NCBI GenBank assembly: GCA_963704655.1
Contig: OY969927.1
Coordinates: forward strand, 960,001 to 1,024,000
Reading direction: 5' to 3'
DNA from: an uncultured Candidatus Babeliaceae bacterium
Lineage (GTDB): Bacteria; Babelota; Babeliae; Babelales; Babelaceae
DNA: 64,000 bases
Shown here: one piece after another, positions 1 to 64,000 of the stretch
Layout: every line of letters begins with the position of its first letter
Position numbering within the stretch: position 1 is the stretch's first letter
The notes under the pieces: generated by a model
Told to the model about the DNA's origin: nothing
The model's database searches: none
Seen by the model: the letters and a program-made list of their open reading frames with translations, nothing else
Program-made: the position numbers and the translations under genes

Positions 1-656
1 TCTTTAATGCACCAAAAATCCGTGCCCGCATTGAACAAATTCCTCATGAAGAAGCTTGGAAACGGCAGTGCCAAGAGGCTGAAAAACAAGTTTATAACGA
101 GTACCAAGAATATGCGCGCACGGGCAATAAGCAAGTAATTGTAAATGAAATGATCTGTATGAAACCTGCAGTTCCGTGGATGTTAGGCTATCCGCATTAT
201 TTTATCTATGACTGGATCATAGAAGTATGCAAAACAACGTTTGATTTATATTCTTACCAGCTTGTTACATTGCATAACAACTGCTTTAAATGGGACCCAC
301 TTGTCGAATATCTAGACGATAAGCTTGCAGACACACTCTATAAAAAAGAGTTGCCATTACCAATGCGTATACTTGCTTATTTAGAGCTATTTTTTGAAAT
401 ACTTTTATGGATTGGAATATTTTCAGGATTATTCATGCTGTTTAATAAAAAATTTCGGGAACAATTTTTTACGTTATGGATACCCTGTGGGATTATGATG
501 GGTGCAGTTTTGTGTCAAACAGGCGGTTTTGGTTATGCTCGCTTACGATTACCCATTGAACCTTTAATTATTCTTCTGGGTCTAGTATTCTGGTTATATG
601 TCTATACTAACAAGAGCAAAAATAATGGAAAAACTTTACGCACCATGGCGCAGTAA
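1..656 (+). CDS. 3' part of a multi-pass membrane protein, possibly a GT-C/ArnT-like glycosyltransferase (5' end likely outside the window)
   Basis: Hydrophobic C-terminal helices with GYARLRLPIEP, resembling the R-x-x-x-P motif of GT-C folds; the frame appears to be open upstream of the listed ATG at 150. Confidence 0.4.
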   Translation, partial: FNAPKIRARIEQIPHEEAWKRQCQEAEKQVYNEYQEYARTGNKQVIVNEMICMKPAVPWMLGYPHYFIYDWIIEVCKTTFDLYSYQLVTLHNNCFKWDPLVEYLDDKLADTLYKKELPLPMRILAYLELFFEILLWIGIFSGLFMLFNKKFREQFFTLWIPCGIMMGAVLCQTGGFGYARLRLPIEPLIILLGLVFWLYVYTNKSKNNGKTLRTMAQ

Positions 657-1110
657 CTACGTAATATCACATAACAATGGTTCAGAATGTCCGTTGTGCC
701 TGTCAAAATCACAAGAAGATGATGAAAAACGATATATCATTAAACGTTATGAGCATGTTTTTGTGATACTAAATTTATACCCTTATAATGCAGGGCATCT
801 CATGGTGGTCCCGTTTGAGCATAAAGGAACGCTGGGTGAACTTTCTCCAGAAACACGTGCTGAATTAATTGAAGTAACTGCTCTCAGTGAAAAAGTTCTT
901 AAAGAAGAGTTGCATGCAGATGGGCTCAATATTGGATTGAACTTGGGTGGCAAATCTGCAGGCGGAACCATACCCGAACATTTACATTTACATGTACTGC
1001 CACGTTTTTATGGGGATACTAACTTTTTACCGTTACTTTCCAATACCAAACAGATCGCTCTTGATTTAAACGTTGTTTACAAAAAGCTTAAAGATGCTTT
1101 TTATAAATAA
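625..1110 (+). CDS. HIT family hydrolase (Ap4A hydrolase/phosphorylase type)
   Basis: MEKLYAPWR start, CPLC, NLYPYNAGHLMVVP and the HLHLH histidine triad. Confidence 0.92.
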   Translation: MEKLYAPWRSNYVISHNNGSECPLCLSKSQEDDEKRYIIKRYEHVFVILNLYPYNAGHLMVVPFEHKGTLGELSPETRAELIEVTALSEKVLKEELHADGLNIGLNLGGKSAGGTIPEHLHLHVLPRFYGDTNFLPLLSNTKQIALDLNVVYKKLKDAFYK

Positions 1111-1112
1111 TA

Positions 1113-2123
1113 TTATGCTAAATAAACGATTCCAGCGCAGCCTATCAACATTATCACATAGAGGCTTACAATAATGACCTTTTTAGTCGATGCAGGGTAG
1201 TTAAGGGCCCACGAGACAGATAAAAAGGTTAAAAGTGACAATAATAGGTACAAAAAGAAAAGATAATCTGAGATCATGAAATAGCTTACATTTGGCGATA
1301 TTGATTCAATAACAAAACGATAGGCAAATAAGGCAGGAACCCCGGCGGCAGCGATGCTTGGTACGTCTGTGACATGCTCAGAATAACCAAAAGAAAATGA
1401 AAAGAGCGTTAAAAAGAAGATCAAATACATAGGTAAAAAGATGCTCAAAAAGTGCCGCATATCAATAGGATTACAATCCACATAAAAAATAGCCCTGGAT
1501 GAATTCATTTGATGCCTTCCATCAGGCAACGTAACGTCCCGGGCAACATAACCAACCTGCGCATTAACATTTTCCGCCATGCAGTTATTAATCGTCATCC
1601 GTGGCCCCAATACAAAAGCGTGCGGCAAAACGGTAAAACAATATTTTTCAATCGGCAAAGCGCTATTTTTTAAACAAAACCAAAACCTGTGGTCATCTAA
1701 TGGATATTCCTTGTAATTAAAATCCATTTTACTGCGCACTTGTATATCAAAGGTTGCAACTTCAAGTTCACCAAACTGACCATAACTGATTTGACTCTTT
1801 TCTGCCGTTGCCTCTTCAAAGCAAAATTGACCAATCTGTTCACGCGTAACCTTTTTTGGATCGTACGCAAAGGAAATGGTAGCATCGATACTTATATTAT
1901 TTTTTATGATATCGGATTCAACAAAATTATGGATAATAAAGCCGGTATAAATTGGGGTTCCATTTTTATGCAACAATGAATAGGGAGTTACACTCGGAAC
2001 ATTATCATATGATCTAAACGTTATAAAAGGTTTATAAAAAATAGCGATTAAAAAAAACGACGCTATAGAAAAGGCAGCAGCTTGAAAAATTGCACTTACA
2101 TGATTTTTACTTTTTGCGACCAT
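1113..2123 (-). CDS. Prokaryotic pentameric ligand-gated ion channel (Pro-loop, GLIC/ELIC-like) subunit B
   Basis: N-terminal TM; beta-rich domain with Pro-loop EYPLDDH; M1 with Pro (IFLPMYLIFFLTLFSF), M2 (LFAYRFVIESISP), M3 (YFMISDYLFF) and M4; ATG at 2123 overlaps the upstream TGA and follows AGGAGG. Confidence 0.75.
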   Translation of the reverse strand: MVAKSKNHVSAIFQAAAFSIASFFLIAIFYKPFITFRSYDNVPSVTPYSLLHKNGTPIYTGFIIHNFVESDIIKNNISIDATISFAYDPKKVTREQIGQFCFEEATAEKSQISYGQFGELEVATFDIQVRSKMDFNYKEYPLDDHRFWFCLKNSALPIEKYCFTVLPHAFVLGPRMTINNCMAENVNAQVGYVARDVTLPDGRHQMNSSRAIFYVDCNPIDMRHFLSIFLPMYLIFFLTLFSFSFGYSEHVTDVPSIAAAGVPALFAYRFVIESISPNVSYFMISDYLFFLYLLLSLLTFLSVSWALNYPASTKKVIIVSLYVIMLIGCAGIVYLA

Positions 2124-4351
2124 CACAGCACCTCCTGCCATTCACTGCCGTCTTGCAAGTCTAGCCATACACGTTTACTAATTTGACGATCTTGCGGATC
2201 AAAGGTAAGTGTTAATCCTTTAAAATTGTAATCTTTTAGCGCTTCAAATTTCTCTATTAAGGCAGTATGGGTAATTGCTCCTGTAACACGTTTCATCATA
2301 TCGCATAAAATGCTGGTACATATATACGCAAGTAAGCTGAACATACCATAACGTTTGCCTTGGTCGTCCATTAAAGATCGATATTCCTGCACAATAGGTA
2401 ACATACTCTTATACGGGTCTGGCGTCACACGCGTAAAAATACAAGAAAGACCCATTTCATTTTTTACAAATGAGGTAAACACATCATCGCCTACAAAAGC
2501 CAGAGCAAAAAGTTGAGTTGATACCAAATTAACCGCACCCACTTGGCGCAAAAACTCCTGCGCAGCAAATGAATTTGAAACAAACCCTAGCGCTTCAGGC
2601 TGCTCATTTTTGATAATTTCACGCTGTTTGTCAAAATTTGTGGTATAAGGCGAATAAGGAATTTCTATACAACGCTCAATGCCCAACTTTTTAAGAATCT
2701 CTTTTGCCTTTTGTAATGCTCCAATGCCATAATCATCATCTTGATAAAAGAACCCGAATGTTTTTAAACGGTACTTTTTAACAAGGAAATTAAGCAGCGC
2801 CTCAAATTCAAGATCATAGCTCGGAGTAAAATTAATAACACCTTTTAAATCAGCTTTCCTGTATTCTGGCGCTCCAATAACAGGGAATGCACTTAAAATA
2901 TTACCCGCTTTAATATCATCGCCTGCAACCTGCAACGCTGTGGTACCAATAGAAAGTAAAAATGTTCGAATATTAAATTCGTTTTCAAGCATTTGAAAAT
3001 TATCATAGGCAATGTGCGGGATATAAAAGTCTTCAAATATAACAGATTTCACAACGTTTCCTGGAACAAGACCTAAAGAATTTGTCTGATTCACTGCAGA
3101 AAAAATGCCCGTGCGTAAACGATCGCCAATTACATAATTAGTTTTTGAAAGGTCTAATGTTGAAGCAATATACATTTTTGGTTTGACCTCAATAACTTTT
3201 TCCTGAGTTTCTATCCCCGTTTCTAAATTAAATTGAGTACGTTTGAATGGTTCTTGTGAATCGGCATCTCGCGAGAAAAGATCTATGATGCTATTGCTCA
3301 ACTGTTGTTTACATTCAATACAAGCAAAAGCATCCTGATTAAAATTATAAGCTTTTTGAAATGCGAACGTTGGCGATGAAAAAACACGCCAAGCGCTTGC
3401 CATCTCATAGGGCTCTAAAAACATAAGCGCCTTCAGTCTTGGAACTTTTACCGTTGGGCCTAAGCCATTTATAAACACACTCACGTGTACTGGTTTAGAT
3501 GTTTTGGTCTTATTATTTAATTGCCATGTATGAATCTCATTCTTTTTTAATTCGGCAAATAAATTTCCAGTACTATTCTCTACAGACTCATGCTCCAGCT
3601 CTTTTAATGCGGTAAACTTTAAAAGGCTATCTGGATTTTCCGCAAAACTCCCATAAAAAGCAAAAGGCATCACCTCAATAAATTCTTTAAATTGAGAAAA
3701 AATCTCATCTCGATATTTTGGGTAAACAGAGTTCACTTGTTGGGCAAATCCTTTATTGCTCCATTCTTCACCCCTTTCAAAATCACTTTCTAAATAAATA
3801 ATATTATCTGGGTTTTTGTTCATTAGCAAAAGAGCCACTAATAATGTCTGTAACGGTTCGGCACTTCGTGCAACCACAGAACCATTAAAAATAATATAAT
3901 AATTTGAATCAATAATTTTTAACTGTTCATCGATTATACCTTGGCGCTTAAGCTCTTGCAGATCACGCACCAATGAATGAAAAGCTCCTTGAATATTACC
4001 AAAGATAATTATTTTTTGTTTGGATGCTAATTGTGTACCCATAATGTAATCACCAATGCGCCCACGGGATTTTTGCACTTCAATGACACTTCTCAAGATA
4101 TGAACAAAATCCTGAATAGGAAACGGGTCCTTTGCTATACCAAAAAATTGTAATATCATGGAAAAAATATTTGGACGCTGTGATGCAAAATATGAAGTAA
4201 AAGATGGGTTGTAATAATCTTTATTATCTGGAGCGATATTGCCCGTATATTTTTTAGTTAAAGCCATAAGGTCTGAAAGCGTATATTCGTGGCCGCAATA
4301 CAAAGGGACTGAAAAAACAAAAACGACATATAGTAATGTTTTAGACGCCAT
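2123..4351 (-). CDS. Secreted fusion of an N-terminal degenerate PPP/metallophosphoesterase-like domain and a C-terminal type I (LIV-BP-like) periplasmic binding protein
   Basis: Signal peptide MASKTLLYVV; FGNIQG / FNGSVVARS / YLESDFE occupy the GDxHG / GDxVDRG / LRGNHE positions; C-terminal FYQDDDYGIGAL, EDFYIP and FKGLTLTF match branched-chain amino acid binding proteins. Confidence 0.7.
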   Translation of the reverse strand: MASKTLLYVVFVFSVPLYCGHEYTLSDLMALTKKYTGNIAPDNKDYYNPSFTSYFASQRPNIFSMILQFFGIAKDPFPIQDFVHILRSVIEVQKSRGRIGDYIMGTQLASKQKIIIFGNIQGAFHSLVRDLQELKRQGIIDEQLKIIDSNYYIIFNGSVVARSAEPLQTLLVALLLMNKNPDNIIYLESDFERGEEWSNKGFAQQVNSVYPKYRDEIFSQFKEFIEVMPFAFYGSFAENPDSLLKFTALKELEHESVENSTGNLFAELKKNEIHTWQLNNKTKTSKPVHVSVFINGLGPTVKVPRLKALMFLEPYEMASAWRVFSSPTFAFQKAYNFNQDAFACIECKQQLSNSIIDLFSRDADSQEPFKRTQFNLETGIETQEKVIEVKPKMYIASTLDLSKTNYVIGDRLRTGIFSAVNQTNSLGLVPGNVVKSVIFEDFYIPHIAYDNFQMLENEFNIRTFLLSIGTTALQVAGDDIKAGNILSAFPVIGAPEYRKADLKGVINFTPSYDLEFEALLNFLVKKYRLKTFGFFYQDDDYGIGALQKAKEILKKLGIERCIEIPYSPYTTNFDKQREIIKNEQPEALGFVSNSFAAQEFLRQVGAVNLVSTQLFALAFVGDDVFTSFVKNEMGLSCIFTRVTPDPYKSMLPIVQEYRSLMDDQGKRYGMFSLLAYICTSILCDMMKRVTGAITHTALIEKFEALKDYNFKGLTLTFDPQDRQISKRVWLDLQDGSEWQEVL

Positions 4352-4364
4352 GTTATTTCCTTTT

Positions 4365-5459
4365 TTATAAAACAATATCTACTGCATAAAAAGTGAAGCC
4401 TAATACATACCACGTAATGATACTAAATAAAGTAATCAAGAGTAGATGCACAAAAATAATTAACATTTTTTTAACACGAACTGAAAGATCCACAGAAAAT
4501 ATACTAATTAAAAAAAGTAACCCTGCAATACCAAGAAAAAAAATGAAAAACAAGTCGCTTAACATAAAATAGCCAACTTTTGGTGACATATTTTCAATAA
4601 CAAAGCGATACGCAATAAGCCCAGATAAGCTTGCGCCATTAGCGACCATAATGGAAGAGAAATATTTTTTAGGGTCGTATGAAAAGGCGGTAAGCATAAT
4701 AATAATAAACACCAGCATAGGCAGCATAAGAACAAGGGTATATTTAAGGCCCTCTCGCGCATAAAAAATTGAATATTGCGCCGCCGGATATTCGACGTTC
4801 ATGCGCTCATCTGTGTTTTCAAGTTTATCTTGTAAATATCCTGTAATGGCTTCATGGTAAAACAGTCTCCAGCCATGAGCCTTAACATCTACATTAACCC
4901 TAAAGGCCTCTCTTTCTGCTTCAAATATAACCTCATAAGGAGAAACAGCCTTATTAATCAAAATAAGGGCAAGCATATGGTCATCCATAGGAAAAAAGCT
5001 ATAATCAAGCCCACCGATAAAGTGAACTATTACATCATAATGCACTAAAGTAGATTTACCTACCATGCGCGTTTTAGGCTGGGACACATGTTGAATTTCA
5101 GCATTTTTAAACTCAAAGCGTGAAATGGTATCAAGCGATACCAAAGACGAGTCAAACTCAAACCAAACGGTACCTTCACATATAAAATTGTTAGCAAGAA
5201 TGTCAAACTGGCGAAAATTAGAAAGGTAAAAACCTGTTTTAACTATGATAGGGCTATTGTTTGAAACACTTAATTTTTCTGGCATAATCGGTTGCACCAG
5301 AAAATGATTCTCTAAAGGCTCTGGGTAATCTATTATCGTTTTCATGAGTAAGAAAAGAATGGTGCAGGTGATAGTAATACTCACAAGATGAAAAAGAAAA
5401 CCTATTGAATTTCCACCATCAAGTAAAGGCTGCTCTTCCCTTTGTAAAGTCGGTTCCAT
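4365..5459 (-). CDS. Prokaryotic pentameric ligand-gated ion channel (Pro-loop, GLIC/ELIC-like) subunit A
   Basis: PIIVKTGFYLSNF..D....F.CEG.VW, LDYSFFPMDDH Pro-loop, GWRL, pre-M1 Arg, M1 LVLMLPML, M2 LIAYRFVIENMSPKVGY, M3 LSDLFF and M4. Confidence 0.82.
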   Translation of the reverse strand: MEPTLQREEQPLLDGGNSIGFLFHLVSITITCTILFLLMKTIIDYPEPLENHFLVQPIMPEKLSVSNNSPIIVKTGFYLSNFRQFDILANNFICEGTVWFEFDSSLVSLDTISRFEFKNAEIQHVSQPKTRMVGKSTLVHYDVIVHFIGGLDYSFFPMDDHMLALILINKAVSPYEVIFEAEREAFRVNVDVKAHGWRLFYHEAITGYLQDKLENTDERMNVEYPAAQYSIFYAREGLKYTLVLMLPMLVFIIIMLTAFSYDPKKYFSSIMVANGASLSGLIAYRFVIENMSPKVGYFMLSDLFFIFFLGIAGLLFLISIFSVDLSVRVKKMLIIFVHLLLITLFSIITWYVLGFTFYAVDIVL

Positions 5460-5639
5460 ACTAAAACTCCTTTAATAAATACGTCTTTATAAAGATAGCC
5501 CTTTTAAAAAAAGCATGTCAATGGTTAACTTCGAACCAGAGCCACCAAATAAAGCCTATTTGATATTTATTACAGATATGATATTATTATTAATATAATT
5601 AAATAATTAAATTAAATCTATTAAAGAAAAGGTATTTAT

Positions 5640-6053
5640 ATGAAGAAACTTATATTAGCAGCTGCATTTGCAGCGACTTTGTCTCTTTGTGCTATGAATG
5701 ACAGTAGTGTTAACAGTAACCTTGAGTTACTCATACCTAAAGGTCAAACCTCTGATTCTAGCAGCTTTATCACTGTTGACATGGGAACAAAAATAGACCC
5801 TATTAACTTCGAATTACAAGAAACACGTAAATTTCATACAAGAACCCTTGCAACTCAAATTGCTGGCGTTTTAATAGCAACTACAGGCTATGGAATAGCA
5901 TTTGTTGCAGAATCAACAGAAGTAAAGGTTATAGGCGGGGCACTTACATTCGCACCCCCACTTATAGGCTCTTTGAATAAAACTTATGAATTATATTGCC
6001 ATAACGAAGCTATCAAAAGATATCAGCAAAGAAAAGCTGACGAAAACGTTTAA
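5640..6053 (+). CDS. Hypothetical secreted/membrane protein with a C-terminal hydrophobic hairpin
   Basis: MKK-type signal peptide and two hydrophobic segments. Confidence 0.6.
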   Translation: MKKLILAAAFAATLSLCAMNDSSVNSNLELLIPKGQTSDSSSFITVDMGTKIDPINFELQETRKFHTRTLATQIAGVLIATTGYGIAFVAESTEVKVIGGALTFAPPLIGSLNKTYELYCHNEAIKRYQQRKADENV

Positions 6054-6072
6054 TGTATTAAAGATAATTGTT

Positions 6073-6118
6073 TTCATAAAATAAGGGGTGTTTGTAAAAA
6101 CACCCCTTATTTTATGAA
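6073..6118. terminator. Bidirectional intrinsic terminator
   Basis: Long inverted repeat ttcataaaataaggggtgttt...aaacaccccttattttatgaa between convergent genes. Confidence 0.8.
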
Positions 6119-6504
6119 GCTTTTAAAACTAATTTTTGATTTTTAATGTCTTGGCCTTCATATTCAACAGAAATCTTATTTTTACAAATACTTTCCTGTT
6201 TACCAACAGCACCAGTCGATTTACTTTTAATTTCAATCCAGTCAATACAGTCGCCTGGTGTCACAATTTTTGCACTATTTGAAGGTGACGTTACTGGAGA
6301 CAGATACAACGAGCCCTCTTTTCCTGTTAGAACGTCATAAGCACTTCCACCACCGCTCTGCCATTTGAGGTCCATGGGCTCCTGCGTATTATTTGTCACT
6401 ATATACGTCGCTATACGTGAGAAAACGTCTTCCTGCTTGGGGTTTAGCTCTGCCGAACACGTAAAAAACCCTGTTAAGGTGATCATATAAAAAAACTTCT
6501 TCAT
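6112..6504 (-). CDS. Hypothetical small secreted beta-rich protein
   Basis: Signal peptide, IVTNNT motif and a Cys pair; similar to its neighbour. Confidence 0.6.
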   Translation of the reverse strand: MKKFFYMITLTGFFTCSAELNPKQEDVFSRIATYIVTNNTQEPMDLKWQSGGGSAYDVLTGKEGSLYLSPVTSPSNSAKIVTPGDCIDWIEIKSKSTGAVGKQESICKNKISVEYEGQDIKNQKLVLKAS

Positions 6505-6893
6505 AAAGACTCCCTCACAATACTATTTTTAACTTCAATATCAAGTTTCTTACTCTCTTCAAACCAATTTTTTGCATTTTTTAATGTAATAATAATAGCG
6601 GAATCTTTACAGAAAGGTCTTGATCTAGCTTTATAGCGACCATCAACTGTCTGAACATACAAAATATGCACACAATTTTCATCATACGTTTCTATGCAAG
6701 CAGCACAAACTTTACCAGGCTGCAATACAAATTTCCCACTGCGAGCTTCTGGGCCCAAGCCATTACTTTTCCATAAAATCTGTAACGGAAACTCCGTGTT
6801 ATTTACAATTTGAAAATCTTTAGCCTGCATATTTGCAATAAGAAAAAAACTTGCCCCCAGAGACAAGACTAATCTATTAATAATTTTATTCAT
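6501..6893 (-). CDS. Hypothetical small secreted beta-rich protein
   Basis: Signal peptide, IVNNT motif and Cys residues; ATGA overlap with the next gene. Confidence 0.6.
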   Translation of the reverse strand: MNKIINRLVLSLGASFFLIANMQAKDFQIVNNTEFPLQILWKSNGLGPEARSGKFVLQPGKVCAACIETYDENCVHILYVQTVDGRYKARSRPFCKDSAIIITLKNAKNWFEESKKLDIEVKNSIVRESL

Positions 6894-7062
6894 GGTATCG
6901 CCCCTTTGAATACTTAAATTTGTCCCTACCGTAATTATTACATATTTAATTTCAAGTTTGCAATAATTAAATTAAAAGTAGAATTAATATCAGAAGCGGC
7001 TATTACGTTTTTATTGATTTGCGATATTCTTAAATCTATAGAATATTTATTGTAGGTGATTT

Positions 7063-9660
7063 ATGAATTCATTAGAAATACGTCAAAAATTTTTCAATTA
7101 CTTTAAAAAACAACAGCATACGCAGGTTCCAAGCTCAAGCCTGATACCCGCCCAGGACCCAACGCTACTTTTTGCCAATGCGGGGATGAACCAATTTAAA
7201 GATGTCTTTCTTGGTCTGGAAAAGCGATCTTATACCCGCGCAGTAAGTATACAGAAATGTATCCGCGCCGGCGGAAAGCATAATGACCTTGATAATGTCG
7301 GATTTACCAAGCGCCACCTGACTTTTTTTGAAATGATGGGAAACTTCTCTTTTGGCGATTATTTTAAAAAAGAGGCAATTCAGTTTGCCTGGGACTTTTT
7401 AACCAAAGAAATCAATCTCAATCCAAAGCTTTTATACGCAAGCGTATATAAATTAGATGATGAAGCTTACAATATTTGGCATAAAACCATAGGCTTGCCA
7501 GAAAATCGCATTGTTAGATTAGGCGAAGCTGACAACTTTTGGCAAATGGGTGACACTGGTCCATGCGGCCCATGCACAGAAATTTATATCGACCGCGGGA
7601 CCTCCGGTCTTTGGTCTAGTCAATGCCCTAAACCAGCCGACTGTGCTCCAGGATGTTCATGCGATAGATTTCTAGAAATATGGAACCTTGTATTTATGCA
7701 ATATAACCGCCAACCAGATGGCACGGATTTGCCATTAACACAAACTGGTGTTGATACAGGCATGGGGCTTGAACGCTTGTGCGCAGTTGTTCAAGGCAAA
7801 GATACCGTATACGACACAGATATCTTTTTGCCAATCTTACAAGCAACAGAGCATTTAACAGGCATAACCTATGCAAGTGCGCCTCACACAACTCAGGCTG
7901 CATTCAGAGTGCTCGCTGACCACATACGTTCATCAACTTTTGCTATTGCAGATGGATGCACCCCCGCAAATGACGGTCGTGGATACGTATTACGAAAAAT
8001 TATCCGCCGAGCAGCACTTTTTGCACAAAAACTCAGCAACAAGAATATATTCCCTGAACTTGCTGATGTGGTAGTTAACGAATTTGGCAATTTATACCCT
8101 GAACTTATTGCAGCACGTTCCTTAATTAAGCAACTCTTAACGTCTGAAATTGAAAAATTTTCATTAAATCTTATTAACGGTCAATCAATTCTGAAAAGCT
8201 ACTTTACCCAACAAGCAGCAACTAAAATTATTACTGGCGCACAAGCTTTTAAATTATATGACACCTATGGGTTCCCTTTAGAGCTTACACAGGTAATTGC
8301 TCTTGAACATGGGTTCGCGGTCGATACAAGTGGCTTTAAAACAGCCATGGAACAACAACGAATACAGTCAGGTAAAAAAGTAAGCTTTAAACATGAAATT
8401 GTTATCCCTGATGAACTTCAAACTGAATTCACCGGCTATACCGAATTGGTAACACCAACACGCATTACGGGACTTATTTTTAACAATGAGCTTGTTGCAG
8501 AAGTACCAGAAGGTGAAATTTGTTGGATTATTACTGAAAAATCACCATTATATGTTGAATGTGGCGGCCAAATTAATGACACTGCGCTTATGATGATAGG
8601 CCATCGCCAAGCAGAAGTTACTGATATCAAAAAATTAAATAAATCTATAGCTTTTTCTTGTGTTGCGCCAACTCAGCTTACGATTGACCAGGCAATTACC
8701 ATTTCTGTTAATCAGCAAATTCGTGCTAATACCATGAAAAATCACACAGCAACACATTTATTACAAGCGGCCCTGCAAATAGTGCTTGGAAGTCATATCA
8801 AGCAATCTGGCTCAATTGTAACCCCAGATTATTTACGATTCGATTTTACGCACCATATGCCATTAACGCAAGAAGAAATTATCCGCATAGAAGATATCGT
8901 TAATAACAAAATCATGGAAAACATCACCCTTTCTATCACAAACAGCACGTACAAAGCGGCTGTTGAAGCTGGTGTAATAGCTTTTTTTGGTGAAAAATAT
9001 AATCCAGATAATGTACGCGTTGTGCAAATCCCAGGAATTTCGGCAGAGCTTTGCGGTGGCACGCATGTTCGTGCAACGGGAGACATTGGCAGCTTTAAAA
9101 TAACAGAAAATATCGCACTTTCTGCTGGCAATAGACGCATTGTTGCACTTACTGGCCCAAAAGCCTTAGAACTTTTCCAGCAAGATTTTAGCCTTATCAA
9201 AAAATTATCACAAGAACTCAAGGTTCCAGGTGAACAGCTTGTTAAAACAGTTGAAATACAAAAAAATGATTTACAAGAATCACTACGCGCTATTAAGCAG
9301 CTTAAAAAAGAGCTCTTTATAATTAAGATCCCAACTCTTGTAACCCAAGCAACTACACTTAAAAATGGTAAATTACTTCAAGCAGTTTTACCAGAAGCTT
9401 CGCTTACTGAACTTAAAGAATATGCTGAACTCACGCTTTCAAAAGAGCCTGGCATAATGTTATTAATCAGCAGCGAAAATGGCAAACAGCTTGTATTTTT
9501 AGCTGTCTCTGGAGAAACTCAGTATGATATGAAAACTATAACAGACTGGATGAAGACACAGGGCATTAAAGGCGGCGGAACGCTGAAACATTTTCAAGGC
9601 ACTGCCGACAAACTTCCTACAGAGTTTGTAAAATTATTTACGAACTTTATCAACGCTTAA
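7063..9660 (+). CDS. alaS: Alanine--tRNA ligase
   Basis: DPTLLFANAGMNQFK, HLTFFEMMGNFSFGDYFK, NHTATHLL and ELCGGTHV motifs. Confidence 0.99.
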   Translation: MNSLEIRQKFFNYFKKQQHTQVPSSSLIPAQDPTLLFANAGMNQFKDVFLGLEKRSYTRAVSIQKCIRAGGKHNDLDNVGFTKRHLTFFEMMGNFSFGDYFKKEAIQFAWDFLTKEINLNPKLLYASVYKLDDEAYNIWHKTIGLPENRIVRLGEADNFWQMGDTGPCGPCTEIYIDRGTSGLWSSQCPKPADCAPGCSCDRFLEIWNLVFMQYNRQPDGTDLPLTQTGVDTGMGLERLCAVVQGKDTVYDTDIFLPILQATEHLTGITYASAPHTTQAAFRVLADHIRSSTFAIADGCTPANDGRGYVLRKIIRRAALFAQKLSNKNIFPELADVVVNEFGNLYPELIAARSLIKQLLTSEIEKFSLNLINGQSILKSYFTQQAATKIITGAQAFKLYDTYGFPLELTQVIALEHGFAVDTSGFKTAMEQQRIQSGKKVSFKHEIVIPDELQTEFTGYTELVTPTRITGLIFNNELVAEVPEGEICWIITEKSPLYVECGGQINDTALMMIGHRQAEVTDIKKLNKSIAFSCVAPTQLTIDQAITISVNQQIRANTMKNHTATHLLQAALQIVLGSHIKQSGSIVTPDYLRFDFTHHMPLTQEEIIRIEDIVNNKIMENITLSITNSTYKAAVEAGVIAFFGEKYNPDNVRVVQIPGISAELCGGTHVRATGDIGSFKITENIALSAGNRRIVALTGPKALELFQQDFSLIKKLSQELKVPGEQLVKTVEIQKNDLQESLRAIKQLKKELFIIKIPTLVTQATTLKNGKLLQAVLPEASLTELKEYAELTLSKEPGIMLLISSENGKQLVFLAVSGETQYDMKTITDWMKTQGIKGGGTLKHFQGTADKLPTEFVKLFTNFINA

Positions 9661-9930
9661 ATTGCTTTCTAAATCTTGCAAAATACGACCCACTAGGACC
9701 TTAATTTCTTGAAGTCTTAGTGGGTCATTTTTTTTGGGTTCAGTTTTTTGATTTTTTACCAACTCTGCATGTGCCGCATGAAATTTAAGATATTCTGCTG
9801 ATTGATCAGATTGCTCTGAAGGCGATTCAGGTTCCTGATTTGAATACTTTCGTAATTGTTCTTGAAAACGATCTTTTAAGCCTGAAGAAAAAAGTGTCAG
9901 GCTAAAAAATATAATATACCAATAGCGCAT
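9634..9930 (-). CDS. Hypothetical secreted protein
   Basis: Signal-like N-terminus with a GGGGGG RBS upstream. Confidence 0.5.
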   Translation of the reverse strand: MRYWYIIFFSLTLFSSGLKDRFQEQLRKYSNQEPESPSEQSDQSAEYLKFHAAHAELVKNQKTEPKKNDPLRLQEIKVLVGRILQDLESNLSVDKVRK

Positions 9931-9993
9931 ATATAACCCCCCCAGGTTCTTAACCTTAAGTGTTACAAAGCATGTATGGGAAAGAAAGAGTTT

Positions 9994-10515
9994 TTACAAA
10001 ATAAATTCTATTAAAGCAATAGCATCTTCAATAACTTGCGTTACTAAAGGCTCACCTTCATCAAAAGCTTGAAGAACATAATCAGGTACTTCAATTTTCT
10101 CTAAAGGCCGTCCAATGCCAATACGAATGCGATGAAATGCATCGCCAATATACGAAATAATAGACTTTAAACCGTTATGCCCACGTGCGGACCCGCCCAA
10201 CTTATGATTAACTTTACCTACAGGTAATTCAAGCTCATCATGCACCACCAGAACTTCTTCTGGCTTAATGCCCTTTTTGGTAAAATAGGCAAGCACTTGG
10301 CCAGAGTTATTCATAAACGTCTGTGGCTTAACGAGATATACTTTATTACCATCCAAAGAAATTTCGGTAATAAGCATCTTATCTTTTTCTTGCCACTTTG
10401 CATGATATTTTTCTGCAAGGGCATCTAATACGCGAAAGCCAATTGAGTGGCGATGTTTATAAAAAGATTGGCCCGGATTACCCAGGCCAATAATAAGTTT
10501 AATATTTGATTTCAT
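9994..10515 (-). CDS. pth: Peptidyl-tRNA hydrolase
   Basis: LIIGLGNPG, KPQTFMNNSG, VVHDELEL, GHNGLKSI and RIRIGIGRP. Confidence 0.98.
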   Translation of the reverse strand: MKSNIKLIIGLGNPGQSFYKHRHSIGFRVLDALAEKYHAKWQEKDKMLITEISLDGNKVYLVKPQTFMNNSGQVLAYFTKKGIKPEEVLVVHDELELPVGKVNHKLGGSARGHNGLKSIISYIGDAFHRIRIGIGRPLEKIEVPDYVLQAFDEGEPLVTQVIEDAIALIEFIL

Positions 10516-10525
10516 ACAAATAAAA

Positions 10526-11170
10526 TTAAAGTTTAGATGCTGGTTTAGCTGCAGCTTTTGGAGCTTCAGATGTCATCTTTTTTGCACGTTTTTCTGCTGC
10601 ATGTTTTGCATTAAGTTCAGCTACAACATCAGAAGTCATGTCTACCGCATTTTTTGCATACATTACAATATCTTTGTAAAGAACAAGGTCGTAACCTTTT
10701 TTGTCAGCTACAGCTTTTACAGCAGCATCAATTTTGAGTTTGAATTGATTTTGTAATTCAACAAATTGTGCTTGTGCTTTTTCTGAAAGTTGTTGATTTT
10801 TTGTTTGTAACTCTTGGAACATTGTCTGAATGTTTGCAGTTTCTTCTTTGGTAGGTTGTTTACCTTCTTTTTGTTTCGCTTCTAATTTTTTGTACTCTTC
10901 TTCAACTTTTGATTGCAATGTTTGAAGAGATTTTTGTTCTTTATCTAAGCCATCAGTAAGCGCTTTAAATGACTCTGTCCAACCTTCTGCTTTTGAGTTT
11001 GCTGGATTTTTTGGATCGATAATTTGGGCAATATCAACCGTTGCAAAGGTGCAACCGCAACTTGTTTTAGCTGCTGAAACGTCTGTTTTTACTGCAGGCG
11101 CCATAGCAAAAGCTGTACTAGAAACAAAAACTAACGCTGAAACGAGCAGTGATACACGTAATGTTTTCAT
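10526..11170 (-). CDS. skp: OmpH/Skp family periplasmic chaperone
   Basis: Signal peptide, FATVD, long coiled coil and VADKKGYDLVL...DMTSDVV C-terminus. Confidence 0.85.
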   Translation of the reverse strand: MKTLRVSLLVSALVFVSSTAFAMAPAVKTDVSAAKTSCGCTFATVDIAQIIDPKNPANSKAEGWTESFKALTDGLDKEQKSLQTLQSKVEEEYKKLEAKQKEGKQPTKEETANIQTMFQELQTKNQQLSEKAQAQFVELQNQFKLKIDAAVKAVADKKGYDLVLYKDIVMYAKNAVDMTSDVVAELNAKHAAEKRAKKMTSEAPKAAAKPASKL

Positions 11171-11259
11171 AAAATATCCTTCTATAAAAATGGAACAAAA
11201 ATGTATCATAAAGCTACTGCGGAATAGAGGAAGAGTCAATAGAGACAGAAAAAAAGTGG

Positions 11260-11375
11260 CTCGCCATCGGCAGCCTGCCAAGCCTGAAGGCGTGGATAGG
11301 CGTAAGATGGTGGAGGCGATGGGAATCGAATCCCCTTTCGCGCTAACCGCGCTACAGAGGACAGGCCCATGCCGC
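11260..11375 (-). repeat. Duplicated tmRNA 3' end interrupted in the T-loop by a 35-bp hairpin element, with a second element abutting the CCA
   Basis: 11304-11330 is identical to 11485-11511 (27 bp); homology resumes (cccatg..ccgc) after the insert at 11331-11365. Confidence 0.85.
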
Positions 11376-11488
11376 TTATACTTGTATAAGATGTTTATTT
11401 CTAAATAACAACACTGTTGTCAGATTTTAACCATTTTCTCAAATAAAAAAAATGGCCTGCCATCTGTAGCTCCGAAAGGAGCGCAAGA

Positions 11489-11876
11489 TGGTGGAGGCGA
11501 TGGGAATCGAACCCATGTCCGCAACACATCAGACTCAAAGCGCTACATGTTTAGTTATTGCTTATACCGCTATGACTCTTTCAATAACAAAAAAATGTCA
11601 TAGGGCCTGTTCAGTAATTGTTACGCCACACAACAAAAAAGTCTTGCGTAACATTCTATCTGGATTATACGTGCTTAATCAACTGATAGACACGCCAATT
11701 AAACAAGAGCTCTTAAAAAAAGTTGCTAAGGCTTACGCCATAGCAAGGTTTTGATAAGAATAGCCACTCATATTAGGAGTTGCGTTTATTGTTTGATCAA
11801 TTCTTTAACGAGCACTTAATCAACGCTCGACATGCTCTTTAAGACGTCAACACCACGTCGAAGCCAGTACGCCCCC
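11489..11876 (-). ncRNA. ssrA: tmRNA (one-piece), tag peptide (A)ATPNMSGYSYQNLAMA* encoded at 11783-11733
   Basis: 5' GGGGGCGTACTGGCTTCGAC and 3' GGGTTCGATTCCCATCGCCTCCACCA with a G3-U acceptor pair; resume context ATAAAC-GCA; tag ends in LAMA; lies downstream of smpB. Confidence 0.95.
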
Positions 11877-11924
11877 GAAAATTTCAAATTAGACACCTGT
11901 TATTATTACAGGTAATTAAGAGAG

Positions 11925-12105
11925 CAACACCACAGCCTGCCCGCTGAAGCTTGCCAAGCCGGAAGGCCTGGATAAGCGAAAGCTGGGTCGAAGCCAGTAC
12001 GCCCCCGTATATTTCAAAATTGATTCTCAGAAACCAGCCCTCTGTAGCTTGCCGAGGCTGAAGCCCCGGATAAGCGTAAGATGGGTACGCCCCCGAAAAT
12101 TTCAA
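11925..12105 (-). repeat. Two extra tmRNA 5'-end copies, each interrupted by a ~50-bp hairpin element
   Basis: caacaccac|53 bp|gtcgaagccagtacgccccc (11925-12006) and gaaaccag|~48 bp|tacgcccccgaaaatttcaa (12030-12105) match the intact 5' end at 11848-11887. Confidence 0.85.
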
Positions 12106-12113
12106 TTAATACC

Positions 12114-12142
12114 AGTTTATCACAAGGGGAAAAAATTGGCAA
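12114..12142 (-). promoter_or_regulatory. Sigma70-type promoter for the tmRNA locus
   Basis: TTGCCA-17 bp-TAAACT with an extended -10 TG, immediately after the smpB stop. Confidence 0.6.
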
Positions 12143-12601
12143 TTAGGCATCATATTTGCCCCGTAGCTCACGACGCGTTTCACGGGCAATATCACGCTCT
12201 TTAATCTCTTCTTTACGCTCATGGGCCTTTTTATGCTTACATAAGGCAAGTTCAACCTTAACCCGGCCCTTTTCATTAAAATAGAGCTTAAGGGGAACAA
12301 GGGTAATGCCCTTTTTTGCTACTTCCATCATAATGCGATTAAGCTGTTTACGCGAAACAAGCAATTTCCTACTGCGTTTAACAAGTTCTTCAAGCTTTTG
12401 ATAGGCATGTGAATAGGGTGAAATCTGACAGTTAATTAAAAAAAGCTCGTTGTTATGGATTGAGCCGAATGCCCCCACAAGCTGAGCGTGGCCAGCGCGA
12501 AGTGATTTAACCTCATCACCCTTAAGAACTATACCCGTTTCATAAGTTTCAATAATATCATAATCGTGAAATGCTTTTTTATTTTGAGCTATTATTTTCA
12601 T
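12143..12601 (-). CDS. smpB: SsrA-binding protein
   Basis: NKKAFHDY, ETGIVLKGDEVKSLR, RKLL and LVPLKLYF motifs. Confidence 0.98.
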   Translation of the reverse strand: MKIIAQNKKAFHDYDIIETYETGIVLKGDEVKSLRAGHAQLVGAFGSIHNNELFLINCQISPYSHAYQKLEELVKRSRKLLVSRKQLNRIMMEVAKKGITLVPLKLYFNEKGRVKVELALCKHKKAHERKEEIKERDIARETRRELRGKYDA

Positions 12602-13076
12602 ATTTTTTGGCAAGATGAGTATAAAGATGTTTAAACACAGGGTACAAGGGTACCGTAACTAGTATAGCAAAAATAACGCCGCCTACTATAAAATACCAAA
12701 AGCAGACCTGCTTGATACCCAGATAGGTTAGTAAGGTAGGGGCAATTTTTTGTTCGATCCAATTAAACCAGCTTGGGTTATAAGCGCATAAATCCAAGGG
12801 GATAATATAAGTAAAAAGTACATATCCAGTTAAATAGTTTGCAATAACAATAGGAATTGTGGTAAGAAATGGATTATTGACAAGATAAAGAACTGAAAAA
12901 ACAAGAGGTACAGAAAGACCAAGTGCCCAGGCAAAAAAAATTGCCAGCCAAGTCTGCAAACCCAAAAAGGGCGAAAGCCCAATAAAAATACCCAAACAGG
13001 TAGCATATGCAAGTCTTGATGGATCACGCTCAAGTAAGAAAAATTTATGCGCAAGCGTTTGAAAAAATTTTTTCAT
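12579..13076 (-). CDS. DUF2062 family membrane protein
   Basis: P.RLAYA..LGIFIGLSPFLGLQT and NNPFLT..P pattern. Confidence 0.75.
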   Translation of the reverse strand: MKKFFQTLAHKFFLLERDPSRLAYATCLGIFIGLSPFLGLQTWLAIFFAWALGLSVPLVFSVLYLVNNPFLTTIPIVIANYLTGYVLFTYIIPLDLCAYNPSWFNWIEQKIAPTLLTYLGIKQVCFWYFIVGGVIFAILVTVPLYPVFKHLYTHLAKKYENNSSK

Positions 13077-13185
13077 CTGTCCCCCTAGGTTTATCCCTAA
13101 AAATTAGGTATTCTAAAGTTCAGAGTACGAAATTTTATTCCATTTTATCTAGATCTTTAATAAAAAGTAACCCCGGAGAAATCGT

Positions 13186-13830
13186 ATGAAAAACAATAAC
13201 TTACAAAAAATATTCCTCACTCTTTTAATATTCAGCGCCTTTTATTGTCACTCAAGTGTGCCAACCCAAACCTATACCTATGTCATAAAAGCTGACTCGG
13301 ACCAACGTGATCCCGTGCATATTAAATGTACCTACAAAGGGTGTGTGATTGACCTCAGTGATGGCATCGATTTTTTACCGGAAACTGATCTGATTAACAA
13401 TTTCGCGATAATAATAACTCCTGAACACCCAAGAGTTTCAAGTGGAACCGTATCGCACCTTGAAAGAATTCCTGACGTTGACTGTCTTTGGTATGATGTT
13501 TCATGGACCAAAGAGGGCACAAAAACTGTATGGGCCATTGAACAGCGCGCAGAAGATGATATGCCATTACGCATACCGCACAACGCAATTATTATCTGTT
13601 ATCCAATAGAGTTTATAGAAAAGCTAGAAGACAAAACACCGCAAGAATCATCAACCATTATCCATTTGCCTTCTATTGTTTTAAAAAAGAATCTTACGCA
13701 AGATGAAAAAAAGAAACGAGATGATGGCCTTACTCGTTCCATTCTTGCACAAGTTGATGTCAATGCACGGCTAACACCATCTAAACTGGTTAAAAAAGGC
13801 AACAACATTAAAAATGCACGCGCAGCCTAA
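13186..13830 (+). CDS. Hypothetical secreted protein
   Basis: Signal peptide with a GGAG RBS; no recognisable domain. Confidence 0.6.
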   Translation: MKNNNLQKIFLTLLIFSAFYCHSSVPTQTYTYVIKADSDQRDPVHIKCTYKGCVIDLSDGIDFLPETDLINNFAIIITPEHPRVSSGTVSHLERIPDVDCLWYDVSWTKEGTKTVWAIEQRAEDDMPLRIPHNAIIICYPIEFIEKLEDKTPQESSTIIHLPSIVLKKNLTQDEKKKRDDGLTRSILAQVDVNARLTPSKLVKKGNNIKNARAA

Positions 13831-13834
13831 AACT

Positions 13835-14857
13835 ATGGAAAAACTTATATTAGCTATAGAAAGCTCATGTGATGAAACAGCAGCTGCAGTATACAGTAGT
13901 ACACGTGGCGTACTTTCAAATAAACTTTTTTCACAGATAGATCTGCATGCAAAATATGGCGGCGTTGTTCCAGAAATAGCTTCACGTTCACATATTGAAA
14001 AAATTAATCCTATTATTCAACAAGCATTAGACGCTGCGCAGGTAAATCTTGTTGATATCGATACCATTGCAGTTACACAACGTCCAGGACTTCCTGGATC
14101 TCTTTTGATTGGCGTATGCTTTGCAAAAGCACTTGCTGGGTCACTTAATAAAAAAATTATTGGCGTTAATCATTTAGAAGGGCACGCATTTTCAGCATGC
14201 ATAGAAAATGAAATTAAATTTCCATTTTTATGTTTAACGGCATCTGGTGGGCATACGGCGGTTTATTATATTAAAGGCTTTGGTGATTATGAAGTAATTG
14301 GCCAAACAACAGACGATGCTGCTGGCGAAGCATTTGATAAAGTTGCAAAACTTCTTGGATTACTTTATCCTGGCGGACCAGTAATTGAAAAACTCGCAAC
14401 CCAAGTAAATTTTGAAGACTTTTTCCACTACCCGCGACTTAAAGACACTACTACACTTGATTTTAGTTTTTCAGGACTTAAAACGGCTGTATTATACGAC
14501 TTAGTAAAAAGGGGCCTGTATAACCTGCAAGATAAAAAATTTCTTGCGCCGGGCGATATCGAGCTACAACAAAAAGTTTCTAGCTCTCTGCTGGTATGTA
14601 TCGGAGATATCTTTGAACGTGTTCTTGAGCGCGCTTTAAAACGCTATCCCGATGCAACAGCTATCTCATTTGTTGGCGGCGTTGCATGCAACAAATATCT
14701 TAAAAATCGCTTAACGATTATGGCGACAAAGCACAAAAAAGATTTTTATTCCCCATCACCACAATACTGCACAGATAATGCTGCCATGATCGCATATGTT
14801 GCTCAATACAAAGCAGCTCAAAATAATTATTCTGATCTATCCATGGATATTTATTAA
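13835..14857 (+). CDS. tsaD: tRNA N6-threonylcarbamoyltransferase TsaD
   Basis: ILAIESSCDETAAA, GGVVPEIASRSH, NHLEGH, DDAAGEAFDK and CTDNAAMIA. Confidence 0.98.
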   Translation: MEKLILAIESSCDETAAAVYSSTRGVLSNKLFSQIDLHAKYGGVVPEIASRSHIEKINPIIQQALDAAQVNLVDIDTIAVTQRPGLPGSLLIGVCFAKALAGSLNKKIIGVNHLEGHAFSACIENEIKFPFLCLTASGGHTAVYYIKGFGDYEVIGQTTDDAAGEAFDKVAKLLGLLYPGGPVIEKLATQVNFEDFFHYPRLKDTTTLDFSFSGLKTAVLYDLVKRGLYNLQDKKFLAPGDIELQQKVSSSLLVCIGDIFERVLERALKRYPDATAISFVGGVACNKYLKNRLTIMATKHKKDFYSPSPQYCTDNAAMIAYVAQYKAAQNNYSDLSMDIY

Positions 14858-15206
14858 TTGAGTAGATCTTGAATAGCAATTTTTTCGCGGTGCGTATTAA
14901 GCAGATCTTGAACGGTAATTTTTTCGCGCGGCACTACGTTTGCAGCTTCGATTAATAGATCAAAATTTCCGCGATCTTTTTTCTTCTAGATACAGTTTTT
15001 TTTCGAGCACTAGATTTAGGTTTTCTGCTAGGCGCAGTAGCTTTTGCTGAATAAGAAGTCTTTTTCATAATTTCTTGTACCTGCTTTGTTATCTCCTCAA
15101 CCCAGGCCTTAGTGGTATATTTACCAAACATACGCCCACTGCCAGTTTCTGCAGCAGAAACAATGCCAGTAGCGCATAACATAATTAATAAAAATATCTT
15201 TTTCAT
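14854..15206 (-). CDS. Secreted basic protein; 0-frame stop at 14952, with a -1 frame extension (14976-14854) reached via A_AAA_AAG
   Basis: Signal peptide and K/R-rich segment; the -1 frame encodes DRGNFDLLIEAANVVPREKITVQDLLNTHREKIAIQDLLN*. Confidence 0.55.
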
Positions 15207-15360
15207 GTGAAATCCTCTAATCTTGCTATTATTTTATACATATAACATAAGATAATTATAATAGAAAATAATAAAAAAGCAATTCAGAGGCATTTTTTTT
15301 AAAAAAATTGAAGAAAAAAAAGGGTAAATATTCAAATTTATACGGTAAAATCTACTTAGA

Positions 15361-15789
15361 TCATTTGCATGCTGTTTTACTTTTTTTAGATAAATTTCTC
15401 TTTTTCTTTCTATAAAGGTCTTTTTGATCAACACAATATTCTAAGTATTTCTGACCACGCATTTTTAGCAAATCATTTGTCAACGCTGTTTTCTCCAATG
15501 AATTAGTTGTTGCGTTTAGACCAATTAATCCATACCACAATTCATCAATACTTACATTAAGCTCACAAGCAAATATAGCGAATTTTGAAAGATCTGAACC
15601 AATTCTTTTTGCCACAAAAGACTTTGGGCACGCTCTTTTTAATACAGTCTCTCGATATTTTAACTGTGAGCTAAGCCTAGGAAATAAGTTCCCATCAGGT
15701 TCCGACAACTCTATAAGCGGCCTAAGAGAAAGAGGAGTTTTATGAACCTCATTCATAGCATAGAGTGAAGACATTAGAAAAAAATACAT
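15361..15789 (-). CDS. Hypothetical secreted protein with a basic C-terminus
   Basis: Signal-like start MYFFLMSSLYAM and C-terminal RKKKRNLSKKSK. Confidence 0.5.
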   Translation of the reverse strand: MYFFLMSSLYAMNEVHKTPLSLRPLIELSEPDGNLFPRLSSQLKYRETVLKRACPKSFVAKRIGSDLSKFAIFACELNVSIDELWYGLIGLNATTNSLEKTALTNDLLKMRGQKYLEYCVDQKDLYRKKKRNLSKKSKTACK

Positions 15790-15799
15790 TAAAGATACG

Positions 15800-17110
15800 T
15801 TATGCCCGTTGATCAATAGGTTGCGTAGAAGCTGCAGGTCCGCTAGTACCATTTTTCTTACTCATCGAATCCAAAAACTCTTCGTTAGTTTTGCATTTTT
15901 TAATCTTATCAATCAAAATCTCCATACCTTCAGTAGTATTCATAGTGGACAAGAATTTACGCAAGATACGAACACGGTTAAGTTCAGCTTCAGAAAGAAG
16001 TAATTCTTCACGACGCGTACCAGACAAGAGTAAATCAAATGCAGGGAATATACGCAAGTTAGCAAGTTTGCGGCTTAAATGCATTTCCATATTACCAGTA
16101 CCTTTAAACTCTTCAAAGATAACTTCGTCCATTCTAGAACCAGTTTCTACAAGTGCCGTTGCAATAATCGTTAATGAACCACCTTCTTCGGTATTACGCG
16201 CAGCACCAAAAAAGCGCTTTGGACGCTGTAATGCGTTAGCATCGATACCACCTGTTAAGATTTTACCAGAAGCTGGCGCAACCGTGTTATAAGCACGCGC
16301 AAGACGAGTTATAGAATCAAGAACGATTGCAACATCTTTTCCTGCTTCCACTAAACGCTTTGCCTTTTCAAGAACAATATCCGCAACTTGCACATGGCGC
16401 TCAGCAGGCTCATCAAACGTAGAACTAATAACTTCAACATTTCTGCCTTTAACACCGCGACGCATATCAGCAACTTCTTCAGGTCGCTCGTCGATCAATA
16501 ACACCATTAAATAAACTTCAGGATGATTAACAGCGATTGTTTGGGCAATTTCTTTAAGAAGGACAGTCTTACCCGTTTTAGGTGGCGCTACAATAAGACC
16601 ACGTTGGCCTTTTCCTACAGGAGAAAAGAGGTCCATGATGCGCGTAGAGACAAAACCAGGAGTAGATTCAAAAATAAACTTTTTTTCTGGATGTAATGGC
16701 GAAAGACGATCAAAATGTGGGCGATCGCTTAACTGAACAGGGTTTTGGCCGTTTACATGATTTACCTTTAGAAGAGCAAAATACTTTTCACCCTCTTTTG
16801 GCTTACGAATAACACCGTTAATAATATCACCGGTACGTAAATAAAAACGACGAATTTGAGATGGAGAAACATAAATATCATCCGGGCCAGAAACATAATC
16901 GTAAGCACTTGAACGCAAGAAGCCAAAACCATCTGGCAGACGCTCAAGAACACCTTCAACTTCAATTTCCTTTTCTGGATTTTGCTCAAGTTCAACGATC
17001 TTGTTAACCAATGCATCTTTGGTCATAAGTCCCGCACCAACAATGCCTAGTTTACGTGCATAAGCATGCAAATCAACAAGACTCATCTCCTTTAAAGCTT
17101 GATCTCTCAT
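15800..17110 (-). CDS. rho: Transcription termination factor Rho
   Basis: [38 protein letters not shown] and [10 protein letters not shown]. Confidence 0.99.
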
Positions 17111-17274
17111 GCAAAAAACTCCTTATAAAACATTATGAAACATAATTTTTGTGATTAAAGACAAAGAGAGCACTTGAAAGCGGGCTCTCTTTCTATTAGT
17201 TACCGTAAAATATTTTCTGATACAAGCTCAAGAGCTTTTAAGCGCCCATTAGCTATTTGGTGTGCTTCAGCGCA

Positions 17275-18171
17275 CTATCTTTTTCTATATAAAAACATCA
17301 TTACCGGACTTGCGATATAAATCGATGAATAGGTACCAAAAACGAAACCTATCAACAACGCAATAGATAACGTGCGTAAAACTTCGCCGCCAAAAATAGC
17401 CAGCGGAACAACCACCAATGTGGTTGCAAAACTTGTTAACAACGTTCTGCGCAATGTTTCATTTAAACTGATATTTACAATCTGATGCAAAGTATGCCCA
17501 GGCAAACGAACAATATTCTCTCTGATACGAGAGAAGATAACAATTGTATCATTGATCGAATAACCAAGCACCGCTAAAACTGCACCGATTACGTTTAACG
17601 AAATCTCAAAATCAAAGAATAAAAAGAATGCTAAAATCACTATCACGTCATGGAATAACGCAAAAACTGCGCCTGCCGCAAAGGCAAATGACCAAAAACG
17701 CAATGCAATATATAACAACATGAAAAAGAGGCCAACAGCTATAGCCTGAATAGATTTCCAGCGCATAGTTTCGCCAACACCCGCTGTAATAGCATCGGTC
17801 TGTTGAATCACTACAGTAGTATCTGGTAATTCTTGCTGTAAGACATCACGCATAGTTTCAGCAAGTCTTTCAATTGAATCACCAATTGAACGTAATGGCA
17901 CACGCACGATAACATCAGCACTATTAGTAAATGTTCTTACTACTACGCCAGATATTCCGTGATTTTCAAAAATCTCTTTTACTTTTTCACCTGAAACTGG
18001 CTTTGAGAAACTATAAAGCACCTCTAAACCACCAGTGAACTCAACACTATATACAAAAGCTTGATGGTCAGGATTCGTGGTAACTTTATACCAATAGCCG
18101 CCAATAAAACTCAAAAAAAATAGTGTCGAAAGAGTCGCATAAACCGATCGATATTTTAAAAAATCTATCAT
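17275..18171 (-). CDS. secF: Protein translocase subunit SecF
   Basis: VEFTGG, ALFHDV, GYSINDTIVIFSRIREN and GTYSSIYIASP. Confidence 0.97.
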   Translation of the reverse strand: MIDFLKYRSVYATLSTLFFLSFIGGYWYKVTTNPDHQAFVYSVEFTGGLEVLYSFSKPVSGEKVKEIFENHGISGVVVRTFTNSADVIVRVPLRSIGDSIERLAETMRDVLQQELPDTTVVIQQTDAITAGVGETMRWKSIQAIAVGLFFMLLYIALRFWSFAFAAGAVFALFHDVIVILAFFLFFDFEISLNVIGAVLAVLGYSINDTIVIFSRIRENIVRLPGHTLHQIVNISLNETLRRTLLTSFATTLVVVPLAIFGGEVLRTLSIALLIGFVFGTYSSIYIASPVMMFLYRKR

Positions 18172-18186
18172 CACACTCTCCAAGTG

Positions 18187-18435
18187 TTAAAGAACAGATA
18201 CGTATTTACGTCCTTGTTGCCCAAAATGGAATTTTACAAGGCCACCACCCATAGCAAAAATAGTATCATCGCTGCCGATACCTACGTTTTTACCTGGATG
18301 AATTCGTGTTCCACGTTGACGAACAATAATTTCGCCGCCGCTTACACGCTGACCATCAAATAATTTGACACCTAAACGTCTGCCAATACTGTCGCGTCCG
18401 TTGGAAGTTGAACCGCCTTGTTTACTTGTTGCCAC
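18187..18435 (-). CDS. rpmA: 50S ribosomal protein L27
   Basis: [17 protein letters not shown] and [11 protein letters not shown] start. Confidence 0.98.
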
Positions 18436-18603
18436 CGCAATTCCCTTGTACTAAAAGAATGGTAATTTTTACTTTTTTTTTGAATTATTTTTGGGTGTTC
18501 ACCCAGCAGGATAACCCGCTGCTTAAGAGACTAAGCATTTTTAATTATGAATAATCCCTTTAAAATGTCAAGCCGCCCATTTTCTTGAAATTATTTACTT
18601 TTT

Positions 18604-18996
18604 CTATTTTACCAGCGTGGTACGCATAAAGCTTTTTAATAATAGATCAGCATGCTTTAAACTGTCTTCCAGACTATATCTTGCATTTCTTTTAAATTTA
18701 TCGTTGTAATATTCAAGCATAAATTCATCATGCCTTTTTTCGCATTCAGCTACAATTTCTGGAGCAAAAACAACACTCGAGGCTCCAGCAACAGCCAAAG
18801 CGCCACCAACAGGAACTCTTAAAATATTTCCTATAACACTATCGTCAAATGCTACCATAGTCCGCAAGCCACATAAGCATAGGACTATCCCAGCAACTCT
18901 AACCATATCTTCTCTATTATCGTTATTGCTACCAAGCCAACCAGCTTGCACCATCGACACAAGCGCCAATGTTGCTAAAATCAACAATTTTTTCAT
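18604..18996 (-). CDS. Hypothetical secreted/membrane protein with a hydrophobic hairpin
   Basis: Signal peptide plus two hydrophobic segments. Confidence 0.6.
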   Translation of the reverse strand: MKKLLILATLALVSMVQAGWLGSNNDNREDMVRVAGIVLCLCGLRTMVAFDDSVIGNILRVPVGGALAVAGASSVVFAPEIVAECEKRHDEFMLEYYNDKFKRNARYSLEDSLKHADLLLKSFMRTTLVK

Positions 18997-19085
18997 AAAA
19001 ATATCCCCATGTTTAATATTCTAATCTATCAATTTAATAATAATCTATTAGAGAATTAAATCAATCGAGTATTGATTATGCCAGC

Positions 19086-19805
19086 TTATTCGATCCCATG
19101 CTTCTTTTTAAAAGCCTTAATGCTCGCGGGAAAGTGCTCCTGGGCCATTTCAAGCATAGCCTGCGCATAAACGCGAATTTCGTATTGTGCGCCTGGGTGC
19201 GTACGCAAGCGGATAAAGTGCATTAGTGAGTGTAAATTTGTCGTAAAGATAAACTCAGAATAGGTGCATAAAGGCAATATTCCGCGTGCTTGTTCACGGC
19301 AGACATCAAGACTTAAAAGTTCTTCATAGACCTGAGTAATTTTACCAAGCGCTTCATTAAATTTTTGGGTATATTCTGGGTGTTCGGCCCCGCCTACAGA
19401 ACCTTGTCTGTTTTTATGGTCCTGATCGCGCCAAATAGTAGGAACATAAAATTCTAATGCAGATTTAACATAACGGTAGCTTATTTCATTATAGGAGTTC
19501 ATGCGATGACGCATCCACTGCCTAATAACAAAAATCGGCGCCTTTATTCTAAAAGAAAACTGATTATGCTCAAATGGGCTAGTATGATCATGCTCAACAA
19601 GATAGTTGATTAAATGTTCATCACGAGGAGTAATCTCATGCGCGACTTTGCCGTACGAAACACGCGCGGCATTAACCACATCAAGATCTGAGCCTGAAAC
19701 ACGAATAAGCTCTACATGGCTAATGCCGTCACCAAGCGGATCAGCTTTAGCTAAAACATAACTAGGCGTTTCATGTGCTTGAGTATCAATTTTTTGCTGT
19801 TCCAT
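19086..19805 (-). CDS. thyX: FAD-dependent thymidylate synthase
   Basis: AARVSY, HTSPFEH, RQWMRHR...NEISYRY and AQYEIR. Confidence 0.97.
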   Translation of the reverse strand: MEQQKIDTQAHETPSYVLAKADPLGDGISHVELIRVSGSDLDVVNAARVSYGKVAHEITPRDEHLINYLVEHDHTSPFEHNQFSFRIKAPIFVIRQWMRHRMNSYNEISYRYVKSALEFYVPTIWRDQDHKNRQGSVGGAEHPEYTQKFNEALGKITQVYEELLSLDVCREQARGILPLCTYSEFIFTTNLHSLMHFIRLRTHPGAQYEIRVYAQAMLEMAQEHFPASIKAFKKKHGIE

Positions 19806-19855
19806 AATATCCTTACATAATTAAAACTTTTGTTATGTAAGCATACAAAAATATC

Positions 19856-20647
19856 CTATATCTGCAACAGACAAAAAAGTGAATGGCCCTTAACATCAAG
19901 GACTTTTTTACAATGATACCGCGCACAAAGCGACTTAAGCTTCAGCATTGTGACAGGCGTATTTTTTTGAATAATAATAGTGTCTATGGTTGTTGCACCA
20001 AATTTTTTTATTAGCTCGCTTGAAAGCGTATAATCGACCCACGCTTGAGAACAGGCACGTGTCTGGAGAGCACATTCACTATCAAAAAATGTAATTTCTT
20101 TATTTTTACTTGTTAACACAATATTTCTGCTACCGCACGCAACCTTATATTCTTTATTTACTGGTGTATAAAACCATTTTACCCCCAAAAAAACAGTGGG
20201 GACCCAGAATATCAACAAACAAAGCGTAACAAAATCATTTTTTAAACCATAACGTCTTAAAATAGCCCATGAGCCGAGTGGCATAAGAATTAAAAGCCAA
20301 AAAGGTGCTTGTGGGCAGGCAATCATAGGGATATCAGGGGACCAAGACATGACTGTCATCCAACCACGCGTAACAACGTCAAGAAGAGCACACAAATAAT
20401 CACTGGGAACAAAACAGAGCTCAAGAATATAAATCAGGCAAGAAAGCGCTAAAAAAAGCGTTAATACAGGAGTAAAAAGAATATTCCCCAAGAAAATAAG
20501 TGGCGAAAAGGCTATTCCCCAGGCTACAAGTATTGGAAAACTTAAACTTAACAAAAAAAGTTGAAGTATAAATGCATGGACCAACCATTTACCCAATCTC
20601 GCCAACCCTGTGATTAAATTAACCATACACCTAACATATTTAAACAA
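19856..20647 (-). CDS. ComEC/Rec2-like competence protein, C-terminal part only
   Basis: FPILVAWGIAFSPLIFLGNILFTP resembles the end of the Competence domain; a degenerate MBL-like tail follows (KKFGATTIDTIII). Confidence 0.5.
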   Translation of the reverse strand: MFKYVRCMVNLITGLARLGKWLVHAFILQLFLLSLSFPILVAWGIAFSPLIFLGNILFTPVLTLFLALSCLIYILELCFVPSDYLCALLDVVTRGWMTVMSWSPDIPMIACPQAPFWLLILMPLGSWAILRRYGLKNDFVTLCLLIFWVPTVFLGVKWFYTPVNKEYKVACGSRNIVLTSKNKEITFFDSECALQTRACSQAWVDYTLSSELIKKFGATTIDTIIIQKNTPVTMLKLKSLCARYHCKKVLDVKGHSLFCLLQI

Positions 20648-20738
20648 AATAATGATATTTTTTAAAATTCTTGCTTTATCAAAGCCCCATTTGCTATATT
20701 AAGAGTATAGTAAAGTTAAAGAAAAAATAGAGAGAGCC

Positions 20739-20939
20739 ATGAAAAAATTATATATCTATTTAAGTCTTGTTTTTGCCGTTGCTTTAAATCTGGCAAATAT
20801 AGCGCTGTATGCTGCAAATGACACACTTCCGATTAACTACTCTACGCGTTATGATAGAGGTTACTGGGGTGACGATTATAGCCAGAGAATAAGCTTTTTA
20901 AATGGGTATGAACAAAATAGAGGGGGTATACCTTACTAA
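20739..20939 (+). CDS. Small secreted peptide
   Basis: MKK signal peptide with an RBS. Confidence 0.5.
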   Translation: MKKLYIYLSLVFAVALNLANIALYAANDTLPINYSTRYDRGYWGDDYSQRISFLNGYEQNRGGIPY

Positions 20940-20993
20940 AAGACTTTCTAAAAAAAAGCAAATATTAAGTAAACCATAAAAAGGAGAAGTGAA

Positions 20994-21233
20994 ATGAAAA
21001 AACAATTATTAACAGCAGTTGCTCTTGTTGCAACGCTAAGCGAACTAAATGCACATATTTTCGGTGAAGGCGGTCTTGTAGACAACTCAGTAAACACCGC
21101 ATTAAATGCGCCTGGAGATGTTGTACGCGGACCAAATAGACCAAACCGTAGAGAAGGTTTATTCAGAAGAAATAACAATAATCGATCTAATGATTATTCA
21201 GAAGAATTTGCTGATTACAATCCAGAATTGTAA
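20994..21233 (+). CDS. Small secreted peptide
   Basis: AGGAG RBS and MKK signal peptide; hairpin terminator follows at ~21251-21279. Confidence 0.6.
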   Translation: MKKQLLTAVALVATLSELNAHIFGEGGLVDNSVNTALNAPGDVVRGPNRPNRREGLFRRNNNNRSNDYSEEFADYNPEL

Positions 21234-21302
21234 TTTCAATCTTAAATAACATATGGGCCGCTTGTTAAGCGGCCCATATTGTTTAAAATCAGGAGTTTTA
21301 TT

Positions 21303-21566
21303 ATGAAAAAATTATATGCATTAGCCATCTTATTTATGGCCAGCCAAACTCTTTTTGCATCAGAAGCTGAAGGCTCAAAACAAGCAGAAATTAACCCTGC
21401 AAAAGCTACTCTTTCCTATAGCGAAACACCACAGCAAAAACTAGAACGTGAAAGAGCTACGCAAAAATATGTTTTAAGAGAAGAAGAACGCAGACGCCAA
21501 CTTAAAAAAGTTGCACAAAAAGTACAACAAGAATTACCATCGCCTGCAGAAGAGGAAGAAGAATAA
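21303..21566 (+). CDS. Small secreted charged protein
   Basis: AGGAG RBS and signal peptide. Confidence 0.6.
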   Translation: MKKLYALAILFMASQTLFASEAEGSKQAEINPAKATLSYSETPQQKLERERATQKYVLREEERRRQLKKVAQKVQQELPSPAEEEEE

Positions 21567-21612
21567 TAGAAGCATCATTTTAATGTATTTATAGATAAAA
21601 AAAGGGATAAAA

Positions 21613-21825
21613 ATGAAAACACAATTAATATTAACAATTGCTTTATTAACATTGGTTACATCAATAATAGCCCAACCACCTGTAGTTCAACAACCAGCTA
21701 CCCTCCCACAATTAGGAGATACAGAAAGTACGTATGGAGCTCATGCACCAAGAAGGCTGGTTAGACCAGAACAACTTGAAACAATAGAAGAAGAAACAAT
21801 ATTAGAAGACGAAGCAACAGAATAG
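21613..21825 (+). CDS. Small secreted acidic protein
   Basis: Signal peptide; terminator-like hairpin at ~21856-21886. Confidence 0.55.
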   Translation: MKTQLILTIALLTLVTSIIAQPPVVQQPATLPQLGDTESTYGAHAPRRLVRPEQLETIEEETILEDEATE

Positions 21826-21974
21826 TTAAAGATACCATTCAATAGCTATATCTTTAAAGGCTGCCTAATTAGGCGGCCCTTTTTTATAAAATTCTTGGTT
21901 TTACATAACAAGCTTTAGTAAGTTAATGTAATAAACCGCCCGCATGGATGGTGCGAAGCGCACTGTTTTGACGC

Positions 21975-22035
21975 AGTTTATCCTGAGCGAAGTCGAAGGG
22001 CTCACCACGAGCGGCGCTCTGAGCCTGTCGAATGG
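21975..22035. repeat. Family-A palindromic repeat cluster
   Basis: gtttatcctgagcgaagtcgaagggctcaccacgagcgg...ctgagcctgtcgaa; related copies at 28952, 30078, 39051 and 53188. Confidence 0.75.
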
Positions 22036-22067
22036 TCATTAATTCTTACACCAGAAAGTTTATGTTT

Positions 22068-23885
22068 ATGAAACCAACTCAAGAATATTTAGAATATATC
22101 GCTTATGAAATCCGCAGATTATCGATTCTGAGCACCACACAAGCAGGTTCGGGTCACCCGACTTCATGCCTTTCTGCCGCCGACATCATGTCAGTCTTAT
22201 TTTTCGATATTATGCAGCCACAGGACCATTTTATTCTTTCAAAAGGACATGCGGCACCCGCACTCTATGCCGTTTATCATCTTCTTGGCTGTATTTCAGA
22301 AAAAGAACTTATGACATTACGTCAATTTGGCTCGCCACTTGAAGGCCACCCAACTCCACACTTTCCCTATGTACAAGCAGCAACGGGCTCGCTTGGTCAA
22401 GGGCTTTCAATAGGCGTAGGACAATTGCTTGCTGGAGCTCTCGACAATAAAGATAGTAAATGTTTTGTTTTAATGGGTGACAGCGAAACAACCGAAGGTT
22501 CTGTATGGGAAGCAGCCGAGCTAGCTTCATTTTACAAATTATCTCGATTAGTAGCTATTATCGATGTTAACGGACTTGGGCAAACAATCAGAACTATAGA
22601 TTCAATCGAAACATACAGAAAAAAATTTGAAGCTTTTGGCTGGCATGCTCTAGTTATCAATGGAAACAACCCAGAAGAAGTTAAAGAAACACTCGAATCA
22701 ATCGATTATTCTGATAAACCTACCTGTATTATCGCCCAAACCCAAAAAGGCTATGGAATCCCATCTGTCCAAAACAAGGAAAATTTCCACGGCAAGGCAT
22801 TTAAGTCGGAAGAAATTACCCAAATATTGAAAGAACTTAAAAACTTCTTTCCTGAGTCATCCTCGTTTGAATTTAAGGGTGTTAAATATCCCGAATCCCC
22901 CCTTTGTCAAACCCAAGAACAGCCACAATTTCAAAAAATAAGCTTCAAAATGCCCCATTATACTATTGGCGATGCAGTTGCCACGCGCAAAGCATTCGGC
23001 AAGGCCCTTGAATATGCTGGATCGCTCAGTGAAAAAATTGTATCGCTCGATGCAGAAGTCAATAACTCAACATACGCAGATTTTTTTGCAAAACAATATT
23101 CTCAACGTTTTTTCCAGGCATTTGTTGCAGAACAAAATATGATCGGCATGGCAGCCGGTTTAACAACTCAAGGCTTTATAACCTTTTCTTCAACCTTTGC
23201 AGCATTTTTAACGCGAGCTTATGACCAATTACGCATGAGCGCCATAAGTAAACTCCCGTTACGCATTATTGGCTCCCATTGCGGAGTTTCAATTGGGCAA
23301 GACGGCCCATCACAAATGGGACTTGAAGATATAGCGCTTTTTAGAACATTGCCCGATTCTGTTATTTTATATCCGTGTGACGCTGTCAGCGCTTACCGTT
23401 GCGTTGAGCTTATGGCAAATCATCACAGCAGTATAAGTTATTTACGCACTACACGCGCAGAAACACCCATTATTTATGATAACGCAACTGAGTTCAAAAT
23501 TGGCGGATGTCATATACTTAAGCAATCGCCACAAGATATAGCAACTGTTATTACTGCAGGAATAACGATTTTTGAAGCCCTTAAGGCGCATGAAAAAGTA
23601 CCCTTTACTATAATCGATTGTTACAGTATTAAACCATTACCGATACAGGAAATTATAGCCGCTGCACAAAAAACAAATAACCGTATCGTGATTGTAGAAG
23701 ATCATTACCCTGCCGGCGGTTTGGGCGAAGCTATTATCGCTGCACTTGTTGAATATGCCCCAAAGACACCATGGCACATAAAACATCTTGCAGTTAACAA
23801 ACTGCCTATGTCTGGTAAGCCTGAAGAACTTCTTGCTTTTGAAGATATCGATTTTAACGCTATTTATAAAGCAGTTAAGAGTTAA
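22068..23885 (+). CDS. tkt: Transketolase (animal-type TKT-like, ~610 aa)
   Basis: SGHPTSCLS, LSKGHAAP, LEGHPTP, ATGSLGQG, GDSETTEGSVWEA and GSHCGVSIGQDGPSQMGLED. Confidence 0.95.
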   Translation: MKPTQEYLEYIAYEIRRLSILSTTQAGSGHPTSCLSAADIMSVLFFDIMQPQDHFILSKGHAAPALYAVYHLLGCISEKELMTLRQFGSPLEGHPTPHFPYVQAATGSLGQGLSIGVGQLLAGALDNKDSKCFVLMGDSETTEGSVWEAAELASFYKLSRLVAIIDVNGLGQTIRTIDSIETYRKKFEAFGWHALVINGNNPEEVKETLESIDYSDKPTCIIAQTQKGYGIPSVQNKENFHGKAFKSEEITQILKELKNFFPESSSFEFKGVKYPESPLCQTQEQPQFQKISFKMPHYTIGDAVATRKAFGKALEYAGSLSEKIVSLDAEVNNSTYADFFAKQYSQRFFQAFVAEQNMIGMAAGLTTQGFITFSSTFAAFLTRAYDQLRMSAISKLPLRIIGSHCGVSIGQDGPSQMGLEDIALFRTLPDSVILYPCDAVSAYRCVELMANHHSSISYLRTTRAETPIIYDNATEFKIGGCHILKQSPQDIATVITAGITIFEALKAHEKVPFTIIDCYSIKPLPIQEIIAAAQKTNNRIVIVEDHYPAGGLGEAIIAALVEYAPKTPWHIKHLAVNKLPMSGKPEELLAFEDIDFNAIYKAVKS

Positions 23886-23889
23886 AAAT

Positions 23890-24891
23890 TTATCTTTTTG
23901 CTCCGTAATACGGCGGAATATGTTGATGGCAAAAAACACTCGCTAAAAATTCATAAATCCATGCATATAAACCCTGGAATGAGTGATATTTTTTCTTCAA
24001 CCAAGAACCTTCATAGCCATGGCGCGCGATAATTTCTGGCTTGTCTTGTGTAAAATCGTAAGGATAAAAGGTATCCGGTGGGAAAATAATATTACGGTGC
24101 ACACAATCTTGTGCGCCAATCTTATAAACCATAGCACTTAAATAACCTGGGCCTGTACGTAGGCACGTAGGCTCCCATTTTTCAATACTGCGACCGTTTT
24201 CAATTTCTTGTGCATAATACTGTTTACACATAACATTCCACGCATGCATATCTTTAACCATGTTATGTATTACTGGGTGATTCGCCACACAACCGATAAT
24301 TGAGTTTCCTATTGAAAAAGTTCTTTGGTCAGAAAGCTGTTCAAGTCCGGCATAGAAATCATAATTCATATGAAATTTTTGCAACTCTTCTGGGCGAATA
24401 AGGTTCACATCGCAGTCTGCATATACGCCGCCATAGCGCGCCAAAATTTCATAACGAGCAATATCAGATTTTTCTGCATAATTGCCCGCAGCTTCATATA
24501 AATCTCTGTTTATTAAGCCAAGCGCATCGATCTCTTTTTCTGTCCATAACTTATACTTCCAAGGGTGCGGCAACTGCTGCCAAATTGAGATCATAGAGAT
24601 AAGATGTTTTGGTATTTTCGGCCCTATCCAGATTTGATGAATCACCAGCGGAATTCGTGGTGTCGATTGCAAAATATCATCAGAATAATTTGTTTGATAA
24701 ATATCATTAAGATACGTCATAAAACCAAAAGATGTCATACCGGGAACCCGCATCCAATATTCTACGCTATTACCCGCGATATTGTCATAAAATAAATCTT
24801 TATTTATCGATGAAACAGTTGCAAAAAAGTTAGAGGCGGATACAGTGAACTGCACACCCATTAAGCAGAGTATTACTAATTTTTTTACCAT
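23890..24891 (-). CDS. GT32/OCH1-like DXD glycosyltransferase with a signal peptide
   Basis: IPLVIHQIWIG, KSDIARYEIL..YGGVYADCD and TGPGYL. Confidence 0.88.
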   Translation of the reverse strand: MVKKLVILCLMGVQFTVSASNFFATVSSINKDLFYDNIAGNSVEYWMRVPGMTSFGFMTYLNDIYQTNYSDDILQSTPRIPLVIHQIWIGPKIPKHLISMISIWQQLPHPWKYKLWTEKEIDALGLINRDLYEAAGNYAEKSDIARYEILARYGGVYADCDVNLIRPEELQKFHMNYDFYAGLEQLSDQRTFSIGNSIIGCVANHPVIHNMVKDMHAWNVMCKQYYAQEIENGRSIEKWEPTCLRTGPGYLSAMVYKIGAQDCVHRNIIFPPDTFYPYDFTQDKPEIIARHGYEGSWLKKKYHSFQGLYAWIYEFLASVFCHQHIPPYYGAKR

Positions 24892-24968
24892 AATTAACTC
24901 CATTTTTGTAGTAACAACCACATAGAATATACAAAAACGCAATTATCAAAGTAAATAATTTATACTAC

Positions 24969-25025
24969 CCGCTCTTCCCAAGTGTTCTACGCAAGCTCGA
25001 AGAGTGTAGAAGAATGTATCGAGGA
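24969..25025. repeat. Family-A-like palindromic repeat (degenerate)
   Basis: ccgctcttcccaagtgtt...gaatgtatcgagga, similar to the nested unit at 62411-62458. Confidence 0.5.
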
Positions 25026-25103
25026 ACAAATCGCATCAAAAGAAAATGCGCCGATTTTACTCGACGCATCTTTTTTGAATCAATTGATAGATCAATCAGC
25101 TTT

Positions 25104-25871
25104 TTATCTTACGCGAAGTATAGAGAATAAAACCGAATTACCAGGGGCAGTTGCAAGTACCGCATTGCTACCGACTATAGTTATGTTTTGACCAGCTGCA
25201 GCAGTCACAACAGCAAATCCATTTCCGTGTGAGTATTGAACAGTACTCGAAGTGCTATTAGTAGCACCACTACCTGGTACAGGAGTTGCATTAACTTCAA
25301 GTTGCCATGCTGAAGTATTATTAGCACCATAAACTGAATACCACACAAGATACGTTCCTGCATCCGCAACAGTAACACCTGTGCCAGTACCACCGCTAAG
25401 TGCTGTATAAGAAGATGTAGAGACCCCTGTAGAAAGATCTATTCCTGTTGCTAATGCGCCTGCGGCGTCAGTATAAAATGAGCCGTAATCTAAAACATTT
25501 GGAGAAGTAAGAGACAACAAGCCCGCAACAGCTAAAGTACCACCAACAACTGCATCTCCAGATACTTCAAAGCTTCCAGAAACAGCTTCATTACCAGAAA
25601 CAGCTAAATTGCCGCCAACAGTCTCATTGCCAGACACTATCAATGCTCCGCCTACAGACTCATTTCCGGACACGGCTAAAGTTCCACCAACAGTTTCATT
25701 ACCTGTAACAGCTAATGTGTTAATTGTTGCAAGGTTGCATACATTTAAATTTCTTACATTAAGGCATTTTTTTGTGCCTTTAACATCTGCTTCATCCACA
25801 GATGCATCTGCAAAAACTTGCGCTACTGCAAATACGCATGTCAGCATAAGTAAACTTTTTTTAAATTCCAT
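25104..25871 (-). CDS. Secreted stalk-head surface protein 1 (12-aa GxLxVSGNExV repeats plus a BclA/C1q-like head)
   Basis: Signal peptide, KKCLNVRNLNVCN, tandem repeats and V..AGTYLVWYSV. Confidence 0.65.
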   Translation of the reverse strand: MEFKKSLLMLTCVFAVAQVFADASVDEADVKGTKKCLNVRNLNVCNLATINTLAVTGNETVGGTLAVSGNESVGGALIVSGNETVGGNLAVSGNEAVSGSFEVSGDAVVGGTLAVAGLLSLTSPNVLDYGSFYTDAAGALATGIDLSTGVSTSSYTALSGGTGTGVTVADAGTYLVWYSVYGANNTSAWQLEVNATPVPGSGATNSTSSTVQYSHGNGFAVVTAAAGQNITIVGSNAVLATAPGNSVLFSILRVR

Positions 25872-26009
25872 AAAGACTCCTTTTTTAATTAATAATCGAA
25901 CACCTACCAACCCTACAAAAATTAAAAATTCAAAGTAAATAAATTTCTTAATAAAAGAAAATGCGCCGGCTTTACCCGACGCATCTTGAATATTATAATT
26001 TTCTTATTT

Positions 26010-26708
26010 TTATGCAATTTGTTCAATAACAAATGTCGCATCATTAGATGTTGCCCCAGTAAATCCCGTGAAAAGGGCAAGAAAAAAAGGATCTGACAGA
26101 TTCTGAATAGCAATCTGTTGCCCAGCGGTCAAAGAAGCTAAAAATGTTCCACCTAAAAATGCTGGAAGAGTAAGTGTTTCAAAAAGACAAACGCCCGCAA
26201 ATACTGATCCATTAAAAATCTCAGCTGTATTTACATCAACCACGCAGCAAATAACTGCTACTGCTGCAGGGGGGACAAACGCAACATTAGGAACAGCTGC
26301 TAAATTGTAGGTTATTTGATAAATTCCTGTTGATTGAACAGTAAAAGTGGTCCCTCCGGCCGTTGGCAAAGTTACACCAGATGACGGGTTGTTTACATTA
26401 CTAAATGGCACAAAAGCTTGGTAACTAACGGTTGATCCAGAAGTATCATAGGCAAATCCATAACCTAAAGTTTTGCCTGGATTAATTTGAGCGCCGCCAA
26501 CACTTAATGTGCCATTAACGCTTAAACTTCCACCAACAGTTTCACTACCTGCAACTGCCAAAGATCCAGCAATAGTTGCATTGTTGCAAACATTTAAGTT
26601 TCTTACGTTAAGGCATTTTTTTGTGCCTTTAACTTCTGCATCATCTGCAAAAACTTGTGCCATTGCAAATATGCATGTCAGCATGAGCAAACTTTTTTTG
26701 AATTCCAT
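26010..26708 (-). CDS. Secreted stalk-head surface protein 2 (short stalk plus a BclA/C1q-like head)
   Basis: Same N-terminus as protein 1; FTVQSTGIYQITY, LTAGQQIAIQN and ATFVIEQIA. Confidence 0.7.
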   Translation of the reverse strand: MEFKKSLLMLTCIFAMAQVFADDAEVKGTKKCLNVRNLNVCNNATIAGSLAVAGSETVGGSLSVNGTLSVGGAQINPGKTLGYGFAYDTSGSTVSYQAFVPFSNVNNPSSGVTLPTAGGTTFTVQSTGIYQITYNLAAVPNVAFVPPAAVAVICCVVDVNTAEIFNGSVFAGVCLFETLTLPAFLGGTFLASLTAGQQIAIQNLSDPFFLALFTGFTGATSNDATFVIEQIA

Positions 26709-26851
26709 AAAGACTCCTTTTTTAATTAATAATCGAACACCTACCAACCCTACAAAAATTAAAAATTCAAAGTAAATAAATTTCTTAATAAAAGAAAATG
26801 CGCCGGCTTTACCCGACGCATCTTTTTTAAATCAATTAATTAATATTTTAA

Positions 26852-27637
26852 TTAAACACCAATCACTACGATATTAAAGCCCGCATTAATAGCAGCACCT
26901 GTATGATCAAAAACATTAACTGTGCAGCCTGATGTTGATGGTGCAGACACATCAACCATGTATCCGGCAACAGTCGCACTAGCAGGGGTGACGATAATCA
27001 CCGGGTTATTTGAAAAATGAGTTGCAAAACCTAAAGTATAGATGCCAGTAGCTGAATGAGTAATTGAAGAATTAAAACCACTGTTAACAGTAAATGAAGG
27101 AGTTGCAGCATCAAGGGTTGCCCAAACCATACGGGCACCAATTGTTTCTAAACTACCCAAAGCATTTAATGCGCTAGTAAGTTCATTTGGATTAAAAGTG
27201 ACGTTTCCTGCAATAGCTTCTAAATTGCCAGTAGTTGCTACGATATTTTCGGTTGTTGCAGTAAGGCCGACTGCTGCTGTAATAAGCCCAGCTACATTTA
27301 ATGTACCACCAACAACTGCATCTCCAGATACTTCAAAGCTTCCAGAAACAGCTTCATTACCAGAAACAGCTAAATTGCCGCCAACAGTCTCATTGCCAGA
27401 CACTATCAATGCTCCGCCTACAGACTCATTTCCGGACACGGCTAAAGTTCCACCAACAGTTTCATTACCTGTAACAGCTAATGTGTTAATTGTTGCAAGG
27501 TTGCATACATTTAAATTTCTTACATTAAGGCATTTTTTTGTGCCTTTAACATCTGCTTCATCCACAGATGCATTTGCAAAAACTTGTGCAACTGCAAATA
27601 CGCAGGTAAGCATAAGCAAACTTATTTTGAATTTCAT
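26852..27637 (-). CDS. Secreted stalk-head surface protein 3 (stalk plus a different head resembling tail-fibre/lectin C-terminal domains)
   Basis: Stalk DNA identical to protein 1; head GIYTLGFATHFSNNPVIIVT...FNIVVIG. Confidence 0.6.
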   Translation of the reverse strand: MKFKISLLMLTCVFAVAQVFANASVDEADVKGTKKCLNVRNLNVCNLATINTLAVTGNETVGGTLAVSGNESVGGALIVSGNETVGGNLAVSGNEAVSGSFEVSGDAVVGGTLNVAGLITAAVGLTATTENIVATTGNLEAIAGNVTFNPNELTSALNALGSLETIGARMVWATLDAATPSFTVNSGFNSSITHSATGIYTLGFATHFSNNPVIIVTPASATVAGYMVDVSAPSTSGCTVNVFDHTGAAINAGFNIVVIGV

Positions 27638-27835
27638 AAAAACTCCTTTTTTTTATAGATAAAAAAACCGACCTGAATAGTACCTTCTATTCATAATTCT
27701 TGCTACTTATAACATAATAGTTTTATCAATGTCACCATTTTGATTAAAGATTGTTGCTATTTCAAAAAAGTCTGGGCAGGTGGACAAATTAAAGACAACG
27801 ATTCTTCAAATGACATGCGTGATATCGGGCTCATG

Positions 27836-28102
27836 TTAAAATAGATCTGAATGGGTACCAGTTCTTGAAAGAATTATAGCGGTTGATGTTTTTTTGTAGA
27901 TTAACAACCAATCAGGTTCAATATGACACTCCCAGCAATCTTTATAATCACCAACAGGCTTATGGTTTCGATTTCTTACAGGCAGTGATTTTTCTTGTAA
28001 TAGCAATGTGACAATATCCAAGAGTTTTTTCATATCTTTGTCACGCTTTTTTACTTTTACGATATCTTTTTCAAATCTACTTTCTTGAATCAGCCGCAAC
28101 AT
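27836..28102 (-). CDS. yafQ: YafQ family (RelE superfamily) mRNA interferase toxin
   Basis: FEKD.K, NH...G.YK..WECHIEPDWLLIY and RTGTHSDLF. Confidence 0.93.
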   Translation of the reverse strand: MLRLIQESRFEKDIVKVKKRDKDMKKLLDIVTLLLQEKSLPVRNRNHKPVGDYKDCWECHIEPDWLLIYKKTSTAIILSRTGTHSDLF

Positions 28103-28363
28103 CTAAAGACCCAGTTTTTTAGCAAAAACATCTAGGCTTTCGATTTCTGTAAGATTTTTACCCTCTTGAATATTTTTAAGAGATTTCTTTGTCTCTTTGT
28201 TCGGCTCATGGCTTGCCTGAAAGCACTCATCTGTTGCCTCTAATGCTTCCAAAACAACTTCTTTTATAGTTTTGCCAAGAATAGCGGCTCTACTTTTTAA
28301 TTTTCTATGCTGCTCTTTAGGCATTTCTATTATTATTCTTGATATATCACTTCTTGCGGCCAT
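28103..28363 (-). CDS. Cognate antitoxin (RHH-like N-terminus, DinJ/RelB-like C-terminus)
   Basis: Directly upstream of the toxin; PNKETKK...EG C-terminal pattern. Confidence 0.8.
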   Translation of the reverse strand: MAARSDISRIIIEMPKEQHRKLKSRAAILGKTIKEVVLEALEATDECFQASHEPNKETKKSLKNIQEGKNLTEIESLDVFAKKLGL

Positions 28364-28509
28364 AATCTCTCCTATATATTAATAAATGTACATATATACA
28401 TTATTATACGCTATCAATTAAAAAGCAAGATTTGGAGGTTGCGAAATTTATCAAATAGTATATATTAATATAAATCAGTTCTACTCTTTTATTCTCATGG
28501 AGGTGTTAT

Positions 28510-28935
28510 ATGATCAACACACTCTTTCTCTGGGCAACAATTATTATTATTGCACTTCTTATCGAAACAGGCGCCCCCGGATTATTCTATTTCCTTTCCC
28601 TTGCAGTTGGATCGGCTGCCGCAGCTTTTTTAAGTTATAATGGTTATGATATACTAGCGCAGCTTGGCTGTTGTTTTATAGTAAGTTGCGTAACATTATT
28701 AGTTTTGCGCTATGTGGTAGCACACGATTCTACCAAAGACCTGCCAACTAATATGCATGCACTTATCGGCCAAAAGGCACGCGTTATTGATGCTATTACA
28801 ACAGATAAAGCGGGAACAGTGAAAATTTATGGTGATATCTGGCTAGCACGTGAAAAAAATAATCATGAAGTTTCCAATGGCCATGAAGTTACTATTGTTG
28901 ATATTCAGGGCTGCCACGTAATTGTAAAAAAATAA
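28510..28935 (+). CDS. NfeD family (YbbJ-like) protein
   Basis: N-terminal TMs; ALIGQKA.V, G.VKIYGDIW.A and V.IVDIQG OB-fold pattern. Confidence 0.9.
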   Translation: MINTLFLWATIIIIALLIETGAPGLFYFLSLAVGSAAAAFLSYNGYDILAQLGCCFIVSCVTLLVLRYVVAHDSTKDLPTNMHALIGQKARVIDAITTDKAGTVKIYGDIWLAREKNNHEVSNGHEVTIVDIQGCHVIVKK

Positions 28936-28951
28936 AAGACCGCGTATTGTC

Positions 28952-28996
28952 ATCCCGGATCTCGCTAACCCTTCGACAAGCTCAGGATGAGCGAGT
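28952..28996. repeat. Family-A repeat, 45-bp direct copy of 30078-30122
   Basis: atcccggatctcgctaacccttcgacaagctcaggatgagcgagt, with 1 mismatch to the second copy. Confidence 0.9.
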
Positions 28997-29069
28997 GTGA
29001 TAGTGGCGGGCAGGCGACACATAAACCAAGAAAATACTTTATACACACTTAAATATAGAAAGGGCCATC

Positions 29070-30071
29070 ATGGAAATGATAGTATATAACTACACCGGAG
29101 TTGGCATTATCTTTTTGGCATCATTAATCGTTCTTTTAGGATTATTTCTCCTGAAATCGATATATCTGGTGCAACAAGCAGAAGCTATTGTTATTGAGCG
29201 CTTTGGTAAATACCATCGCACGCTCGGCGCAGGAATTCACTTTGTAGTGCCATTTATGGATGCTGCAAGATCAGTTTCTTGGACGTATTTTAAAGAAGAG
29301 GCACGTCGCTACTACCGCTATATGAGAAACTTATCTGTTATCGATTTGCGTGAAGCAGTGTACGATTTCCCTAAACAAAACGTTATCACAAAAGACAACG
29401 TTACTATGGAAATTAGCGCATTATTATATTATCAAGTTACTGACCCAAAACGCGCAGTATACGAAGTATCTAACTTGCCAGAAGCGATTGAAAAACTTAC
29501 GCACTCAACATTACGTAACGTAATCGGCTCAATGGACCTTGATGAATCTCTCGTTTCACGTGATCAAATAAATATGAGATTGCGTTTAATTCTTGATGAA
29601 GCAAGTGACAAATGGGGCGTTAAAGTCAACCGTGTTGAATTGCAAGAAGTTAATCCACCTGCGGATATTCGTAGCGCTATGGAAAAACAAATGCGTGCAG
29701 AACGCGACCGCCGTGCGGTTATTTTAGAAGCTGAAGGTTTAAAACAAGCTGCTATTTTACAAGCTGAAGGCAAACAACAGTCTCAAGTTCTTGCTGCACG
29801 TGGTGAAGCTGAATCTCGTTTAATTAACGCAGAAGCTGAAGCACAGGCACGCTTGCAAATAGCACTTGCTGAAGCACAGGCTATCGAACGCTTGCAAAAT
29901 GCATTGCCACATGGTGATTCTGCACAGTACATGCTCACACAGCAGTACATCAAAACGTTACCTTCTATGATGGAAGGCAAAGATAACAAAATGATACTAG
30001 TCCCTTATGAGGCTACCAGTATCATGGGGTCTTTAGCAACCATCAAAGAGCTTTTTAACGACAAAAAATAG
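29070..30071 (+). CDS. SPFH/stomatin-like protein (QmcA type)
   Basis: IERFGKY, QNVITKDNV, WGVKVNRVEL and MEKQMRAER. Confidence 0.95.
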   Translation: MEMIVYNYTGVGIIFLASLIVLLGLFLLKSIYLVQQAEAIVIERFGKYHRTLGAGIHFVVPFMDAARSVSWTYFKEEARRYYRYMRNLSVIDLREAVYDFPKQNVITKDNVTMEISALLYYQVTDPKRAVYEVSNLPEAIEKLTHSTLRNVIGSMDLDESLVSRDQINMRLRLILDEASDKWGVKVNRVELQEVNPPADIRSAMEKQMRAERDRRAVILEAEGLKQAAILQAEGKQQSQVLAARGEAESRLINAEAEAQARLQIALAEAQAIERLQNALPHGDSAQYMLTQQYIKTLPSMMEGKDNKMILVPYEATSIMGSLATIKELFNDKK

Positions 30072-30077
30072 CATAAG

Positions 30078-30221
30078 ATCCCGGATCTCGCTAACCCTTC
30101 GACAGGCTCAGGATGAGCGAGTCTTTAGTGCTGAGCGAAGTCGAAGTAGCTTTCGGCATTCACTCTGGGTGAGCGGTCTTGGATCCGCTCATGGTGAGCG
30201 AAGTCGAATCCATTTGAGCGG
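30078..30221. repeat. Family-A palindromic repeat cluster (several units in both orientations)
   Basis: cccttcgacaggctcaggatgagcg, gctgagcgaagtcgaag and ccgctcatggtgagcgaagtcgaatcca. Confidence 0.85.
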
Positions 30222-30304
30222 TTTTAAACAATTCTAAACAGAAAAGCGAGCCTAAAAACTCGCTTTTTTATGCAAAAACACCCTTTTTTAAATATCGAAA
30301 ACCA

Positions 30305-30334
30305 TTGACAATTTGTATTTAAATCTGTCATAAT
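30305..30334 (+). promoter_or_regulatory. Sigma70-type promoter
   Basis: TTGACA-18 bp-CATAAT with an extended -10 TG. Confidence 0.55.
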
Positions 30335-30387
30335 GAAAATATACTCAGAAAAATAGAGTGTTTTTAATAAAAAAAAGGGAGTAAATC

Positions 30388-30924
30388 ATGAAAAATATAC
30401 TTAAACTAACAACTATTTCGTTATTACTTGTAGGCGCAGATGCTTTTGCATATGCAAAAAAAGCGGATGATGCAACTGGTACAACAACAACTGAAACACG
30501 TACATATCATCATAAAGATCATATAATACACAAACACAGAAATACCTTTACGGCACTTAATAGTCAACATACTTTAAGTACGTTTACGGACACGGTTAAA
30601 CAGGACCCTGAGTTAGTGAACACGCTTAAAGCTGGTGATTATACAGTTTTCGCACCGATTAATAAAGCTCTTAAAGCAGATAAGACCTTAGGTATAAAAG
30701 TAATTAACACTAAAGATTATATTGTGCCTGGGAAATTAAGTGTTTCTGACTTACGAACAAAAGCTAATAAAAAAGAATCGTTAGTTACTCTAGCTGGAAC
30801 AGATCTTTCTGTTGAACATAAAGATAATCATATCTATGTTAACGGTGTAAAAGTAACACGAGTAAATGAAATACATACCGGAAAAGGTAATGTTTACTTA
30901 ATAGATACAACAATTGTTAAGTAA
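30388..30924 (+). CDS. Fasciclin (FAS1) domain secreted protein
   Basis: YTVFAPIN.A (H1), YIVPG and GNVYLID (H2). Confidence 0.85.
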   Translation: MKNILKLTTISLLLVGADAFAYAKKADDATGTTTTETRTYHHKDHIIHKHRNTFTALNSQHTLSTFTDTVKQDPELVNTLKAGDYTVFAPINKALKADKTLGIKVINTKDYIVPGKLSVSDLRTKANKKESLVTLAGTDLSVEHKDNHIYVNGVKVTRVNEIHTGKGNVYLIDTTIVK

Positions 30925-31116
30925 GTTTTAAACTATTCTTTAGTAATTATGGGCCCCTTAATTGGGGCCCGTTTTAATTATATCCCCATACAAAAAAGCT
31001 AATTTACTTTCCTCTATAAATAATATTGACAAATAGCAATCAATATCCTCATGCTTAAAGTAGTAATAATTAATTTTATTACTTAACTCTAAAATGGGAA
31101 CTAAGGGGAATAAATC

Positions 31117-31956
31117 ATGAACAGTCAAAGATGGATAGTTTTATTATTTACGACAAGTATTTGTTTAACCCTCTCGTTACAAGCTGTTAGATTGCGCTTT
31201 ATCCTAGAAAACAATACGGGTGCCAACCTTTTTGCATGTTTACGAACCCATGATAGCAACCCGCTCAACGAAGCCGAGATGCGTCCTGGTGAGCGAGAAA
31301 ATATTTATACTGAAAGCTTTAAAAAAGGGATCACCCGATTCATCTTTAAATTAGAAACAAATAACGAAGTTACAAACTATGAAGTCGTATATAATAGCCA
31401 AGCAAAGATGCTACAATTGCAAAGGGAAGGGATTGTCTTTGATGAAACCTCTTATAATGCTGATAAAGCTGAATATCCTCCAGTCATTCTTATAGACAAA
31501 AAACTAGATGCTTATTTCGACAACGAATCTATTTATAATAATGAAAAAGTTACCGGCAGAAACACACCTAATAGCGTCGGCTATAAACCTAGCTTATATC
31601 TTGGCGATAGCGGCCCAAAAGAGCTACGTCGTGATCAAAATAGGTTCTGCCCAAAACACTCTAAATGTCGTAATGACCTTGCGCGTTTAAGCGCGTATGT
31701 TGGCGAGTGCAATCACCAAAAACCACACGATAATTTGAATCCATTCTGTAAAAAGAAAAAAATCTGTTGGCGCGACAAACGCTTTGAATACTGCTCTAAA
31801 GAAAAAATAATAACTGTTGTGACCCCTAGCGTGACCCCACGCAAGCGAGTTATTCCTGCAAACTGCGCTAAAATAAGAAAAAACGGCGTTAAGGGATGCA
31901 CACAAACAGGAAGAGTCAAACAACGACGCGAAGTTATAAAACAAAGAAATGCATAA
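31117..31956 (+). CDS. Hypothetical secreted protein with a Cys/Lys-rich C-terminus
   Basis: Signal peptide, LENNTG motif and multiple Cys. Confidence 0.6.
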   Translation: MNSQRWIVLLFTTSICLTLSLQAVRLRFILENNTGANLFACLRTHDSNPLNEAEMRPGERENIYTESFKKGITRFIFKLETNNEVTNYEVVYNSQAKMLQLQREGIVFDETSYNADKAEYPPVILIDKKLDAYFDNESIYNNEKVTGRNTPNSVGYKPSLYLGDSGPKELRRDQNRFCPKHSKCRNDLARLSAYVGECNHQKPHDNLNPFCKKKKICWRDKRFEYCSKEKIITVVTPSVTPRKRVIPANCAKIRKNGVKGCTQTGRVKQRREVIKQRNA

Positions 31957-31965
31957 ATTCTTACT

Positions 31966-32002
31966 AAAAAAAAGGGCCGGGAAGTTTTCCCGGCCCTTTT
32001 TT
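31966..32002. terminator. Bidirectional intrinsic terminator
   Basis: A-run gggccgggaa-loop-ttcccggccc T-run between convergent genes. Confidence 0.85.
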
Positions 32003-32016
32003 ATCTTAGATCAACT

Positions 32017-32421
32017 TTAAATACTGAAAAGTTGCTTAAGTTCACGACGTGCCGTTTCAGGCGCATCAGAACCATGAGTTGCATTATACGAAATGTTTTT
32101 ACCAAACATTCTGCGTAATGACCCTACAGCAGCCTTTTCTGGGTTTGTTGCACCCATAAAATCACGCCATTCTTGAATAGCATTCTCTTTAGAGAGCGCC
32201 ATAACAATAGCTGGACCAGCGATCATATTATCAACCAATTCACCAAAAAATGGGCGCTCTTTATGAACTTCATAAAAATCTTGCGCATCTTTTTCGGTAA
32301 ATTGCATTTTTCTCATATGCTCAATTTTAAAACCATTAAGCTCGATAAGATTAATAATTTGACCAGCAAATCCCTCTTGGACTGCATGAGGCTTAATAAT
32401 AGCACATGTTTTTTCTACCAT
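32017..32421 (-). CDS. ndk: Nucleoside diphosphate kinase
   Basis: EKTCAIIKP, FYEVHKERPFF, MGATNP and NATHGSD. Confidence 0.98.
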   Translation of the reverse strand: MVEKTCAIIKPHAVQEGFAGQIINLIELNGFKIEHMRKMQFTEKDAQDFYEVHKERPFFGELVDNMIAGPAIVMALSKENAIQEWRDFMGATNPEKAAVGSLRRMFGKNISYNATHGSDAPETARRELKQLFSI

Positions 32422-32431
32422 GTCGCTTTCC

Positions 32432-34237
32432 TTATTCTTCATCGTGTGAGCTTTTACGTGCAGCATGTTTTTCAAGTTCTAATTGGAACTGTGATTTGCC
32501 TTTAGGGGCTTCTTGCTGCTTACGTTGCTGTTGTGCAGGTTTTTCTGACGCTTGGTTAGGCTGTTGTCTTCTGCCGCCACGTTTTTCAACATGTTCTTCT
32601 GAAGTGTTCAACGTTAAACCAAGTTTATGATCTTCTTGGCTCACTTTGATAACCTTAAATTCAGCCGCTTGGCCTACTTTAAGAGCATCAGCTTGAGCTT
32701 GTGGGAATTCAGAAATATGAACGAGCCCTTCAATTCCAGAAGGAAGCTTAACAAATGCACCAAAGTCAGTAATTTTTGTAACTTCACCAGAAACAACGGT
32801 ACCAACTGGGTATTTTTGTTCAATATTTTCCCATGGATTTTCAGTCAATTGCTTAATACCAAGGGAGATTTTTTTCTTCTGTTTATTGATATCGGTAATA
32901 ATTGCTTCAACTTCATCACCCTTTTTGAAGATGTCAGCTGGATGTTTCACATGTTCGGTCCATGAAAGGTCAGAAATGTGCACAAGGCCATCAACACCGG
33001 GCATAAGTTGAACAAAGATACCAAAGTCAGTAATATTACTTACTTTACCGGTAATACGTTGACCAATGGTAAATTGATCAGCAATTGCTTCCCATGGATT
33101 TTTTTCAAGCTGTTTAATGCTTAAAGACATACGTCTGTTTTCTTTATCTAAAGAAACAACAAGCGCTTCGATTTCTTGGCCTACTTTGTAGTGCTTATGT
33201 AAATCTGTTATGCGGTCTGTCCATGAAATTTCAGAAATATGGACCAACCCTTCTACGCCTTTTGCAACTTCAATAAATAGACCGTAGTCTGTAATGCTTG
33301 CAATAATGCCTTTAACTTTTTCACCAACTTTGACAGATTCAGGAAGTTGTTCCCATGGATTACCAGCAAGTTGCTTAATACCCAATGAGATTTTTTCGTT
33401 ATCTTTATCAAGAGTAAGTACTTTAACCGTTACGGTATCGCCAATTTTGACCATCTCACTTGGATGAGCAATGCGACCCCAGGTCATGTCAGTAATATGC
33501 AGCAAGCCGTCTACGCCACCGATATCAATAAAGACACCGTAATTTGTGATGTTTTTAACGGTTCCCTGAATAACTTGACCAACTGATAAGTCATCAAGAA
33601 CTTTCTTGCGAGACTCAGCGCGTTGTTCACCAAGGTATTTACGACGGGAAATAATAACATTGCCACGTTTTTGGTTAACTTTGATAATGTAAGCAGTAAT
33701 GGTTTGACCAACAAAGGTATCAAAATCTGCAACGCGTTGCACATCAACCTGTGAACCAGGTAAGAATGCAGGCATACCGATATCGACGCTTAAGCCACCT
33801 TTAACTTTATGAAGAACGGTACCTTCAACAGGTTTACCTTCTTCAAACATTTTCATAATAACCGCCCATGCTTTTTGTGCTTTTGCTTTTTCATAAGACA
33901 AAATCACATTGCCATCGGCATTTTCTAGTTCGTCGATGATTACTTCAATCGGCGCGCCAGTTGTTAATTTTTTAAATTCATGCTCGCTGAATTCATATAA
34001 TGGAATAAGACCATCAGATTTGAATCCAATATCCACAAGCACTCCATCGCTGCTTGTACGCAATACAACACCTTGAATAATTGAACCCTGTTTATAGGTA
34101 TCAAGGGTACCGGTATACAATGAAGCAAGTTCTTTGATTTGATCTTCATTGAGTACGAAGTCTGCAGGCATAGAAACTGCTTGCACATGCGCAAATTGGC
34201 GGGGATTTATACGTTCTTTTGACATCAACTGCTCCAT
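32432..34237 (-). CDS. rpsA: 30S ribosomal protein S1
   Basis: Six S1 repeats (e.g. ITNYGVFIDIGGVDGLLHITDMTW). Confidence 0.99.
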   Translation of the reverse strand: MEQLMSKERINPRQFAHVQAVSMPADFVLNEDQIKELASLYTGTLDTYKQGSIIQGVVLRTSSDGVLVDIGFKSDGLIPLYEFSEHEFKKLTTGAPIEVIIDELENADGNVILSYEKAKAQKAWAVIMKMFEEGKPVEGTVLHKVKGGLSVDIGMPAFLPGSQVDVQRVADFDTFVGQTITAYIIKVNQKRGNVIISRRKYLGEQRAESRKKVLDDLSVGQVIQGTVKNITNYGVFIDIGGVDGLLHITDMTWGRIAHPSEMVKIGDTVTVKVLTLDKDNEKISLGIKQLAGNPWEQLPESVKVGEKVKGIIASITDYGLFIEVAKGVEGLVHISEISWTDRITDLHKHYKVGQEIEALVVSLDKENRRMSLSIKQLEKNPWEAIADQFTIGQRITGKVSNITDFGIFVQLMPGVDGLVHISDLSWTEHVKHPADIFKKGDEVEAIITDINKQKKKISLGIKQLTENPWENIEQKYPVGTVVSGEVTKITDFGAFVKLPSGIEGLVHISEFPQAQADALKVGQAAEFKVIKVSQEDHKLGLTLNTSEEHVEKRGGRRQQPNQASEKPAQQQRKQQEAPKGKSQFQLELEKHAARKSSHDEE

Positions 34238-34377
34238 AATCGTCCATTTTCGCGGCAGTTAGTGCAAAAATGGGTTTAAAATGTTAAAAATAGAGAATAA
34301 TACTTATTTTAGTATAGACGGGATAATTTTTTTTTCAATTATTATAAAAATAGTACGTTCGATGTCCACAAAAGCTA

Positions 34378-34686
34378 TTATCTTCTAAGGTTAAACCAGC
34401 TTGGATGCGCTCTCACAAACCCTACAATACAGTCTGGATGTGCCCTCACAAAACCTTTACCAAGAATAATGCCAACTTCATAGGCACAATACATAAGTAA
34501 ACCAACTTTTATAATTTCTTTTACTAGATCTCTGGCATCAACTTCCACAGAGACGTTTTCGCTCGATACTTCTATTATTTTCTCTGAAGAATTCATTTTT
34601 TCTTCTTGACTCAAAGCGGCGACAGGAGAATTGACTACAGACAACAGGACTATAAACAAGAATATAGGCGATTTAAAAAAAGACAT
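34378..34686 (-). CDS. Hypothetical secreted/membrane protein
   Basis: Signal peptide and a duplicated GFVRAHP motif. Confidence 0.5.
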   Translation of the reverse strand: MSFFKSPIFLFIVLLSVVNSPVAALSQEEKMNSSEKIIEVSSENVSVEVDARDLVKEIIKVGLLMYCAYEVGIILGKGFVRAHPDCIVGFVRAHPSWFNLRR

Positions 34687-34793
34687 ACTTAACCTTAACT
34701 TTTTTAGACTTATTTAGATTTAAATTAAACTATAATATTATATTTTAATATTAATTAAGATCTAAACACAAGTCAAAAAAACGTCCGAAAAAT

Positions 34794-35252
34794 TCAAGAT
34801 TTAATAAACTCTTGTAGAGTGGGACTCGCTTCAATGATCAATCTATCCCAGCCAGCAGGATCTGCATAGGCATGCAATTTAACATAAAGGCCTTTTAAGA
34901 GAGCAAGTGCTTTATTAACATCGCCAGCCTGTGCGAAATGTATAGCTGAAGACCTCGCTATGGTGTACATAGTAGTAACCCTTGCCTGAATCAATTGCTC
35001 TTTAAGGCTCAAATCTTCAGGGAAAAACCCTTTTATAAGGTTAAATTCCTGTTCGCAACGGTCAAATTCTTGAAGACATAGGACTTCAACGGGTGTTTTT
35101 GCCTCAAAAAAGAACTCCGCCTCCTGCTTATTTGCCAAATTTAGGCTGTTTGGAGTATCTTGGGCTACCAAACTAGGACAAACCGATAAAACGAGCGTTA
35201 AAATCGATTTTTGAAGGATATTTGTGCATTTTGACGCATTACTATTGTTCAT
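34794..35252 (-). CDS. Hypothetical secreted helical protein
   Basis: Signal-like segment; no recognisable domain. Confidence 0.55.
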   Translation of the reverse strand: MNNSNASKCTNILQKSILTLVLSVCPSLVAQDTPNSLNLANKQEAEFFFEAKTPVEVLCLQEFDRCEQEFNLIKGFFPEDLSLKEQLIQARVTTMYTIARSSAIHFAQAGDVNKALALLKGLYVKLHAYADPAGWDRLIIEASPTLQEFIKS

Positions 35253-35397
35253 TTTTCACTCTTTCTATTATTTTTATATCAAATTATATAGTACTTACCC
35301 AGAGTATAGCATACCAAAAGTGCTTTATTCAAGAGATTTTTACAAGAAAGGCCCGGGTTTTAAACCGGGCCTTTTGTATCTTAAAAAGATATTTATA

Positions 35398-36210
35398 TTA
35401 TTTCTTGCTTAAGATGCCTTGTGCTGCATAAAGATTAAGTCTTTTGGTTAACATATATTGAACCAATAACGCTGCATCTTTTACTTGTTTAGCCTGAGAC
35501 GCTATAACACTGTGATTAATATTTGCATTAACAGAAGTTTTTAAGGTCTCTACTTGCTTAAGAAAGTTATCGATTGCCTGAGCTTCACCTTGGTAGTACC
35601 AAGAACCGATACCACATGTATAGTTAACCGGGATATATATGTCGCATGCAGATAAAAGAATGCGTCTTTCATTACGAATATTATTCACTGAAGTATCAAA
35701 CGCGGTAACTGCCGCCAATGGATTATCGATAAAATTCTGTAATTTAATATATTCTTTTTCAACAACACCAGATGAAGAACGGTTAAGGATATATATAGTA
35801 ACAAGGGCACCAGCAACTAATGTAACCTGAGGGTGATCATAAATAAATTTACCAGCACCATGCAAGGTATTTTTTGCCAAGCCACCAAAGTCAACAGCTG
35901 CTGAGCAGGTTTCACTTGTTGCCGCATAGGTATTATTCCAAGCTGGAGTAGCATACTCTTTGTTTATATAAGAAACGTTTTCAGCAGTTGCATGAGCAGT
36001 TTCAGATGTCCATGTAACAGCAGAAGTTATTCCGCCCCATACAGCTCTTCGAGCATCACCAAGAGTAATCGCATCAGCCGTGTTACAAATTGATTGCCAT
36101 AAAGTTACAGGTTGAGTAACAGTTGCAGTAACTACGTTATCAAATTCACCAGGAACCGTAGCTTGTAAACCGAAAGCGACTGTTAATAAAAGGGTTAATA
36201 ATTTTTTCAT
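35398..36210 (-). CDS. Hypothetical secreted protein with an internal TM anchor
   Basis: GGAGG RBS, signal peptide and FIYDHPQVTLVAGALVTIYIL. Confidence 0.65.
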   Translation of the reverse strand: MKKLLTLLLTVAFGLQATVPGEFDNVVTATVTQPVTLWQSICNTADAITLGDARRAVWGGITSAVTWTSETAHATAENVSYINKEYATPAWNNTYAATSETCSAAVDFGGLAKNTLHGAGKFIYDHPQVTLVAGALVTIYILNRSSSGVVEKEYIKLQNFIDNPLAAVTAFDTSVNNIRNERRILLSACDIYIPVNYTCGIGSWYYQGEAQAIDNFLKQVETLKTSVNANINHSVIASQAKQVKDAALLVQYMLTKRLNLYAAQGILSKK

Positions 36211-36275
36211 GATACCTCCATATCAATTTTATACAAGAGCATATTTTCATATGCCTATATATTTTTATTTAAAAT

Positions 36276-36539
36276 TTAGATGCAGCTTGAATGAAAAAGT
36301 CTAAATTCCGCATTTTTATCAAAATGTTTTTTGATTTTATAAGCTAAGTAAGAAACTGTAAGAACCACAGTAACTTCAGTTATTGCGTATTTATTGACTT
36401 CAACAAAAGTGAGAACCGAGTCTTGTGCTGATTCTATATAGTGTGAATAATTACGACCAGGAGCAACTGGCTCATTTTCAGAAGCCTGTGCAGTTGTTAC
36501 GCCTACCAAAAGAACTAAAGTTAGTAATATGCGTTTCAT
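36276..36539 (-). CDS. Secreted tail-anchored family protein
   Basis: MKRILLTL signal and NKY..TM..YK motif. Confidence 0.6.
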   Translation of the reverse strand: MKRILLTLVLLVGVTTAQASENEPVAPGRNYSHYIESAQDSVLTFVEVNKYAITEVTVVLTVSYLAYKIKKHFDKNAEFRLFHSSCI

Positions 36540-36612
36540 AATAATGACCTCCATGGACTTTATTTAAAGGGGATGATTTTTCACATCCCCTTTAGTTTTT
36601 TTCTTTAAGCAA

Positions 36613-37059
36613 CTAAAAAGAAGCGTTTTTATTTTTAGAAGGCTTCATAGTACAAAGTTTATAAACACCGAAAGAACCTGCTGCAATAGCAACAATTGCT
36701 AATGTGTATTTATTGTTTTTAGCTACTTCAAGCGTTGCGCCAGGAAGCTGAGGAGCAAAATCTTTAGCAGATTTCAACATCTCTGCTGAATTGCCAACAA
36801 TTTCAGAGCCTGTTGCATAAACCATGTTTGAAGCATCAATAACAGCTTTAATTACCGGCTCGTTTGCAGCAACTTTTGCTTCACGGCTAACGACGTTAGA
36901 AGCCGCTTCAAACCATAAACTTACTTGACGTAAAACAAAATTGTAGGTGCTTTCAGGGAAAGCGGCGAGCATCAATGTCTCTTCTTCAGGTGTAAATCTA
37001 GTAGCTTGAGTTTGTGCAACTGCGCCTAAAAGCGCTAAAGTTAATAATATTCGTTTCAT
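36613..37059 (-). CDS. Secreted tail-anchored family protein
   Basis: MKRILLTLALLG and NNKYTLAIVAIAAGSFGVYK. Confidence 0.65.
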   Translation of the reverse strand: MKRILLTLALLGAVAQTQATRFTPEEETLMLAAFPESTYNFVLRQVSLWFEAASNVVSREAKVAANEPVIKAVIDASNMVYATGSEIVGNSAEMLKSAKDFAPQLPGATLEVAKNNKYTLAIVAIAAGSFGVYKLCTMKPSKNKNASF

Positions 37060-37299
37060 AATAATGACCTCTCATTTGACTATATAATTGATTAGTTTTT
37101 TATTTCTATTATTAATTATATAATTATTATACATTTTGTCAATTAGCGTCCAAAATACAGCATTTTTATCGCTTAGTTAAAGCATAACATAAGCTTTAAG
37201 GCGCGTCTTTTTGGCGGGCATAACTTGATCAGATCGAAATATCAATTAAATAAAAAAAAGGCATGGCTTTAAGACCATGCCCTTTTTTAGAAATTCTAA

Positions 37300-37887
37300 T
37301 TACTTAGATATCAATAATAGATTTTTAGAGTTGTATAATAAATCTAAAGCTTTGATTTCTGCTTCAACTATTTCATCAAAGAGTTCTTCAAAAGCTTCTC
37401 TTTTCTCTTTTTCACCAACAGTAGATTCATTGAAGTAAGGAAAAATACTTAAAAAATAGTCTGTATAAGATCTATCTTCAAGCGCGCTTCGTTTTTTTGC
37501 ATTAAGGCGTGCAACGGTATCTTTATCGGTTGAGACCGTCTTAGGCAAGTATTTGACGGTATCGTCAATTATTGTCTTCTTAGAAGCCTTAATATCATGA
37601 TATGCCGTAAGGCTTGCGCCTTTAACAAATAAGCCCTTGATATAAGCCTTAAAACTTTCTCTATAATTATGTTTAAAACGAGCTTTGAAAGTTTCGCTCA
37701 TACGCTTTGATGCATCAGAAGGTGAATTAACATAGTTATAAAGTCTATAGCCAGCATAAAGTGCCACACCTGCTGCTAATGGATATTTAACAGTATCAAA
37801 AATTTGCTCCGTATCGATATCCATTAAACCTGCGCGCGCCTGTGAAGTTGCGCCTAAAAGCGCCAAAGTTAGTAATATTCGTTTCAT
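37300..37887 (-). CDS. Secreted anchored family protein
   Basis: MKRILLTLALLG and VKYPLAAGVALYAGYRLY. Confidence 0.65.
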   Translation of the reverse strand: MKRILLTLALLGATSQARAGLMDIDTEQIFDTVKYPLAAGVALYAGYRLYNYVNSPSDASKRMSETFKARFKHNYRESFKAYIKGLFVKGASLTAYHDIKASKKTIIDDTVKYLPKTVSTDKDTVARLNAKKRSALEDRSYTDYFLSIFPYFNESTVGEKEKREAFEELFDEIVEAEIKALDLLYNSKNLLLISK

Positions 37888-38070
37888 AATAATGACCTCC
37901 ATAATAAATGAGACAAAACATTTTTAATCTCATAATTGTCATTATAGCACAAGCTTTTTAAGCCGTCTTTTTAAAGGCAATAGCACTATCTGAACGATAT
38001 ATTAATAAAAAAAGAGGTATAGCTTTAGGCCATACCCCTTTAAAATCTGTAACTAAATAATAATAATTAA

Positions 38071-38856
38071 TTAGTTTTTTGCAGTTTTGTTAGCTGTAGC
38101 ATATTTATATACGCTATAACCAGCAACTGCAACAATAACCGCAGCTGTTAATGAGTATTTGTTATCAACAACAAAAGCTGCTGTTGCTGCCGGAGCTGCT
38201 ATAATAGCTGCGCCTGTTGAACTAACACCGTTTACAACTGCATTTTTAGCTGTTGTAAGGCCATAAGAAACAGATGAAACTGTTGAGCTTACTGCGCCAG
38301 AAAAGTTTTGTACGATAGGTTCTTTTTTGAAATCAGCATAAACAACGCCAGGAGCTGCAATAACCGCTGAACCCATTCCTTGGATTCTTGATAAAATCGT
38401 AGGAGCTGCTGCTTGAGCTGTTGCTGCCGCTTCATTTGCTGTTAAAGCCGCGTCTGCTGCTTTTTGTGCTACTTGAGCTGCTGCATCTGTACCAACAACT
38501 TGAGCTGCTGCTTGAGCCGTTGTTGCTGCTTCTGTTGCTACTACAGCTGCTGTTGTTGCTGCTTGTGCTGCTTGAGTTGCAACTTCTGTACCAGCATTTT
38601 GAACTGCTACTAAAGCTGCTTCTGTTGCAACTTGCGTTGCTACAACTGCATCTTGAGCTGTTGCTACTACAACTGCCGCTGCGTCTTGAACATTAGCGAC
38701 AACAGTTTCTGCTGTTGTTTGAGCTGTTTCAACGATTGAAGCCGCAATTTCAGCTACAGGAGCAATTTCAGCTATAGGAGCTTCAGATGCACGAACTTGG
38801 AAAGTAGCAACAATAGCAAACAATAATGCGATTGCTAAGAATGTACGTTTATTCAT
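38071..38856 (-). CDS. Ala/Thr-rich secreted tail-anchored protein
   Basis: Signal peptide, low-complexity helix and DNKYSLTAAVIVAVAGYSVYKY. Confidence 0.7.
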   Translation of the reverse strand: MNKRTFLAIALLFAIVATFQVRASEAPIAEIAPVAEIAASIVETAQTTAETVVANVQDAAAVVVATAQDAVVATQVATEAALVAVQNAGTEVATQAAQAATTAAVVATEAATTAQAAAQVVGTDAAAQVAQKAADAALTANEAAATAQAAAPTILSRIQGMGSAVIAAPGVVYADFKKEPIVQNFSGAVSSTVSSVSYGLTTAKNAVVNGVSSTGAAIIAAPAATAAFVVDNKYSLTAAVIVAVAGYSVYKYATANKTAKN

Positions 38857-39050
38857 AAAATTACCTTACTTAGGGTTAATATAGTTTTGACAACATAAAA
38901 AATGTAACCCTTCCCTTTATTTTGTCAAGACTTTCTTAATATCAGTCATATTCAGAAATTATCTTTTAACTCGATTTGATGGCACTTTATAGGTTAAAAA
39001 ACATTTTTTACGGAAAAATTAACTCCTTTTTTGAAAAACCCCTTTTTTAA

Positions 39051-39138
39051 CCTTTCGACTCGCTTCCGACTTCGCCTTAAGGGTTTTACTCCTAAGCGAT
39101 TAGCCGGAAGGACTTCGACGGACAGGCAGGGTGAGCAG
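39051..39138. repeat. Family-B hairpin element (39065-39126) nested in a family-A repeat
   Basis: cctttcgactcgct|tccgacttcgc...cttcgacggacagg|cagggtgagc. Confidence 0.75.
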
Positions 39139-39261
39139 AAACTTAAGCAAAATACATAATATAAATTGACAAAAAATAATATATATTTATGCTAAAATTA
39201 TTACACATAGAATAAAATCAAATTTTATATCCAACTTTTTTACTATAAAGAACCTGTATTC

Positions 39262-41007
39262 ATGATAAGTTTCAAAGATCTTAATCTCTCTCCAGAGAAC
39301 CTACAAACGCTTGAAAAGCTCAATTTTACTGAGCCAACCGATATTCAAGCAAAAGCTATCCCCCTTTTACTTTCTAAATCTATGGATTTCCATGGTCAAG
39401 CACAAACAGGAACGGGTAAAACCCTCGCTTTTGGCCTTCCATTACTTCAACGCATTGATAAAACAAATCGTTTCGCTCAGGCCCTTGTAGTTGCCCCTAC
39501 GCGCGAATTAGCATTACAAATTTGCGACAGTTTAAAACCTTTCGCTCAAGCTGCCCAGATCTCAATTACCACTATTTACGGTGGCAGCTCTATGGAAGAA
39601 CAAATTAGAAACCTTAAACGTGGTGTTCAAATAGTTATCGGTACTCCCGGCAGACTTAATGACCATTTACGCAGAAAAACCCTTGATATTGGTACTATTA
39701 AAACATTAGTGCTTGATGAAGCAGATATCATGCTTGATATGGGTTTTAAAGACGAAGTTGAAGACATTTTACGCCATGCGCCTAAAAACCGCGAAATTTG
39801 GCTCTTTTCTGCAACGGTTAAATCTGGCATTAGTGATTTAATGGCAGAATATATGCACGATACCCAAACAGTAAAAGTTGCAAGAAAAACAGCCGAAGCT
39901 GCAATGACTCAACAATTTTATTGCATTGTACCTATGCGTCAGCGTCTTGCTGCATTACAACGCTTTATTGAAAGCGCGACTGATTTTTATGGTTTTGTCT
40001 TTTGTCAAACCAAAATCTTAACCAGCGAAATTGCTGAGCAACTTATTCGCGCAGGGTATAATGTTGGTGCTTTACATGGTGATTTAAGCCAAGCACAACG
40101 TAACCTTGTTATTAAACGCTTTAAATCTAAAGAGATATCAATTGTTATTGCAACCGACGTTGCAGCTCGTGGTATCGATATTGCAAATCTTACCTATGTA
40201 GTTAACTACTCATTACCGGAAGACTTAGAAAGCTATGTTCACCGTATCGGCAGAACTGGCCGTGCTGGTAAAACAGGTACAGCAATAACGTTTATCAATA
40301 GATCTGAAACTCGTGCAGTATCTTTAATTCAAAAGAAATTTAACTTTACTATTAACCCAATCGATGTTCCTGCAAAAGCACAAATTGTTGCTTCTCGCTT
40401 GAAAATTGCACAAGAATACTTAGCTCAGGTTTCTGAATCACATATTCAGCACCATGAAGAACTCAAATCTTTAGTTACACAACTTTCAGCTGAAGAGTTA
40501 CGTGATATTATCGAAAAAATGGTCTACGATAAATTTATTAAATCTATCGATCAGGAAGAGAATATCAACTTTACTTCTACACCAAAAGAGGGTGGTTTTG
40601 AAAGTGGTCATCGCGGCACAGCAAGCGGACTTCAAGAGTTCTGCCTTGGTGTAGGTGTTGATGATGGCGTTACTCAGGAAGATGTTGTTGAATATTTAAC
40701 CGCTACAAAACTGATAACTGCTGACCAAATTGCTAAAATTCGTGTTATTAAACGCAAAACATTCGTTGAGGTTCCAAGCGCAACAGCTCAACCGCTGGTT
40801 AATGCACTTGCAAATACTTCACTTGCTGGTCGTAAGACACGCATTACTATCGTTGAACCACAAGAAGGTGGAGATCGTGGTGGTTTTGGTGGCGGACGCC
40901 GTGAAGGTGGAGACCGTGGTGGTTATCGTGGAAATCGTGGTGGCGGCTTTGGCGGCGACCGTGGTGGACGTGGTGGCGATCGTGGTGGATATCGCGGACG
41001 CAGATAA
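39262..41007 (+). CDS. deaD: DEAD-box RNA helicase with a DbpA-type RNA-binding domain and RGG tail
   Basis: AQTGTGKT, PTRELA, TPGRL, DEAD, SAT and HRIGRTGRAG. Confidence 0.9.
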   Translation: MISFKDLNLSPENLQTLEKLNFTEPTDIQAKAIPLLLSKSMDFHGQAQTGTGKTLAFGLPLLQRIDKTNRFAQALVVAPTRELALQICDSLKPFAQAAQISITTIYGGSSMEEQIRNLKRGVQIVIGTPGRLNDHLRRKTLDIGTIKTLVLDEADIMLDMGFKDEVEDILRHAPKNREIWLFSATVKSGISDLMAEYMHDTQTVKVARKTAEAAMTQQFYCIVPMRQRLAALQRFIESATDFYGFVFCQTKILTSEIAEQLIRAGYNVGALHGDLSQAQRNLVIKRFKSKEISIVIATDVAARGIDIANLTYVVNYSLPEDLESYVHRIGRTGRAGKTGTAITFINRSETRAVSLIQKKFNFTINPIDVPAKAQIVASRLKIAQEYLAQVSESHIQHHEELKSLVTQLSAEELRDIIEKMVYDKFIKSIDQEENINFTSTPKEGGFESGHRGTASGLQEFCLGVGVDDGVTQEDVVEYLTATKLITADQIAKIRVIKRKTFVEVPSATAQPLVNALANTSLAGRKTRITIVEPQEGGDRGGFGGGRREGGDRGGYRGNRGGGFGGDRGGRGGDRGGYRGRR

Positions 41008-41161
41008 TATACGCGTTATACAAATTTAAGGGGGCGATTAAGCCCCCTTTTTTTATAATTTTTTAAATCAATTCGATATATAAAGGCTATTGCTTGCCCA
41101 TTTGAAAGAAACTGCTACAAATGCTACTATTTATAATAGTATTATTTTTATGGAGGAAACT

Positions 41162-41590
41162 ATGAAATTATTTAAATTATTTTTGCTTGGACTGATATCA
41201 GCAACTATAGCTCTGCATGCAGATGAAACTCATGCTCAACAAGAAAATAAGAGGCATACTGTCATTTTTCCTGGACAAACGGTATGCATTAAAGGGCATT
41301 CTCGTTATGCAATCAAAAGGGGCAATTTAACCCCAGAAGATTGGCAAAGACGCGATAAAGATCTTGCTGGGGCTCTAGGCTTAACGTATATTCAAAGTTT
41401 TGGTTATGATAAACTGTTTAAGAAACTAGGTTCATTTGGCTGCGGCCCGGTATACTTTGAAGCTAAAAACACAAGTATAGATCCAGTTCTAATTGAAGTC
41501 ATTTTAAATGAATTGAATCAATGCATTGGATATAAACTTAATTATAGCTGTTGGGATTCAACTATTACCGATATCATTATTAATAAATAA
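41162..41590 (+). CDS. Hypothetical secreted protein
   Basis: GGAGG RBS and signal peptide. Confidence 0.6.
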   Translation: MKLFKLFLLGLISATIALHADETHAQQENKRHTVIFPGQTVCIKGHSRYAIKRGNLTPEDWQRRDKDLAGALGLTYIQSFGYDKLFKKLGSFGCGPVYFEAKNTSIDPVLIEVILNELNQCIGYKLNYSCWDSTITDIIINK

Positions 41591-41648
41591 GAATTAATAA
41601 ATAAGAAAAAGAGGGGCGAATATCGCCCCTTTTTCTTATTAAGCGTAA

Positions 41649-42791
41649 TTAAACTTTAATGTTATACTTACTTCTTAATTGAATTTTTTGTGGTTCCGTA
41701 GCCTCACCTTTTTTAGATACAGCCGCATTCTTTAGTTCTTCCTGGATTTCTGCGTCAAGCGCCTCAAATGCTTCCTCTTCAGTGGCAATATCGATCAACT
41801 GTTTAAGGGAAAATTGATTAATATCATCTTTATATTTCATCACCGTCTTAACAATTACCTGATCAGACATTTCTTTAAAATTTAGAGAAGCTATTTCAGG
41901 TTTTACTGTTGCTGTCTTTAATCCAGTTTTTCCAGCAGCAATTTGACCAAATAAACCGCCCTCTGCTCCAGAACCAATCGTTGTAAATGTCTTTTTAGGA
42001 AGGCCAAGAGTAGTCGCAGTAGTTCCAGGTATTATAGGTTTTACTGGTTTTTTAGTTTCTACTGGCGTTTCTTTTGGAGCTGGTGGAGTATAAGGTAACA
42101 AATTCAATGTTCTGTATTCTTTTTCACGCCATCCTTGAATTTTACTATGAAATGCTGCCTTTCTATCGAATGAATATTTATCACTTGAAATAGTATCAAC
42201 ACTTTCTTCATCATCTTTGATATTTTTTAGACTATCAGGGGATATTTTTCTATCTTTTTCTTCTTTCTTATTCTTATAATCAAGATAAGAACGCAAGTCT
42301 GATACATAATTATCTATAGCCTTTGAAATCTCTTCTTTAGTGCCATCTTTATTAAATACTAACCTAGGCAATTGGCTGCCTAACCCAAAAATGCCAGTTT
42401 TTGGCTTTGGTGAAACATCTGGCTTAGCTTCTCCGACTTTAGGTTTTTGCGGAACGACAGGCGGAGTCTTAGAAGCTGGCTTAATTTCTTTTTCTGCCCA
42501 TTCTTCTTCAGCAACACCTTCAGGTTGCTTTACTTCTTTACCAAGCTCTCTAAGCTTTTTAAGCACGTCACTTTTTCCAAGCGCGGCCTCTAAGCCTTTT
42601 TTAGGCGTTTCTTCAGGTTTAGAAGTTGGTTCACGTTTTTTTAATCTATTTATTGGATTTCTAAGATCTTCTAAAAATTTTTCTGCAGCTGATTCAAGCT
42701 GTGCCAATAAAATCTGTAATTTTAAACTTGTCTTATCTCCGGCACAAAAACTATTACCTAAAAAAAAGATCACTAATAAATATTTTTTCAA
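41649..42791 (-). CDS. Secreted Pro/Lys-rich protein with WH2/WCA-like motifs (candidate actin effector)
   Basis: TTG start and signal peptide; FLEDLRNPINRLKK, GLEAALG..VLKKLR, EEEW, PxxPxK and GLFGQIAAGKTGLKT. Confidence 0.55.
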   Translation of the reverse strand: MKKYLLVIFFLGNSFCAGDKTSLKLQILLAQLESAAEKFLEDLRNPINRLKKREPTSKPEETPKKGLEAALGKSDVLKKLRELGKEVKQPEGVAEEEWAEKEIKPASKTPPVVPQKPKVGEAKPDVSPKPKTGIFGLGSQLPRLVFNKDGTKEEISKAIDNYVSDLRSYLDYKNKKEEKDRKISPDSLKNIKDDEESVDTISSDKYSFDRKAAFHSKIQGWREKEYRTLNLLPYTPPAPKETPVETKKPVKPIIPGTTATTLGLPKKTFTTIGSGAEGGLFGQIAAGKTGLKTATVKPEIASLNFKEMSDQVIVKTVMKYKDDINQFSLKQLIDIATEEEAFEALDAEIQEELKNAAVSKKGEATEPQKIQLRSKYNIKV

Positions 42792-42800
42792 AAGAGCACC

Positions 42801-45503
42801 TCATTTACTTGCCTCAGCCCAGCTATATCCTTCTGCTAGTGTAACTACAAGTGGTACATTCCAGTCAACAACTTGCTGCATGACTTCGCGCATGACTTTT
42901 TGTGCACGCTTTTTTTGATCTTCGCAAACGGTCACCAGCAACTCGTCATGAATCTGTAATACAATATGCGCATCAAGCTTTTCTTGCTTAAAGGCTTTAT
43001 CCAGCTTAATCATGGCAATCTTCATAAGCTCAGATTGTGTCCCTTGTGCAGGGGTATTGATAGCAATGCGGCGAGCAGCATCATAGAGTGATTTATTACG
43101 TTCATAAATTCCCGGAACATAACGACGTCTGCCCCACAGCGTTTGAACATATCCAAGCTCTTTTGTTTTTTCAACAACTGCGTCCATCCACGTTACAATA
43201 CCCGGATGCTCTTCAAAATATTTATCGATATATTTTTTTGCATCTGCAAAAGGGATATTTAAATCTTTTGAGAGTCCATATGGCGTAAGTCCATACAAGA
43301 TACTAAAGTTTATCCGTTTACCAAGTTGACGCTGTTCACGAGTTACCTGGTTTTCTGGAACATCAAAGATGCGTGCTGCTGTGTGCGTATGAATATCAAT
43401 ATTATGTTTAAATGCGTGCAAAAGCGCCGGATCTTGTGATAAATAAGCCACAACGCGAAGTTCTATCTGCGAATAGTCAGCAGAGATAAAAATATGCCCC
43501 GGGTCAGCTTTAAAAGCGCTCCGGATATGCAGCTGTTTATCGCCTTCAACCATCGTAGGAATATTTTGTAAATTCGGGTCTGAACTTGAAAGTCTACCGG
43601 TGGCAACCAATGTTTGATTAAATGTCGTATGAATTTTGCCCGTTTTTGGATTAATCCACTGGCGCAAACCTTCGATATACGTGCTTTTAAGCTTTGCAAG
43701 TTCACGGTATTTAATAATAAGTGCCGGAACCGGATGAATAAGCGCAAGCTCTTCAAGAACCTCTTGGTCTGTTGAATAACTTGCACGTGAAGTTGTTTTT
43801 TTTGACGTTGGTAACTTTAAATGCTCAAAAAGAAGCTCTTTAAGCTGCTGGGGCGAATTGAGATTAATAGCAAAAAATTGTTGTCCAATTAAGGCAATAA
43901 TTTCATCATGAATTTTTTCTAAATCACGCGTAACACGGGTATTAAGCTCATCAAGCACTTTTGTATCACAAATAATGCCATATTGTTCCATTTCAAATAA
44001 AATAGAAACTATCGGCAATTCTATATCGTTATACAGCGATAATAATTTTTCTGATTCAAGCTCTTTTTTTAATACCGTAACAAGCTTTAACGTTTGATGC
44101 GCATCGGCGGCTGCATATTCAGTTGCAAGCTCTAATGGCACATGCGAAAAGTCTTTAAACTTATTTTTTTTAACAATATCATCGAAACTCAACATGGGCT
44201 CATTAAAATAGGTTTCTGAAAGCACCTTAAGACCAATTCGCTCATTGTCTTTACGCAACAGGCTCGCGGCAACAAGTGTGTCAAAATCAAGTCCATTAAT
44301 GCCAATGCCTGCATTGGCCAAAATATGCATATCAAACTTTGCATGATGAAAATATTTTTTTATCTTCGCGTCTGCAAAAACAGGCTTAAAGGCATCTAAA
44401 ACTTCTTGTTGAGAAAGTTCACCTTTATGCACATGATCAAATGGGATATAGTATGCTTTTCCAGGCTTAGTCGCAACAGAAAGTCCCACTAAACGTGCTT
44501 GGCTCACGGTTATGCCATCTGTTTCGGTATCGATTGACACGGCACCTTCTTGTTTAATCTCTTGTATTACTTGATGCAACGTTGTTGAATCAGTAACGGT
44601 AAGATATTCTGCATGTGGTTTATATTCTCGTTTTTCAGTAACAACAGTTTGTCCGCCTGGCAGCTCTTTAAGTAATGATTTAAAATCATATTTATCAAAA
44701 AATCCGCGCGCTAATTGCCAATCTGCAGGAGAAAAACTGAGATCTTTTTCAGACAAGTGTAAATCTATATAAAGTAATGAGAAAAGCTGTTCACTTAAAA
44801 AAGCTTCTTGCTGTGACGCTTTAAGCAGATCACGCGTGCGTTCTTTTGGTACCTCTTGAATTCGCTCATACAAGTCTTTAAGGGAATCAAATTGCTGCAC
44901 TAAATCTGTTGCGCCTTTTGGGCCAATACCCCGAACGCCGGGTATATTATCTGAGCTATCGCCACATAATGCAAAATAAAAGGGTAATTTTTCTATAGGA
45001 AAACCATAGCGAGTTTCTATTGCAGCTTTATCGAAAGTTTCTTGCTTAAAAGCGTCATATAAAACGATATTACCATCAACAGCTTGGCCGAGATCTTTAT
45101 CTGTTGTTATAAGAACTACTTTGTAGCCTTTTTTTGCAAAATCACGTGCGATACTATAGAGCAAATCATCAGCCTCATAACCACTTTTTTCAACTTGCGG
45201 TAAATGAATCTGGCCCGCAAAATCTTGAATTATAAACTTCTGATCAAAAAGATGCATCGGCGCAGCTTGACGTGTCTCTTTATACTCTTTATACATTTCA
45301 TGGCGCTGTGTTGGCCCTTTACTGTCCCACACCAAAGCCAGATGCTCGGGATTAAAGGTGTCGATAATTTTTTTAACCATGCGACAAAAGCCGTATACGG
45401 CACCAACATGAGTTCCTGATGGCGTTAACATGGGCTTAAGTGCATAAAAAGCTCTATATAAAAATGAAGAACCGTCAATAAGATAAATTGTTTTTTTATT
45501 CAT
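42801..45503 (-). CDS. polA: DNA polymerase I
   Basis: LIDGSSFLYRAFYA, DSSDNIPGV, TGRLSSSDPNLQNIP, ADYSQIELR and QIHDELL. Confidence 0.99.
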   Translation of the reverse strand: MNKKTIYLIDGSSFLYRAFYALKPMLTPSGTHVGAVYGFCRMVKKIIDTFNPEHLALVWDSKGPTQRHEMYKEYKETRQAAPMHLFDQKFIIQDFAGQIHLPQVEKSGYEADDLLYSIARDFAKKGYKVVLITTDKDLGQAVDGNIVLYDAFKQETFDKAAIETRYGFPIEKLPFYFALCGDSSDNIPGVRGIGPKGATDLVQQFDSLKDLYERIQEVPKERTRDLLKASQQEAFLSEQLFSLLYIDLHLSEKDLSFSPADWQLARGFFDKYDFKSLLKELPGGQTVVTEKREYKPHAEYLTVTDSTTLHQVIQEIKQEGAVSIDTETDGITVSQARLVGLSVATKPGKAYYIPFDHVHKGELSQQEVLDAFKPVFADAKIKKYFHHAKFDMHILANAGIGINGLDFDTLVAASLLRKDNERIGLKVLSETYFNEPMLSFDDIVKKNKFKDFSHVPLELATEYAAADAHQTLKLVTVLKKELESEKLLSLYNDIELPIVSILFEMEQYGIICDTKVLDELNTRVTRDLEKIHDEIIALIGQQFFAINLNSPQQLKELLFEHLKLPTSKKTTSRASYSTDQEVLEELALIHPVPALIIKYRELAKLKSTYIEGLRQWINPKTGKIHTTFNQTLVATGRLSSSDPNLQNIPTMVEGDKQLHIRSAFKADPGHIFISADYSQIELRVVAYLSQDPALLHAFKHNIDIHTHTAARIFDVPENQVTREQRQLGKRINFSILYGLTPYGLSKDLNIPFADAKKYIDKYFEEHPGIVTWMDAVVEKTKELGYVQTLWGRRRYVPGIYERNKSLYDAARRIAINTPAQGTQSELMKIAMIKLDKAFKQEKLDAHIVLQIHDELLVTVCEDQKKRAQKVMREVMQQVVDWNVPLVVTLAEGYSWAEASK

Positions 45504-45642
45504 AATATTCCTGCTTAGTATAGTATCTATTACCATAGGCAAATATCGAGAAACAATCAACAACTATTGCAAAATAATGAAAAATAGTAGATTTTTATCT
45601 TAATGAGAGATTTAACTTTTAAAAATTAAGTGGGTAGCTTTT

Positions 45643-46353
45643 ATGAAAAACAAAAAATTTCTTATAACACTTTTTGTAGTACTTTTTGTATCAATCAATC
45701 ATACCTATGCTATGGCCCCAGAAAGCCACACTGGTTCAGATGAGTCAATAATGGAGTTAACTAAAAATAGTCATGGGGGCTCTGATGATTCAATACAAGA
45801 ATTGAGAGATATTCTTAGAACGAGTATACCATTTGACGATGACGATGACGATACTAAGCTCAATAAACGACTTCCAAGAAATTCCATGGAAGACATCATG
45901 GATGAAATCAATAAAGAAACCATAACTTTTAAAAAAAACTTTAAAAAAACAACCTTGAGCCCTGATGCAACTATTGCATTGCGAACTGCCCCCGACCCAC
46001 GCTTTACACAGATAACGTTACATCATTACCGCCTTGAAATAGATGACAAACAAAAACTGCAACTCATCATAGATGAAGAGGCTCAAAAAGATGCTAACAT
46101 TAAAAAATTAAATGAAAATTTCGAACTCCTTCGCACCGCATGCATAGCAACACTATTCCTACAAACAAATGATGGAACGAAAAATCCATTCTTAGAAAGC
46201 CTTATAAGACAATGCAAATTTTTGTTCCAAGATATAAATAAGCTGCCGAAAGATCCAAAAAAAAGGCGTACGGCAAAGGATGATATTCATAAAAAGCATA
46301 TTTTCCCCGCAGTTGAAATACTCGAAGCGGCCTTAAAAAAAGGTTCAGAGTAA
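45643..46353 (+). CDS. Hypothetical secreted protein
   Basis: Signal peptide and duplicated SH(T/G)GSD(E/D)SI motif. Confidence 0.6.
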   Translation: MKNKKFLITLFVVLFVSINHTYAMAPESHTGSDESIMELTKNSHGGSDDSIQELRDILRTSIPFDDDDDDTKLNKRLPRNSMEDIMDEINKETITFKKNFKKTTLSPDATIALRTAPDPRFTQITLHHYRLEIDDKQKLQLIIDEEAQKDANIKKLNENFELLRTACIATLFLQTNDGTKNPFLESLIRQCKFLFQDINKLPKDPKKRRTAKDDIHKKHIFPAVEILEAALKKGSE

Positions 46354-46495
46354 AATACCAACCCCGCAATATTAATTTCTCTTACAAAATTAAACCATTG
46401 CTTTTCACCCCATAATTATTGTTAACTATATAGTGCATAAACGTACTGCTTTAGTAAGCATTATATTTAAAATATTGTTCTCGGGGGGGAAATTC

Positions 46496-47260
46496 GTGGA
46501 ACATTTAAAAACATTACTCTTTATTTTTTATTGCATATCATGCATTAATATCACTCATGCGCTTAATAACGAAGATAAATCACCCAGATCTCTAATAAGA
46601 TCATTTTTTGGTAGATCATCATCCTCAACTTTTAGCCCACTTGCTTCACCGAGCCCAGTTACCTCACCACGGTCTCCACTTGTAGCACCGCTTAAAGATT
46701 GCACGCTTGATATTACAGAAATTCCTGAACCGGTTAATAATCAAGACCTGGTTGAATATTTGGAATTATTTGGGGTCTTTGCTCAAGTTTTTCATATATC
46801 TAAAAATGTCATTATTCTACCAAAAGCTACAATAACAGATCTAAATTTAATTACTCCTGAGTTATTAAAAACTGATCTTGGTGATATTAGCGGAAGCGAT
46901 ATCTACGATGCCATGAAAAGAAACATTTCGGAAGTAAAACAAAAAGCACCATTAGTTTATAAAGCCTACCTGGCTCAATCTATCAGAAAAAAACTTTTAG
47001 TATTCGAAGCTGATCCTATTAATCCAAAGCCTGAACTAAAAGAACAAAGTGCGAAATTATTACAATTTCTTGCAGATCAGCAAGAGTTACAAACTCTTCG
47101 TCCTAAACTTGAAACGATATCAAATTGGATATCGAAAAAGGCTGTTTTTGATGAACAAACAGCGCACGATCTAGAAATAGAGCTTCTCGAAGGAGATATA
47201 CATGATCTACTAGATTTTTATCGAGGACTCTGCATCGTCAAACCATGCAAAGAGAAATAA
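46496..47260 (+). CDS. Hypothetical secreted protein with a Ser-Pro-rich N-terminus
   Basis: GTG start after GGGGGG; signal peptide; SPRS...SPLASPSPVTSPRSP. Confidence 0.6.
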   Translation: MEHLKTLLFIFYCISCINITHALNNEDKSPRSLIRSFFGRSSSSTFSPLASPSPVTSPRSPLVAPLKDCTLDITEIPEPVNNQDLVEYLELFGVFAQVFHISKNVIILPKATITDLNLITPELLKTDLGDISGSDIYDAMKRNISEVKQKAPLVYKAYLAQSIRKKLLVFEADPINPKPELKEQSAKLLQFLADQQELQTLRPKLETISNWISKKAVFDEQTAHDLEIELLEGDIHDLLDFYRGLCIVKPCKEK

Positions 47261-47360
47261 TTCAGCCTATATGCTTATATAATAGCCTTTTTAAATCAAA
47301 CAGTTTTCTCTTTAAGATTCTTGTGCTATACTAAAAAAACATTAATCTAAAGGGCTTTTT

Positions 47361-48089
47361 ATGAAAAAAATACTAATTGCAATACTTGCAACATTTACAC
47401 TCACAACACTTCAAGCGGCTGAAACCTCAACCAAAGCGCCCAAGGGCCCGCTTAGGGACCGCAGGATCCAAGCGCTCACTGGTGGAGAACTTACGCCCTT
47501 AAATACGGCAGCACGTGCAACGAAAGTACGTCAGCCTGAATTTTGTGAATGGGCAATGAGATACCTCGAACAAGATGCTAATACTTCAACTGACTATATT
47601 GCTTTGGATTTTTTTCCAGGAGTACATACTTATTTGGACCAAGATAACATTACAATAACCCCTCCGACCATAGAAAAAACCCCCGAGGGATCAACGCCTC
47701 CAGCCACAGATTTTATTTCCAAAGGCTATTCTGATGCCAGATTATTGGGTAAGCTTACGCCGGAAGACAATGAAAAGTTATATGCATTTGCTGCACTTAT
47801 CTGCCTAAAAAATGCTCTTGCACAGCCTTATAAACCTTTTAATTATTCTAGAATAGCTTCAGTGATAACAACAAAGAAAGGCTCTGGCAGCAAAAAAGCT
47901 TTTTCTCCAGCTATTTGTGATATAGCAGTGCTATGCAAATCAATGGCTCTTTATTCAAGCGAGACAAATACCAAGCGCACACAGGGTAAATTAAAAGAAA
48001 TATATAACCAGTACGTTCCAGAGGTTCGTGCAATATTATCTAAAGTGGGATATACGCAGTCTCCAATTGATCTTACGCCAATAAAGTGA
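47361..48089 (+). CDS. Hypothetical secreted protein
   Basis: MKK signal peptide. Confidence 0.6.
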   Translation: MKKILIAILATFTLTTLQAAETSTKAPKGPLRDRRIQALTGGELTPLNTAARATKVRQPEFCEWAMRYLEQDANTSTDYIALDFFPGVHTYLDQDNITITPPTIEKTPEGSTPPATDFISKGYSDARLLGKLTPEDNEKLYAFAALICLKNALAQPYKPFNYSRIASVITTKKGSGSKKAFSPAICDIAVLCKSMALYSSETNTKRTQGKLKEIYNQYVPEVRAILSKVGYTQSPIDLTPIK

Positions 48090-49105
48090 TCCACAAAGTA
48101 TCTATTCAGGATTTTCTCAAGCAAAAAGAGAATTTCCCCATCATAGATGTGCGGGCACCACAAGAATATCTTCATGCACATATTCCAGGGGCACATAGCG
48201 TGCCCCTATTTTCTGACCAGGCACGCGCACAAATTGGCACACTTTATAAACACCAAGGTAAAGAGGCTGCAATAAAACTCGGGCTCACCCTTGTCGGCCC
48301 CAGGCTGCACGAACTGGTTGAAGCAGTTGACTCTATTGCGCCTAATAAAATAGTGCGCCTACACTGTTGGCGCGGGGGCATGCGCAGCGCAAGCTTTGCC
48401 TGGCTTTTAAGCCTGAGCGGTTACACCGTATATCTTCTTGAAGGTGGCTATAAAGAGTATCGCGCCTTCATCCGGCAACAATTTCAAAAAAACTATAACA
48501 TTATCACCATCAGTGGCAAAACCGGGTCAGGCAAAACAGACTTTTTAAAAACATTGGCCACACTCGGATACCACGTTATTGATCTTGAAAATTTAGCAAA
48601 CCATAAAGGCTCTGTCTTTGGTCATCTTGGACTTGATAACCAGCCGACACAAGAAGCGTTTGAAAATAAACTCAGCCTAGCGCTTTATGGACATGATGCA
48701 AATGAGCCACTTTTTGTAGAAAAAGAGAGCCGCCGCATCGGGCAACTGTTAGTGCCCGATGCTTTTTTCGAACAATTAAAAACGGCGCCACCACTAACCA
48801 TACAAATTCCTACCGAACAACGCATTGAACGTATTATGCGTGATTATGGCGCTGCCGATAAACAGGCACTTATTGCTGCAATAAAAAAAATAGAAAAACA
48901 TCTTGGTGGAGCACTCTGCAAAACTATTATTACCCAGATTGAAGAAAATAATTATCAAGAAGCTATTATCCATCTTTTAGAGTATTATGATAAGTACTAT
49001 GGGGAAAATCCCCATGAGCTATCACCCGTACTGGACCCATCGGTAAAAGATAGCCAAGAAATAAAAAATTTTATAACAAAATTCTTAGCAGATAACTCTA
49101 TATAG
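48086..49105 (+). CDS. selU: tRNA 2-selenouridine synthase (MnmH/SelU)
   Basis: Rhodanese IDVRAPQEY...HIPGA, CWRGGMRS, P-loop GKTGSGKT and DLENLANHKGS.FG. Confidence 0.95.
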   Translation: MIHKVSIQDFLKQKENFPIIDVRAPQEYLHAHIPGAHSVPLFSDQARAQIGTLYKHQGKEAAIKLGLTLVGPRLHELVEAVDSIAPNKIVRLHCWRGGMRSASFAWLLSLSGYTVYLLEGGYKEYRAFIRQQFQKNYNIITISGKTGSGKTDFLKTLATLGYHVIDLENLANHKGSVFGHLGLDNQPTQEAFENKLSLALYGHDANEPLFVEKESRRIGQLLVPDAFFEQLKTAPPLTIQIPTEQRIERIMRDYGAADKQALIAAIKKIEKHLGGALCKTIITQIEENNYQEAIIHLLEYYDKYYGENPHELSPVLDPSVKDSQEIKNFITKFLADNSI

Positions 49106-51079
49106 ATGTATATTACCGTTAAACTCTTAAATGGTTTTCAACAACAACTTACCTATAAAGTTCCAAACGCATGGGACAATAAACCACATGTTTCGGATAT
49201 TATTAGCGTGCCGCTGCAAAAGCGTAAAGAGCTTGCCTATATAACCAACATTCTTGAAGATTTTGATCCATCGCAAGAAAATTTTAAAATTAAAGACGCG
49301 CTTGAACAGCAGCCTTTACCTAACGACCCAACATACAAAACTTTTATTCAACAACTTGCCCGCTATTATTGCGTAAGCGAGTTAAGCTTTTATAAGCGTT
49401 TTGCGCAGTACCTTGAAGAACCACACGATTCAGATGATATCTTTCAGCTGGGTGAAATGGCGCGGCAAAATAACCTCACATTAACACCTGCACAGCAGCA
49501 CGTTGCGCAAGAAATAGACGCTGTTTTTGAAAAAAAAGAGTTTCAGCCAATTTTATTGCACGGTGTTACCGGCTCAGGAAAGACTGAAATTTATAAACAT
49601 GCTGCAGAAAAAATTATTGCCCAGGGAAATAACGTATTATTGTTACTCCCAGAAGTTTCTTTAGCCGTGCGCTTTACGCAGATATTTAAAGAGTATTTTA
49701 AAGATACTGCGCCGGTTTTTAGCTTTCATAGTGCAACCAGTAAGTCAGAAAAAAAGGCGCTCTGGCAACATATGTACACCAACAAGCCCGCAATTATTAT
49801 CGGCGTGCATTTGCCACTTTTGCTACCCATCCCGCGTTTAGGATGCATAATAATTGACGAAGAGCACGATGTTGGCTACCAAGAAAAAAAGATTCCCCGA
49901 ATACACACAAAAGAAGCTGCGCTCATGCGCGCAAGTTTTATGAAAATTCCGGTAATTTTAGGTTCTGCGACGCCTTCTATCAGTTCGCTCTATAACGTTG
50001 AGCATAAAGGCTGGAAGCTGTTACAGCTGACCGAACGGTTTCGTGGCGCCTTTCCCAAGGTACAAATTGTTCAACTTGATAAAAAAAATAAACAGAATTT
50101 TTGGATCAGCCCAGAATTGCAGCAGGCAATTCAAGATCGATTAGCGCGCAAAGAACAGGCGATTATATTTTTAAATCGCCGCGGTTACAGCTTTTTTGTG
50201 CAATGTTTTGGTTGTGATTTTATCTTTAACTGCACCACCTGCTCGGTAAGTTTAACGTTTCATGAGCCGAATATTCTCGCGTGCCACTATTGCGGCATCA
50301 AAAAAAATTTACCGTCTGCGTGCCCAAGCTGCAAAGAACCAGAAAAACAGTTTTTAAAAAAAGGTATTGGCACACAACAGGTTGTCACCATTTTGCAAAA
50401 GCTTTTCCCACAAGCAGCTATTGCGCGAGCAGATTTAGATAGCACCGTTAATAAAAAAAAGTGGCAACAGATTGTTGACGATATGCATAATAAAAAAATC
50501 GATATCTTGGTCGGCACCCAAACAATTACCAAAGGATACCATTTTCCGAGTGTGACGCTGGTAGGCATTTTATGGGCAGACAGTAATATCCATTTTCCCT
50601 TTTATGCAGCTGCTGAAACAACACTGTGCCAACTTATTCAAGTTGCAGGACGCGCGGGGCGCGAAACTCAAAACGGGTTAGTAATTATGCAGACAATTAC
50701 CCAGCACCCGATATTTTCGTACATCAATGAAGAAAATTATTGCAAATTTTATGAATACGAACGCGCCTATCGCCAGGAACTACGTTATCCACCCTATGTC
50801 CGTTTTGCAGAAATCGAGTTCAGGCACGAAAACGAACAAACTGTTGCTCGTGATGCACTTACTTGTGCTGAGTTTCTTGAAAAACTTAGTCTTGAACAGA
50901 AAAAAGATCTTATCATCCTGGGCCCAGCACAACCTATGGTGCACAAGATCCAAAATATCTTTATTCAGAAAATATATATAAAAAGTGAATCGATAAAAGA
51001 TATTATCTTTGCATACCACCAGATTACCCGCCTACCCATTGCGAGCAAACACTATTTCACACCTAATCCATTAAATTAA
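49106..51079 (+). CDS. priA: Primosomal protein N'
   Basis: HGVTGSGKTE, IIDEEHD, GSATPS, LNRRGY, four CxxC and QVAGRAGR. Confidence 0.98.
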   Translation: MYITVKLLNGFQQQLTYKVPNAWDNKPHVSDIISVPLQKRKELAYITNILEDFDPSQENFKIKDALEQQPLPNDPTYKTFIQQLARYYCVSELSFYKRFAQYLEEPHDSDDIFQLGEMARQNNLTLTPAQQHVAQEIDAVFEKKEFQPILLHGVTGSGKTEIYKHAAEKIIAQGNNVLLLLPEVSLAVRFTQIFKEYFKDTAPVFSFHSATSKSEKKALWQHMYTNKPAIIIGVHLPLLLPIPRLGCIIIDEEHDVGYQEKKIPRIHTKEAALMRASFMKIPVILGSATPSISSLYNVEHKGWKLLQLTERFRGAFPKVQIVQLDKKNKQNFWISPELQQAIQDRLARKEQAIIFLNRRGYSFFVQCFGCDFIFNCTTCSVSLTFHEPNILACHYCGIKKNLPSACPSCKEPEKQFLKKGIGTQQVVTILQKLFPQAAIARADLDSTVNKKKWQQIVDDMHNKKIDILVGTQTITKGYHFPSVTLVGILWADSNIHFPFYAAAETTLCQLIQVAGRAGRETQNGLVIMQTITQHPIFSYINEENYCKFYEYERAYRQELRYPPYVRFAEIEFRHENEQTVARDALTCAEFLEKLSLEQKKDLIILGPAQPMVHKIQNIFIQKIYIKSESIKDIIFAYHQITRLPIASKHYFTPNPLN

Positions 51080-51819
51080 GATGACAATTTTTTAACGGCT
51101 TCATCAAACTTATTTTTTAATTCCAGAAGTTGATTATACTGACTCTCATTAAGCCTTAGATCATCAAAAGTACAATTTACCAAAAAAAGTCTATAATTTT
51201 GAATCTCTTGCTCACTTAAATATAGGTCAAGAACCCTCTGCATTTTTTCTATATTAGATGGCTTAAGCTTCCAATCTTTTCCTATCGCTTTTCTAAGCTC
51301 AAAAAGTTTCATTTTCTCTAATTGTGACTTAATTTCAATCTTATAATTTCCTACAAGAATAGGAAGGGAATAGTTGAAAATTGCTTCTGGACTTAAAAAA
51401 GTTTCTTTATCTAAGAGAAATTTATTACCTTTATAGACTTTGGCTAACTCATCACAAACTGACCCCTGCTTTACATAGCGCCTTGCGACAGCCTCAAGGT
51501 CACATGCCAATCTATATTTTTCAAATTCGAGAAAACCCTCACGCTTTTCTGCAAAGGCTGTCCCACCACCAACATTAATGCTATCAACAAGCGCGTCTAT
51601 GGCCATATTTAATTTCTTAAGAACATTTTCTGGGGCAAATTGACTATGTGGTGAGAGTGGCGACAATAATAAATCGGGTTGAGGATCTCTCTGCTGAACA
51701 ACTAAAGGATTCGCAATAAAAAAGGCCCTGAACTTATTTTTTGGGCTATTACTTGATTCAGACGCACATGATGCAAAAACATACAAAATCCCTATTAAAA
51801 AAACATATAATTGCTTCAT
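51076..51819 (-). CDS. Hypothetical secreted protein
   Basis: Signal peptide; weak similarity to the neighbouring gene's C-terminus. Confidence 0.6.
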   Translation of the reverse strand: MKQLYVFLIGILYVFASCASESSNSPKNKFRAFFIANPLVVQQRDPQPDLLLSPLSPHSQFAPENVLKKLNMAIDALVDSINVGGGTAFAEKREGFLEFEKYRLACDLEAVARRYVKQGSVCDELAKVYKGNKFLLDKETFLSPEAIFNYSLPILVGNYKIEIKSQLEKMKLFELRKAIGKDWKLKPSNIEKMQRVLDLYLSEQEIQNYRLFLVNCTFDDLRLNESQYNQLLELKNKFDEAVKKLSS

Positions 51820-51852
51820 ACTTCCCCCTAAAAAATAGACATTCCTTTAGTA

Positions 51853-52563
51853 TCAGTCTAATTTTTCAAGATCAATAATGCTAGAATTTTCCTCTAGAAG
51901 CTCTAATTTCAATTCTGTTTGTGCACTAAGCAGCAAATCTTGCAATGATTGTATCTGAGCCTGTGAAAGCTCTATCCCTTCTAATTCAGAGCGGCTTATT
52001 GAAAAGAAGTTAAATGTTTCCCGAGAAATAGGGTTTTTCATAAAATTAATAACATCACGCATGCCCTTTTCCTCGCTAGGAAGAAGATAATCGTCTTTTT
52101 TTGCATAATTTCCGATTACTACAAAATCACGCATATCAGGTAAATTATTTTTTCGTGCGTACCATGCTAATACCCTTGTTAAATTCTCTGGCCTCACTTC
52201 AGAAAAGCCAGACTCATTAAAAAGTCGTTCTATTTTATTAAGATCTTTCATATAATTCAGGTTTAAGCGCTCATAAAAACCCGTACCATCGCCCTTAGCC
52301 CGCTCTAATAAGCATGCTAAATCATCACAATACTCACGCAGCTTTTTTCCTTGCTCAAAACCAACAAGGCAAAATTCTGTTCCATGTAAAATTTCACTAT
52401 GAAGATCTTGATACCGTTCATGCATTTTTTTTATTGCCAAATTTTGTGAAGAATATTCTTCATGCGCTTCAATATTCGGCGCTTTAATAGCTAGCCTTGG
52501 CTCTTGACCATAAAAAATCTGACCCGATGTAAGTAAGACAAAAACAAATGGTGTGATGTTCAT
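51853..52563 (-). CDS. Hypothetical secreted protein
   Basis: Signal peptide. Confidence 0.6.
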   Translation of the reverse strand: MNITPFVFVLLTSGQIFYGQEPRLAIKAPNIEAHEEYSSQNLAIKKMHERYQDLHSEILHGTEFCLVGFEQGKKLREYCDDLACLLERAKGDGTGFYERLNLNYMKDLNKIERLFNESGFSEVRPENLTRVLAWYARKNNLPDMRDFVVIGNYAKKDDYLLPSEEKGMRDVINFMKNPISRETFNFFSISRSELEGIELSQAQIQSLQDLLLSAQTELKLELLEENSSIIDLEKLD

Positions 52564-52572
52564 GATATAATC

Positions 52573-53118
52573 TTATTTTTTAAAAAAATGAGCACGATAA
52601 TGCGCAAGTTCTGCCATTGATTCATGAACGTCTGCAAGCGCACGATGCTCTTTGCTTTTCTTGAAATCACTGTTTGGGTCTTGCGAATACCATTTTGTAA
52701 CAAGCTCTTTTACCGTAGAAACGTCAATTAAACGGTAATGAAACAGTGCATCGATCTTTGGCATATATTTTTTTAAAAATATTCTATCTTGATAGATAGT
52801 GTTGCCCGCTAAAAAAGTTTTTCCCGAAATGCAATATGGCTTTAATGCATCATAAAAAGTCTTCTCAATAGTTGCAAGATCCGTGGTTGATTCGGCAACT
52901 GCTTTAAGCAATCCAGATTTAGTATGCTGATTTTTAACCCACGGATCCATCATGACTATCTCTGTTTCTGGGTAATGAATAATAGCACTCAGGCCTTGAA
53001 AAATAATGTTATTATCAAAGTCTGCAACAAGTGCCGCAATTTCTAAAATTTTATCAACATCGGCATTTAAGCCTGTCATTTCAAGGTCCAACCAACACAC
53101 GCGTGAATCTGAATTCAT
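52573..53118 (-). CDS. orn: Oligoribonuclease
   Basis: WLDLEMTGL, HTKSGL, HYRLIDVSTVKEL and HRALAD. Confidence 0.97.
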   Translation of the reverse strand: MNSDSRVCWLDLEMTGLNADVDKILEIAALVADFDNNIIFQGLSAIIHYPETEIVMMDPWVKNQHTKSGLLKAVAESTTDLATIEKTFYDALKPYCISGKTFLAGNTIYQDRIFLKKYMPKIDALFHYRLIDVSTVKELVTKWYSQDPNSDFKKSKEHRALADVHESMAELAHYRAHFFKK

Positions 53119-53187
53119 AATTTACCTTTTTTTTAAACAGTAATTATAGTACACTTTTTAAAACAAACTATAGAAATTTCTCCAACA

Positions 53188-53235
53188 CTTCGACTTCGCT
53201 CAGTGTGAGCGGTGAGAAAGTAGTTTATCCTAAGC
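53188..53235. repeat. Family-A repeat
   Basis: cttcgacttcgctcagtgtgagcgg followed by agtttatcct. Confidence 0.7.
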
Positions 53236-53244
53236 AGCATCAAA

Positions 53245-55449
53245 ATGGAAAAAATATCAGTCGGTGTCTTTATGGGCGGCATGTCGCTCGAAAAAGAAGT
53301 TTCATTTAATTCAGGCAGAACCGTTTGCGATCATCTTGATACACAGCGTTATACTGTACTACCAATTTTTCAAAACGGTGCAGGCGAACTTTATATAATT
53401 CCACAAAAATTTCTTTATCGTGGAAAAATTAGCGACTTTGAACATCGCCTTGCAACAGAAGCGCGCCACATATTTTGGCATGACTTAAAAAGTCTTATCG
53501 ATATCGCATTCATAGCACAACATGGTCGTTATGGAGAAGATGGTTGCATACAAGGAACACTTGAGCTTCTTCAAATTCCTTATGTGGGCGCTAAAGTTTT
53601 TGGCAGCGCGTTGGGAATGGATAAATTTTTACAAAAATTTTTTTTAGAATTACATGGCATAAAAACTGCGCATGGCATTTGTGTTGAACCAGAAAATATA
53701 GAAAAGATTTCCTACACATATTTACAAGAACATCTCCTTGAATTTCCGTTAGTAGTTAAACCGGTTCATGAAGGCTCAAGCTTTGGCGTAGCAATTGTGC
53801 ATGATTTGTTAGAACTTACACAAGCGTGCAAAAAAGCAGCTTATATATCTAAAGACACGCCGCAAGCGATAATTATTGAAGAAAAAATTAATGGCATGGA
53901 ATTTTCTTGCATTGTAACTCAAGATGCGCAAACTGGTGAATTTAATGCGCTTTCTGTAACAGAAATTGTAGCGCATGATGAAAATAGCATCTTTGATTAT
54001 GAACAGAAATATATGCCAGGCCGCGCTACAAAATGGACACCCGCACGCAGCTCTGAAGAAGATTTATTGCGCATAGAACAAATGGCAATTGATACCGTTA
54101 AGGCACTTGATTTTTGCACTATCGGCAGAATAGATGGTTTTTTAAAACCGAATGGTGATATCGTAATCATAGACCCAAACTCACTTTCTGGACTTGCGCC
54201 ATCAAGCTTTGCATTTGTACAAGCGGCACAAAAAAAATTAACTCATAAAGAACTTATTAATACATTACTTGAAGCTGAAATGAAAAAGAATCACCCTACC
54301 TCAAAAAAAACCGACGTATTATTTGAACGTAGTAACAATAAAATTGCACGCGAGCCACATAAAACAGTTATCGCTGTTGTATTTGGTGGTGCATCAAATG
54401 AACGTGAAATTTCATTAGAATCTGGCAGAAATGTTATCTACAAATTACCCAGCGAAAAATATCAGGTGCTACCAATTTTTCTGTCACGCGCATTAACATT
54501 TCATCTTGTTTCGCTTGAACAGCTTGTGCTTAATTCCACGCAAGAAATTGAAAGCTCGTTAGAAAAATCACAACAGTGGGCACTTGAAGATATAAAAATT
54601 AACGCAGACTTTGTCTTTATCGCGTTACATGGCGGTCAAGGCGAGAACGGCTCATTCCAAGGCGCCCTGGAGATGATGAGAATCCCTTACAACGGCTCTG
54701 GCGTACTTGCAAGCGCACTATGTATGGACAAACATAAAACAACGCAACTACTTAAAGCTTGCGGCTTTGACGTGCCAAAAAATATTCTTGTGCCACTTGA
54801 TGAATTACTAGAACAACATGACCTTAGTGCGGCAACATTTCCAAGTATTGTTAAGCCGCATAATGACGGTTGCAGCGTCGGCGTAAATAAAGTAAAAAAT
54901 ATGCACGAGTTGCATAACGCATTACGCTGCTTGAAAGATAATGGGCACAGTCATGCGCTAGTTGAAGAGTTTATTAAGGGCATGGAATTGACCGTTGGTG
55001 TTTTAGGCAACAAGAATGTTGCTGCATTGCCACCAAGTGCTGCGATAACAACACAAGACATTTTATCTATCGAAGAAAAGTTTTTACCGGGCGCTGGCGA
55101 AAACCAAACCCCTGCTCCGTTACCGGCAGCATCATTGGCTTTTGTGCAACGCACTATGGAAAATATCTATAAAACGCTAACCTGTTCCGGGTATGCACGT
55201 ATAGACTGTTTTTATCAATCAGCTAAAATAAGCCCAACGGGCAAAGAACGGGTTATCACACTCGAAGTTAATTCGCTGCCTGGACTTACACCGGCTACGG
55301 TTATTTTCCACCAAGCTGCTGAAATTGGCATGAGCCCCAGCGAATTTCTGGATACCATCGTTCAGCTTGGCTTTGAAAAGCATGGCAAGCCAAAAAATCA
55401 AGAGGCTCCTGCAAAAGAGACTATAGAAAAAGAGATAGCCGTAGCGTAA
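53245..55449 (+). CDS. ddl: Tandem (two-domain) D-alanine--D-alanine ligase
   Basis: Two full ATP-grasp Ddl units, each with GG.S.E.E.S..SG, HG..GE.G..QG, KP...G.S.GV, RID and N..GL. Confidence 0.88.
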   Translation: MEKISVGVFMGGMSLEKEVSFNSGRTVCDHLDTQRYTVLPIFQNGAGELYIIPQKFLYRGKISDFEHRLATEARHIFWHDLKSLIDIAFIAQHGRYGEDGCIQGTLELLQIPYVGAKVFGSALGMDKFLQKFFLELHGIKTAHGICVEPENIEKISYTYLQEHLLEFPLVVKPVHEGSSFGVAIVHDLLELTQACKKAAYISKDTPQAIIIEEKINGMEFSCIVTQDAQTGEFNALSVTEIVAHDENSIFDYEQKYMPGRATKWTPARSSEEDLLRIEQMAIDTVKALDFCTIGRIDGFLKPNGDIVIIDPNSLSGLAPSSFAFVQAAQKKLTHKELINTLLEAEMKKNHPTSKKTDVLFERSNNKIAREPHKTVIAVVFGGASNEREISLESGRNVIYKLPSEKYQVLPIFLSRALTFHLVSLEQLVLNSTQEIESSLEKSQQWALEDIKINADFVFIALHGGQGENGSFQGALEMMRIPYNGSGVLASALCMDKHKTTQLLKACGFDVPKNILVPLDELLEQHDLSAATFPSIVKPHNDGCSVGVNKVKNMHELHNALRCLKDNGHSHALVEEFIKGMELTVGVLGNKNVAALPPSAAITTQDILSIEEKFLPGAGENQTPAPLPAASLAFVQRTMENIYKTLTCSGYARIDCFYQSAKISPTGKERVITLEVNSLPGLTPATVIFHQAAEIGMSPSEFLDTIVQLGFEKHGKPKNQEAPAKETIEKEIAVA

Positions 55450-55548
55450 AATGCTATTACTGCGATCCTTTTTGCCCTTTTATTGAATGCTTACTATAAT
55501 ATAAAGTATAAAATATAAACCAAAGACTGAATAAAAAGGCATTTTTCT

Positions 55549-56055
55549 ATGAAATACTATCTTCTTATGGCACTCAGCTTACCAATTCTATCATTTCAAT
55601 CTTCTGAGTTATTTCAGCGCCAATTGACGCGGGAAGAGATAGACATTATCGTCTTGACCGTACCAAAAATCAACAAAGATAACTTAACCAAAGAAGTGGA
55701 AAAGCTAAATGGTTTTATTAAAGAATCAAAAGAACAGTTAACGTTAGTTTACCAAACCACTAACGCTCAAACAAAACTTTTAAAGTTAATTGATAAAAAA
55801 AAGAATCGTAATGAATACATAGAACTTGAATTAAAAATTTCAAAAAACAGTTTCCTGGCAGCACGCTTGCTTGCGTATCATAAAAATGTCCAAATGATAA
55901 CAAAGTGCGTGGAAGAAAGTTTAGCAGAAATTTCACGCGAACAAGACAGAAATGACAAGATTAAATTACTTGTAGACCGCATAGCTGGCGCTAAAGAAGC
56001 AGAGCCATTTGATACAGAAAAAAAATTAGAAGAGTTTTACGCTTCATTACAATAG
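55549..56055 (+). CDS. Hypothetical secreted coiled-coil protein
   Basis: Signal peptide and helical composition. Confidence 0.55.
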   Translation: MKYYLLMALSLPILSFQSSELFQRQLTREEIDIIVLTVPKINKDNLTKEVEKLNGFIKESKEQLTLVYQTTNAQTKLLKLIDKKKNRNEYIELELKISKNSFLAARLLAYHKNVQMITKCVEESLAEISREQDRNDKIKLLVDRIAGAKEAEPFDTEKKLEEFYASLQ

Positions 56056-56147
56056 TTATAGCAAAGCTCAAACAAGTCGCAACAATTTCCGTGCATGGTA
56101 TATCGAACCATGTGAGAATTTCTACAACTCGCTCTTTCAGAATTTAT

Positions 56148-57137
56148 TTACTTAATCGCCCACACTCTATTTTTGCCATCGGCATGCGCAGTTACAATAT
56201 ACTTGCCAAGTGTGCACCATGCTATTGCAGCTGCACGTGAAGGGCTTTTTAAGATGCGGCCCCTTTCACTTGATCCAAGGGCCCAGATAGCAATTTCACC
56301 GTCAGGAAAACCTGCAGCTGCTATATATTTTGAACCGCTGCTGTCTCCATCAAATGCGCATACTGTTTCTGCCAACCCATTATCCGGTCTAATAGAATGG
56401 CGCAATTTTCTAATCTTATTATAGCGCAGCATATCTACAAGATAGACGTCGTTTGCAGCATCACCGATTGCAAGATATCTGCCACTTGGGTTAACTTTAA
56501 CTTCAAAAATATCCGCACCATTATTTTCGACAAGTAACAAACAAGGCTCTTGTTGATGATTAACATCATGAATGAGAACTTTTGAAGATATAGTCTCAGC
56601 ATTCACCATATACCCAAGAATTACTTTTTTTGCATTGGGCGTTATTGTTGCAGAACTAATAGAAGATCCACCCGGCACTCGCTCATTAAAAACCCGCAAA
56701 AGTCGATTTTGTCGCACATCCCACAACAACCCTCTATCATTATAATCGAACCCAACAAGATGATTTCCAGCAAGACCCCAACTAACTTGCGTAACAAAAT
56801 GACCAAAATTTAATTGCGTTACTGATCTGTCAATTCTGGCATCCCAAATTCGAACCGTTCCATCACCAGACCCTGTTGCAAAACACGTATTATTATTTTT
56901 TACTATCGTATTTATCGTGCCATCATGGCCTTCGTATCTTGAAATAATAGTATTATCAAAATCGCGGCTTACAACATCAAAACCTTCAGCACAGAGCACT
57001 AAGGGCCCATCGCTTAAAATATCAACAGCGGTATTGCGACCATTTAAACCATCAACAACAGCAATTGGCTGATTCACGCAAAAGACATAGTGTGGCACTA
57101 AACTCAAAATAAATAGGGCATAAAATTTAATGTTCAT
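56148..57137 (-). CDS. Secreted WD40-repeat protein
   Basis: YEGHDGTIN...FATGSGDGTVRIWD and LLWDV. Confidence 0.88.
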   Translation of the reverse strand: MNIKFYALFILSLVPHYVFCVNQPIAVVDGLNGRNTAVDILSDGPLVLCAEGFDVVSRDFDNTIISRYEGHDGTINTIVKNNNTCFATGSGDGTVRIWDARIDRSVTQLNFGHFVTQVSWGLAGNHLVGFDYNDRGLLWDVRQNRLLRVFNERVPGGSSISSATITPNAKKVILGYMVNAETISSKVLIHDVNHQQEPCLLLVENNGADIFEVKVNPSGRYLAIGDAANDVYLVDMLRYNKIRKLRHSIRPDNGLAETVCAFDGDSSGSKYIAAAGFPDGEIAIWALGSSERGRILKSPSRAAAIAWCTLGKYIVTAHADGKNRVWAIK

Positions 57138-58165
57138 GGGATATAGTTGTTGATATTAAAAATTCGGATAGCGCTTTCAGAACGATCAAAGGCAGCTATA
57201 GTTGCACCACAACTTGCAACATAGGTAAATCCTGAACCGCCCATCAAGCCGCTTATAAACTCTGATTTTTCATGATCATAGATCTCAATTAAAGATACTG
57301 TATCAGAGCCTGTTTTACACTTTCCAGCAACTATGCTCCATGTATAATTTTTATTAAAACAGCCATCGGTTAAATTAACCTCTAAATTAGAAATTTCTAC
57401 CCCGCCTATTACCTGATCATGAACAGTATGACAAAGAAAATATGCTTTCGGGTCAACTATTAACAAAGAATTGCCATCAGCAGAGTAGGTTACTTTTTTA
57501 ATATCAATAGATGTATCTCGGCCGACTAACTCTTGTACCTTTTGAGCTCGAATATCAAAAATGTCTATGTTACTATTAATAGCAGATCGTAGCCTTTTAT
57601 ACCCAATAACTATATGCTTGCCTGACGGACTCAATGCTGCTGAATTTATCGACTTGCTATCACAATAAGATAAAATTCTTTTTCGCGACCGACGGTCCCA
57701 CAAGGTAAGTGGGTCATAATCAGATGTTGGCGTTGCTAAAACCAGATTGCCCACTTTATCCCAACTTAATTCATTAACATAGCTCCGACATGCATTATCA
57801 TTAAAGACATGCTCAAGCTGATGTCTTTCAACATCAAATATACGCACAACACCTTGTTGCGAACCAGTAGCCAATCTGTTTTCTGCATGAGTTGCGCACA
57901 ATGAGTACACAAGTTGCTCGCCATTGTCAAAAAGGCCAATAATTTTTTGAGGGTCATCACCTTGTAATGATCTTGTAGCAACATAATCATCATTTGATGA
58001 AAAAAGAATTTTACCCTCTTGAATAAGATCTAAACCATGCAGCCTTTGCTGCGATTCACTCAAGGTTGGTAATACAATATCTGGTGCTTGAAGATAAAGG
58101 GCATGTGCTGATTTAATGCTCATCGCCAACAACAATGACACAGCTATTATATTAAATTTCATCAT
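57134..58165 (-). CDS. Secreted WD40-repeat protein
   Basis: LATGSQQGVVRIFD, LTLWD and SAALSPSG. Confidence 0.82.
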   Translation of the reverse strand: MMKFNIIAVSLLLAMSIKSAHALYLQAPDIVLPTLSESQQRLHGLDLIQEGKILFSSNDDYVATRSLQGDDPQKIIGLFDNGEQLVYSLCATHAENRLATGSQQGVVRIFDVERHQLEHVFNDNACRSYVNELSWDKVGNLVLATPTSDYDPLTLWDRRSRKRILSYCDSKSINSAALSPSGKHIVIGYKRLRSAINSNIDIFDIRAQKVQELVGRDTSIDIKKVTYSADGNSLLIVDPKAYFLCHTVHDQVIGGVEISNLEVNLTDGCFNKNYTWSIVAGKCKTGSDTVSLIEIYDHEKSEFISGLMGGSGFTYVASCGATIAAFDRSESAIRIFNINNYIP

Positions 58166-58301
58166 TGATTATCCCCATTTTTTTTATAAAGATTTTATCC
58201 ACTAATTGAGCAACATACCATTATATTTTGTTCAAATCTAGAAAATTATAAAAAAAGAGTCTTTATTTCTAAAGACTCTTTTTTACTTAAAAATTCAATT
58301 T

Positions 58302-59330
58302 TTATTTTTGTCTTCCAATTTGAGACATGTCCCACACTTTAATAGCATTATCTTTGCTGCAAGCCGCTGCTAAAACATCACCATCCCAAACTATCTGCTC
58401 TCCCGTCATCTCACCAGAGCTTAATGTTGCTACGGTCTTTAAGCTTGGCACTTTAACAACTCTAATATTATTTTCACCTGATACTGCCAACAGACTTTCA
58501 GTTTCATCAAACGTCATTTGATGAAAACCTAGGTCATCTAATTTACCAAGTTCATTGTAATGAGAGGTTTCCCCCAAAAAGACATTTGTATATGCTCCAA
58601 CGGCAAATTTAAAACCATCTTTAGAAAACTCAATACTCATTGCATCACAGGGACTATCTGCGGCACTAAACCCTTGACGTTCTTTTTTGTTACATATATC
58701 AAAAATAGTAACTACACCTTTATAGGGCGATATATTACCAATAACACCTACCGGTTTAGTGTGTGCAATAAGAACATCATCACCACGAGGACTTATTGAA
58801 GCAGAGTACATGGTGTTACTTTTATGTTCGCAACATATATCACCACTGCGCACATCAACAACCCACATAGGATCGCTAGAAATTTCTGGAGACACACACA
58901 GAAGATTATCATTTGCGGACCATGATAAAACAGCTATTCTTTGGGAATTTATGTCTCCTTTTCTTCTTGAAACACTACCAATAATAGCTAGTGTTTCTAA
59001 ATCAACCAACTGAACCGCGTCTGTGGACCATTGACCAACGGCAACTTGCTTTTTTGCGTGATTAACTTTTAATGCACTGCCTATGTAACCCTTTACAACA
59101 TAGGGTAATTTTACATAAGAAATACTTCCATCAGGACCAATATCACGAACTGAAAGGCTCTTTTTTTCTTCGTCAAATGCCAAAAGAATTTGGCCATCTT
59201 TCACCAATTGTACGCAATTTACGTTACAACCATCTCCAGGATACATATATCGCGTATCTGGCTCTTGCGCCGCATAGCCATTAGCCAAGTAACTAACTAA
59301 CAACATTATGCTGAGTAATTTTTTATACAT
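58302..59330 (-). CDS. Secreted WD40/beta-propeller protein
   Basis: SASISPRG, IEFSKDG and DNAIKVWD. Confidence 0.78.
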   Translation of the reverse strand: MYKKLLSIMLLVSYLANGYAAQEPDTRYMYPGDGCNVNCVQLVKDGQILLAFDEEKKSLSVRDIGPDGSISYVKLPYVVKGYIGSALKVNHAKKQVAVGQWSTDAVQLVDLETLAIIGSVSRRKGDINSQRIAVLSWSANDNLLCVSPEISSDPMWVVDVRSGDICCEHKSNTMYSASISPRGDDVLIAHTKPVGVIGNISPYKGVVTIFDICNKKERQGFSAADSPCDAMSIEFSKDGFKFAVGAYTNVFLGETSHYNELGKLDDLGFHQMTFDETESLLAVSGENNIRVVKVPSLKTVATLSSGEMTGEQIVWDGDVLAAACSKDNAIKVWDMSQIGRQK

Positions 59331-59425
59331 ACAACACTTCCTTTTAAAATAAAGATGCAACTAATTACCGCTCAATAATAGCATCAAATTATTTTAAAAA
59401 AAGAATGTATAGAATTTATTTAGAT

Positions 59426-59875
59426 TTATGATTTTTTAATAGATAGTGTGCCGGCATTATTAATGGTAACAATGCAACCGACAACACGGGCAAGATCTTC
59501 AGATGATAATGATAAAAAGACAGCTGGAAGCGCCTCTTTTCGCGTCATGCCACGAGCAAAAGCTTTGGCAACAATTACACCGCGTTCGTCGCGCCAGATA
59601 TAAAAGGTGCCTTCACACGTGACTAATTCAAGTGCGTCAGCTGGAATATAAGGACGGTCAACAACAAAATCGAAAAGATTTTTTTCTTGACCGGTAAAGG
59701 GGATTTCTAATAATAAGTTCTTACTCGCGCCAGAATTAAGAGTAAGCTCTTTAGCAGCGTAAGAAAAAGAAGCGGTATCAGGGGAATTATTTACAATTTT
59801 AACAAGCTTAGCCGCAGATGCGCCATGCACATAAACAGCTAAACCCAATAATAAAAAAAACTTTTTAATGTTCAT
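59426..59875 (-). CDS. Hypothetical small secreted beta-rich protein
   Basis: Signal peptide and IVNNS motif. Confidence 0.6.
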   Translation of the reverse strand: MNIKKFFLLLGLAVYVHGASAAKLVKIVNNSPDTASFSYAAKELTLNSGASKNLLLEIPFTGQEKNLFDFVVDRPYIPADALELVTCEGTFYIWRDERGVIVAKAFARGMTRKEALPAVFLSLSSEDLARVVGCIVTINNAGTLSIKKS

Positions 59876-59891
59876 AAACCCCTGACAGTTG

Positions 59892-60326
59892 TTAAGCGTA
59901 AATAATGCCTATTGAAGATTTTTCAAAGTTAGCAAGTAGTCTAAAAACAACACCTCCTGGTGTTACGCGGACTAATAAACCAGCTGAATGTGCGATGTCC
60001 ATATTTTTTAATACAACAGAACAAGTACGGGTGTACGTATTTTCACATACAAGGTTTACACCCTGGCGCCAAAAATATACACGATTAACTTGATTGCCAA
60101 CAGAAGGCACTGGACATGCATAATCTGAAACGCTAGGGACAGCTAAACGTAATGGCTGTCTTTTTTGCCCAGCTGGTACCTTTAATGAGTAATTGCCACA
60201 TTCTAACGTAATATCTTCACCAGTTTCATTAACCACTAAAGCAACAGAAAGATCTGCCCTTAAGGTGATTGCTGGCAAAAAGGTTATAGCACCTGCTATA
60301 AGCACTGAATTAATCATTTTTTTCAT
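59892..60326 (-). CDS. Hypothetical small secreted beta-rich protein
   Basis: Signal peptide and VVNET motif. Confidence 0.6.
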   Translation of the reverse strand: MKKMINSVLIAGAITFLPAITLRADLSVALVVNETGEDITLECGNYSLKVPAGQKRQPLRLAVPSVSDYACPVPSVGNQVNRVYFWRQGVNLVCENTYTRTCSVVLKNMDIAHSAGLLVRVTPGGVVFRLLANFEKSSIGIIYA

Positions 60327-60415
60327 AATATCCAACCTATAAAATAGCTATTTGTGTTTATATATACTCTATAAGTTTAACATTTTATTATTTATTTGCA
60401 ATAATTAAAGCAAAA

Positions 60416-60796
60416 TTAACGAAGCTCAGCGGATCCAGCCCCTGATAAATTCTTTTTCACAATATCCAACCTGCCTGTGTTAATTTGTAGCTCTTTATCG
60501 GCAAAAGCAGAAACTTTTAATGAATCGTGGCTAAAAGGTGATTCCCTGTCAAAATCAACAAGGCCCGGGTATTCTATAGAAATATCCCATATTGCGCCAG
60601 GAACACCCAATATCATTATTGCGTCGCCATGTTCAACGGGGACATTATAGCGCCCGCCAGGTAAGATGGAAAAAATATTTTGGCCCCGCATATATTCAAC
60701 CAAACGGCCAGAATTGTTATGAATCGTAAGTTCGGAAGCTTGAACAGAAGTGATTAATAAACCAATTAAACATAGATTTTTTTTAAAAATGTCCAT
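60416..60796 (-). CDS. Hypothetical small secreted beta-rich protein
   Basis: Signal peptide and IHNNSG motif. Confidence 0.6.
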   Translation of the reverse strand: MDIFKKNLCLIGLLITSVQASELTIHNNSGRLVEYMRGQNIFSILPGGRYNVPVEHGDAIMILGVPGAIWDISIEYPGLVDFDRESPFSHDSLKVSAFADKELQINTGRLDIVKKNLSGAGSAELR

Positions 60797-60846
60797 AATA
60801 AACTTTCAATATTTTTTTATATATTCGATCAACAAAGTTTATTATC

Positions 60847-61452
60847 TCATTTTTTTGCTAAAACTTGAAGCGCTTTACGCAATAATTGATCAAAAGACAT
60901 CTTAGAAACACCTTCTGCCCCGCGCAATTGGTCAACTGCAAGCAATATTTCCTGGCGGGAATATCCCAAAGAGGTTAATGCATCGGTTAAATCGCGTATA
61001 TGGGTGCTCAAAGAACCTACAGACTGGCCATCTGAAGAGCCTGTATAAAGATCGATTTTTTGAACTTTGTCCTTTAGGCTCAGAATAAGCAATTCTGCCT
61101 TTTTGCGACCAATACCACTAACAGAGCTTAATAAGGCGATATTGCCAGAAACAAGAGCCTCAGCCAAAGCAGTAACCGAAAAAGCAGAAAGTAATGCTAG
61201 TGCCATTCGTGGACCAATGCCAGAAACACTAATAAGTTGAACAAAAAGATCCCGCTGGTTAACTTCAAGAAAACCGAATAATGACGGCCCATTCTCCTGA
61301 CTCCAGTGAAAATAGGTATATAATTGCAGCTCAGAGCCAGCAATAGCCACAATATTTTCTGGAACATATACCTGAAAGCCAAAACCTGCGATTTGAAGCA
61401 CTAGAATGTCATTTTTTTGTGACTGGACCATCCCCTTAAGATAACTAATCAT
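60847..61452 (-). CDS. ruvA: Holliday junction branch migration protein RuvA
   Basis: MISYLKG, LFGF, LISVSGIGPRMAL, GIGRKKAE and ALTSLGYS. Confidence 0.97.
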   Translation of the reverse strand: MISYLKGMVQSQKNDILVLQIAGFGFQVYVPENIVAIAGSELQLYTYFHWSQENGPSLFGFLEVNQRDLFVQLISVSGIGPRMALALLSAFSVTALAEALVSGNIALLSSVSGIGRKKAELLILSLKDKVQKIDLYTGSSDGQSVGSLSTHIRDLTDALTSLGYSRQEILLAVDQLRGAEGVSKMSFDQLLRKALQVLAKK

Positions 61453-61554
61453 AAATAACCCTCTGTTTCTTTACTAAAATAAAATCTTTATTGACAAATA
61501 TAGAGCATATGATACCTTTCTAACTATGCAAGTAGCTGCAAAAAACAGCAACAT

Positions 61555-61630
61555 GCGGGAATAGCTCAGCTGGTAGAGCGTTGCCTTGCCAAGGCAAAGG
61601 TCGCGGGTTCGAATCCCGTTTCCCGCTCCA
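61555..61630 (+). tRNA. tRNA-Gly(GCC)
   Basis: 76-nt cloverleaf GCGGGAA...TTCCCGCTCCA; anticodon arm TTGCC-TTGCCAA-GGCAA; GGTTCGAATC T-loop. Confidence 0.97.
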
Positions 61631-61720
61631 TATAATTCTTTATATTTGTATATCACAGTGTTAACCTTCTACTATCTCTCTATTATTACCTATCGGTAAC
61701 TATTTTTAAAAGGCACAAGT

Positions 61721-62395
61721 ATGAAATCAATAATTCAAGAAGCATCGTCCATAGCAAAAGCAGTCGAAGAAGGCTGGATAAAAGCTCAAAAACCACAGCA
61801 ATTTTCAGTAAAAATACTTGAAGAAGCTGAAAAGAATTTTCTTGGTCTTACAAGAAAATCTGCTAAAGTAGCTATCTTTTTTGACGAACCACAAGTCGCT
61901 AAACCATCTGAGCACAGAGGCGGTCAACAAACATATAAACAGCCGCAAAACACTCAACAACGCCAACAGCAACAGGCTCAGCAACCTCGCCCTGCTTATG
62001 AAAAACAGCAAGCTGCGCAACAGCGTCCTGCTCAACAGCAAGCACCAAGACCGCAATCACAACAGCAATATTCTCAGGCAGCAGAAAGTACTGTTCAAGC
62101 GCCTACGCAGCCTAAAAAGCAATTTGAACCACTTTGGAACCAGGGAATGGTTGACCGCACACAACAGTGGATGCAAGAAGCTTTTAAAAATTCAAATAAC
62201 GAGCATATTCAATTCACCGTTGAACCTCAAAAGTTTCATTTACGCATTACTCTTTCAGCACCGATTTTACCTGACCCAGACAAAGAAAAACAACTTCTTG
62301 CTAGTTTTTCTGCACTTATTTTAGAAACGCTGAAACGCAGCTTTAAAATGTCGCTTCGTGGGCACAAAATTGTACTTACTCATAAAAAGCAATAA
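61721..62395 (+). CDS. jag: Jag/KhpB-like protein (Jag_N domain, Gln-rich linker, KH-like remnant, no R3H seen)
   Basis: MKSIIQEASSIAKAVEEG...ILEEAEKNFLGL Jag_N pattern, in the usual position upstream of mnmE. Confidence 0.7.
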   Translation: MKSIIQEASSIAKAVEEGWIKAQKPQQFSVKILEEAEKNFLGLTRKSAKVAIFFDEPQVAKPSEHRGGQQTYKQPQNTQQRQQQQAQQPRPAYEKQQAAQQRPAQQQAPRPQSQQQYSQAAESTVQAPTQPKKQFEPLWNQGMVDRTQQWMQEAFKNSNNEHIQFTVEPQKFHLRITLSAPILPDPDKEKQLLASFSALILETLKRSFKMSLRGHKIVLTHKKQ

Positions 62396-62398
62396 TGC

Positions 62399-62474
62399 TG
62401 GTTCGATACACCGTGCACCTGAGTGTTCACCCCTAGGTGAATATATCGAAGGGCACGGCACTCACCATGCACGG
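62399..62474. repeat. Nested family-A palindromic repeats
   Basis: tggttcgatac[ccgtgcacctgagtg...tatcgaagggcacgg]actcaccatgcacgg; an internally deleted inverse copy lies at 56089-56111. Confidence 0.75.
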
Positions 62475-62502
62475 GATTATTACTGTATAAATCAATTATT
62501 CT

Positions 62503-63972
62503 ATGGCAGAAACCTTCTTACGTACATTTTCTGATACTATTGTTGCGCTCTGCACACCGCAGGGAAATGGCGCTCTAGCGCTTATTCGCATCAGCGGCCC
62601 AGCATCATGGCAAATAGGTAATAAGCTTATTAGATTAAAATCACACAAAGAGTTACTCTCAGTACCTTCACATACCGTGCATGCAGCAGATATTTATGAC
62701 GGCTCAACTCATATTGATGCTGTTATGGTGCTCGCATTACGCGGACCAAAAACTTTTACGGGTTATGATACGCTGGAAATTACCTGCCACAATAACCCAT
62801 TTATTATTCAATCGATTATCGAACTATGTATTAAACATGGTGCTCGCCCAGCACAACAAGGTGAATTTACACGCCAGGCTTATGAAAATAAAAAGATAGA
62901 TCTTTTACAAGCAGAAGCAATCAACGAACTTATAACTGCGCAAACGCAGGCTGCTTTAAAAAAATCACTCTCGCAACTTGAAGGCAGCTTAAGCGGCCAT
63001 GTTGCTACCATTGAAGATATGTTATGCAAATCAATCGCCTGGTGCGAATCAAGCTTTGAATTTCTGGATGACACAGGCGATTTTTTTAAAGAAATTGCTC
63101 AATTCCTACATACAATTATTGAAACTATACAACCGATTATTTCTGGCTATGCTGCACAAAAACAGATTCGCCAGGGATATCGAGTAGCTTTAATCGGTTC
63201 TGTTAACGCGGGTAAATCATCACTTTTCAATCTTTTAATTGGCCAAAAACGCGCTATTGTTACCCCTATTGCTGGAACTACGCGGGACAGCATTGAAAGC
63301 ACTTGTATTTTGGGCGATATAACAATCACGTTTATCGATACGGCAGGTTTACGGACAACTGCTGATGTTATTGAGCAAGAGGGTATTGAGCGCTCTTATA
63401 GCGAAGCCCATGCAGCAGACGTGATACTTTTGGTTATTGATGGCAGCAGGCAGGTTACTGAACAAGAAGATATTATTTATGCAGATCTACTTGAAAAATA
63501 CCCTCAAAAAAATATTTTTATTCAAAATAAATCAGATTTGCCAATTTCGACATGCTTCGATACATCAGCCTCTTCGAGACTGCCACTCAGCACGCACGGT
63601 AGTGGGCCGCTCGTGGTGAGCAAAGTCGAATCCATAGCGGCTAAACTGCAAGCAATACTCAAAGTTTCGTCATTTTCTGAAGAATCTAAAAAATTACTAG
63701 AAACAGAGATCGTAAAGAAAATCTCTGCGCTTTCCCAGCACCATGAGCTGCCATTTTTAATAAATAAGCGCCATTATGAACTTTTACAGGCTGTTTACCA
63801 AGATGCAAGAGCCATAATCGCCATGCTTGAAAATACAGGGACCACACCGCATTACGAGCTTATTTCACATCATTTAAAACAAGCACTGGAACACATGAGC
63901 GAATTGACCGGTAAAACGGTTAGCGAACAAGCTCTTGATCGTGTCTTTAAAGAATTCTGCGTCGGCAAGTAA
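62503..63972 (+). CDS. mnmE: tRNA modification GTPase MnmE (TrmE) with an in-frame repeat insertion
   Basis: DTIVALCTP, GEFTRQA, GSVNAGKSS, GTTRD, DTAGLR, NKSD and C-terminal FCVGK. Confidence 0.98.
   Translation: MAETFLRTFSDTIVALCTPQGNGALALIRISGPASWQIGNKLIRLKSHKELLSVPSHTVHAADIYDGSTHIDAVMVLALRGPKTFTGYDTLEITCHNNPFIIQSIIELCIKHGARPAQQGEFTRQAYENKKIDLLQAEAINELITAQTQAALKKSLSQLEGSLSGHVATIEDMLCKSIAWCESSFEFLDDTGDFFKEIAQFLHTIIETIQPIISGYAAQKQIRQGYRVALIGSVNAGKSSLFNLLIGQKRAIVTPIAGTTRDSIESTCILGDITITFIDTAGLRTTADVIEQEGIERSYSEAHAADVILLVIDGSRQVTEQEDIIYADLLEKYPQKNIFIQNKSDLPISTCFDTSASSRLPLSTHGSGPLVVSKVESIAAKLQAILKVSSFSEESKKLLETEIVKKISALSQHHELPFLINKRHYELLQAVYQDARAIIAMLENTGTTPHYELISHHLKQALEHMSELTGKTVSEQALDRVFKEFCVGK
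63553..63640. repeat. Family-A palindromic repeat pair inserted in-frame in mnmE
   Basis: tgcttcgatac...actcagcacgcacgg plus ccgctcgtggtgagcaaagtcgaatcca, which matches 30186-30213. Confidence 0.85.
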
Positions 63973-64000
63973 TTCGGTGACACCTAAATAGGTGAGGTTA

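Follow-up and report, generated by a model that had tools for sequence, protein, structure and literature searches.

Among prokaryotic ion channels of the pentameric, ligand-gated type (pLGICs), GLIC, ELIC and sTeLIC have been solved structurally, and the pores of GLIC and ELIC conduct small ions, not amino-acid-sized solutes. In other prokaryotic pLGICs, a type I periplasmic binding (PBP-I) domain, an MCP-N domain or a Cache domain is fused to the channel, or a PBP-II or Cache gene stands in its operon, and homopentamers were predicted (Tasneem, Iyer, Jakobsson, Aravind, Genome Biol 2004/5, PMC549065). In the parts of that paper drawn on here, the PBP-I domains are fused N-terminally, the partners encoded as separate genes of the operon are of the PBP-II or Cache kind, and no phosphatase-like domain is mentioned. 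In DeCLIC, a Desulfofustis pLGIC, two jelly-roll lobes make up an accessory periplasmic domain that is fused N-terminally to the channel in one polypeptide; this domain packs on the peripheral extracellular domain and modulates gating, according to the sections of that study used here (PMC9897478).

The locus considered here lies in a 64,000-nucleotide stretch of DNA from an uncultured, parasitic and very small Candidatus Babeliaceae bacterium (the window), where three same-direction minus-strand genes, designated A, X and B, occupy 1113-5459. As in the arrangements excerpted from PMC549065, a periplasmic small-molecule-binding module, fused or operonic, accompanies a bacterial pLGIC; here, however, the PBP-I domain is carried on a dead PPP-phosphatase domain and encoded downstream of the channel, and in fusions it is C-terminal, after M4. 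The likeness to DeCLIC, as far as it is covered by the portion of PMC9897478 cited above, lies in the combination of a pLGIC with an accessory periplasmic domain, which at this locus is a separate secreted protein with other folds that may dock on the channel and modulate it. The locus probably holds two units side by side: an A-X sensor-channel cassette and a second channel, B, that is independent of X.

Two divergent channel genes at one locus

Gene A (4365..5459, minus strand) encodes a pLGIC subunit of 364 aa. Its stop codon (4367-4365) is separated by a 13-nt spacer (4352..4364, minus strand), containing an AAGGAAA-like ribosome-binding site, from the ATG of X (2123..4351, minus strand), a secreted two-domain protein of 742 aa from the ATG at 4351 in a frame that is open from a TTG at 4375 (4375..2123). 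The second pLGIC gene, B (1113..2123, minus strand), encodes 336 aa from the ATG at 2123, or 342 aa from an ATG at 2141 (2141..1113). The TGA of X (2125-2123) and the ATG of B (2123-2121) overlap as TGATG (2125-2121), and the AGGAGG ribosome-binding site of B (2131..2136, minus strand) lies within the 3' end of X. The sequence thus confirms the coordinates, co-orientation and junction signals of the preliminary description, and B is co-transcribed with, and translationally coupled to, X in this genome. A weak promoter-like site (TTGACA, 18 nt, TATCTT; 5492..5521, minus strand; 10/12 matches) lies 33 nt upstream of the A start; it is not significant alone, since the region has 23 such sites where shuffles predict 19.7.

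A and B are real, very divergent pLGIC subunits. GLIC is the best sequence match for A and for the B clade: A matched it at E 4.7e-7 (A residues 146-309) and the B-clade profile at E 9.9e-8; B as a single query had no match among PDB sequences at E up to 0.01. The AF2 model of A (pLDDT 86.8) has strands at residues 71-235 and helices at 239-363, and Foldseek placed it with GluCl (1.3e-16), GLIC (1.5e-16) and, also among the top matches, GABA-A (1e-16), at TM 0.5-0.68. From its N-terminus, A consists of a signal-anchor-like helix (residues 21-44), a beta-sandwich periplasmic domain with the Pro-loop FFPMDDH, and M1-M4. B can be aligned with A along the length of B and is predicted to have the same beta-sandwich and four-TM fold; the two are divergent paralogs, as had been proposed, with 27% identity over 288 aa (E 2e-24). 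Neither was matched by Pfam at E up to 1, including Neur_chan_LBD and Neur_chan_memb, and NCBIfam LGIC_1 gave only 22.3 bits for A and 18.1 for the other channel against a cut-off of 500. These misses of the curated models reflect divergence, not a different fold.

The motifs on which the GLIC/ELIC-type assignment had been based are all there: A has FFPMDDH, B has EYPLDDH, and both have the AYRFVIE..SP.V.YFM.SD..F block. Across a 33-sequence family alignment that includes B, P157, P247 and P293 are invariant and correspond to the Pro-loop [FY]-P-x-D, the M1 proline and the M2-M3 loop proline. The extra N-terminal hydrophobic segment also stands: the model of A shows it with confidence as a helix (residues 21-44), and all 33 aligned sequences have a hydrophobic stretch there. 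With GLIC, ELIC and sTeLIC the two channels share the fold, the Pro-loop [FY]PxD, the M1 proline, the Pro-Lys of the M2-M3 loop and the shortness of the loop between M3 and M4; at the pre-M1 position, A has an arginine that aligns with that of GLIC (R192). They differ from these three in their low identity (only about 16% in structural alignment), in escaping the Pfam Neur_chan models, and in having the conserved N-terminal helix and an accessory protein encoded next door. B differs further in having a proline at the pre-M1 arginine position; in the B clade an arginine follows four residues later, the register being uncertain. Acidic residues take the place of basic ones before M2 in B, which belongs to a separate, fast-evolved pLGIC lineage.

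Separate histories of A-X and B

Do A and B form a single receptor? The preliminary description proposed that they may co-assemble as a heteropentamer, with X gating it in trans, which would be a bacterial equivalent of the heteromeric Cys-loop receptors. In the window the three genes form one tight operon with B translationally coupled to X, and the strong ribosome-binding site and TGATG would cause B to be expressed with A-X, as is also expected of a shared complex. G001, G005 and G002 (on contig C37) keep the whole trio, G003 keeps it with a split B, and an arrangement of two pLGIC genes with one X has separate origins in G012 and G027. Absence of the pre-M1 arginine of the family and another pore-mouth charge, both seen in B, might also be expected of a specialised, non-equivalent subunit. 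Animal receptors such as nAChR and GABA-A likewise draw on two divergent subunit genes in one genome; at this locus, however, comparative genomics points to independent A-X and B units.

An AU test, for a group chosen after a first tree had been seen, rejects an A+B clade (p 0.0004), and A and B belong to different old lineages and are not sister genes. G011 has a solo pLGIC that is the sister of B (SH-aLRT 96), and no match to the X query was found in that genome. At the syntenic site of G004, a metagenome assembly that is 66% complete and has alaS in pieces, a pair of small ORFs lies next to alaS, followed by B and then HIT; A-X is absent, and only 98 nt stand in its place. G003, also a metagenome assembly, has A-X intact and B split between two contigs (residues 1-241 and residues 252-340), and G002 has three A-X copies and one B. 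The spacing between X and B is not conserved, being an overlap in the window, 1 nt in G005, 125 nt in G001 and 685 nt in G002. Identity among the B orthologs of the genus is 60-78%, versus 45-67% for A-clade relatives and 45-54% for X. The synteny survey found the A-X-B order only in the genus of the window, so that the trio is largely not conserved together, and A-X and B have had independent fates. Two channels share one X in a few cases (the genus of the window, L026 and L042); when other genera have two channels, each usually has its own X (L020, L027, L040/L032, L033/L043), and in L054 each is fused to its own PBP. The heteropentamer is not supported by these comparisons and is improbable.

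A variant of this idea would confine A/B co-assembly to the genus. Only A would dock a detachable X, while B, with its acidic pore mouth and altered pre-M1 coupling, would set conductance and gating, and B homomers could form where A-X has been lost. We regard this, too, as a doubtful proposition.

The secreted protein X

The middle gene had been described as a secreted pseudo-phosphatase combined with a LIV-BP-like binding protein, and this is borne out by Pfam, profile searches, motif loss and Foldseek. X has a hydrophobic leader at its N-terminus, and its AF2 model is confident (pLDDT 90.5, pTM 0.88). The C-terminal domain (residues 392-742; 2126..3178, minus strand) is a type I periplasmic binding domain of the Venus-flytrap, LivJ/K-like kind. 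It matches Pfam Peripla_BP_6 at E 1.2e-18 (68.4 bits versus a cut-off of 31.7) and the structure 4kv7 at E 4.2e-23 by sequence and 1e-24 by Foldseek, with VIA Z 41.3 and rmsd 2.6 over 353 residues. It also superposes on the Venus-flytrap receptors (mGluR, CaSR, GABA-B and the amino-terminal domains of iGluR) at VIA Z 24-34. There the flytrap governs a signalling module in the membrane, as X may do here; their partners are 7-TM or tetrameric channel modules with the flytrap always on the same chain, whereas X is a separate protein.

Could X serve uptake instead of signalling? X is the only Peripla_BP_6 protein in the closed 1.30-Mb, 96%-complete genome, and PF02653, the Liv-type permease, had no matches in that closed genome (the control was positive in 12 of 14 genomes), so X is presumably not part of a Liv-type ABC importer. 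An orphan binding protein, in a genome without the permease and with a reduced-genome lifestyle (about 1 Mb), might then capture a scarce host-derived solute and pass it through the pentameric pore as a binding-protein-dependent entry route, ABC importers of its type having been lost. The predicted M2 lining has small residues compared with larger ones in GLIC, an alignment reading of uncertain register. Against this, known pLGIC pores pass small ions and not amino-acid-sized solutes, and uptake offers no obvious task for the dead phosphatase domain, which makes this explanation unlikely.

The N-terminal domain of X (about residues 23-390; 3182..4285, minus strand) is a homolog of PPP-type metallophosphatases with degenerate catalytic motifs, GNIQG, NGSVVARS and ESDFE standing in place of GDxHG, GDxxDRG and GNHE. 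A profile of 39 homologs matches PP5, PP2A and PP1 (best E 7.9e-9, to PP5), with 94 PDB sequences matched at E up to 1. This homology, the Pfam Metallophos matches of 12 of the 39 relatives and the retention of GDxHG in some of them would fit an active periplasmic phosphoesterase, or a phosphate-ester sensor, to whose product the channel responds. However, the X of the window has no Metallophos match, none of the 39 relatives has all three metal and catalytic motifs together, and all three are lost in the genus of the window. X is therefore a pseudo-enzyme, and an active role is very improbable.

Pairing of the channel with X

Of 41 related genomes, 29 have A-family genes, as do 159 of the 261 genomes of a phylum sample. 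The pairing count covered every pLGIC place listed for the 41 related genomes, i.e., 50 pLGIC ORFs in 29 genomes. Same-strand clusters with X-type genes include 41 of these 50, and 26 of the 29 pLGIC-bearing genomes have at least one such cluster. The conserved unit across Babeliales (Dependentiae) is thus pLGIC plus X. The other 9 of the 50 are solo genes without an X neighbour, so the family can work without X. Channel and X genes do not stand in a simple 1:1 ratio, since many relatives have two to three X genes per channel (L021, L025, L029, L031, L032). More distant families encode the two X domains separately, one on either side of the channel, with the PBP gene first, then the pLGIC and then the PPP-like gene (L047, L048, L051), so that each domain has a link of its own to the channel.

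Channel and sensor also occur as single chains. When 1.84 billion representatives were searched with the family profile, 393 matched at E up to 1e-30, and among the 150 matches listed were eight long proteins with an N-terminal pLGIC. Six of these (971-1112 aa) have Peripla_BP_6, five of the six with Metallophos as well, and two (743 and 767 aa) have only the PBP. In one fusion, P0072, the part from residue 359 to 1074 can be aligned with residues 23-741 of X (E 1e-105), the match beginning right after the X leader. All eight have a hydrophilic basic linker after M4 and have kept no hydrophobic leader, which argues against read-through artefacts. In genomic DNA of G196, two ORFs of 767 and 815 aa stand in tandem, each a pLGIC-PBP fusion. 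In the 261 species genomes, every P0072 match covering both channel and X parts has at least one internal stop, so that metagenome protein predictions are the only known source of the triple fusions.

The functional link between channel and binding protein that had been suggested is thus backed by conserved adjacency and by fusions, which together support a role for X as a probable accessory sensor of channel A. What is observed at the locus is far beyond chance: both sequence and fold lead to GLIC, and the cluster of genes is found again in many genomes. That the three genes are functionally unlinked chance neighbours, as the nine solo genes might hint, is already disfavoured by adjacency across many genera and families and by the single-chain fusions, and is the least probable reading of all.

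How, then, might an A-X cassette with an independent B work? The extra N-terminal helix of A is probably an uncleaved signal anchor. X would be exported to the periplasm, where it would be neither an enzyme nor part of a transporter, and its flytrap domain would bind a small solute. The dead phosphatase domain may be an adaptor that holds the flytrap on the outer rim of the channel, beside the C-terminal end of M4, and closure of the flytrap on its ligand would open or modulate channel A. B would be a subunit of an older X-independent lineage that lies directly behind the A-X cassette in the genus of the window, and it is most likely homopentameric, the inner mouth of its pore carrying a different charge. 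Co-assembly of A and B, if true, would give the first bacterial heteromeric pLGIC. A-X itself is a variant of a theme predicted in 2004, in which a sensor module is combined with a bacterial pLGIC.

The locus and its channel genes

Reading of the ORFs confirmed the three minus-strand genes of the preliminary description: A (5459..4365, 364 aa), X (4351..2123, 742 aa from its ATG, with an alternative TTG start at 4375) and B (2123..1113, 336 aa, with an alternative ATG at 2141). A 13-nt gap holding an AAGGAAA-like site separates the end of A from the X start codon; the stop codon of X and the start codon of B overlap in TGATG, with AGGAGG at 2136-2131. Scans for promoters and terminators gave hit counts not above those of shuffled sequence, and a search of sequencing runs for the locus listed no RNA runs and only DNA runs containing 0.07-0.15 of the words. 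Throughout the window's genus, the locus is bordered by alaS (7063-9660, plus strand), upstream of the A-X-B cluster, and by a plus-strand gene converging on the B end (598-1110), whose product has an HLHLH motif and is presumably of the HIT family. (The window also holds a tmRNA gene at 11489-11876 on the minus strand, with an Rfam score of 155.5 bits, and an Rfam-matched tRNA gene at 61555-61627 on the plus strand.) Directly upstream of A lie two tandem paralogous genes for small secreted proteins of 130 aa each (6112-6504 and 6501-6893, minus strand). Loci L014, L017, L018, L036 and L052 of the same genus keep the pair in this position; it was not found in the fetched pentameric ligand-gated ion channel (pLGIC) loci of other genera; having homologs in same-genus loci only, these two ORFs were rejected as further parts of the system. 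An ORF divergent from A (5640-6053, plus strand; 137 aa, with a leader at the N-terminus and a hydrophobic segment in the middle) has a homolog in none of the fetched loci.

Are A and B indeed pLGIC subunits? They are the only members of the family in the window's genome, a single contig of 1.298 Mb, and are 27% identical across 288 residues (E 2e-24). Pfam gave no match to either, and their NCBIfam LGIC_1 scores are 22 (A) and 18 (B) bits against a cut-off of 500. Database relatives also have no Pfam domain and bear only the name "hypothetical protein", one of them from "Candidatus Babeliaceae bacterium", which places the organism in Babeliales/Dependentiae. Nevertheless, residues 146-309 of A, spanning the Pro-loop to M3, match GLIC chains with an E of 4.7e-7. 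In the AF2 model of A, built with 33 homologs (mean pLDDT 86.8), a helix at 21-44 is followed by a beta-rich domain, and four helices lie at the C-terminus; Foldseek searches with this model returned GluCl, GLIC and GABA-A receptors at about 1e-16. B alone had no match among solved structures at E up to 0.01, but a profile of its clade (six sequences) matches GLIC at 9.9e-8. The pLGIC fold originally proposed for both genes thus stands, for A by sequence and structure and for B through its clade, and the Pro-loop and M2-M3 motifs on which the proposal was based were found in each. P157, P247 and P293 are invariant throughout the family, B included. All 33 aligned sequences have an N-terminal hydrophobic helix with conserved positions, which probably serves as an uncleaved signal anchor.

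The partner protein X

X ends in a type-I periplasmic binding (PBP) domain (Peripla_BP_6, 68.4 bits), which forms its C-terminal half. This domain matches 4kv7 by sequence (E 4e-23), with a best Foldseek value of 1e-24, and a VIA superposition of the domain gave a Z of 41.3 and an rmsd of 2.6 over 353 residues. The N-terminal half by itself matches no Pfam family. A profile of 39 X homologs matches PP5, PP2A and PP1 (best E 7.9e-9), and 12 of the 39 match Pfam Metallophos. The window's X has GNIQG, NGSVVARS and ESDFE in place of the three PPP motifs, and each of the 39 homologs lacks at least one of the canonical motifs, so that "pseudo-phosphatase", as X had been called, is the right term. 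GDxHG or GNHE is still found in some relatives, and the decay is most complete in the window's genus. In two fold searches with the whole-protein model (pLDDT 90.5, pTM 0.88), the matches listed were all to PBPs, and the PPP assignment of the N-terminal domain is sequence-based. Outside the window, proteins of 454-625 aa with a weak match to the PPP-like domain are encoded at G000:C1:1033376-1034996 and 1081711-1082031. Since many relatives have similar paralogs, PPP-like proteins may have expanded more widely in this order.

Since X is the sole Peripla_BP_6 protein of its genome, and no LivH/M-type permease was found there by a search whose control was positive in 12 of 14 genomes, X is an orphan binding protein and not part of an ABC importer. 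Similarity of its PBP domain to characterised LivJ/K proteins (E about 0.1) is too low to infer a ligand class.

Pairing and fusion of channel and X

The A family is present in 29 of 41 related genomes and in 159 of the 261 genomes of the phylum sample. Every pLGIC place listed among the related genomes was fetched, and its ORFs were classed by BLAST against A, B and both halves of X. Same-strand clusters with X-type genes account for 41 of the 50 pLGIC ORFs; the other nine are solo, one of them on a contig whose shortness does not allow a judgement. Clusters of this kind occur in 26 of the 29 genomes having a pLGIC. Most commonly, the pLGIC gene is followed by one to three X genes. Channel and X genes alternate at some loci (L020, L027), and in more distant families the X domains are split into two genes, the PBP gene before and the PPP-like gene behind the pLGIC (L047, L048, L051). 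It is fairly probable that the conserved functional unit is the channel plus X, with B representing a second channel lineage that does not depend on X and, in this genus, lies behind the cassette. A and X may also bind physically; a complex prediction for the A extracellular domain (46-240) and X (22-742), made without controls, scored 0.02 (mark 0.32) and weighs neither way.

Loci L055 (G169:C56) and L030 (G029:C1) have pLGIC genes of 557-561 aa with an N-terminal extension of about 220-250 residues, which at L055 stand beside giant X proteins, at least 1008 aa and 1876 aa long, with PBP domains in tandem (two or four). Locus L028 (G026:C2) has an X-type protein of 1190 aa at 5289-8861; its frame covers two stretches that are PBP-type (G026:C2 8357-9385; 9548-10576) and one that is PPP-like, and the protein seems to carry two PBP domains. 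Solo pLGIC genes at L034 (G003:C11), L035 (G004:C27) and L039 (G009:C1) form a third clade (stem 1.44, SH-aLRT 100), represented in two congeners and one other genus and absent from the window's genome.

In some proteins the two partners form a single chain. When 1.84 billion representatives were searched by profile, 2413 matched at E<=1e-3, 790 at E<=1e-10 and 393 at E<=1e-30. Among the 150 matches listed, at least eight are long proteins with an N-terminal channel: six (971-1112 aa) with Peripla_BP_6, five of them with Metallophos too, and two (743 and 767 aa) with a PBP domain without Metallophos. One such protein, P0072, aligns at 359-1074 with X 23-741 (30% identity, E 1e-105), beginning right after the X leader. 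In all eight listed fusions, M4 is followed by a hydrophilic basic linker and the hydrophobic leader is not retained, which argues for true fusions rather than two-gene read-through. Judging by the fusion point, X would sit on the channel's outer rim, where M4 ends in the periplasm. In pLGICs, this region adjoins the part through which the extracellular domain is coupled to the pore. At the DNA level, genome G196 has two tandem pLGIC-PBP fused ORFs. A search of 261 species genomes with P0072 found no stop-free pLGIC-PPP-PBP triple fusion, every match to both parts having at least one internal stop, and an apparent open frame of 1115 aa in G022 was rejected because translation revealed a stop between pLGIC and X. 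(A word-index search for longer relatives of A scored none, which is weak evidence; the exhaustive profile search did find fusions.) In many genomes (e.g., G009, G197, G195 and G259), pLGIC and X share one reading frame with a single stop between them; losing that stop would join the frames but keep the X leader, unlike the fused proteins seen.

The place of B in the cassette

Do A and B form one channel? The preliminary description, drawing on the neighboring A, X and B genes, had proposed an A/B heteropentamer gated in trans by X. This was not borne out, and such a heteromer is now improbable. Among the fetched loci, the A-X-B trio is confined to the window's genus (the window, G001, G002 contig C37, G003 and G005). 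In two quick maximum-likelihood trees, the second without 16 of the 50 rows (the four longest branches and the truncated B of G003 among them), the A and B clades are each fully supported and placed apart. An AU test rejects an A+B clade (log-likelihood difference 33.3, p 0.0004), the group having been named after the first tree was seen. B has a long stem (1.23), and its sister is the solo pLGIC of G011 (SH-aLRT 89 and 96), a genome (90% complete, 7% contamination) in which an X query found no match.

The fates of B and A-X are also separate. In G004, the syntenic block consists of alaS, the two small ORFs, B and HIT, with just 98 nt in place of A-X, and neither A nor a true X was found elsewhere in the assembly (66% complete). 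Because G004 is nested among A-X-bearing genomes on the B tree, loss of A-X is the simpler reading. At this locus (L036, G004:C7), alaS lies in three in-frame pieces (228-2827), pointing to frameshift errors or decay, which lowers trust in fine detail but not in the absence of 3.4 kb of A-X. In G003, B 1-241 lies behind A-X on one contig and B 252-340 before HIT on another, and G002 has three A-X copies and one B. Nor is the X-B spacing fixed: the genes overlap in the window and are separated by 1 nt in G005, 125 nt in G001 and 685 nt in G002. B is under strong constraint, as its orthologs are 60-78% identical, with M1-M3 almost invariant. It has Pro in the pre-M1 Arg column and Glu/Asp before M2, where A has Lys-Lys, in an alignment of uncertain register; these differences hint at a different ion preference.

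In 2004, an in silico study had predicted that bacterial pLGICs have accessory binding modules (PMC549065). Tasneem et al. described N-terminal PBP-I, MCP-N or Cache fusions and operonic PBP-II/Cache genes, and expected bacterial pLGICs to be homopentamers (PMC549065). As of 2022, DeCLIC was the only solved structure among pLGICs with an added N-terminal domain (PMC9897478). The Dependentiae family differs in taxon, in its partner, a dead PPP domain plus PBP-I, and in the placement of that partner, a downstream gene or C-terminal fusion. Literature searches on Dependentiae/Babeliales ion channels, prokaryotic pLGIC gene neighborhoods, and pLGICs with metallophosphatase and periplasmic binding domains found no paper (supplementary files being outside their scope).

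The Dependentiae pLGIC family is large, with 393 cluster representatives (E<=1e-30) and matches in 159 of 261 sampled genomes, and standard annotation is blind to it. Its new accessory subunit, which combines a dead PPP phosphatase with a Venus-flytrap placed after M4, exists in detachable and in naturally fused form, so that a direct test can be made of whether a soluble sensor regulates a pentameric channel in trans. For obligate intracellular parasites of protists, the family would be a candidate route for sensing host metabolites.

Follow-up and report, generated by a model that had tools for sequence, protein, structure and literature searches.

The window, the whole stretch of 64,000 nucleotides analysed here, comes from a Babeliaceae bacterium that we take to be of the amoeba-parasite type. 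ARAGORN and Rfam identify a single complete tmRNA gene, ssrA, at 11489–11876 on the minus strand (tag ATPNMSGYSYQNLAMA; Rfam RF00023, 155.5 bits against a gathering score of 47, model positions 1–374 covered). Upstream of it lie two copies of its leader and 5′ end and downstream one copy of its 3′ end, every one split by a hairpin; the hairpins are designated E1–E5. Along the minus strand the features are as follows.

12143–12613, minus strand: putative smpB (from the open reading frame list), immediately upstream of the ssrA region
12114–12142, minus strand: promoter-like TTGCCA-17-TAAACT with TG before the −10 (9/12 consensus match)
12026–12107, minus strand: 5′ copy A, comprising leader (12107–12095), ssrA nt 1–9 (12094–12086), E1 and degenerate nt 10–21 (12037–12026)
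12034–12085, minus strand: hairpin E1, long form (51–52 nt), an nhmmer family match (−21.9 kcal/mol, z −3.0)
11916–12021, minus strand: 5′ copy B, comprising leader (12021–12007), ssrA nt 1–20 (12006–11987), E2 plus CT, and nt 21–38 (11933–11916)
11934–11986, minus strand: hairpin E2, long form with CT tail, found by nhmmer (−22.4 kcal/mol, z −2.5)
11891–11915, minus strand: 25-nt filler between copy B and the intact-gene leader, with its own small A+T-rich hairpin
11489–11890, minus strand: leader AATTTGAAATTTTC (11890–11877) and intact tmRNA gene (11876–11489), from ARAGORN and Rfam
11445–11491, minus strand: hairpin E3, short form with a T8 run, beginning with the CCA of ssrA (−16.4 kcal/mol, z −3.5)
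11376–11444, minus strand: 69-nt A+T-rich spacer between E3 and the displaced 3′ copy, from sequence reading
11308–11375, minus strand: displaced 3′ copy, comprising the T-stem 5′ strand GCGGCATGGG, E4, and T-loop to CCA (11330–11308)
11331–11365, plus strand: hairpin E4, short form, between GGG and TTCGA of the T-loop, from folding and the pattern scan
11249–11310, minus strand: hairpin E5, long form with a T7 run, beginning with the CCA of the displaced copy, found by nhmmer (−19.8 kcal/mol, z −2.8)

The name smpB is suggested by a conserved C-terminal reading and by synteny, the smpB–ssrA order being present also in three relatives (G001, G003 and G004). Two consensus promoter matches occur in 11150–12250, one of them within ssrA; the other precedes copy A, the broken copy farthest from the gene, where the first-pass annotation had predicted a promoter, and hexamers like TTGCCA and TAAACT can be seen by eye at the equivalent place in G003 and G004. 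Exact 274-nt contigs from RNA libraries (runs X2 and X3) cover 11542–11815, a stretch of ssrA interior that is uninformative on the gene ends or on transcription of the broken copies.

Alignment and BLAST bear out the claim, made in the first pass, that extra ssrA ends exist and that each is hairpin-split. On the minus strand copy A reads leader AATTGAAATTTTC and GGGGGCGTA, then E1 (12085–12034), then CTGGTTTCTGAG; with the hairpin removed, it agrees with positions −14 to +21 of the intact gene in 32 of 36 aligned columns. Copy B reads leader and GGGGGCGTACTGGCTTCGAC, then E2 (11986–11936, followed by CT), then GTGGTGTTGCTCTCTTAA, with 47 of 53 columns identical to the intact gene and a 20-nt exact match (20/20) that reaches E = 5e-5 in a genome-wide BLAST. 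The 3′ copy reads GCGGCATGGG, then E4 (11365–11331, in the opposite orientation), then TTCGATTCCCATCGCCTCCACCA; it matches the intact gene in 33 of 34 columns, and its T-loop-to-CCA stretch is identical throughout (23/23, E = 8e-7 genome-wide). Hairpin E5 and its T7 run follow it (11310–11249).

All five hairpins share one fold, formed by a 6-bp outer stem, a 3×3 internal loop and an inner stem (z −2.5 to −3.5), and the family motif here is arm6-TTCGC...GCTWC-arm6′-CAGG. The terminal CTGG of E1 can be read equally as ssrA nt 10–13. E3 with its T8 run is probably the intrinsic terminator of ssrA, and E5 is probably an older trailer and terminator. E4 has its family orientation on the plus strand, reversed relative to ssrA, and its site and orientation are repeated at tRNA-Arg(tcg) of the same genome and at two tRNAs of G002. 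The filler upstream of the intact-gene leader folds at −7.5 kcal/mol (z −3.0) and was flagged as weakly terminator-like. The E1 and E2 joints show only 0–1 duplicated bases relative to the intact gene, the gene end being duplicated over tens of bases instead; the fixed target-site duplication of a few bases that marks a classical MITE is missing at these two sites.

The hairpin is not peculiar to ssrA: it is the normal 3′ trailer of most tRNA genes here, a point that escaped the first-pass annotation. Across the whole genome nhmmer finds 28 long-form copies, 12 placed directly after the CCA of an intact tRNA, 2 after displaced 3′ copies, 4 in 5′ partial copies and 10 elsewhere. A CCA-paired hairpin with a TGG-CNNGCC tail follows 23 of the 40 tRNA and tmRNA genes, against 462 of 35,346 CCA sites in the genome (1.3%); 17 genes fail this trailer test, among them Cys and Leu-tag, which have variant forms by eye. 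Across 39 trailers, chosen by tail only, the bases that follow CCA show covariation with those preceding the tail (0.724 paired, compared with 0.474, s.d. 0.029, when shuffled). A pattern scan returned 41 matches against 7.3 in shuffled sequence, but because it demands arm pairing we set it aside as evidence of structure. Half of the merged hairpin loci (28/56) lie away from RNA genes, and copies are found also within gene fragments, other repeats and intergenic DNA.

The layout of partial end, hairpin and intact gene is repeated at five tRNA genes of the same genome and turns up in four further genera; a genome-wide search of tRNA genes had been proposed in the first pass as a check, and the same pattern was indeed found. 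Its 5′ form is seen at tRNA-Arg(cct), His, Ala(ggc) and Arg(tct), and its 3′ form, besides ssrA, at tRNA-Arg(tcg), where 635 nt with two small open reading frames separate the gene from its copy. In a scan of the whole genome (G000) for partial gene-end copies, 8 of 8 contained the hairpin, forward in the six 5′ copies and reversed in the two 3′ copies, and no hairpin-free partial copy was found among 57 tRNA and tmRNA genes in 54 loci of relatives. The 3′ breakpoints fall at GG^TTCGA of the T-loop in four cases and the 5′ tRNA breakpoints at TAGCT^CA of the D-stem, positions that are breakpoints and not cleavage sites; the ssrA insertion sites, GCGTA^CTGG and TTCGAC^GTGG, lack the TAGCT^CA motif.

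Searching 261 genomes of the order for the junction TAGCT/TCCAsC..TwCG gave 23 sites in 9 genomes, compared with 2 for a reversed control. Inspection covered 12 loci with 25 occurrences (L085 accounts for two of the 23 sites and L099 for the nine of an array in G180; two of the 23 have no locus of their own and are known from the junction search alone). At six of the inspected loci a genuine 5′ copy precedes an intact tRNA gene (two in G001, with G004, G137, G188 and the 9-unit array of G180); four loci are nested in trailers and two are chance matches. On the 3′ side, tRNA-Phe and tRNA-Leu(taa) of G002 are each followed by a GIY-YIG gene, a reversed hairpin, a T-loop-to-CCA copy and a forward hairpin, in that order, and more 3′ copies stand behind GIY-YIG genes at L033, L051 and L059.

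Comparison of the smpB–ssrA loci of relatives, also suggested at first pass, located the same 5′ units in G004 and G001. The copy A unit is orthologous in G004, where nt 10–21 are better preserved, and the sequence beyond its hairpin has drifted (CTGGTTTCTGAG here, CTGGCTTCCGAG in G004, CTGGCTTCGACG in the gene); the copy B unit is found in G001 at the same site and with the same CT joint. Partial ssrA copies are restricted to three of the six genomes of the genus and absent from the remaining 255 genomes searched in the order. In G197 and G198 the close matches proved to be two complete ssrA genes, while G075 and the remaining double matches turned out to be single mismatched matches due to chance, or else fell on different contigs. 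Copy B is patchy, occurring in G000 and G001 (83% ssrA identity) and not in G003 or G004 (91%), a distribution that lateral spread and repeated loss via direct-repeat recombination fit equally.

The hairpin family belongs with a family of 80-residue GIY-YIG genes, which the first pass likewise missed. Two intact proteins of 80–83 residues are encoded in the genome (PF01541, E = 4.4e-18 for the 80-residue nuclease and 6.4e-11 for the second), the match spanning residues 1–72; no NCBIfam model matched the nuclease. The gene for the 80-residue protein is at genome positions 231546–231785, and a copy follows tRNA-Glu. The family is present in 77 of 121 genomes of the order, and 19 of 31 copies (30 loci, order-wide) stand 3′ of a tRNA or tmRNA gene at a distance of no more than 300 nt, a position estimated to arise in about 1% of random placements. 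Hairpins adjoin the nuclease gene at several of the loci inspected. Within the genus the two occur together in four genomes (G000, G001, G002 and G004, with strict-pattern hairpin counts of 7, 3, 2 and 2) and are both absent from two (G003 and G005, with 0 and 0), and the hairpin at ssrA is present or absent in step with the nuclease gene. Close relatives differ in nuclease presence at the same site: the gene lies 3′ of ssrA in G012 and G023, a GIY-YIG remnant of 23 residues survives in G004 some 155 nt past ssrA, and G003 has neither gene nor remnant.

At the ssrA locus described here there is now no nuclease gene, and its putative link to the locus is drawn from co-occurrence and from relatives, which are not independent samples. 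The spacer at 11376–11444 occupies the position that a GIY-YIG gene holds in relatives, as at the G002 tRNA-Phe and tRNA-Leu(taa) genes. At the 5′ layouts among the loci examined, none had a nuclease gene between broken copy and intact gene. Other GIY-YIG genes of about 100 residues (at 375, 474, 482, 488 and 767 kb) were rejected as partners of the hairpin because they are flanked by a different motif, CCTGAG..TCGAAGG, and lie away from tRNA ends. Mobilisation of the RAYT/IS200 type was discarded too, the genome giving 0 matches to the Y1 transposase model (PF01797), which as a control matched 6 of 14 known genomes.

Taken together, we think it probable, with some reserve, that the ssrA locus is a series of scars left by a family of selfish hairpin/GIY-YIG elements that targets the ends of stable-RNA genes. 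The hairpins would be gene-less, MITE-like copies of the hairpin that bounds the small 80-residue GIY-YIG cassettes, and cassettes and hairpins would both home to tRNA and tmRNA gene ends. Directly after CCA, as at E3 and E5, landing would be harmless. A hit inside a gene (such hits are known at nt 9/10 and 20/21 of ssrA, at the D-stem motif TAGCT^CA of tRNAs and in the T-loop) would leave a hairpin that survives only in a displaced partial copy of that end, with the intact gene adjoining the copy on the side faced by the CAGG tail. By this account ssrA would have been hit twice on its 5′ side and at least once on its 3′ side, and a nuclease gene between gene and displaced copy, as in relatives, would since have been lost. 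The suggestion, already present in the first-pass annotation, of repeated attack by a tiny element fits these data.

The data establish the structure of the locus, the hairpin family with its bias towards tRNA ends, its association with the nuclease gene, the repeated layout, and gains and losses inside the genus; the route to the duplication can be proposed in outline. The nuclease may cut the gene end, repair of the break by template switching or one-sided copying from an intact copy could then produce the duplication, and selection would keep only outcomes that retain an intact gene. Transcription would most likely start at the old promoter and pass both broken 5′ copies before reaching the intact gene, with release by RNase P and a stop at E3. 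The finding that all eight partial copies contain a hairpin favours, short of proof, the earlier idea of insertion coupled to duplication; the gene piece that follows each 5′ hairpin (nt k+1..m) is unlike the product of a single template switch or of a simple staggered cut. Retro-repair, in which cDNA of the precursor is patched in, was considered because the duplications start near predicted transcription starts; it was rejected as the main idea because no reverse transcriptase was found in the genome and because short duplication units make a coincidence of starts expected.

Duplication might instead have come first, slippage making a tandem duplication of the gene end and a hairpin, with its preference for tRNA-like sequence, landing later in the spare copy, because landing in the sole working copy is lethal; the two events would be uncoupled and the nuclease would have no role. 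This we hold to be unlikely, though it deserves to be taken seriously. Copy A and the gene in G004 amount to a plain tandem duplication of about 35 nt (−14 to +21) with a hairpin in the first unit, and tRNA-Ala(ggc) likewise has a unit of about 40 nt; the piece nt k+1..m behind the hairpins is exactly as this order of events predicts, and the array of G180 shows that existing units can amplify. Against it, neither the eight partial copies here nor the 54 loci of relatives include a hairpin-free copy. Several units, moreover, contain unrelated and often palindromic filler (25 nt at copy B, a snap-back at tRNA-Arg(tct)), and two rare events would be needed at no fewer than eight sites of a 1.3-Mb genome.

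A host origin of the hairpins, as vertically inherited trailers that serve 3′ processing or termination and pair with CCA, would make the broken copies by-products of recombination between repeats. Their exact position and covarying CCA pairing suit such a role, E3 and E5 with their T runs resemble terminators, and hairpins of similar design stand 3′ of ssrA in several families of the order. Against it, two of the six genomes of the genus have none under the strict pattern and none at ssrA, presence follows the nuclease gene, and 17 of 40 genes fail the trailer test, if with variant forms by eye at Cys and Leu-tag. Copies in gene fragments, other repeats and intergenic DNA are also at odds with it, and recombination between trailers is unable to place a hairpin at nt 9/10 or 20/21. 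We judge this origin improbable.

The 3′ copy taken singly has the classic look of an att site: Williams reportedly described, in 2002 and 2003, att repeats at tRNA and tmRNA genes that begin in the T-loop and run to CCA, and the copy could thus be the attR remnant of a decayed integrase-borne island, a direct repeat of the gene 3′ part from the T-loop, downstream of the intact gene; the 635 nt with two small open reading frames at tRNA-Arg(tcg) would suit an island as well. The genome, however, holds only two tyrosine recombinases (PF00589), at about 389 and 530 kb and far from ssrA, and no integrase was found near the hairpin-split sites, in the region of the window, or in any of 26 ssrA loci read. 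In G002 a GIY-YIG gene takes the place of the integrase, the family hairpin abuts every copy, and the 5′ copies (two of ssrA, four of tRNAs) would be left unexplained, since we know of no integrase that makes copies of gene 5′ ends. With no island and a hairpin at the joint, an attR origin seems very improbable, which agrees with the first-pass view that this is not the usual att pattern.

No better prospects attend the suggestion, made in the same annotation, that the broken copies act as decoys or alternative tRNA-like folds. In a read-through transcript, the 20/20 and 23/23 nt identities of copy B and the 3′ copy could allow base-pairing with the partner strand, but E3 and its T8 run should halt most transcripts before the 3′ copy. 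The copies are confined to three of six genomes of one genus (0/255 elsewhere in the order) with drifted parts past the hairpins, and recurrence of the layout at five different tRNAs suggests a process rather than a function of ssrA; we give decoys scarcely any credence.

Misassembly of collapsed or chimeric strain variants, the artefact about which the first pass had worried, is least credible of all: such repeats do break short-read graphs, the G001 region contains NN joints, and contigs of run X1 stop at E1 and E2, none bridging either, but the genome assembled as one contig, the same units stand at the same sites in two independent assemblies (copy A type in G004, copy B type in G001), similar tRNA units occur in five genera, and exact X1 contigs span the 3′ structure and the junction of copy B with the gene. 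One of these (246 nt, 11273–11518, 0 differences) runs through the ssrA 3′ end, E3, the spacer, E4, the 3′ copy and E5, and another (363 nt, 11571–11933, 0 differences) starts within ssrA and reaches the edge of E2. X1 is possibly the source sample; parts left uncovered by X1 and X8 count as evidence neither way.

Several known systems share single traits with the family of hairpins and nucleases that we favour. The hybrid atp6 gene of Allomyces arose when an invading mitochondrial GIY-YIG reading frame supplied or regenerated the end of an essential gene and displaced the resident end as a pseudo-copy, and small GC-rich double-hairpin elements spread in the same fungal mitochondrial genomes. 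Those cases concern 3′ ends of protein genes in organelles, whereas here both ends of stable-RNA genes are affected in a bacterium and the hairpin sits site-specifically in the displaced copy. REP/REPIN-RAYT systems and the Rickettsia palindromic elements are short multicopy palindromes, those of Rickettsia lying inside genes that include the tmRNA gene; they differ in that our hairpins have no Y1 transposase, keep an exact CCA position, and invade an end that is always duplicated and not tolerated in the product. Enzymes of the SegB type join a catalytic domain to an added DNA-binding part; the 80–83-residue proteins here consist of the catalytic domain only. T4 SegB is a free-standing GIY-YIG homing endonuclease in a phage tRNA gene cluster, for which the available text describes no hairpin repeats, gene-less copies or duplicated gene ends (PMC2330249). 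The 3′ breakpoints here lie in the T-loop (GG^TTCGA).

The Ssn enzymes are site-specific ssDNA nucleases with NTS/SRM hairpin repeats, in a layout that their authors note to be IS-like (Chenal et al. 2025, PMC11893778). As far as the available text goes, they share with our family a small GIY-YIG gene flanked by a hairpin repeat and many scattered gene-less copies; the NTS, however, is CGTCATTCCCGCGMAVGCGGGAATCYRG, with which the hairpins here (arm6-TTCGC...GCTWC-arm6′-CAGG) share no sequence by eye, and tRNA has 0 occurrences in that text, whereas our repeats are anchored at the CCA of tRNA and tmRNA genes and lie inside displaced ends (PMC11893778). The 80-residue protein has the GIY-YIG catalytic domain, and repeats flank the gene and are abundant in gene-bearing genomes (4/4 in the genus, against 0/2 of those lacking it).

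A bolder reading, tentative and in our view possible at best, is that these elements are a new kind of mobile element, one that recognises heavily transcribed stable-RNA genes by their folded, cloverleaf-like single-stranded DNA and whose insertion regenerates the gene end. Such 'self-healing' would let it colonise the interiors of single-copy essential genes, on 5′ and 3′ sides alike, and afterwards pass between lineages together with the duplicated end as one unit. Our literature search, outside which most subscription journals lie, returned no report of a GIY-YIG gene together with hairpin repeats at the CCA ends of tRNAs, and none of ssrA 5′ duplications.

Few targets in a genome are as intolerant as single-copy tRNA and tmRNA genes, and to our knowledge only integrases, which carry a replacement 3′ end, have hitherto made routine use of them. 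Here the agent is smaller, a hairpin of 30–52 nt with or without an 80-residue nuclease gene, and it uses both gene ends, where its piled-up scars can still be read. Should the insertion chemistry itself include the duplication, selfish DNA would have a new means of living within essential genes; if the nuclease is specific for the structured single-stranded DNA of tRNA genes, the recently described Ssn class would be widened. For annotation, tRNA 'trailers', partial tRNA and tmRNA matches and broken metagenome-assembled genomes in the Dependentiae would share one cause.

The window studied is G000:C1:960001–1024000, from a genome (G000) of 1.298 Mb in a single contig with 38% G+C. It holds one complete tmRNA gene, at 11489–11876 on the minus strand (ARAGORN and Rfam). 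The first-pass annotation had described, beside this intact gene, two extra 5′ ends and one extra 3′ end, each split by a hairpin, with the predicted promoter upstream of the most distal broken copy; at all checkable points (ARAGORN/Rfam, alignments, BLAST, promoter match) this description is correct. On a minus-strand reading from smpB to the next gene, the parts follow in this order:

12143, end of a smpB-like ORF (ORF listing)
12142–12114, minus, promoter-like site, the first part after smpB
minus, copy A (broken 5′ end): leader, ssrA nt 1–9, hairpin E1, nt 10–21
minus, copy B (broken 5′ end), after copy A: leader, ssrA nt 1–20, hairpin E2 plus CT, nt 21–38
minus, 25-nt filler hairpin between copy B and the leader of intact ssrA
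minus, leader and intact ssrA, after the filler hairpin
minus reading, hairpin E3 and a T8 run, E3 starting with the CCA of ssrA itself
spacer of 69 nt between E3/T8 and the 3′ copy
3′ copy (displaced 3′ end): 10 T-stem bases, reversed hairpin E4, 23 bases from T-loop to CCA
hairpin E5 and a T7 run, E5 starting with the CCA of the 3′ copy

With the hairpins removed, copy A, copy B and the 3′ copy match ssrA in 32/36, 47/53 and 33/34 aligned columns, bearing out the claimed duplications; BLAST against the genome gives exact stretches of 20 nt for copy B (E 5e-5) and 23 nt for the 3′ copy (E 8e-7). All five hairpins fold to one common shape. The leader motif, (C)TTTGAAAT, is conserved order-wide and ends 4–5 nt before the mature tmRNA 5′ end (window 11877–11890; L001–L026), and TTGAAATNNNCGGGGGCG with at most one mismatch is present in 135 of 261 genomes of the order; it is possibly a processing or promoter-proximal signal.

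The structure is real rather than an assembly artefact. In short-read run X1, possibly the sample of origin, a 246-nt contig covers the entire ssrA 3′ structure (11273–11518) with 0 differences, and a 363-nt contig begins within ssrA and reaches the edge of E2; no X1 contig bridges E1 or E2, the points at which repeats break the assembly graph. Stronger support comes from relatives in the genus: G004 has copy A at the identical site, with nt 10–21 better kept (CTGGCTTCCGAG), and in G001 a unit of copy B type occupies the identical site, sharing the CT joint and differing in the interior of the hairpin. The NN joints of G001 fall exactly at the repeated ssrA 5′ ends and are read as unmerged contig overlaps. 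A 274-nt contig matching the tmRNA interior exactly (11542–11815) is identical in two metatranscriptome runs from different studies (plant and moss samples), so this organism or a near-identical one is present there, its tmRNA abundant.

The hairpins belong to a larger family. With E1, E2 and E5 as seeds, an nhmmer profile iterated to convergence on the genome yields 28 copies. Of these, 12 begin at the CCA of an intact tRNA gene and 2 at that of a displaced 3′ copy; another 4 fall within 5′ partial copies and 10 elsewhere. Listing all 40 tRNA and tmRNA genes reveals a trailer design, CCA-NNN-TWCGC ... GCTWC-N′N′N′-TGG-CNNGCC with variable interiors, for which 23 of the 40 genes pass a simple test, versus 462 of 35,346 CCA sites genome-wide. 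For 39 trailers chosen by the tail TGGCNNGCC only (G000 plus 54 loci of relatives), 72% of positions pair between the four bases that follow CCA and the four that precede TGG, against 47% in shuffled controls (sd 2.9; maximum 56%, 2000 shuffles); pairs include TCT/AGA, GCT/AGC, TCC/GGA, TTC/GAA, TGC/GCA, ATC/GAT and TAC/GTA. A second repeat family (..CCTGAG..(G)TCGAAGG..) bounds ~100-aa GIY-YIG genes of G000 (375, 474, 482, 488 and 767 kb) and is also nested in trailer-hairpin loops at tRNA-His, Pro, Asn and Met (907 kb); trailer-type hairpins, in turn, sit within it at a constant position (gaacact/hairpin/cagggtgcacgg, 3 copies). Between its smpB stop and the ssrA promoter, G004 (L010, contig C22) has one more hairpin repeat, 50 nt long and of a third type (..ggccgcatggattcgacttcgctcaccacgagcggcc..), whose motif also flanks the G000 GIY-YIG gene at 767 kb.

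G000 has ten PF01541 matches. The ~100-aa GIY-YIG genes have a different flanking motif and are not located at tRNAs; two genes of 80–83 aa immediately follow the hairpins of tRNA-Arg(cct) and tRNA-Glu, with a fragment 1 kb further on. The 80-aa protein is a GIY-YIG domain only, matches no NCBIfam model, and is encoded in 77 of 121 sampled genomes of the order. A position census (31 copies in 30 loci) places 19 within 300 nt of a tRNA/tmRNA 3′ end, 2 within 300 nt of a 5′ end, 2 at 317 nt and 8 in loci without a tRNA; the order in loci read is gene-CCA, forward hairpin, spacer, reversed hairpin, nuclease gene. At L027 (G000:C1:231100–233500), two tRNA-Arg(cct) genes in opposite orientation, ~2 kb apart, enclose an 80-aa GIY-YIG gene and another, opposite-strand gene. 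Within the genus, the 80-aa protein is present in G000, G001, G002 and G004 (7, 3, 2 and 2 strict hairpin matches), versus not found in G003 (94% complete) and G005 (88% complete), each with 0 matches. Behind ssrA, G000, G002 and G004 have a hairpin and G003 and G005 lack one; the G001 sequence shows N at the bases just past the CCA, then an apparent 3′ half of a hairpin. A 23-residue nuclease remnant lies ~155 nt after ssrA in G004, and two further genomes of the order (G012, G023) have the full gene after ssrA. This shared presence and absence indicates that hairpin and nuclease gene come and go together, and the two members lacking both argue against an indispensable processing signal. The family strongly prefers stable-RNA gene ends and is tied to the small nuclease gene.

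The duplicate-plus-insert layout that the annotation suggested seeking genome-wide recurs at five further G000 tRNA genes. Located 635 nt downstream of tRNA-Arg(tcg), beyond two small ORFs, is TTGCAGG/reversed hairpin/TTCGAGCC...CCA/hairpin; the ORFs (L029, G000:C1:225400–227000; genome 226150–226730), one of ~85 aa with two CxxC pairs and one of ~94 aa, hydrophobic, are cargo where relatives have the nuclease gene. G002 tRNA-Phe and tRNA-Leu(taa) show gene, GIY-YIG gene, reversed hairpin, T-loop-to-CCA copy and forward hairpin, the arrangement found 3′ of ssrA, but with a nuclease gene retained; L033, L051 and L059 hold further 3′ copies behind a nuclease gene. The other four are of 5′ type, each copy 40–110 nt upstream of the intact gene: tRNA-Arg(cct), GCGCCCGTAGCT/hairpin/CAGT; tRNA-His, leader and GTGAATGTAGCT/hairpin/CAG; tRNA-Ala(ggc), GGGGCT/hairpin/GTAtGCTCAGTTG...; and tRNA-Arg(tct), GTGCCCA/hairpin/ATAGCTtcCAGCTGGAT. 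The joint TAGCT/TCCAsC..TwCG occurs 23 times in 9 of the 261 genomes (reversed control, 2). Of 12 joint loci inspected (L085 comprising two listed sites and L099 an entire array; L094 and L100–L104 not read separately), six are true 5′ copies upstream of an intact tRNA: G001 Arg(tcg), where two broken copies follow one another and three inserts interrupt one of them; G001 and G004 Arg(acg); G137 Arg(tct), with two hairpins in a single copy; G188 Arg(tcg); and G180 Val(cac), with nine units in tandem. Four others are hairpins nested in hairpins after GTAGCT and two are chance. At L085 (G001:C25:1–1765), an old, near full-length tRNA-Arg(tcg) copy with inserts at nt 12/13, anticodon stem and anticodon loop lies upstream of the second broken copy and the intact gene; at L099 (G180:C19:6955–9970, locus ~1460–2180), units of tRNA-Val(cac) 5′ fragment, hairpin and nt 13–22 repeat with a period of 69–102 nt directly upstream of intact tRNA-Val.

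Where a hairpin interrupts gene sequence, that sequence is always a displaced partial copy with an intact gene next to it. All eight partial gene-end copies in G000 carry a hairpin, and a hairpin-free partial copy was found neither in G000 nor among 57 genes in 54 loci of relatives. Orientation is forward in every 5′ copy and reversed in every 3′ copy, so the CAGG tail always points toward the intact gene. From these 3′-type and 5′-type layouts, the site preferences are after CCA, GG^TTCGA and TAGCT^CA.

Among the 261 genomes, leader and 5′ end are repeated close together only in G000, G001 and G004. By ssrA identity G000, G003 and G004 group at 91% and G001 with G002 at 93% (~80–83% between groups); copy A is common to G000 and G004, not G003, and copy B to G000 and G001, not G002, G003 or G004. 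Two histories fit this distribution: lineages exchange the units through recombination in the conserved flanks, or recombination between the direct repeats of the units often deletes them. Two genomes of one genus of the order each carry two complete tmRNA genes ~3.5 kb apart (L072, G197:C2:3000–8200; L073, G198:C12:3500–8800), whose tags differ (ATNVAFA versus a longer tag ending in AFA).

By analogy with SegB, which recognizes a T-psi-C stem-loop motif (PMC2330249), the nuclease may cut tRNA-like DNA; break repair would capture or copy the hairpin, with or without the nuclease gene, and re-synthesize the gene end from an intact copy, and only outcomes that retain one complete gene would survive. 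Palindromic filler at some joints, the 25-nt ssrA hairpin and the tRNA-Arg(tct) snap-back (AGCTGGAT-CA-TCCAGCT), points to template switching. The main rival has duplication first and hairpin insertion later, and predicts the short gene piece behind each 5′ hairpin, which none of the single-step schemes drawn predicts. As alternative agents, neither a reverse transcriptase nor a Y1 transposase was found in G000, and no integrase lies near the sites; integrase islands, raised earlier as an explanation, share only the 3′ repeat with the ssrA locus. The earlier interpretation, a tiny element attacking the gene with duplication as rescue or as part of insertion, holds in outline.

The nearest described system is the Ssn nucleases with NTS/SRM repeats, alike in gene-plus-hairpin layout; the motif there differs from ours and tRNA goes unmentioned in that paper, whereas the G000 hairpins sit at tRNA/tmRNA ends (PMC11893778). 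SegB, as described, shares the tRNA target but not the hairpin repeats or gene-end duplications (PMC2330249). We found no description in the literature of a hairpin/GIY-YIG element at tRNA/tmRNA ends, nor of ssrA 5′ duplications. The idea of a regenerated gene end has a parallel in the hybrid genes and double-hairpin elements of fungal mitochondria. The ssrA locus stacks such scars more densely than any other known to us and extends them to the 5′ side of ssrA. We class the ssrA scars under nuclease-associated hairpin repeats, a homing-type selfish DNA. The sole good promoter match at the locus, conserved in G003 and G004, is ahead of copy A, making read-through of the scars probable: ssrA would probably be transcribed through ~230 nt of them and released by RNase P, and termination at E3 and its T8 run would be expected ahead of the second 3′ copy.
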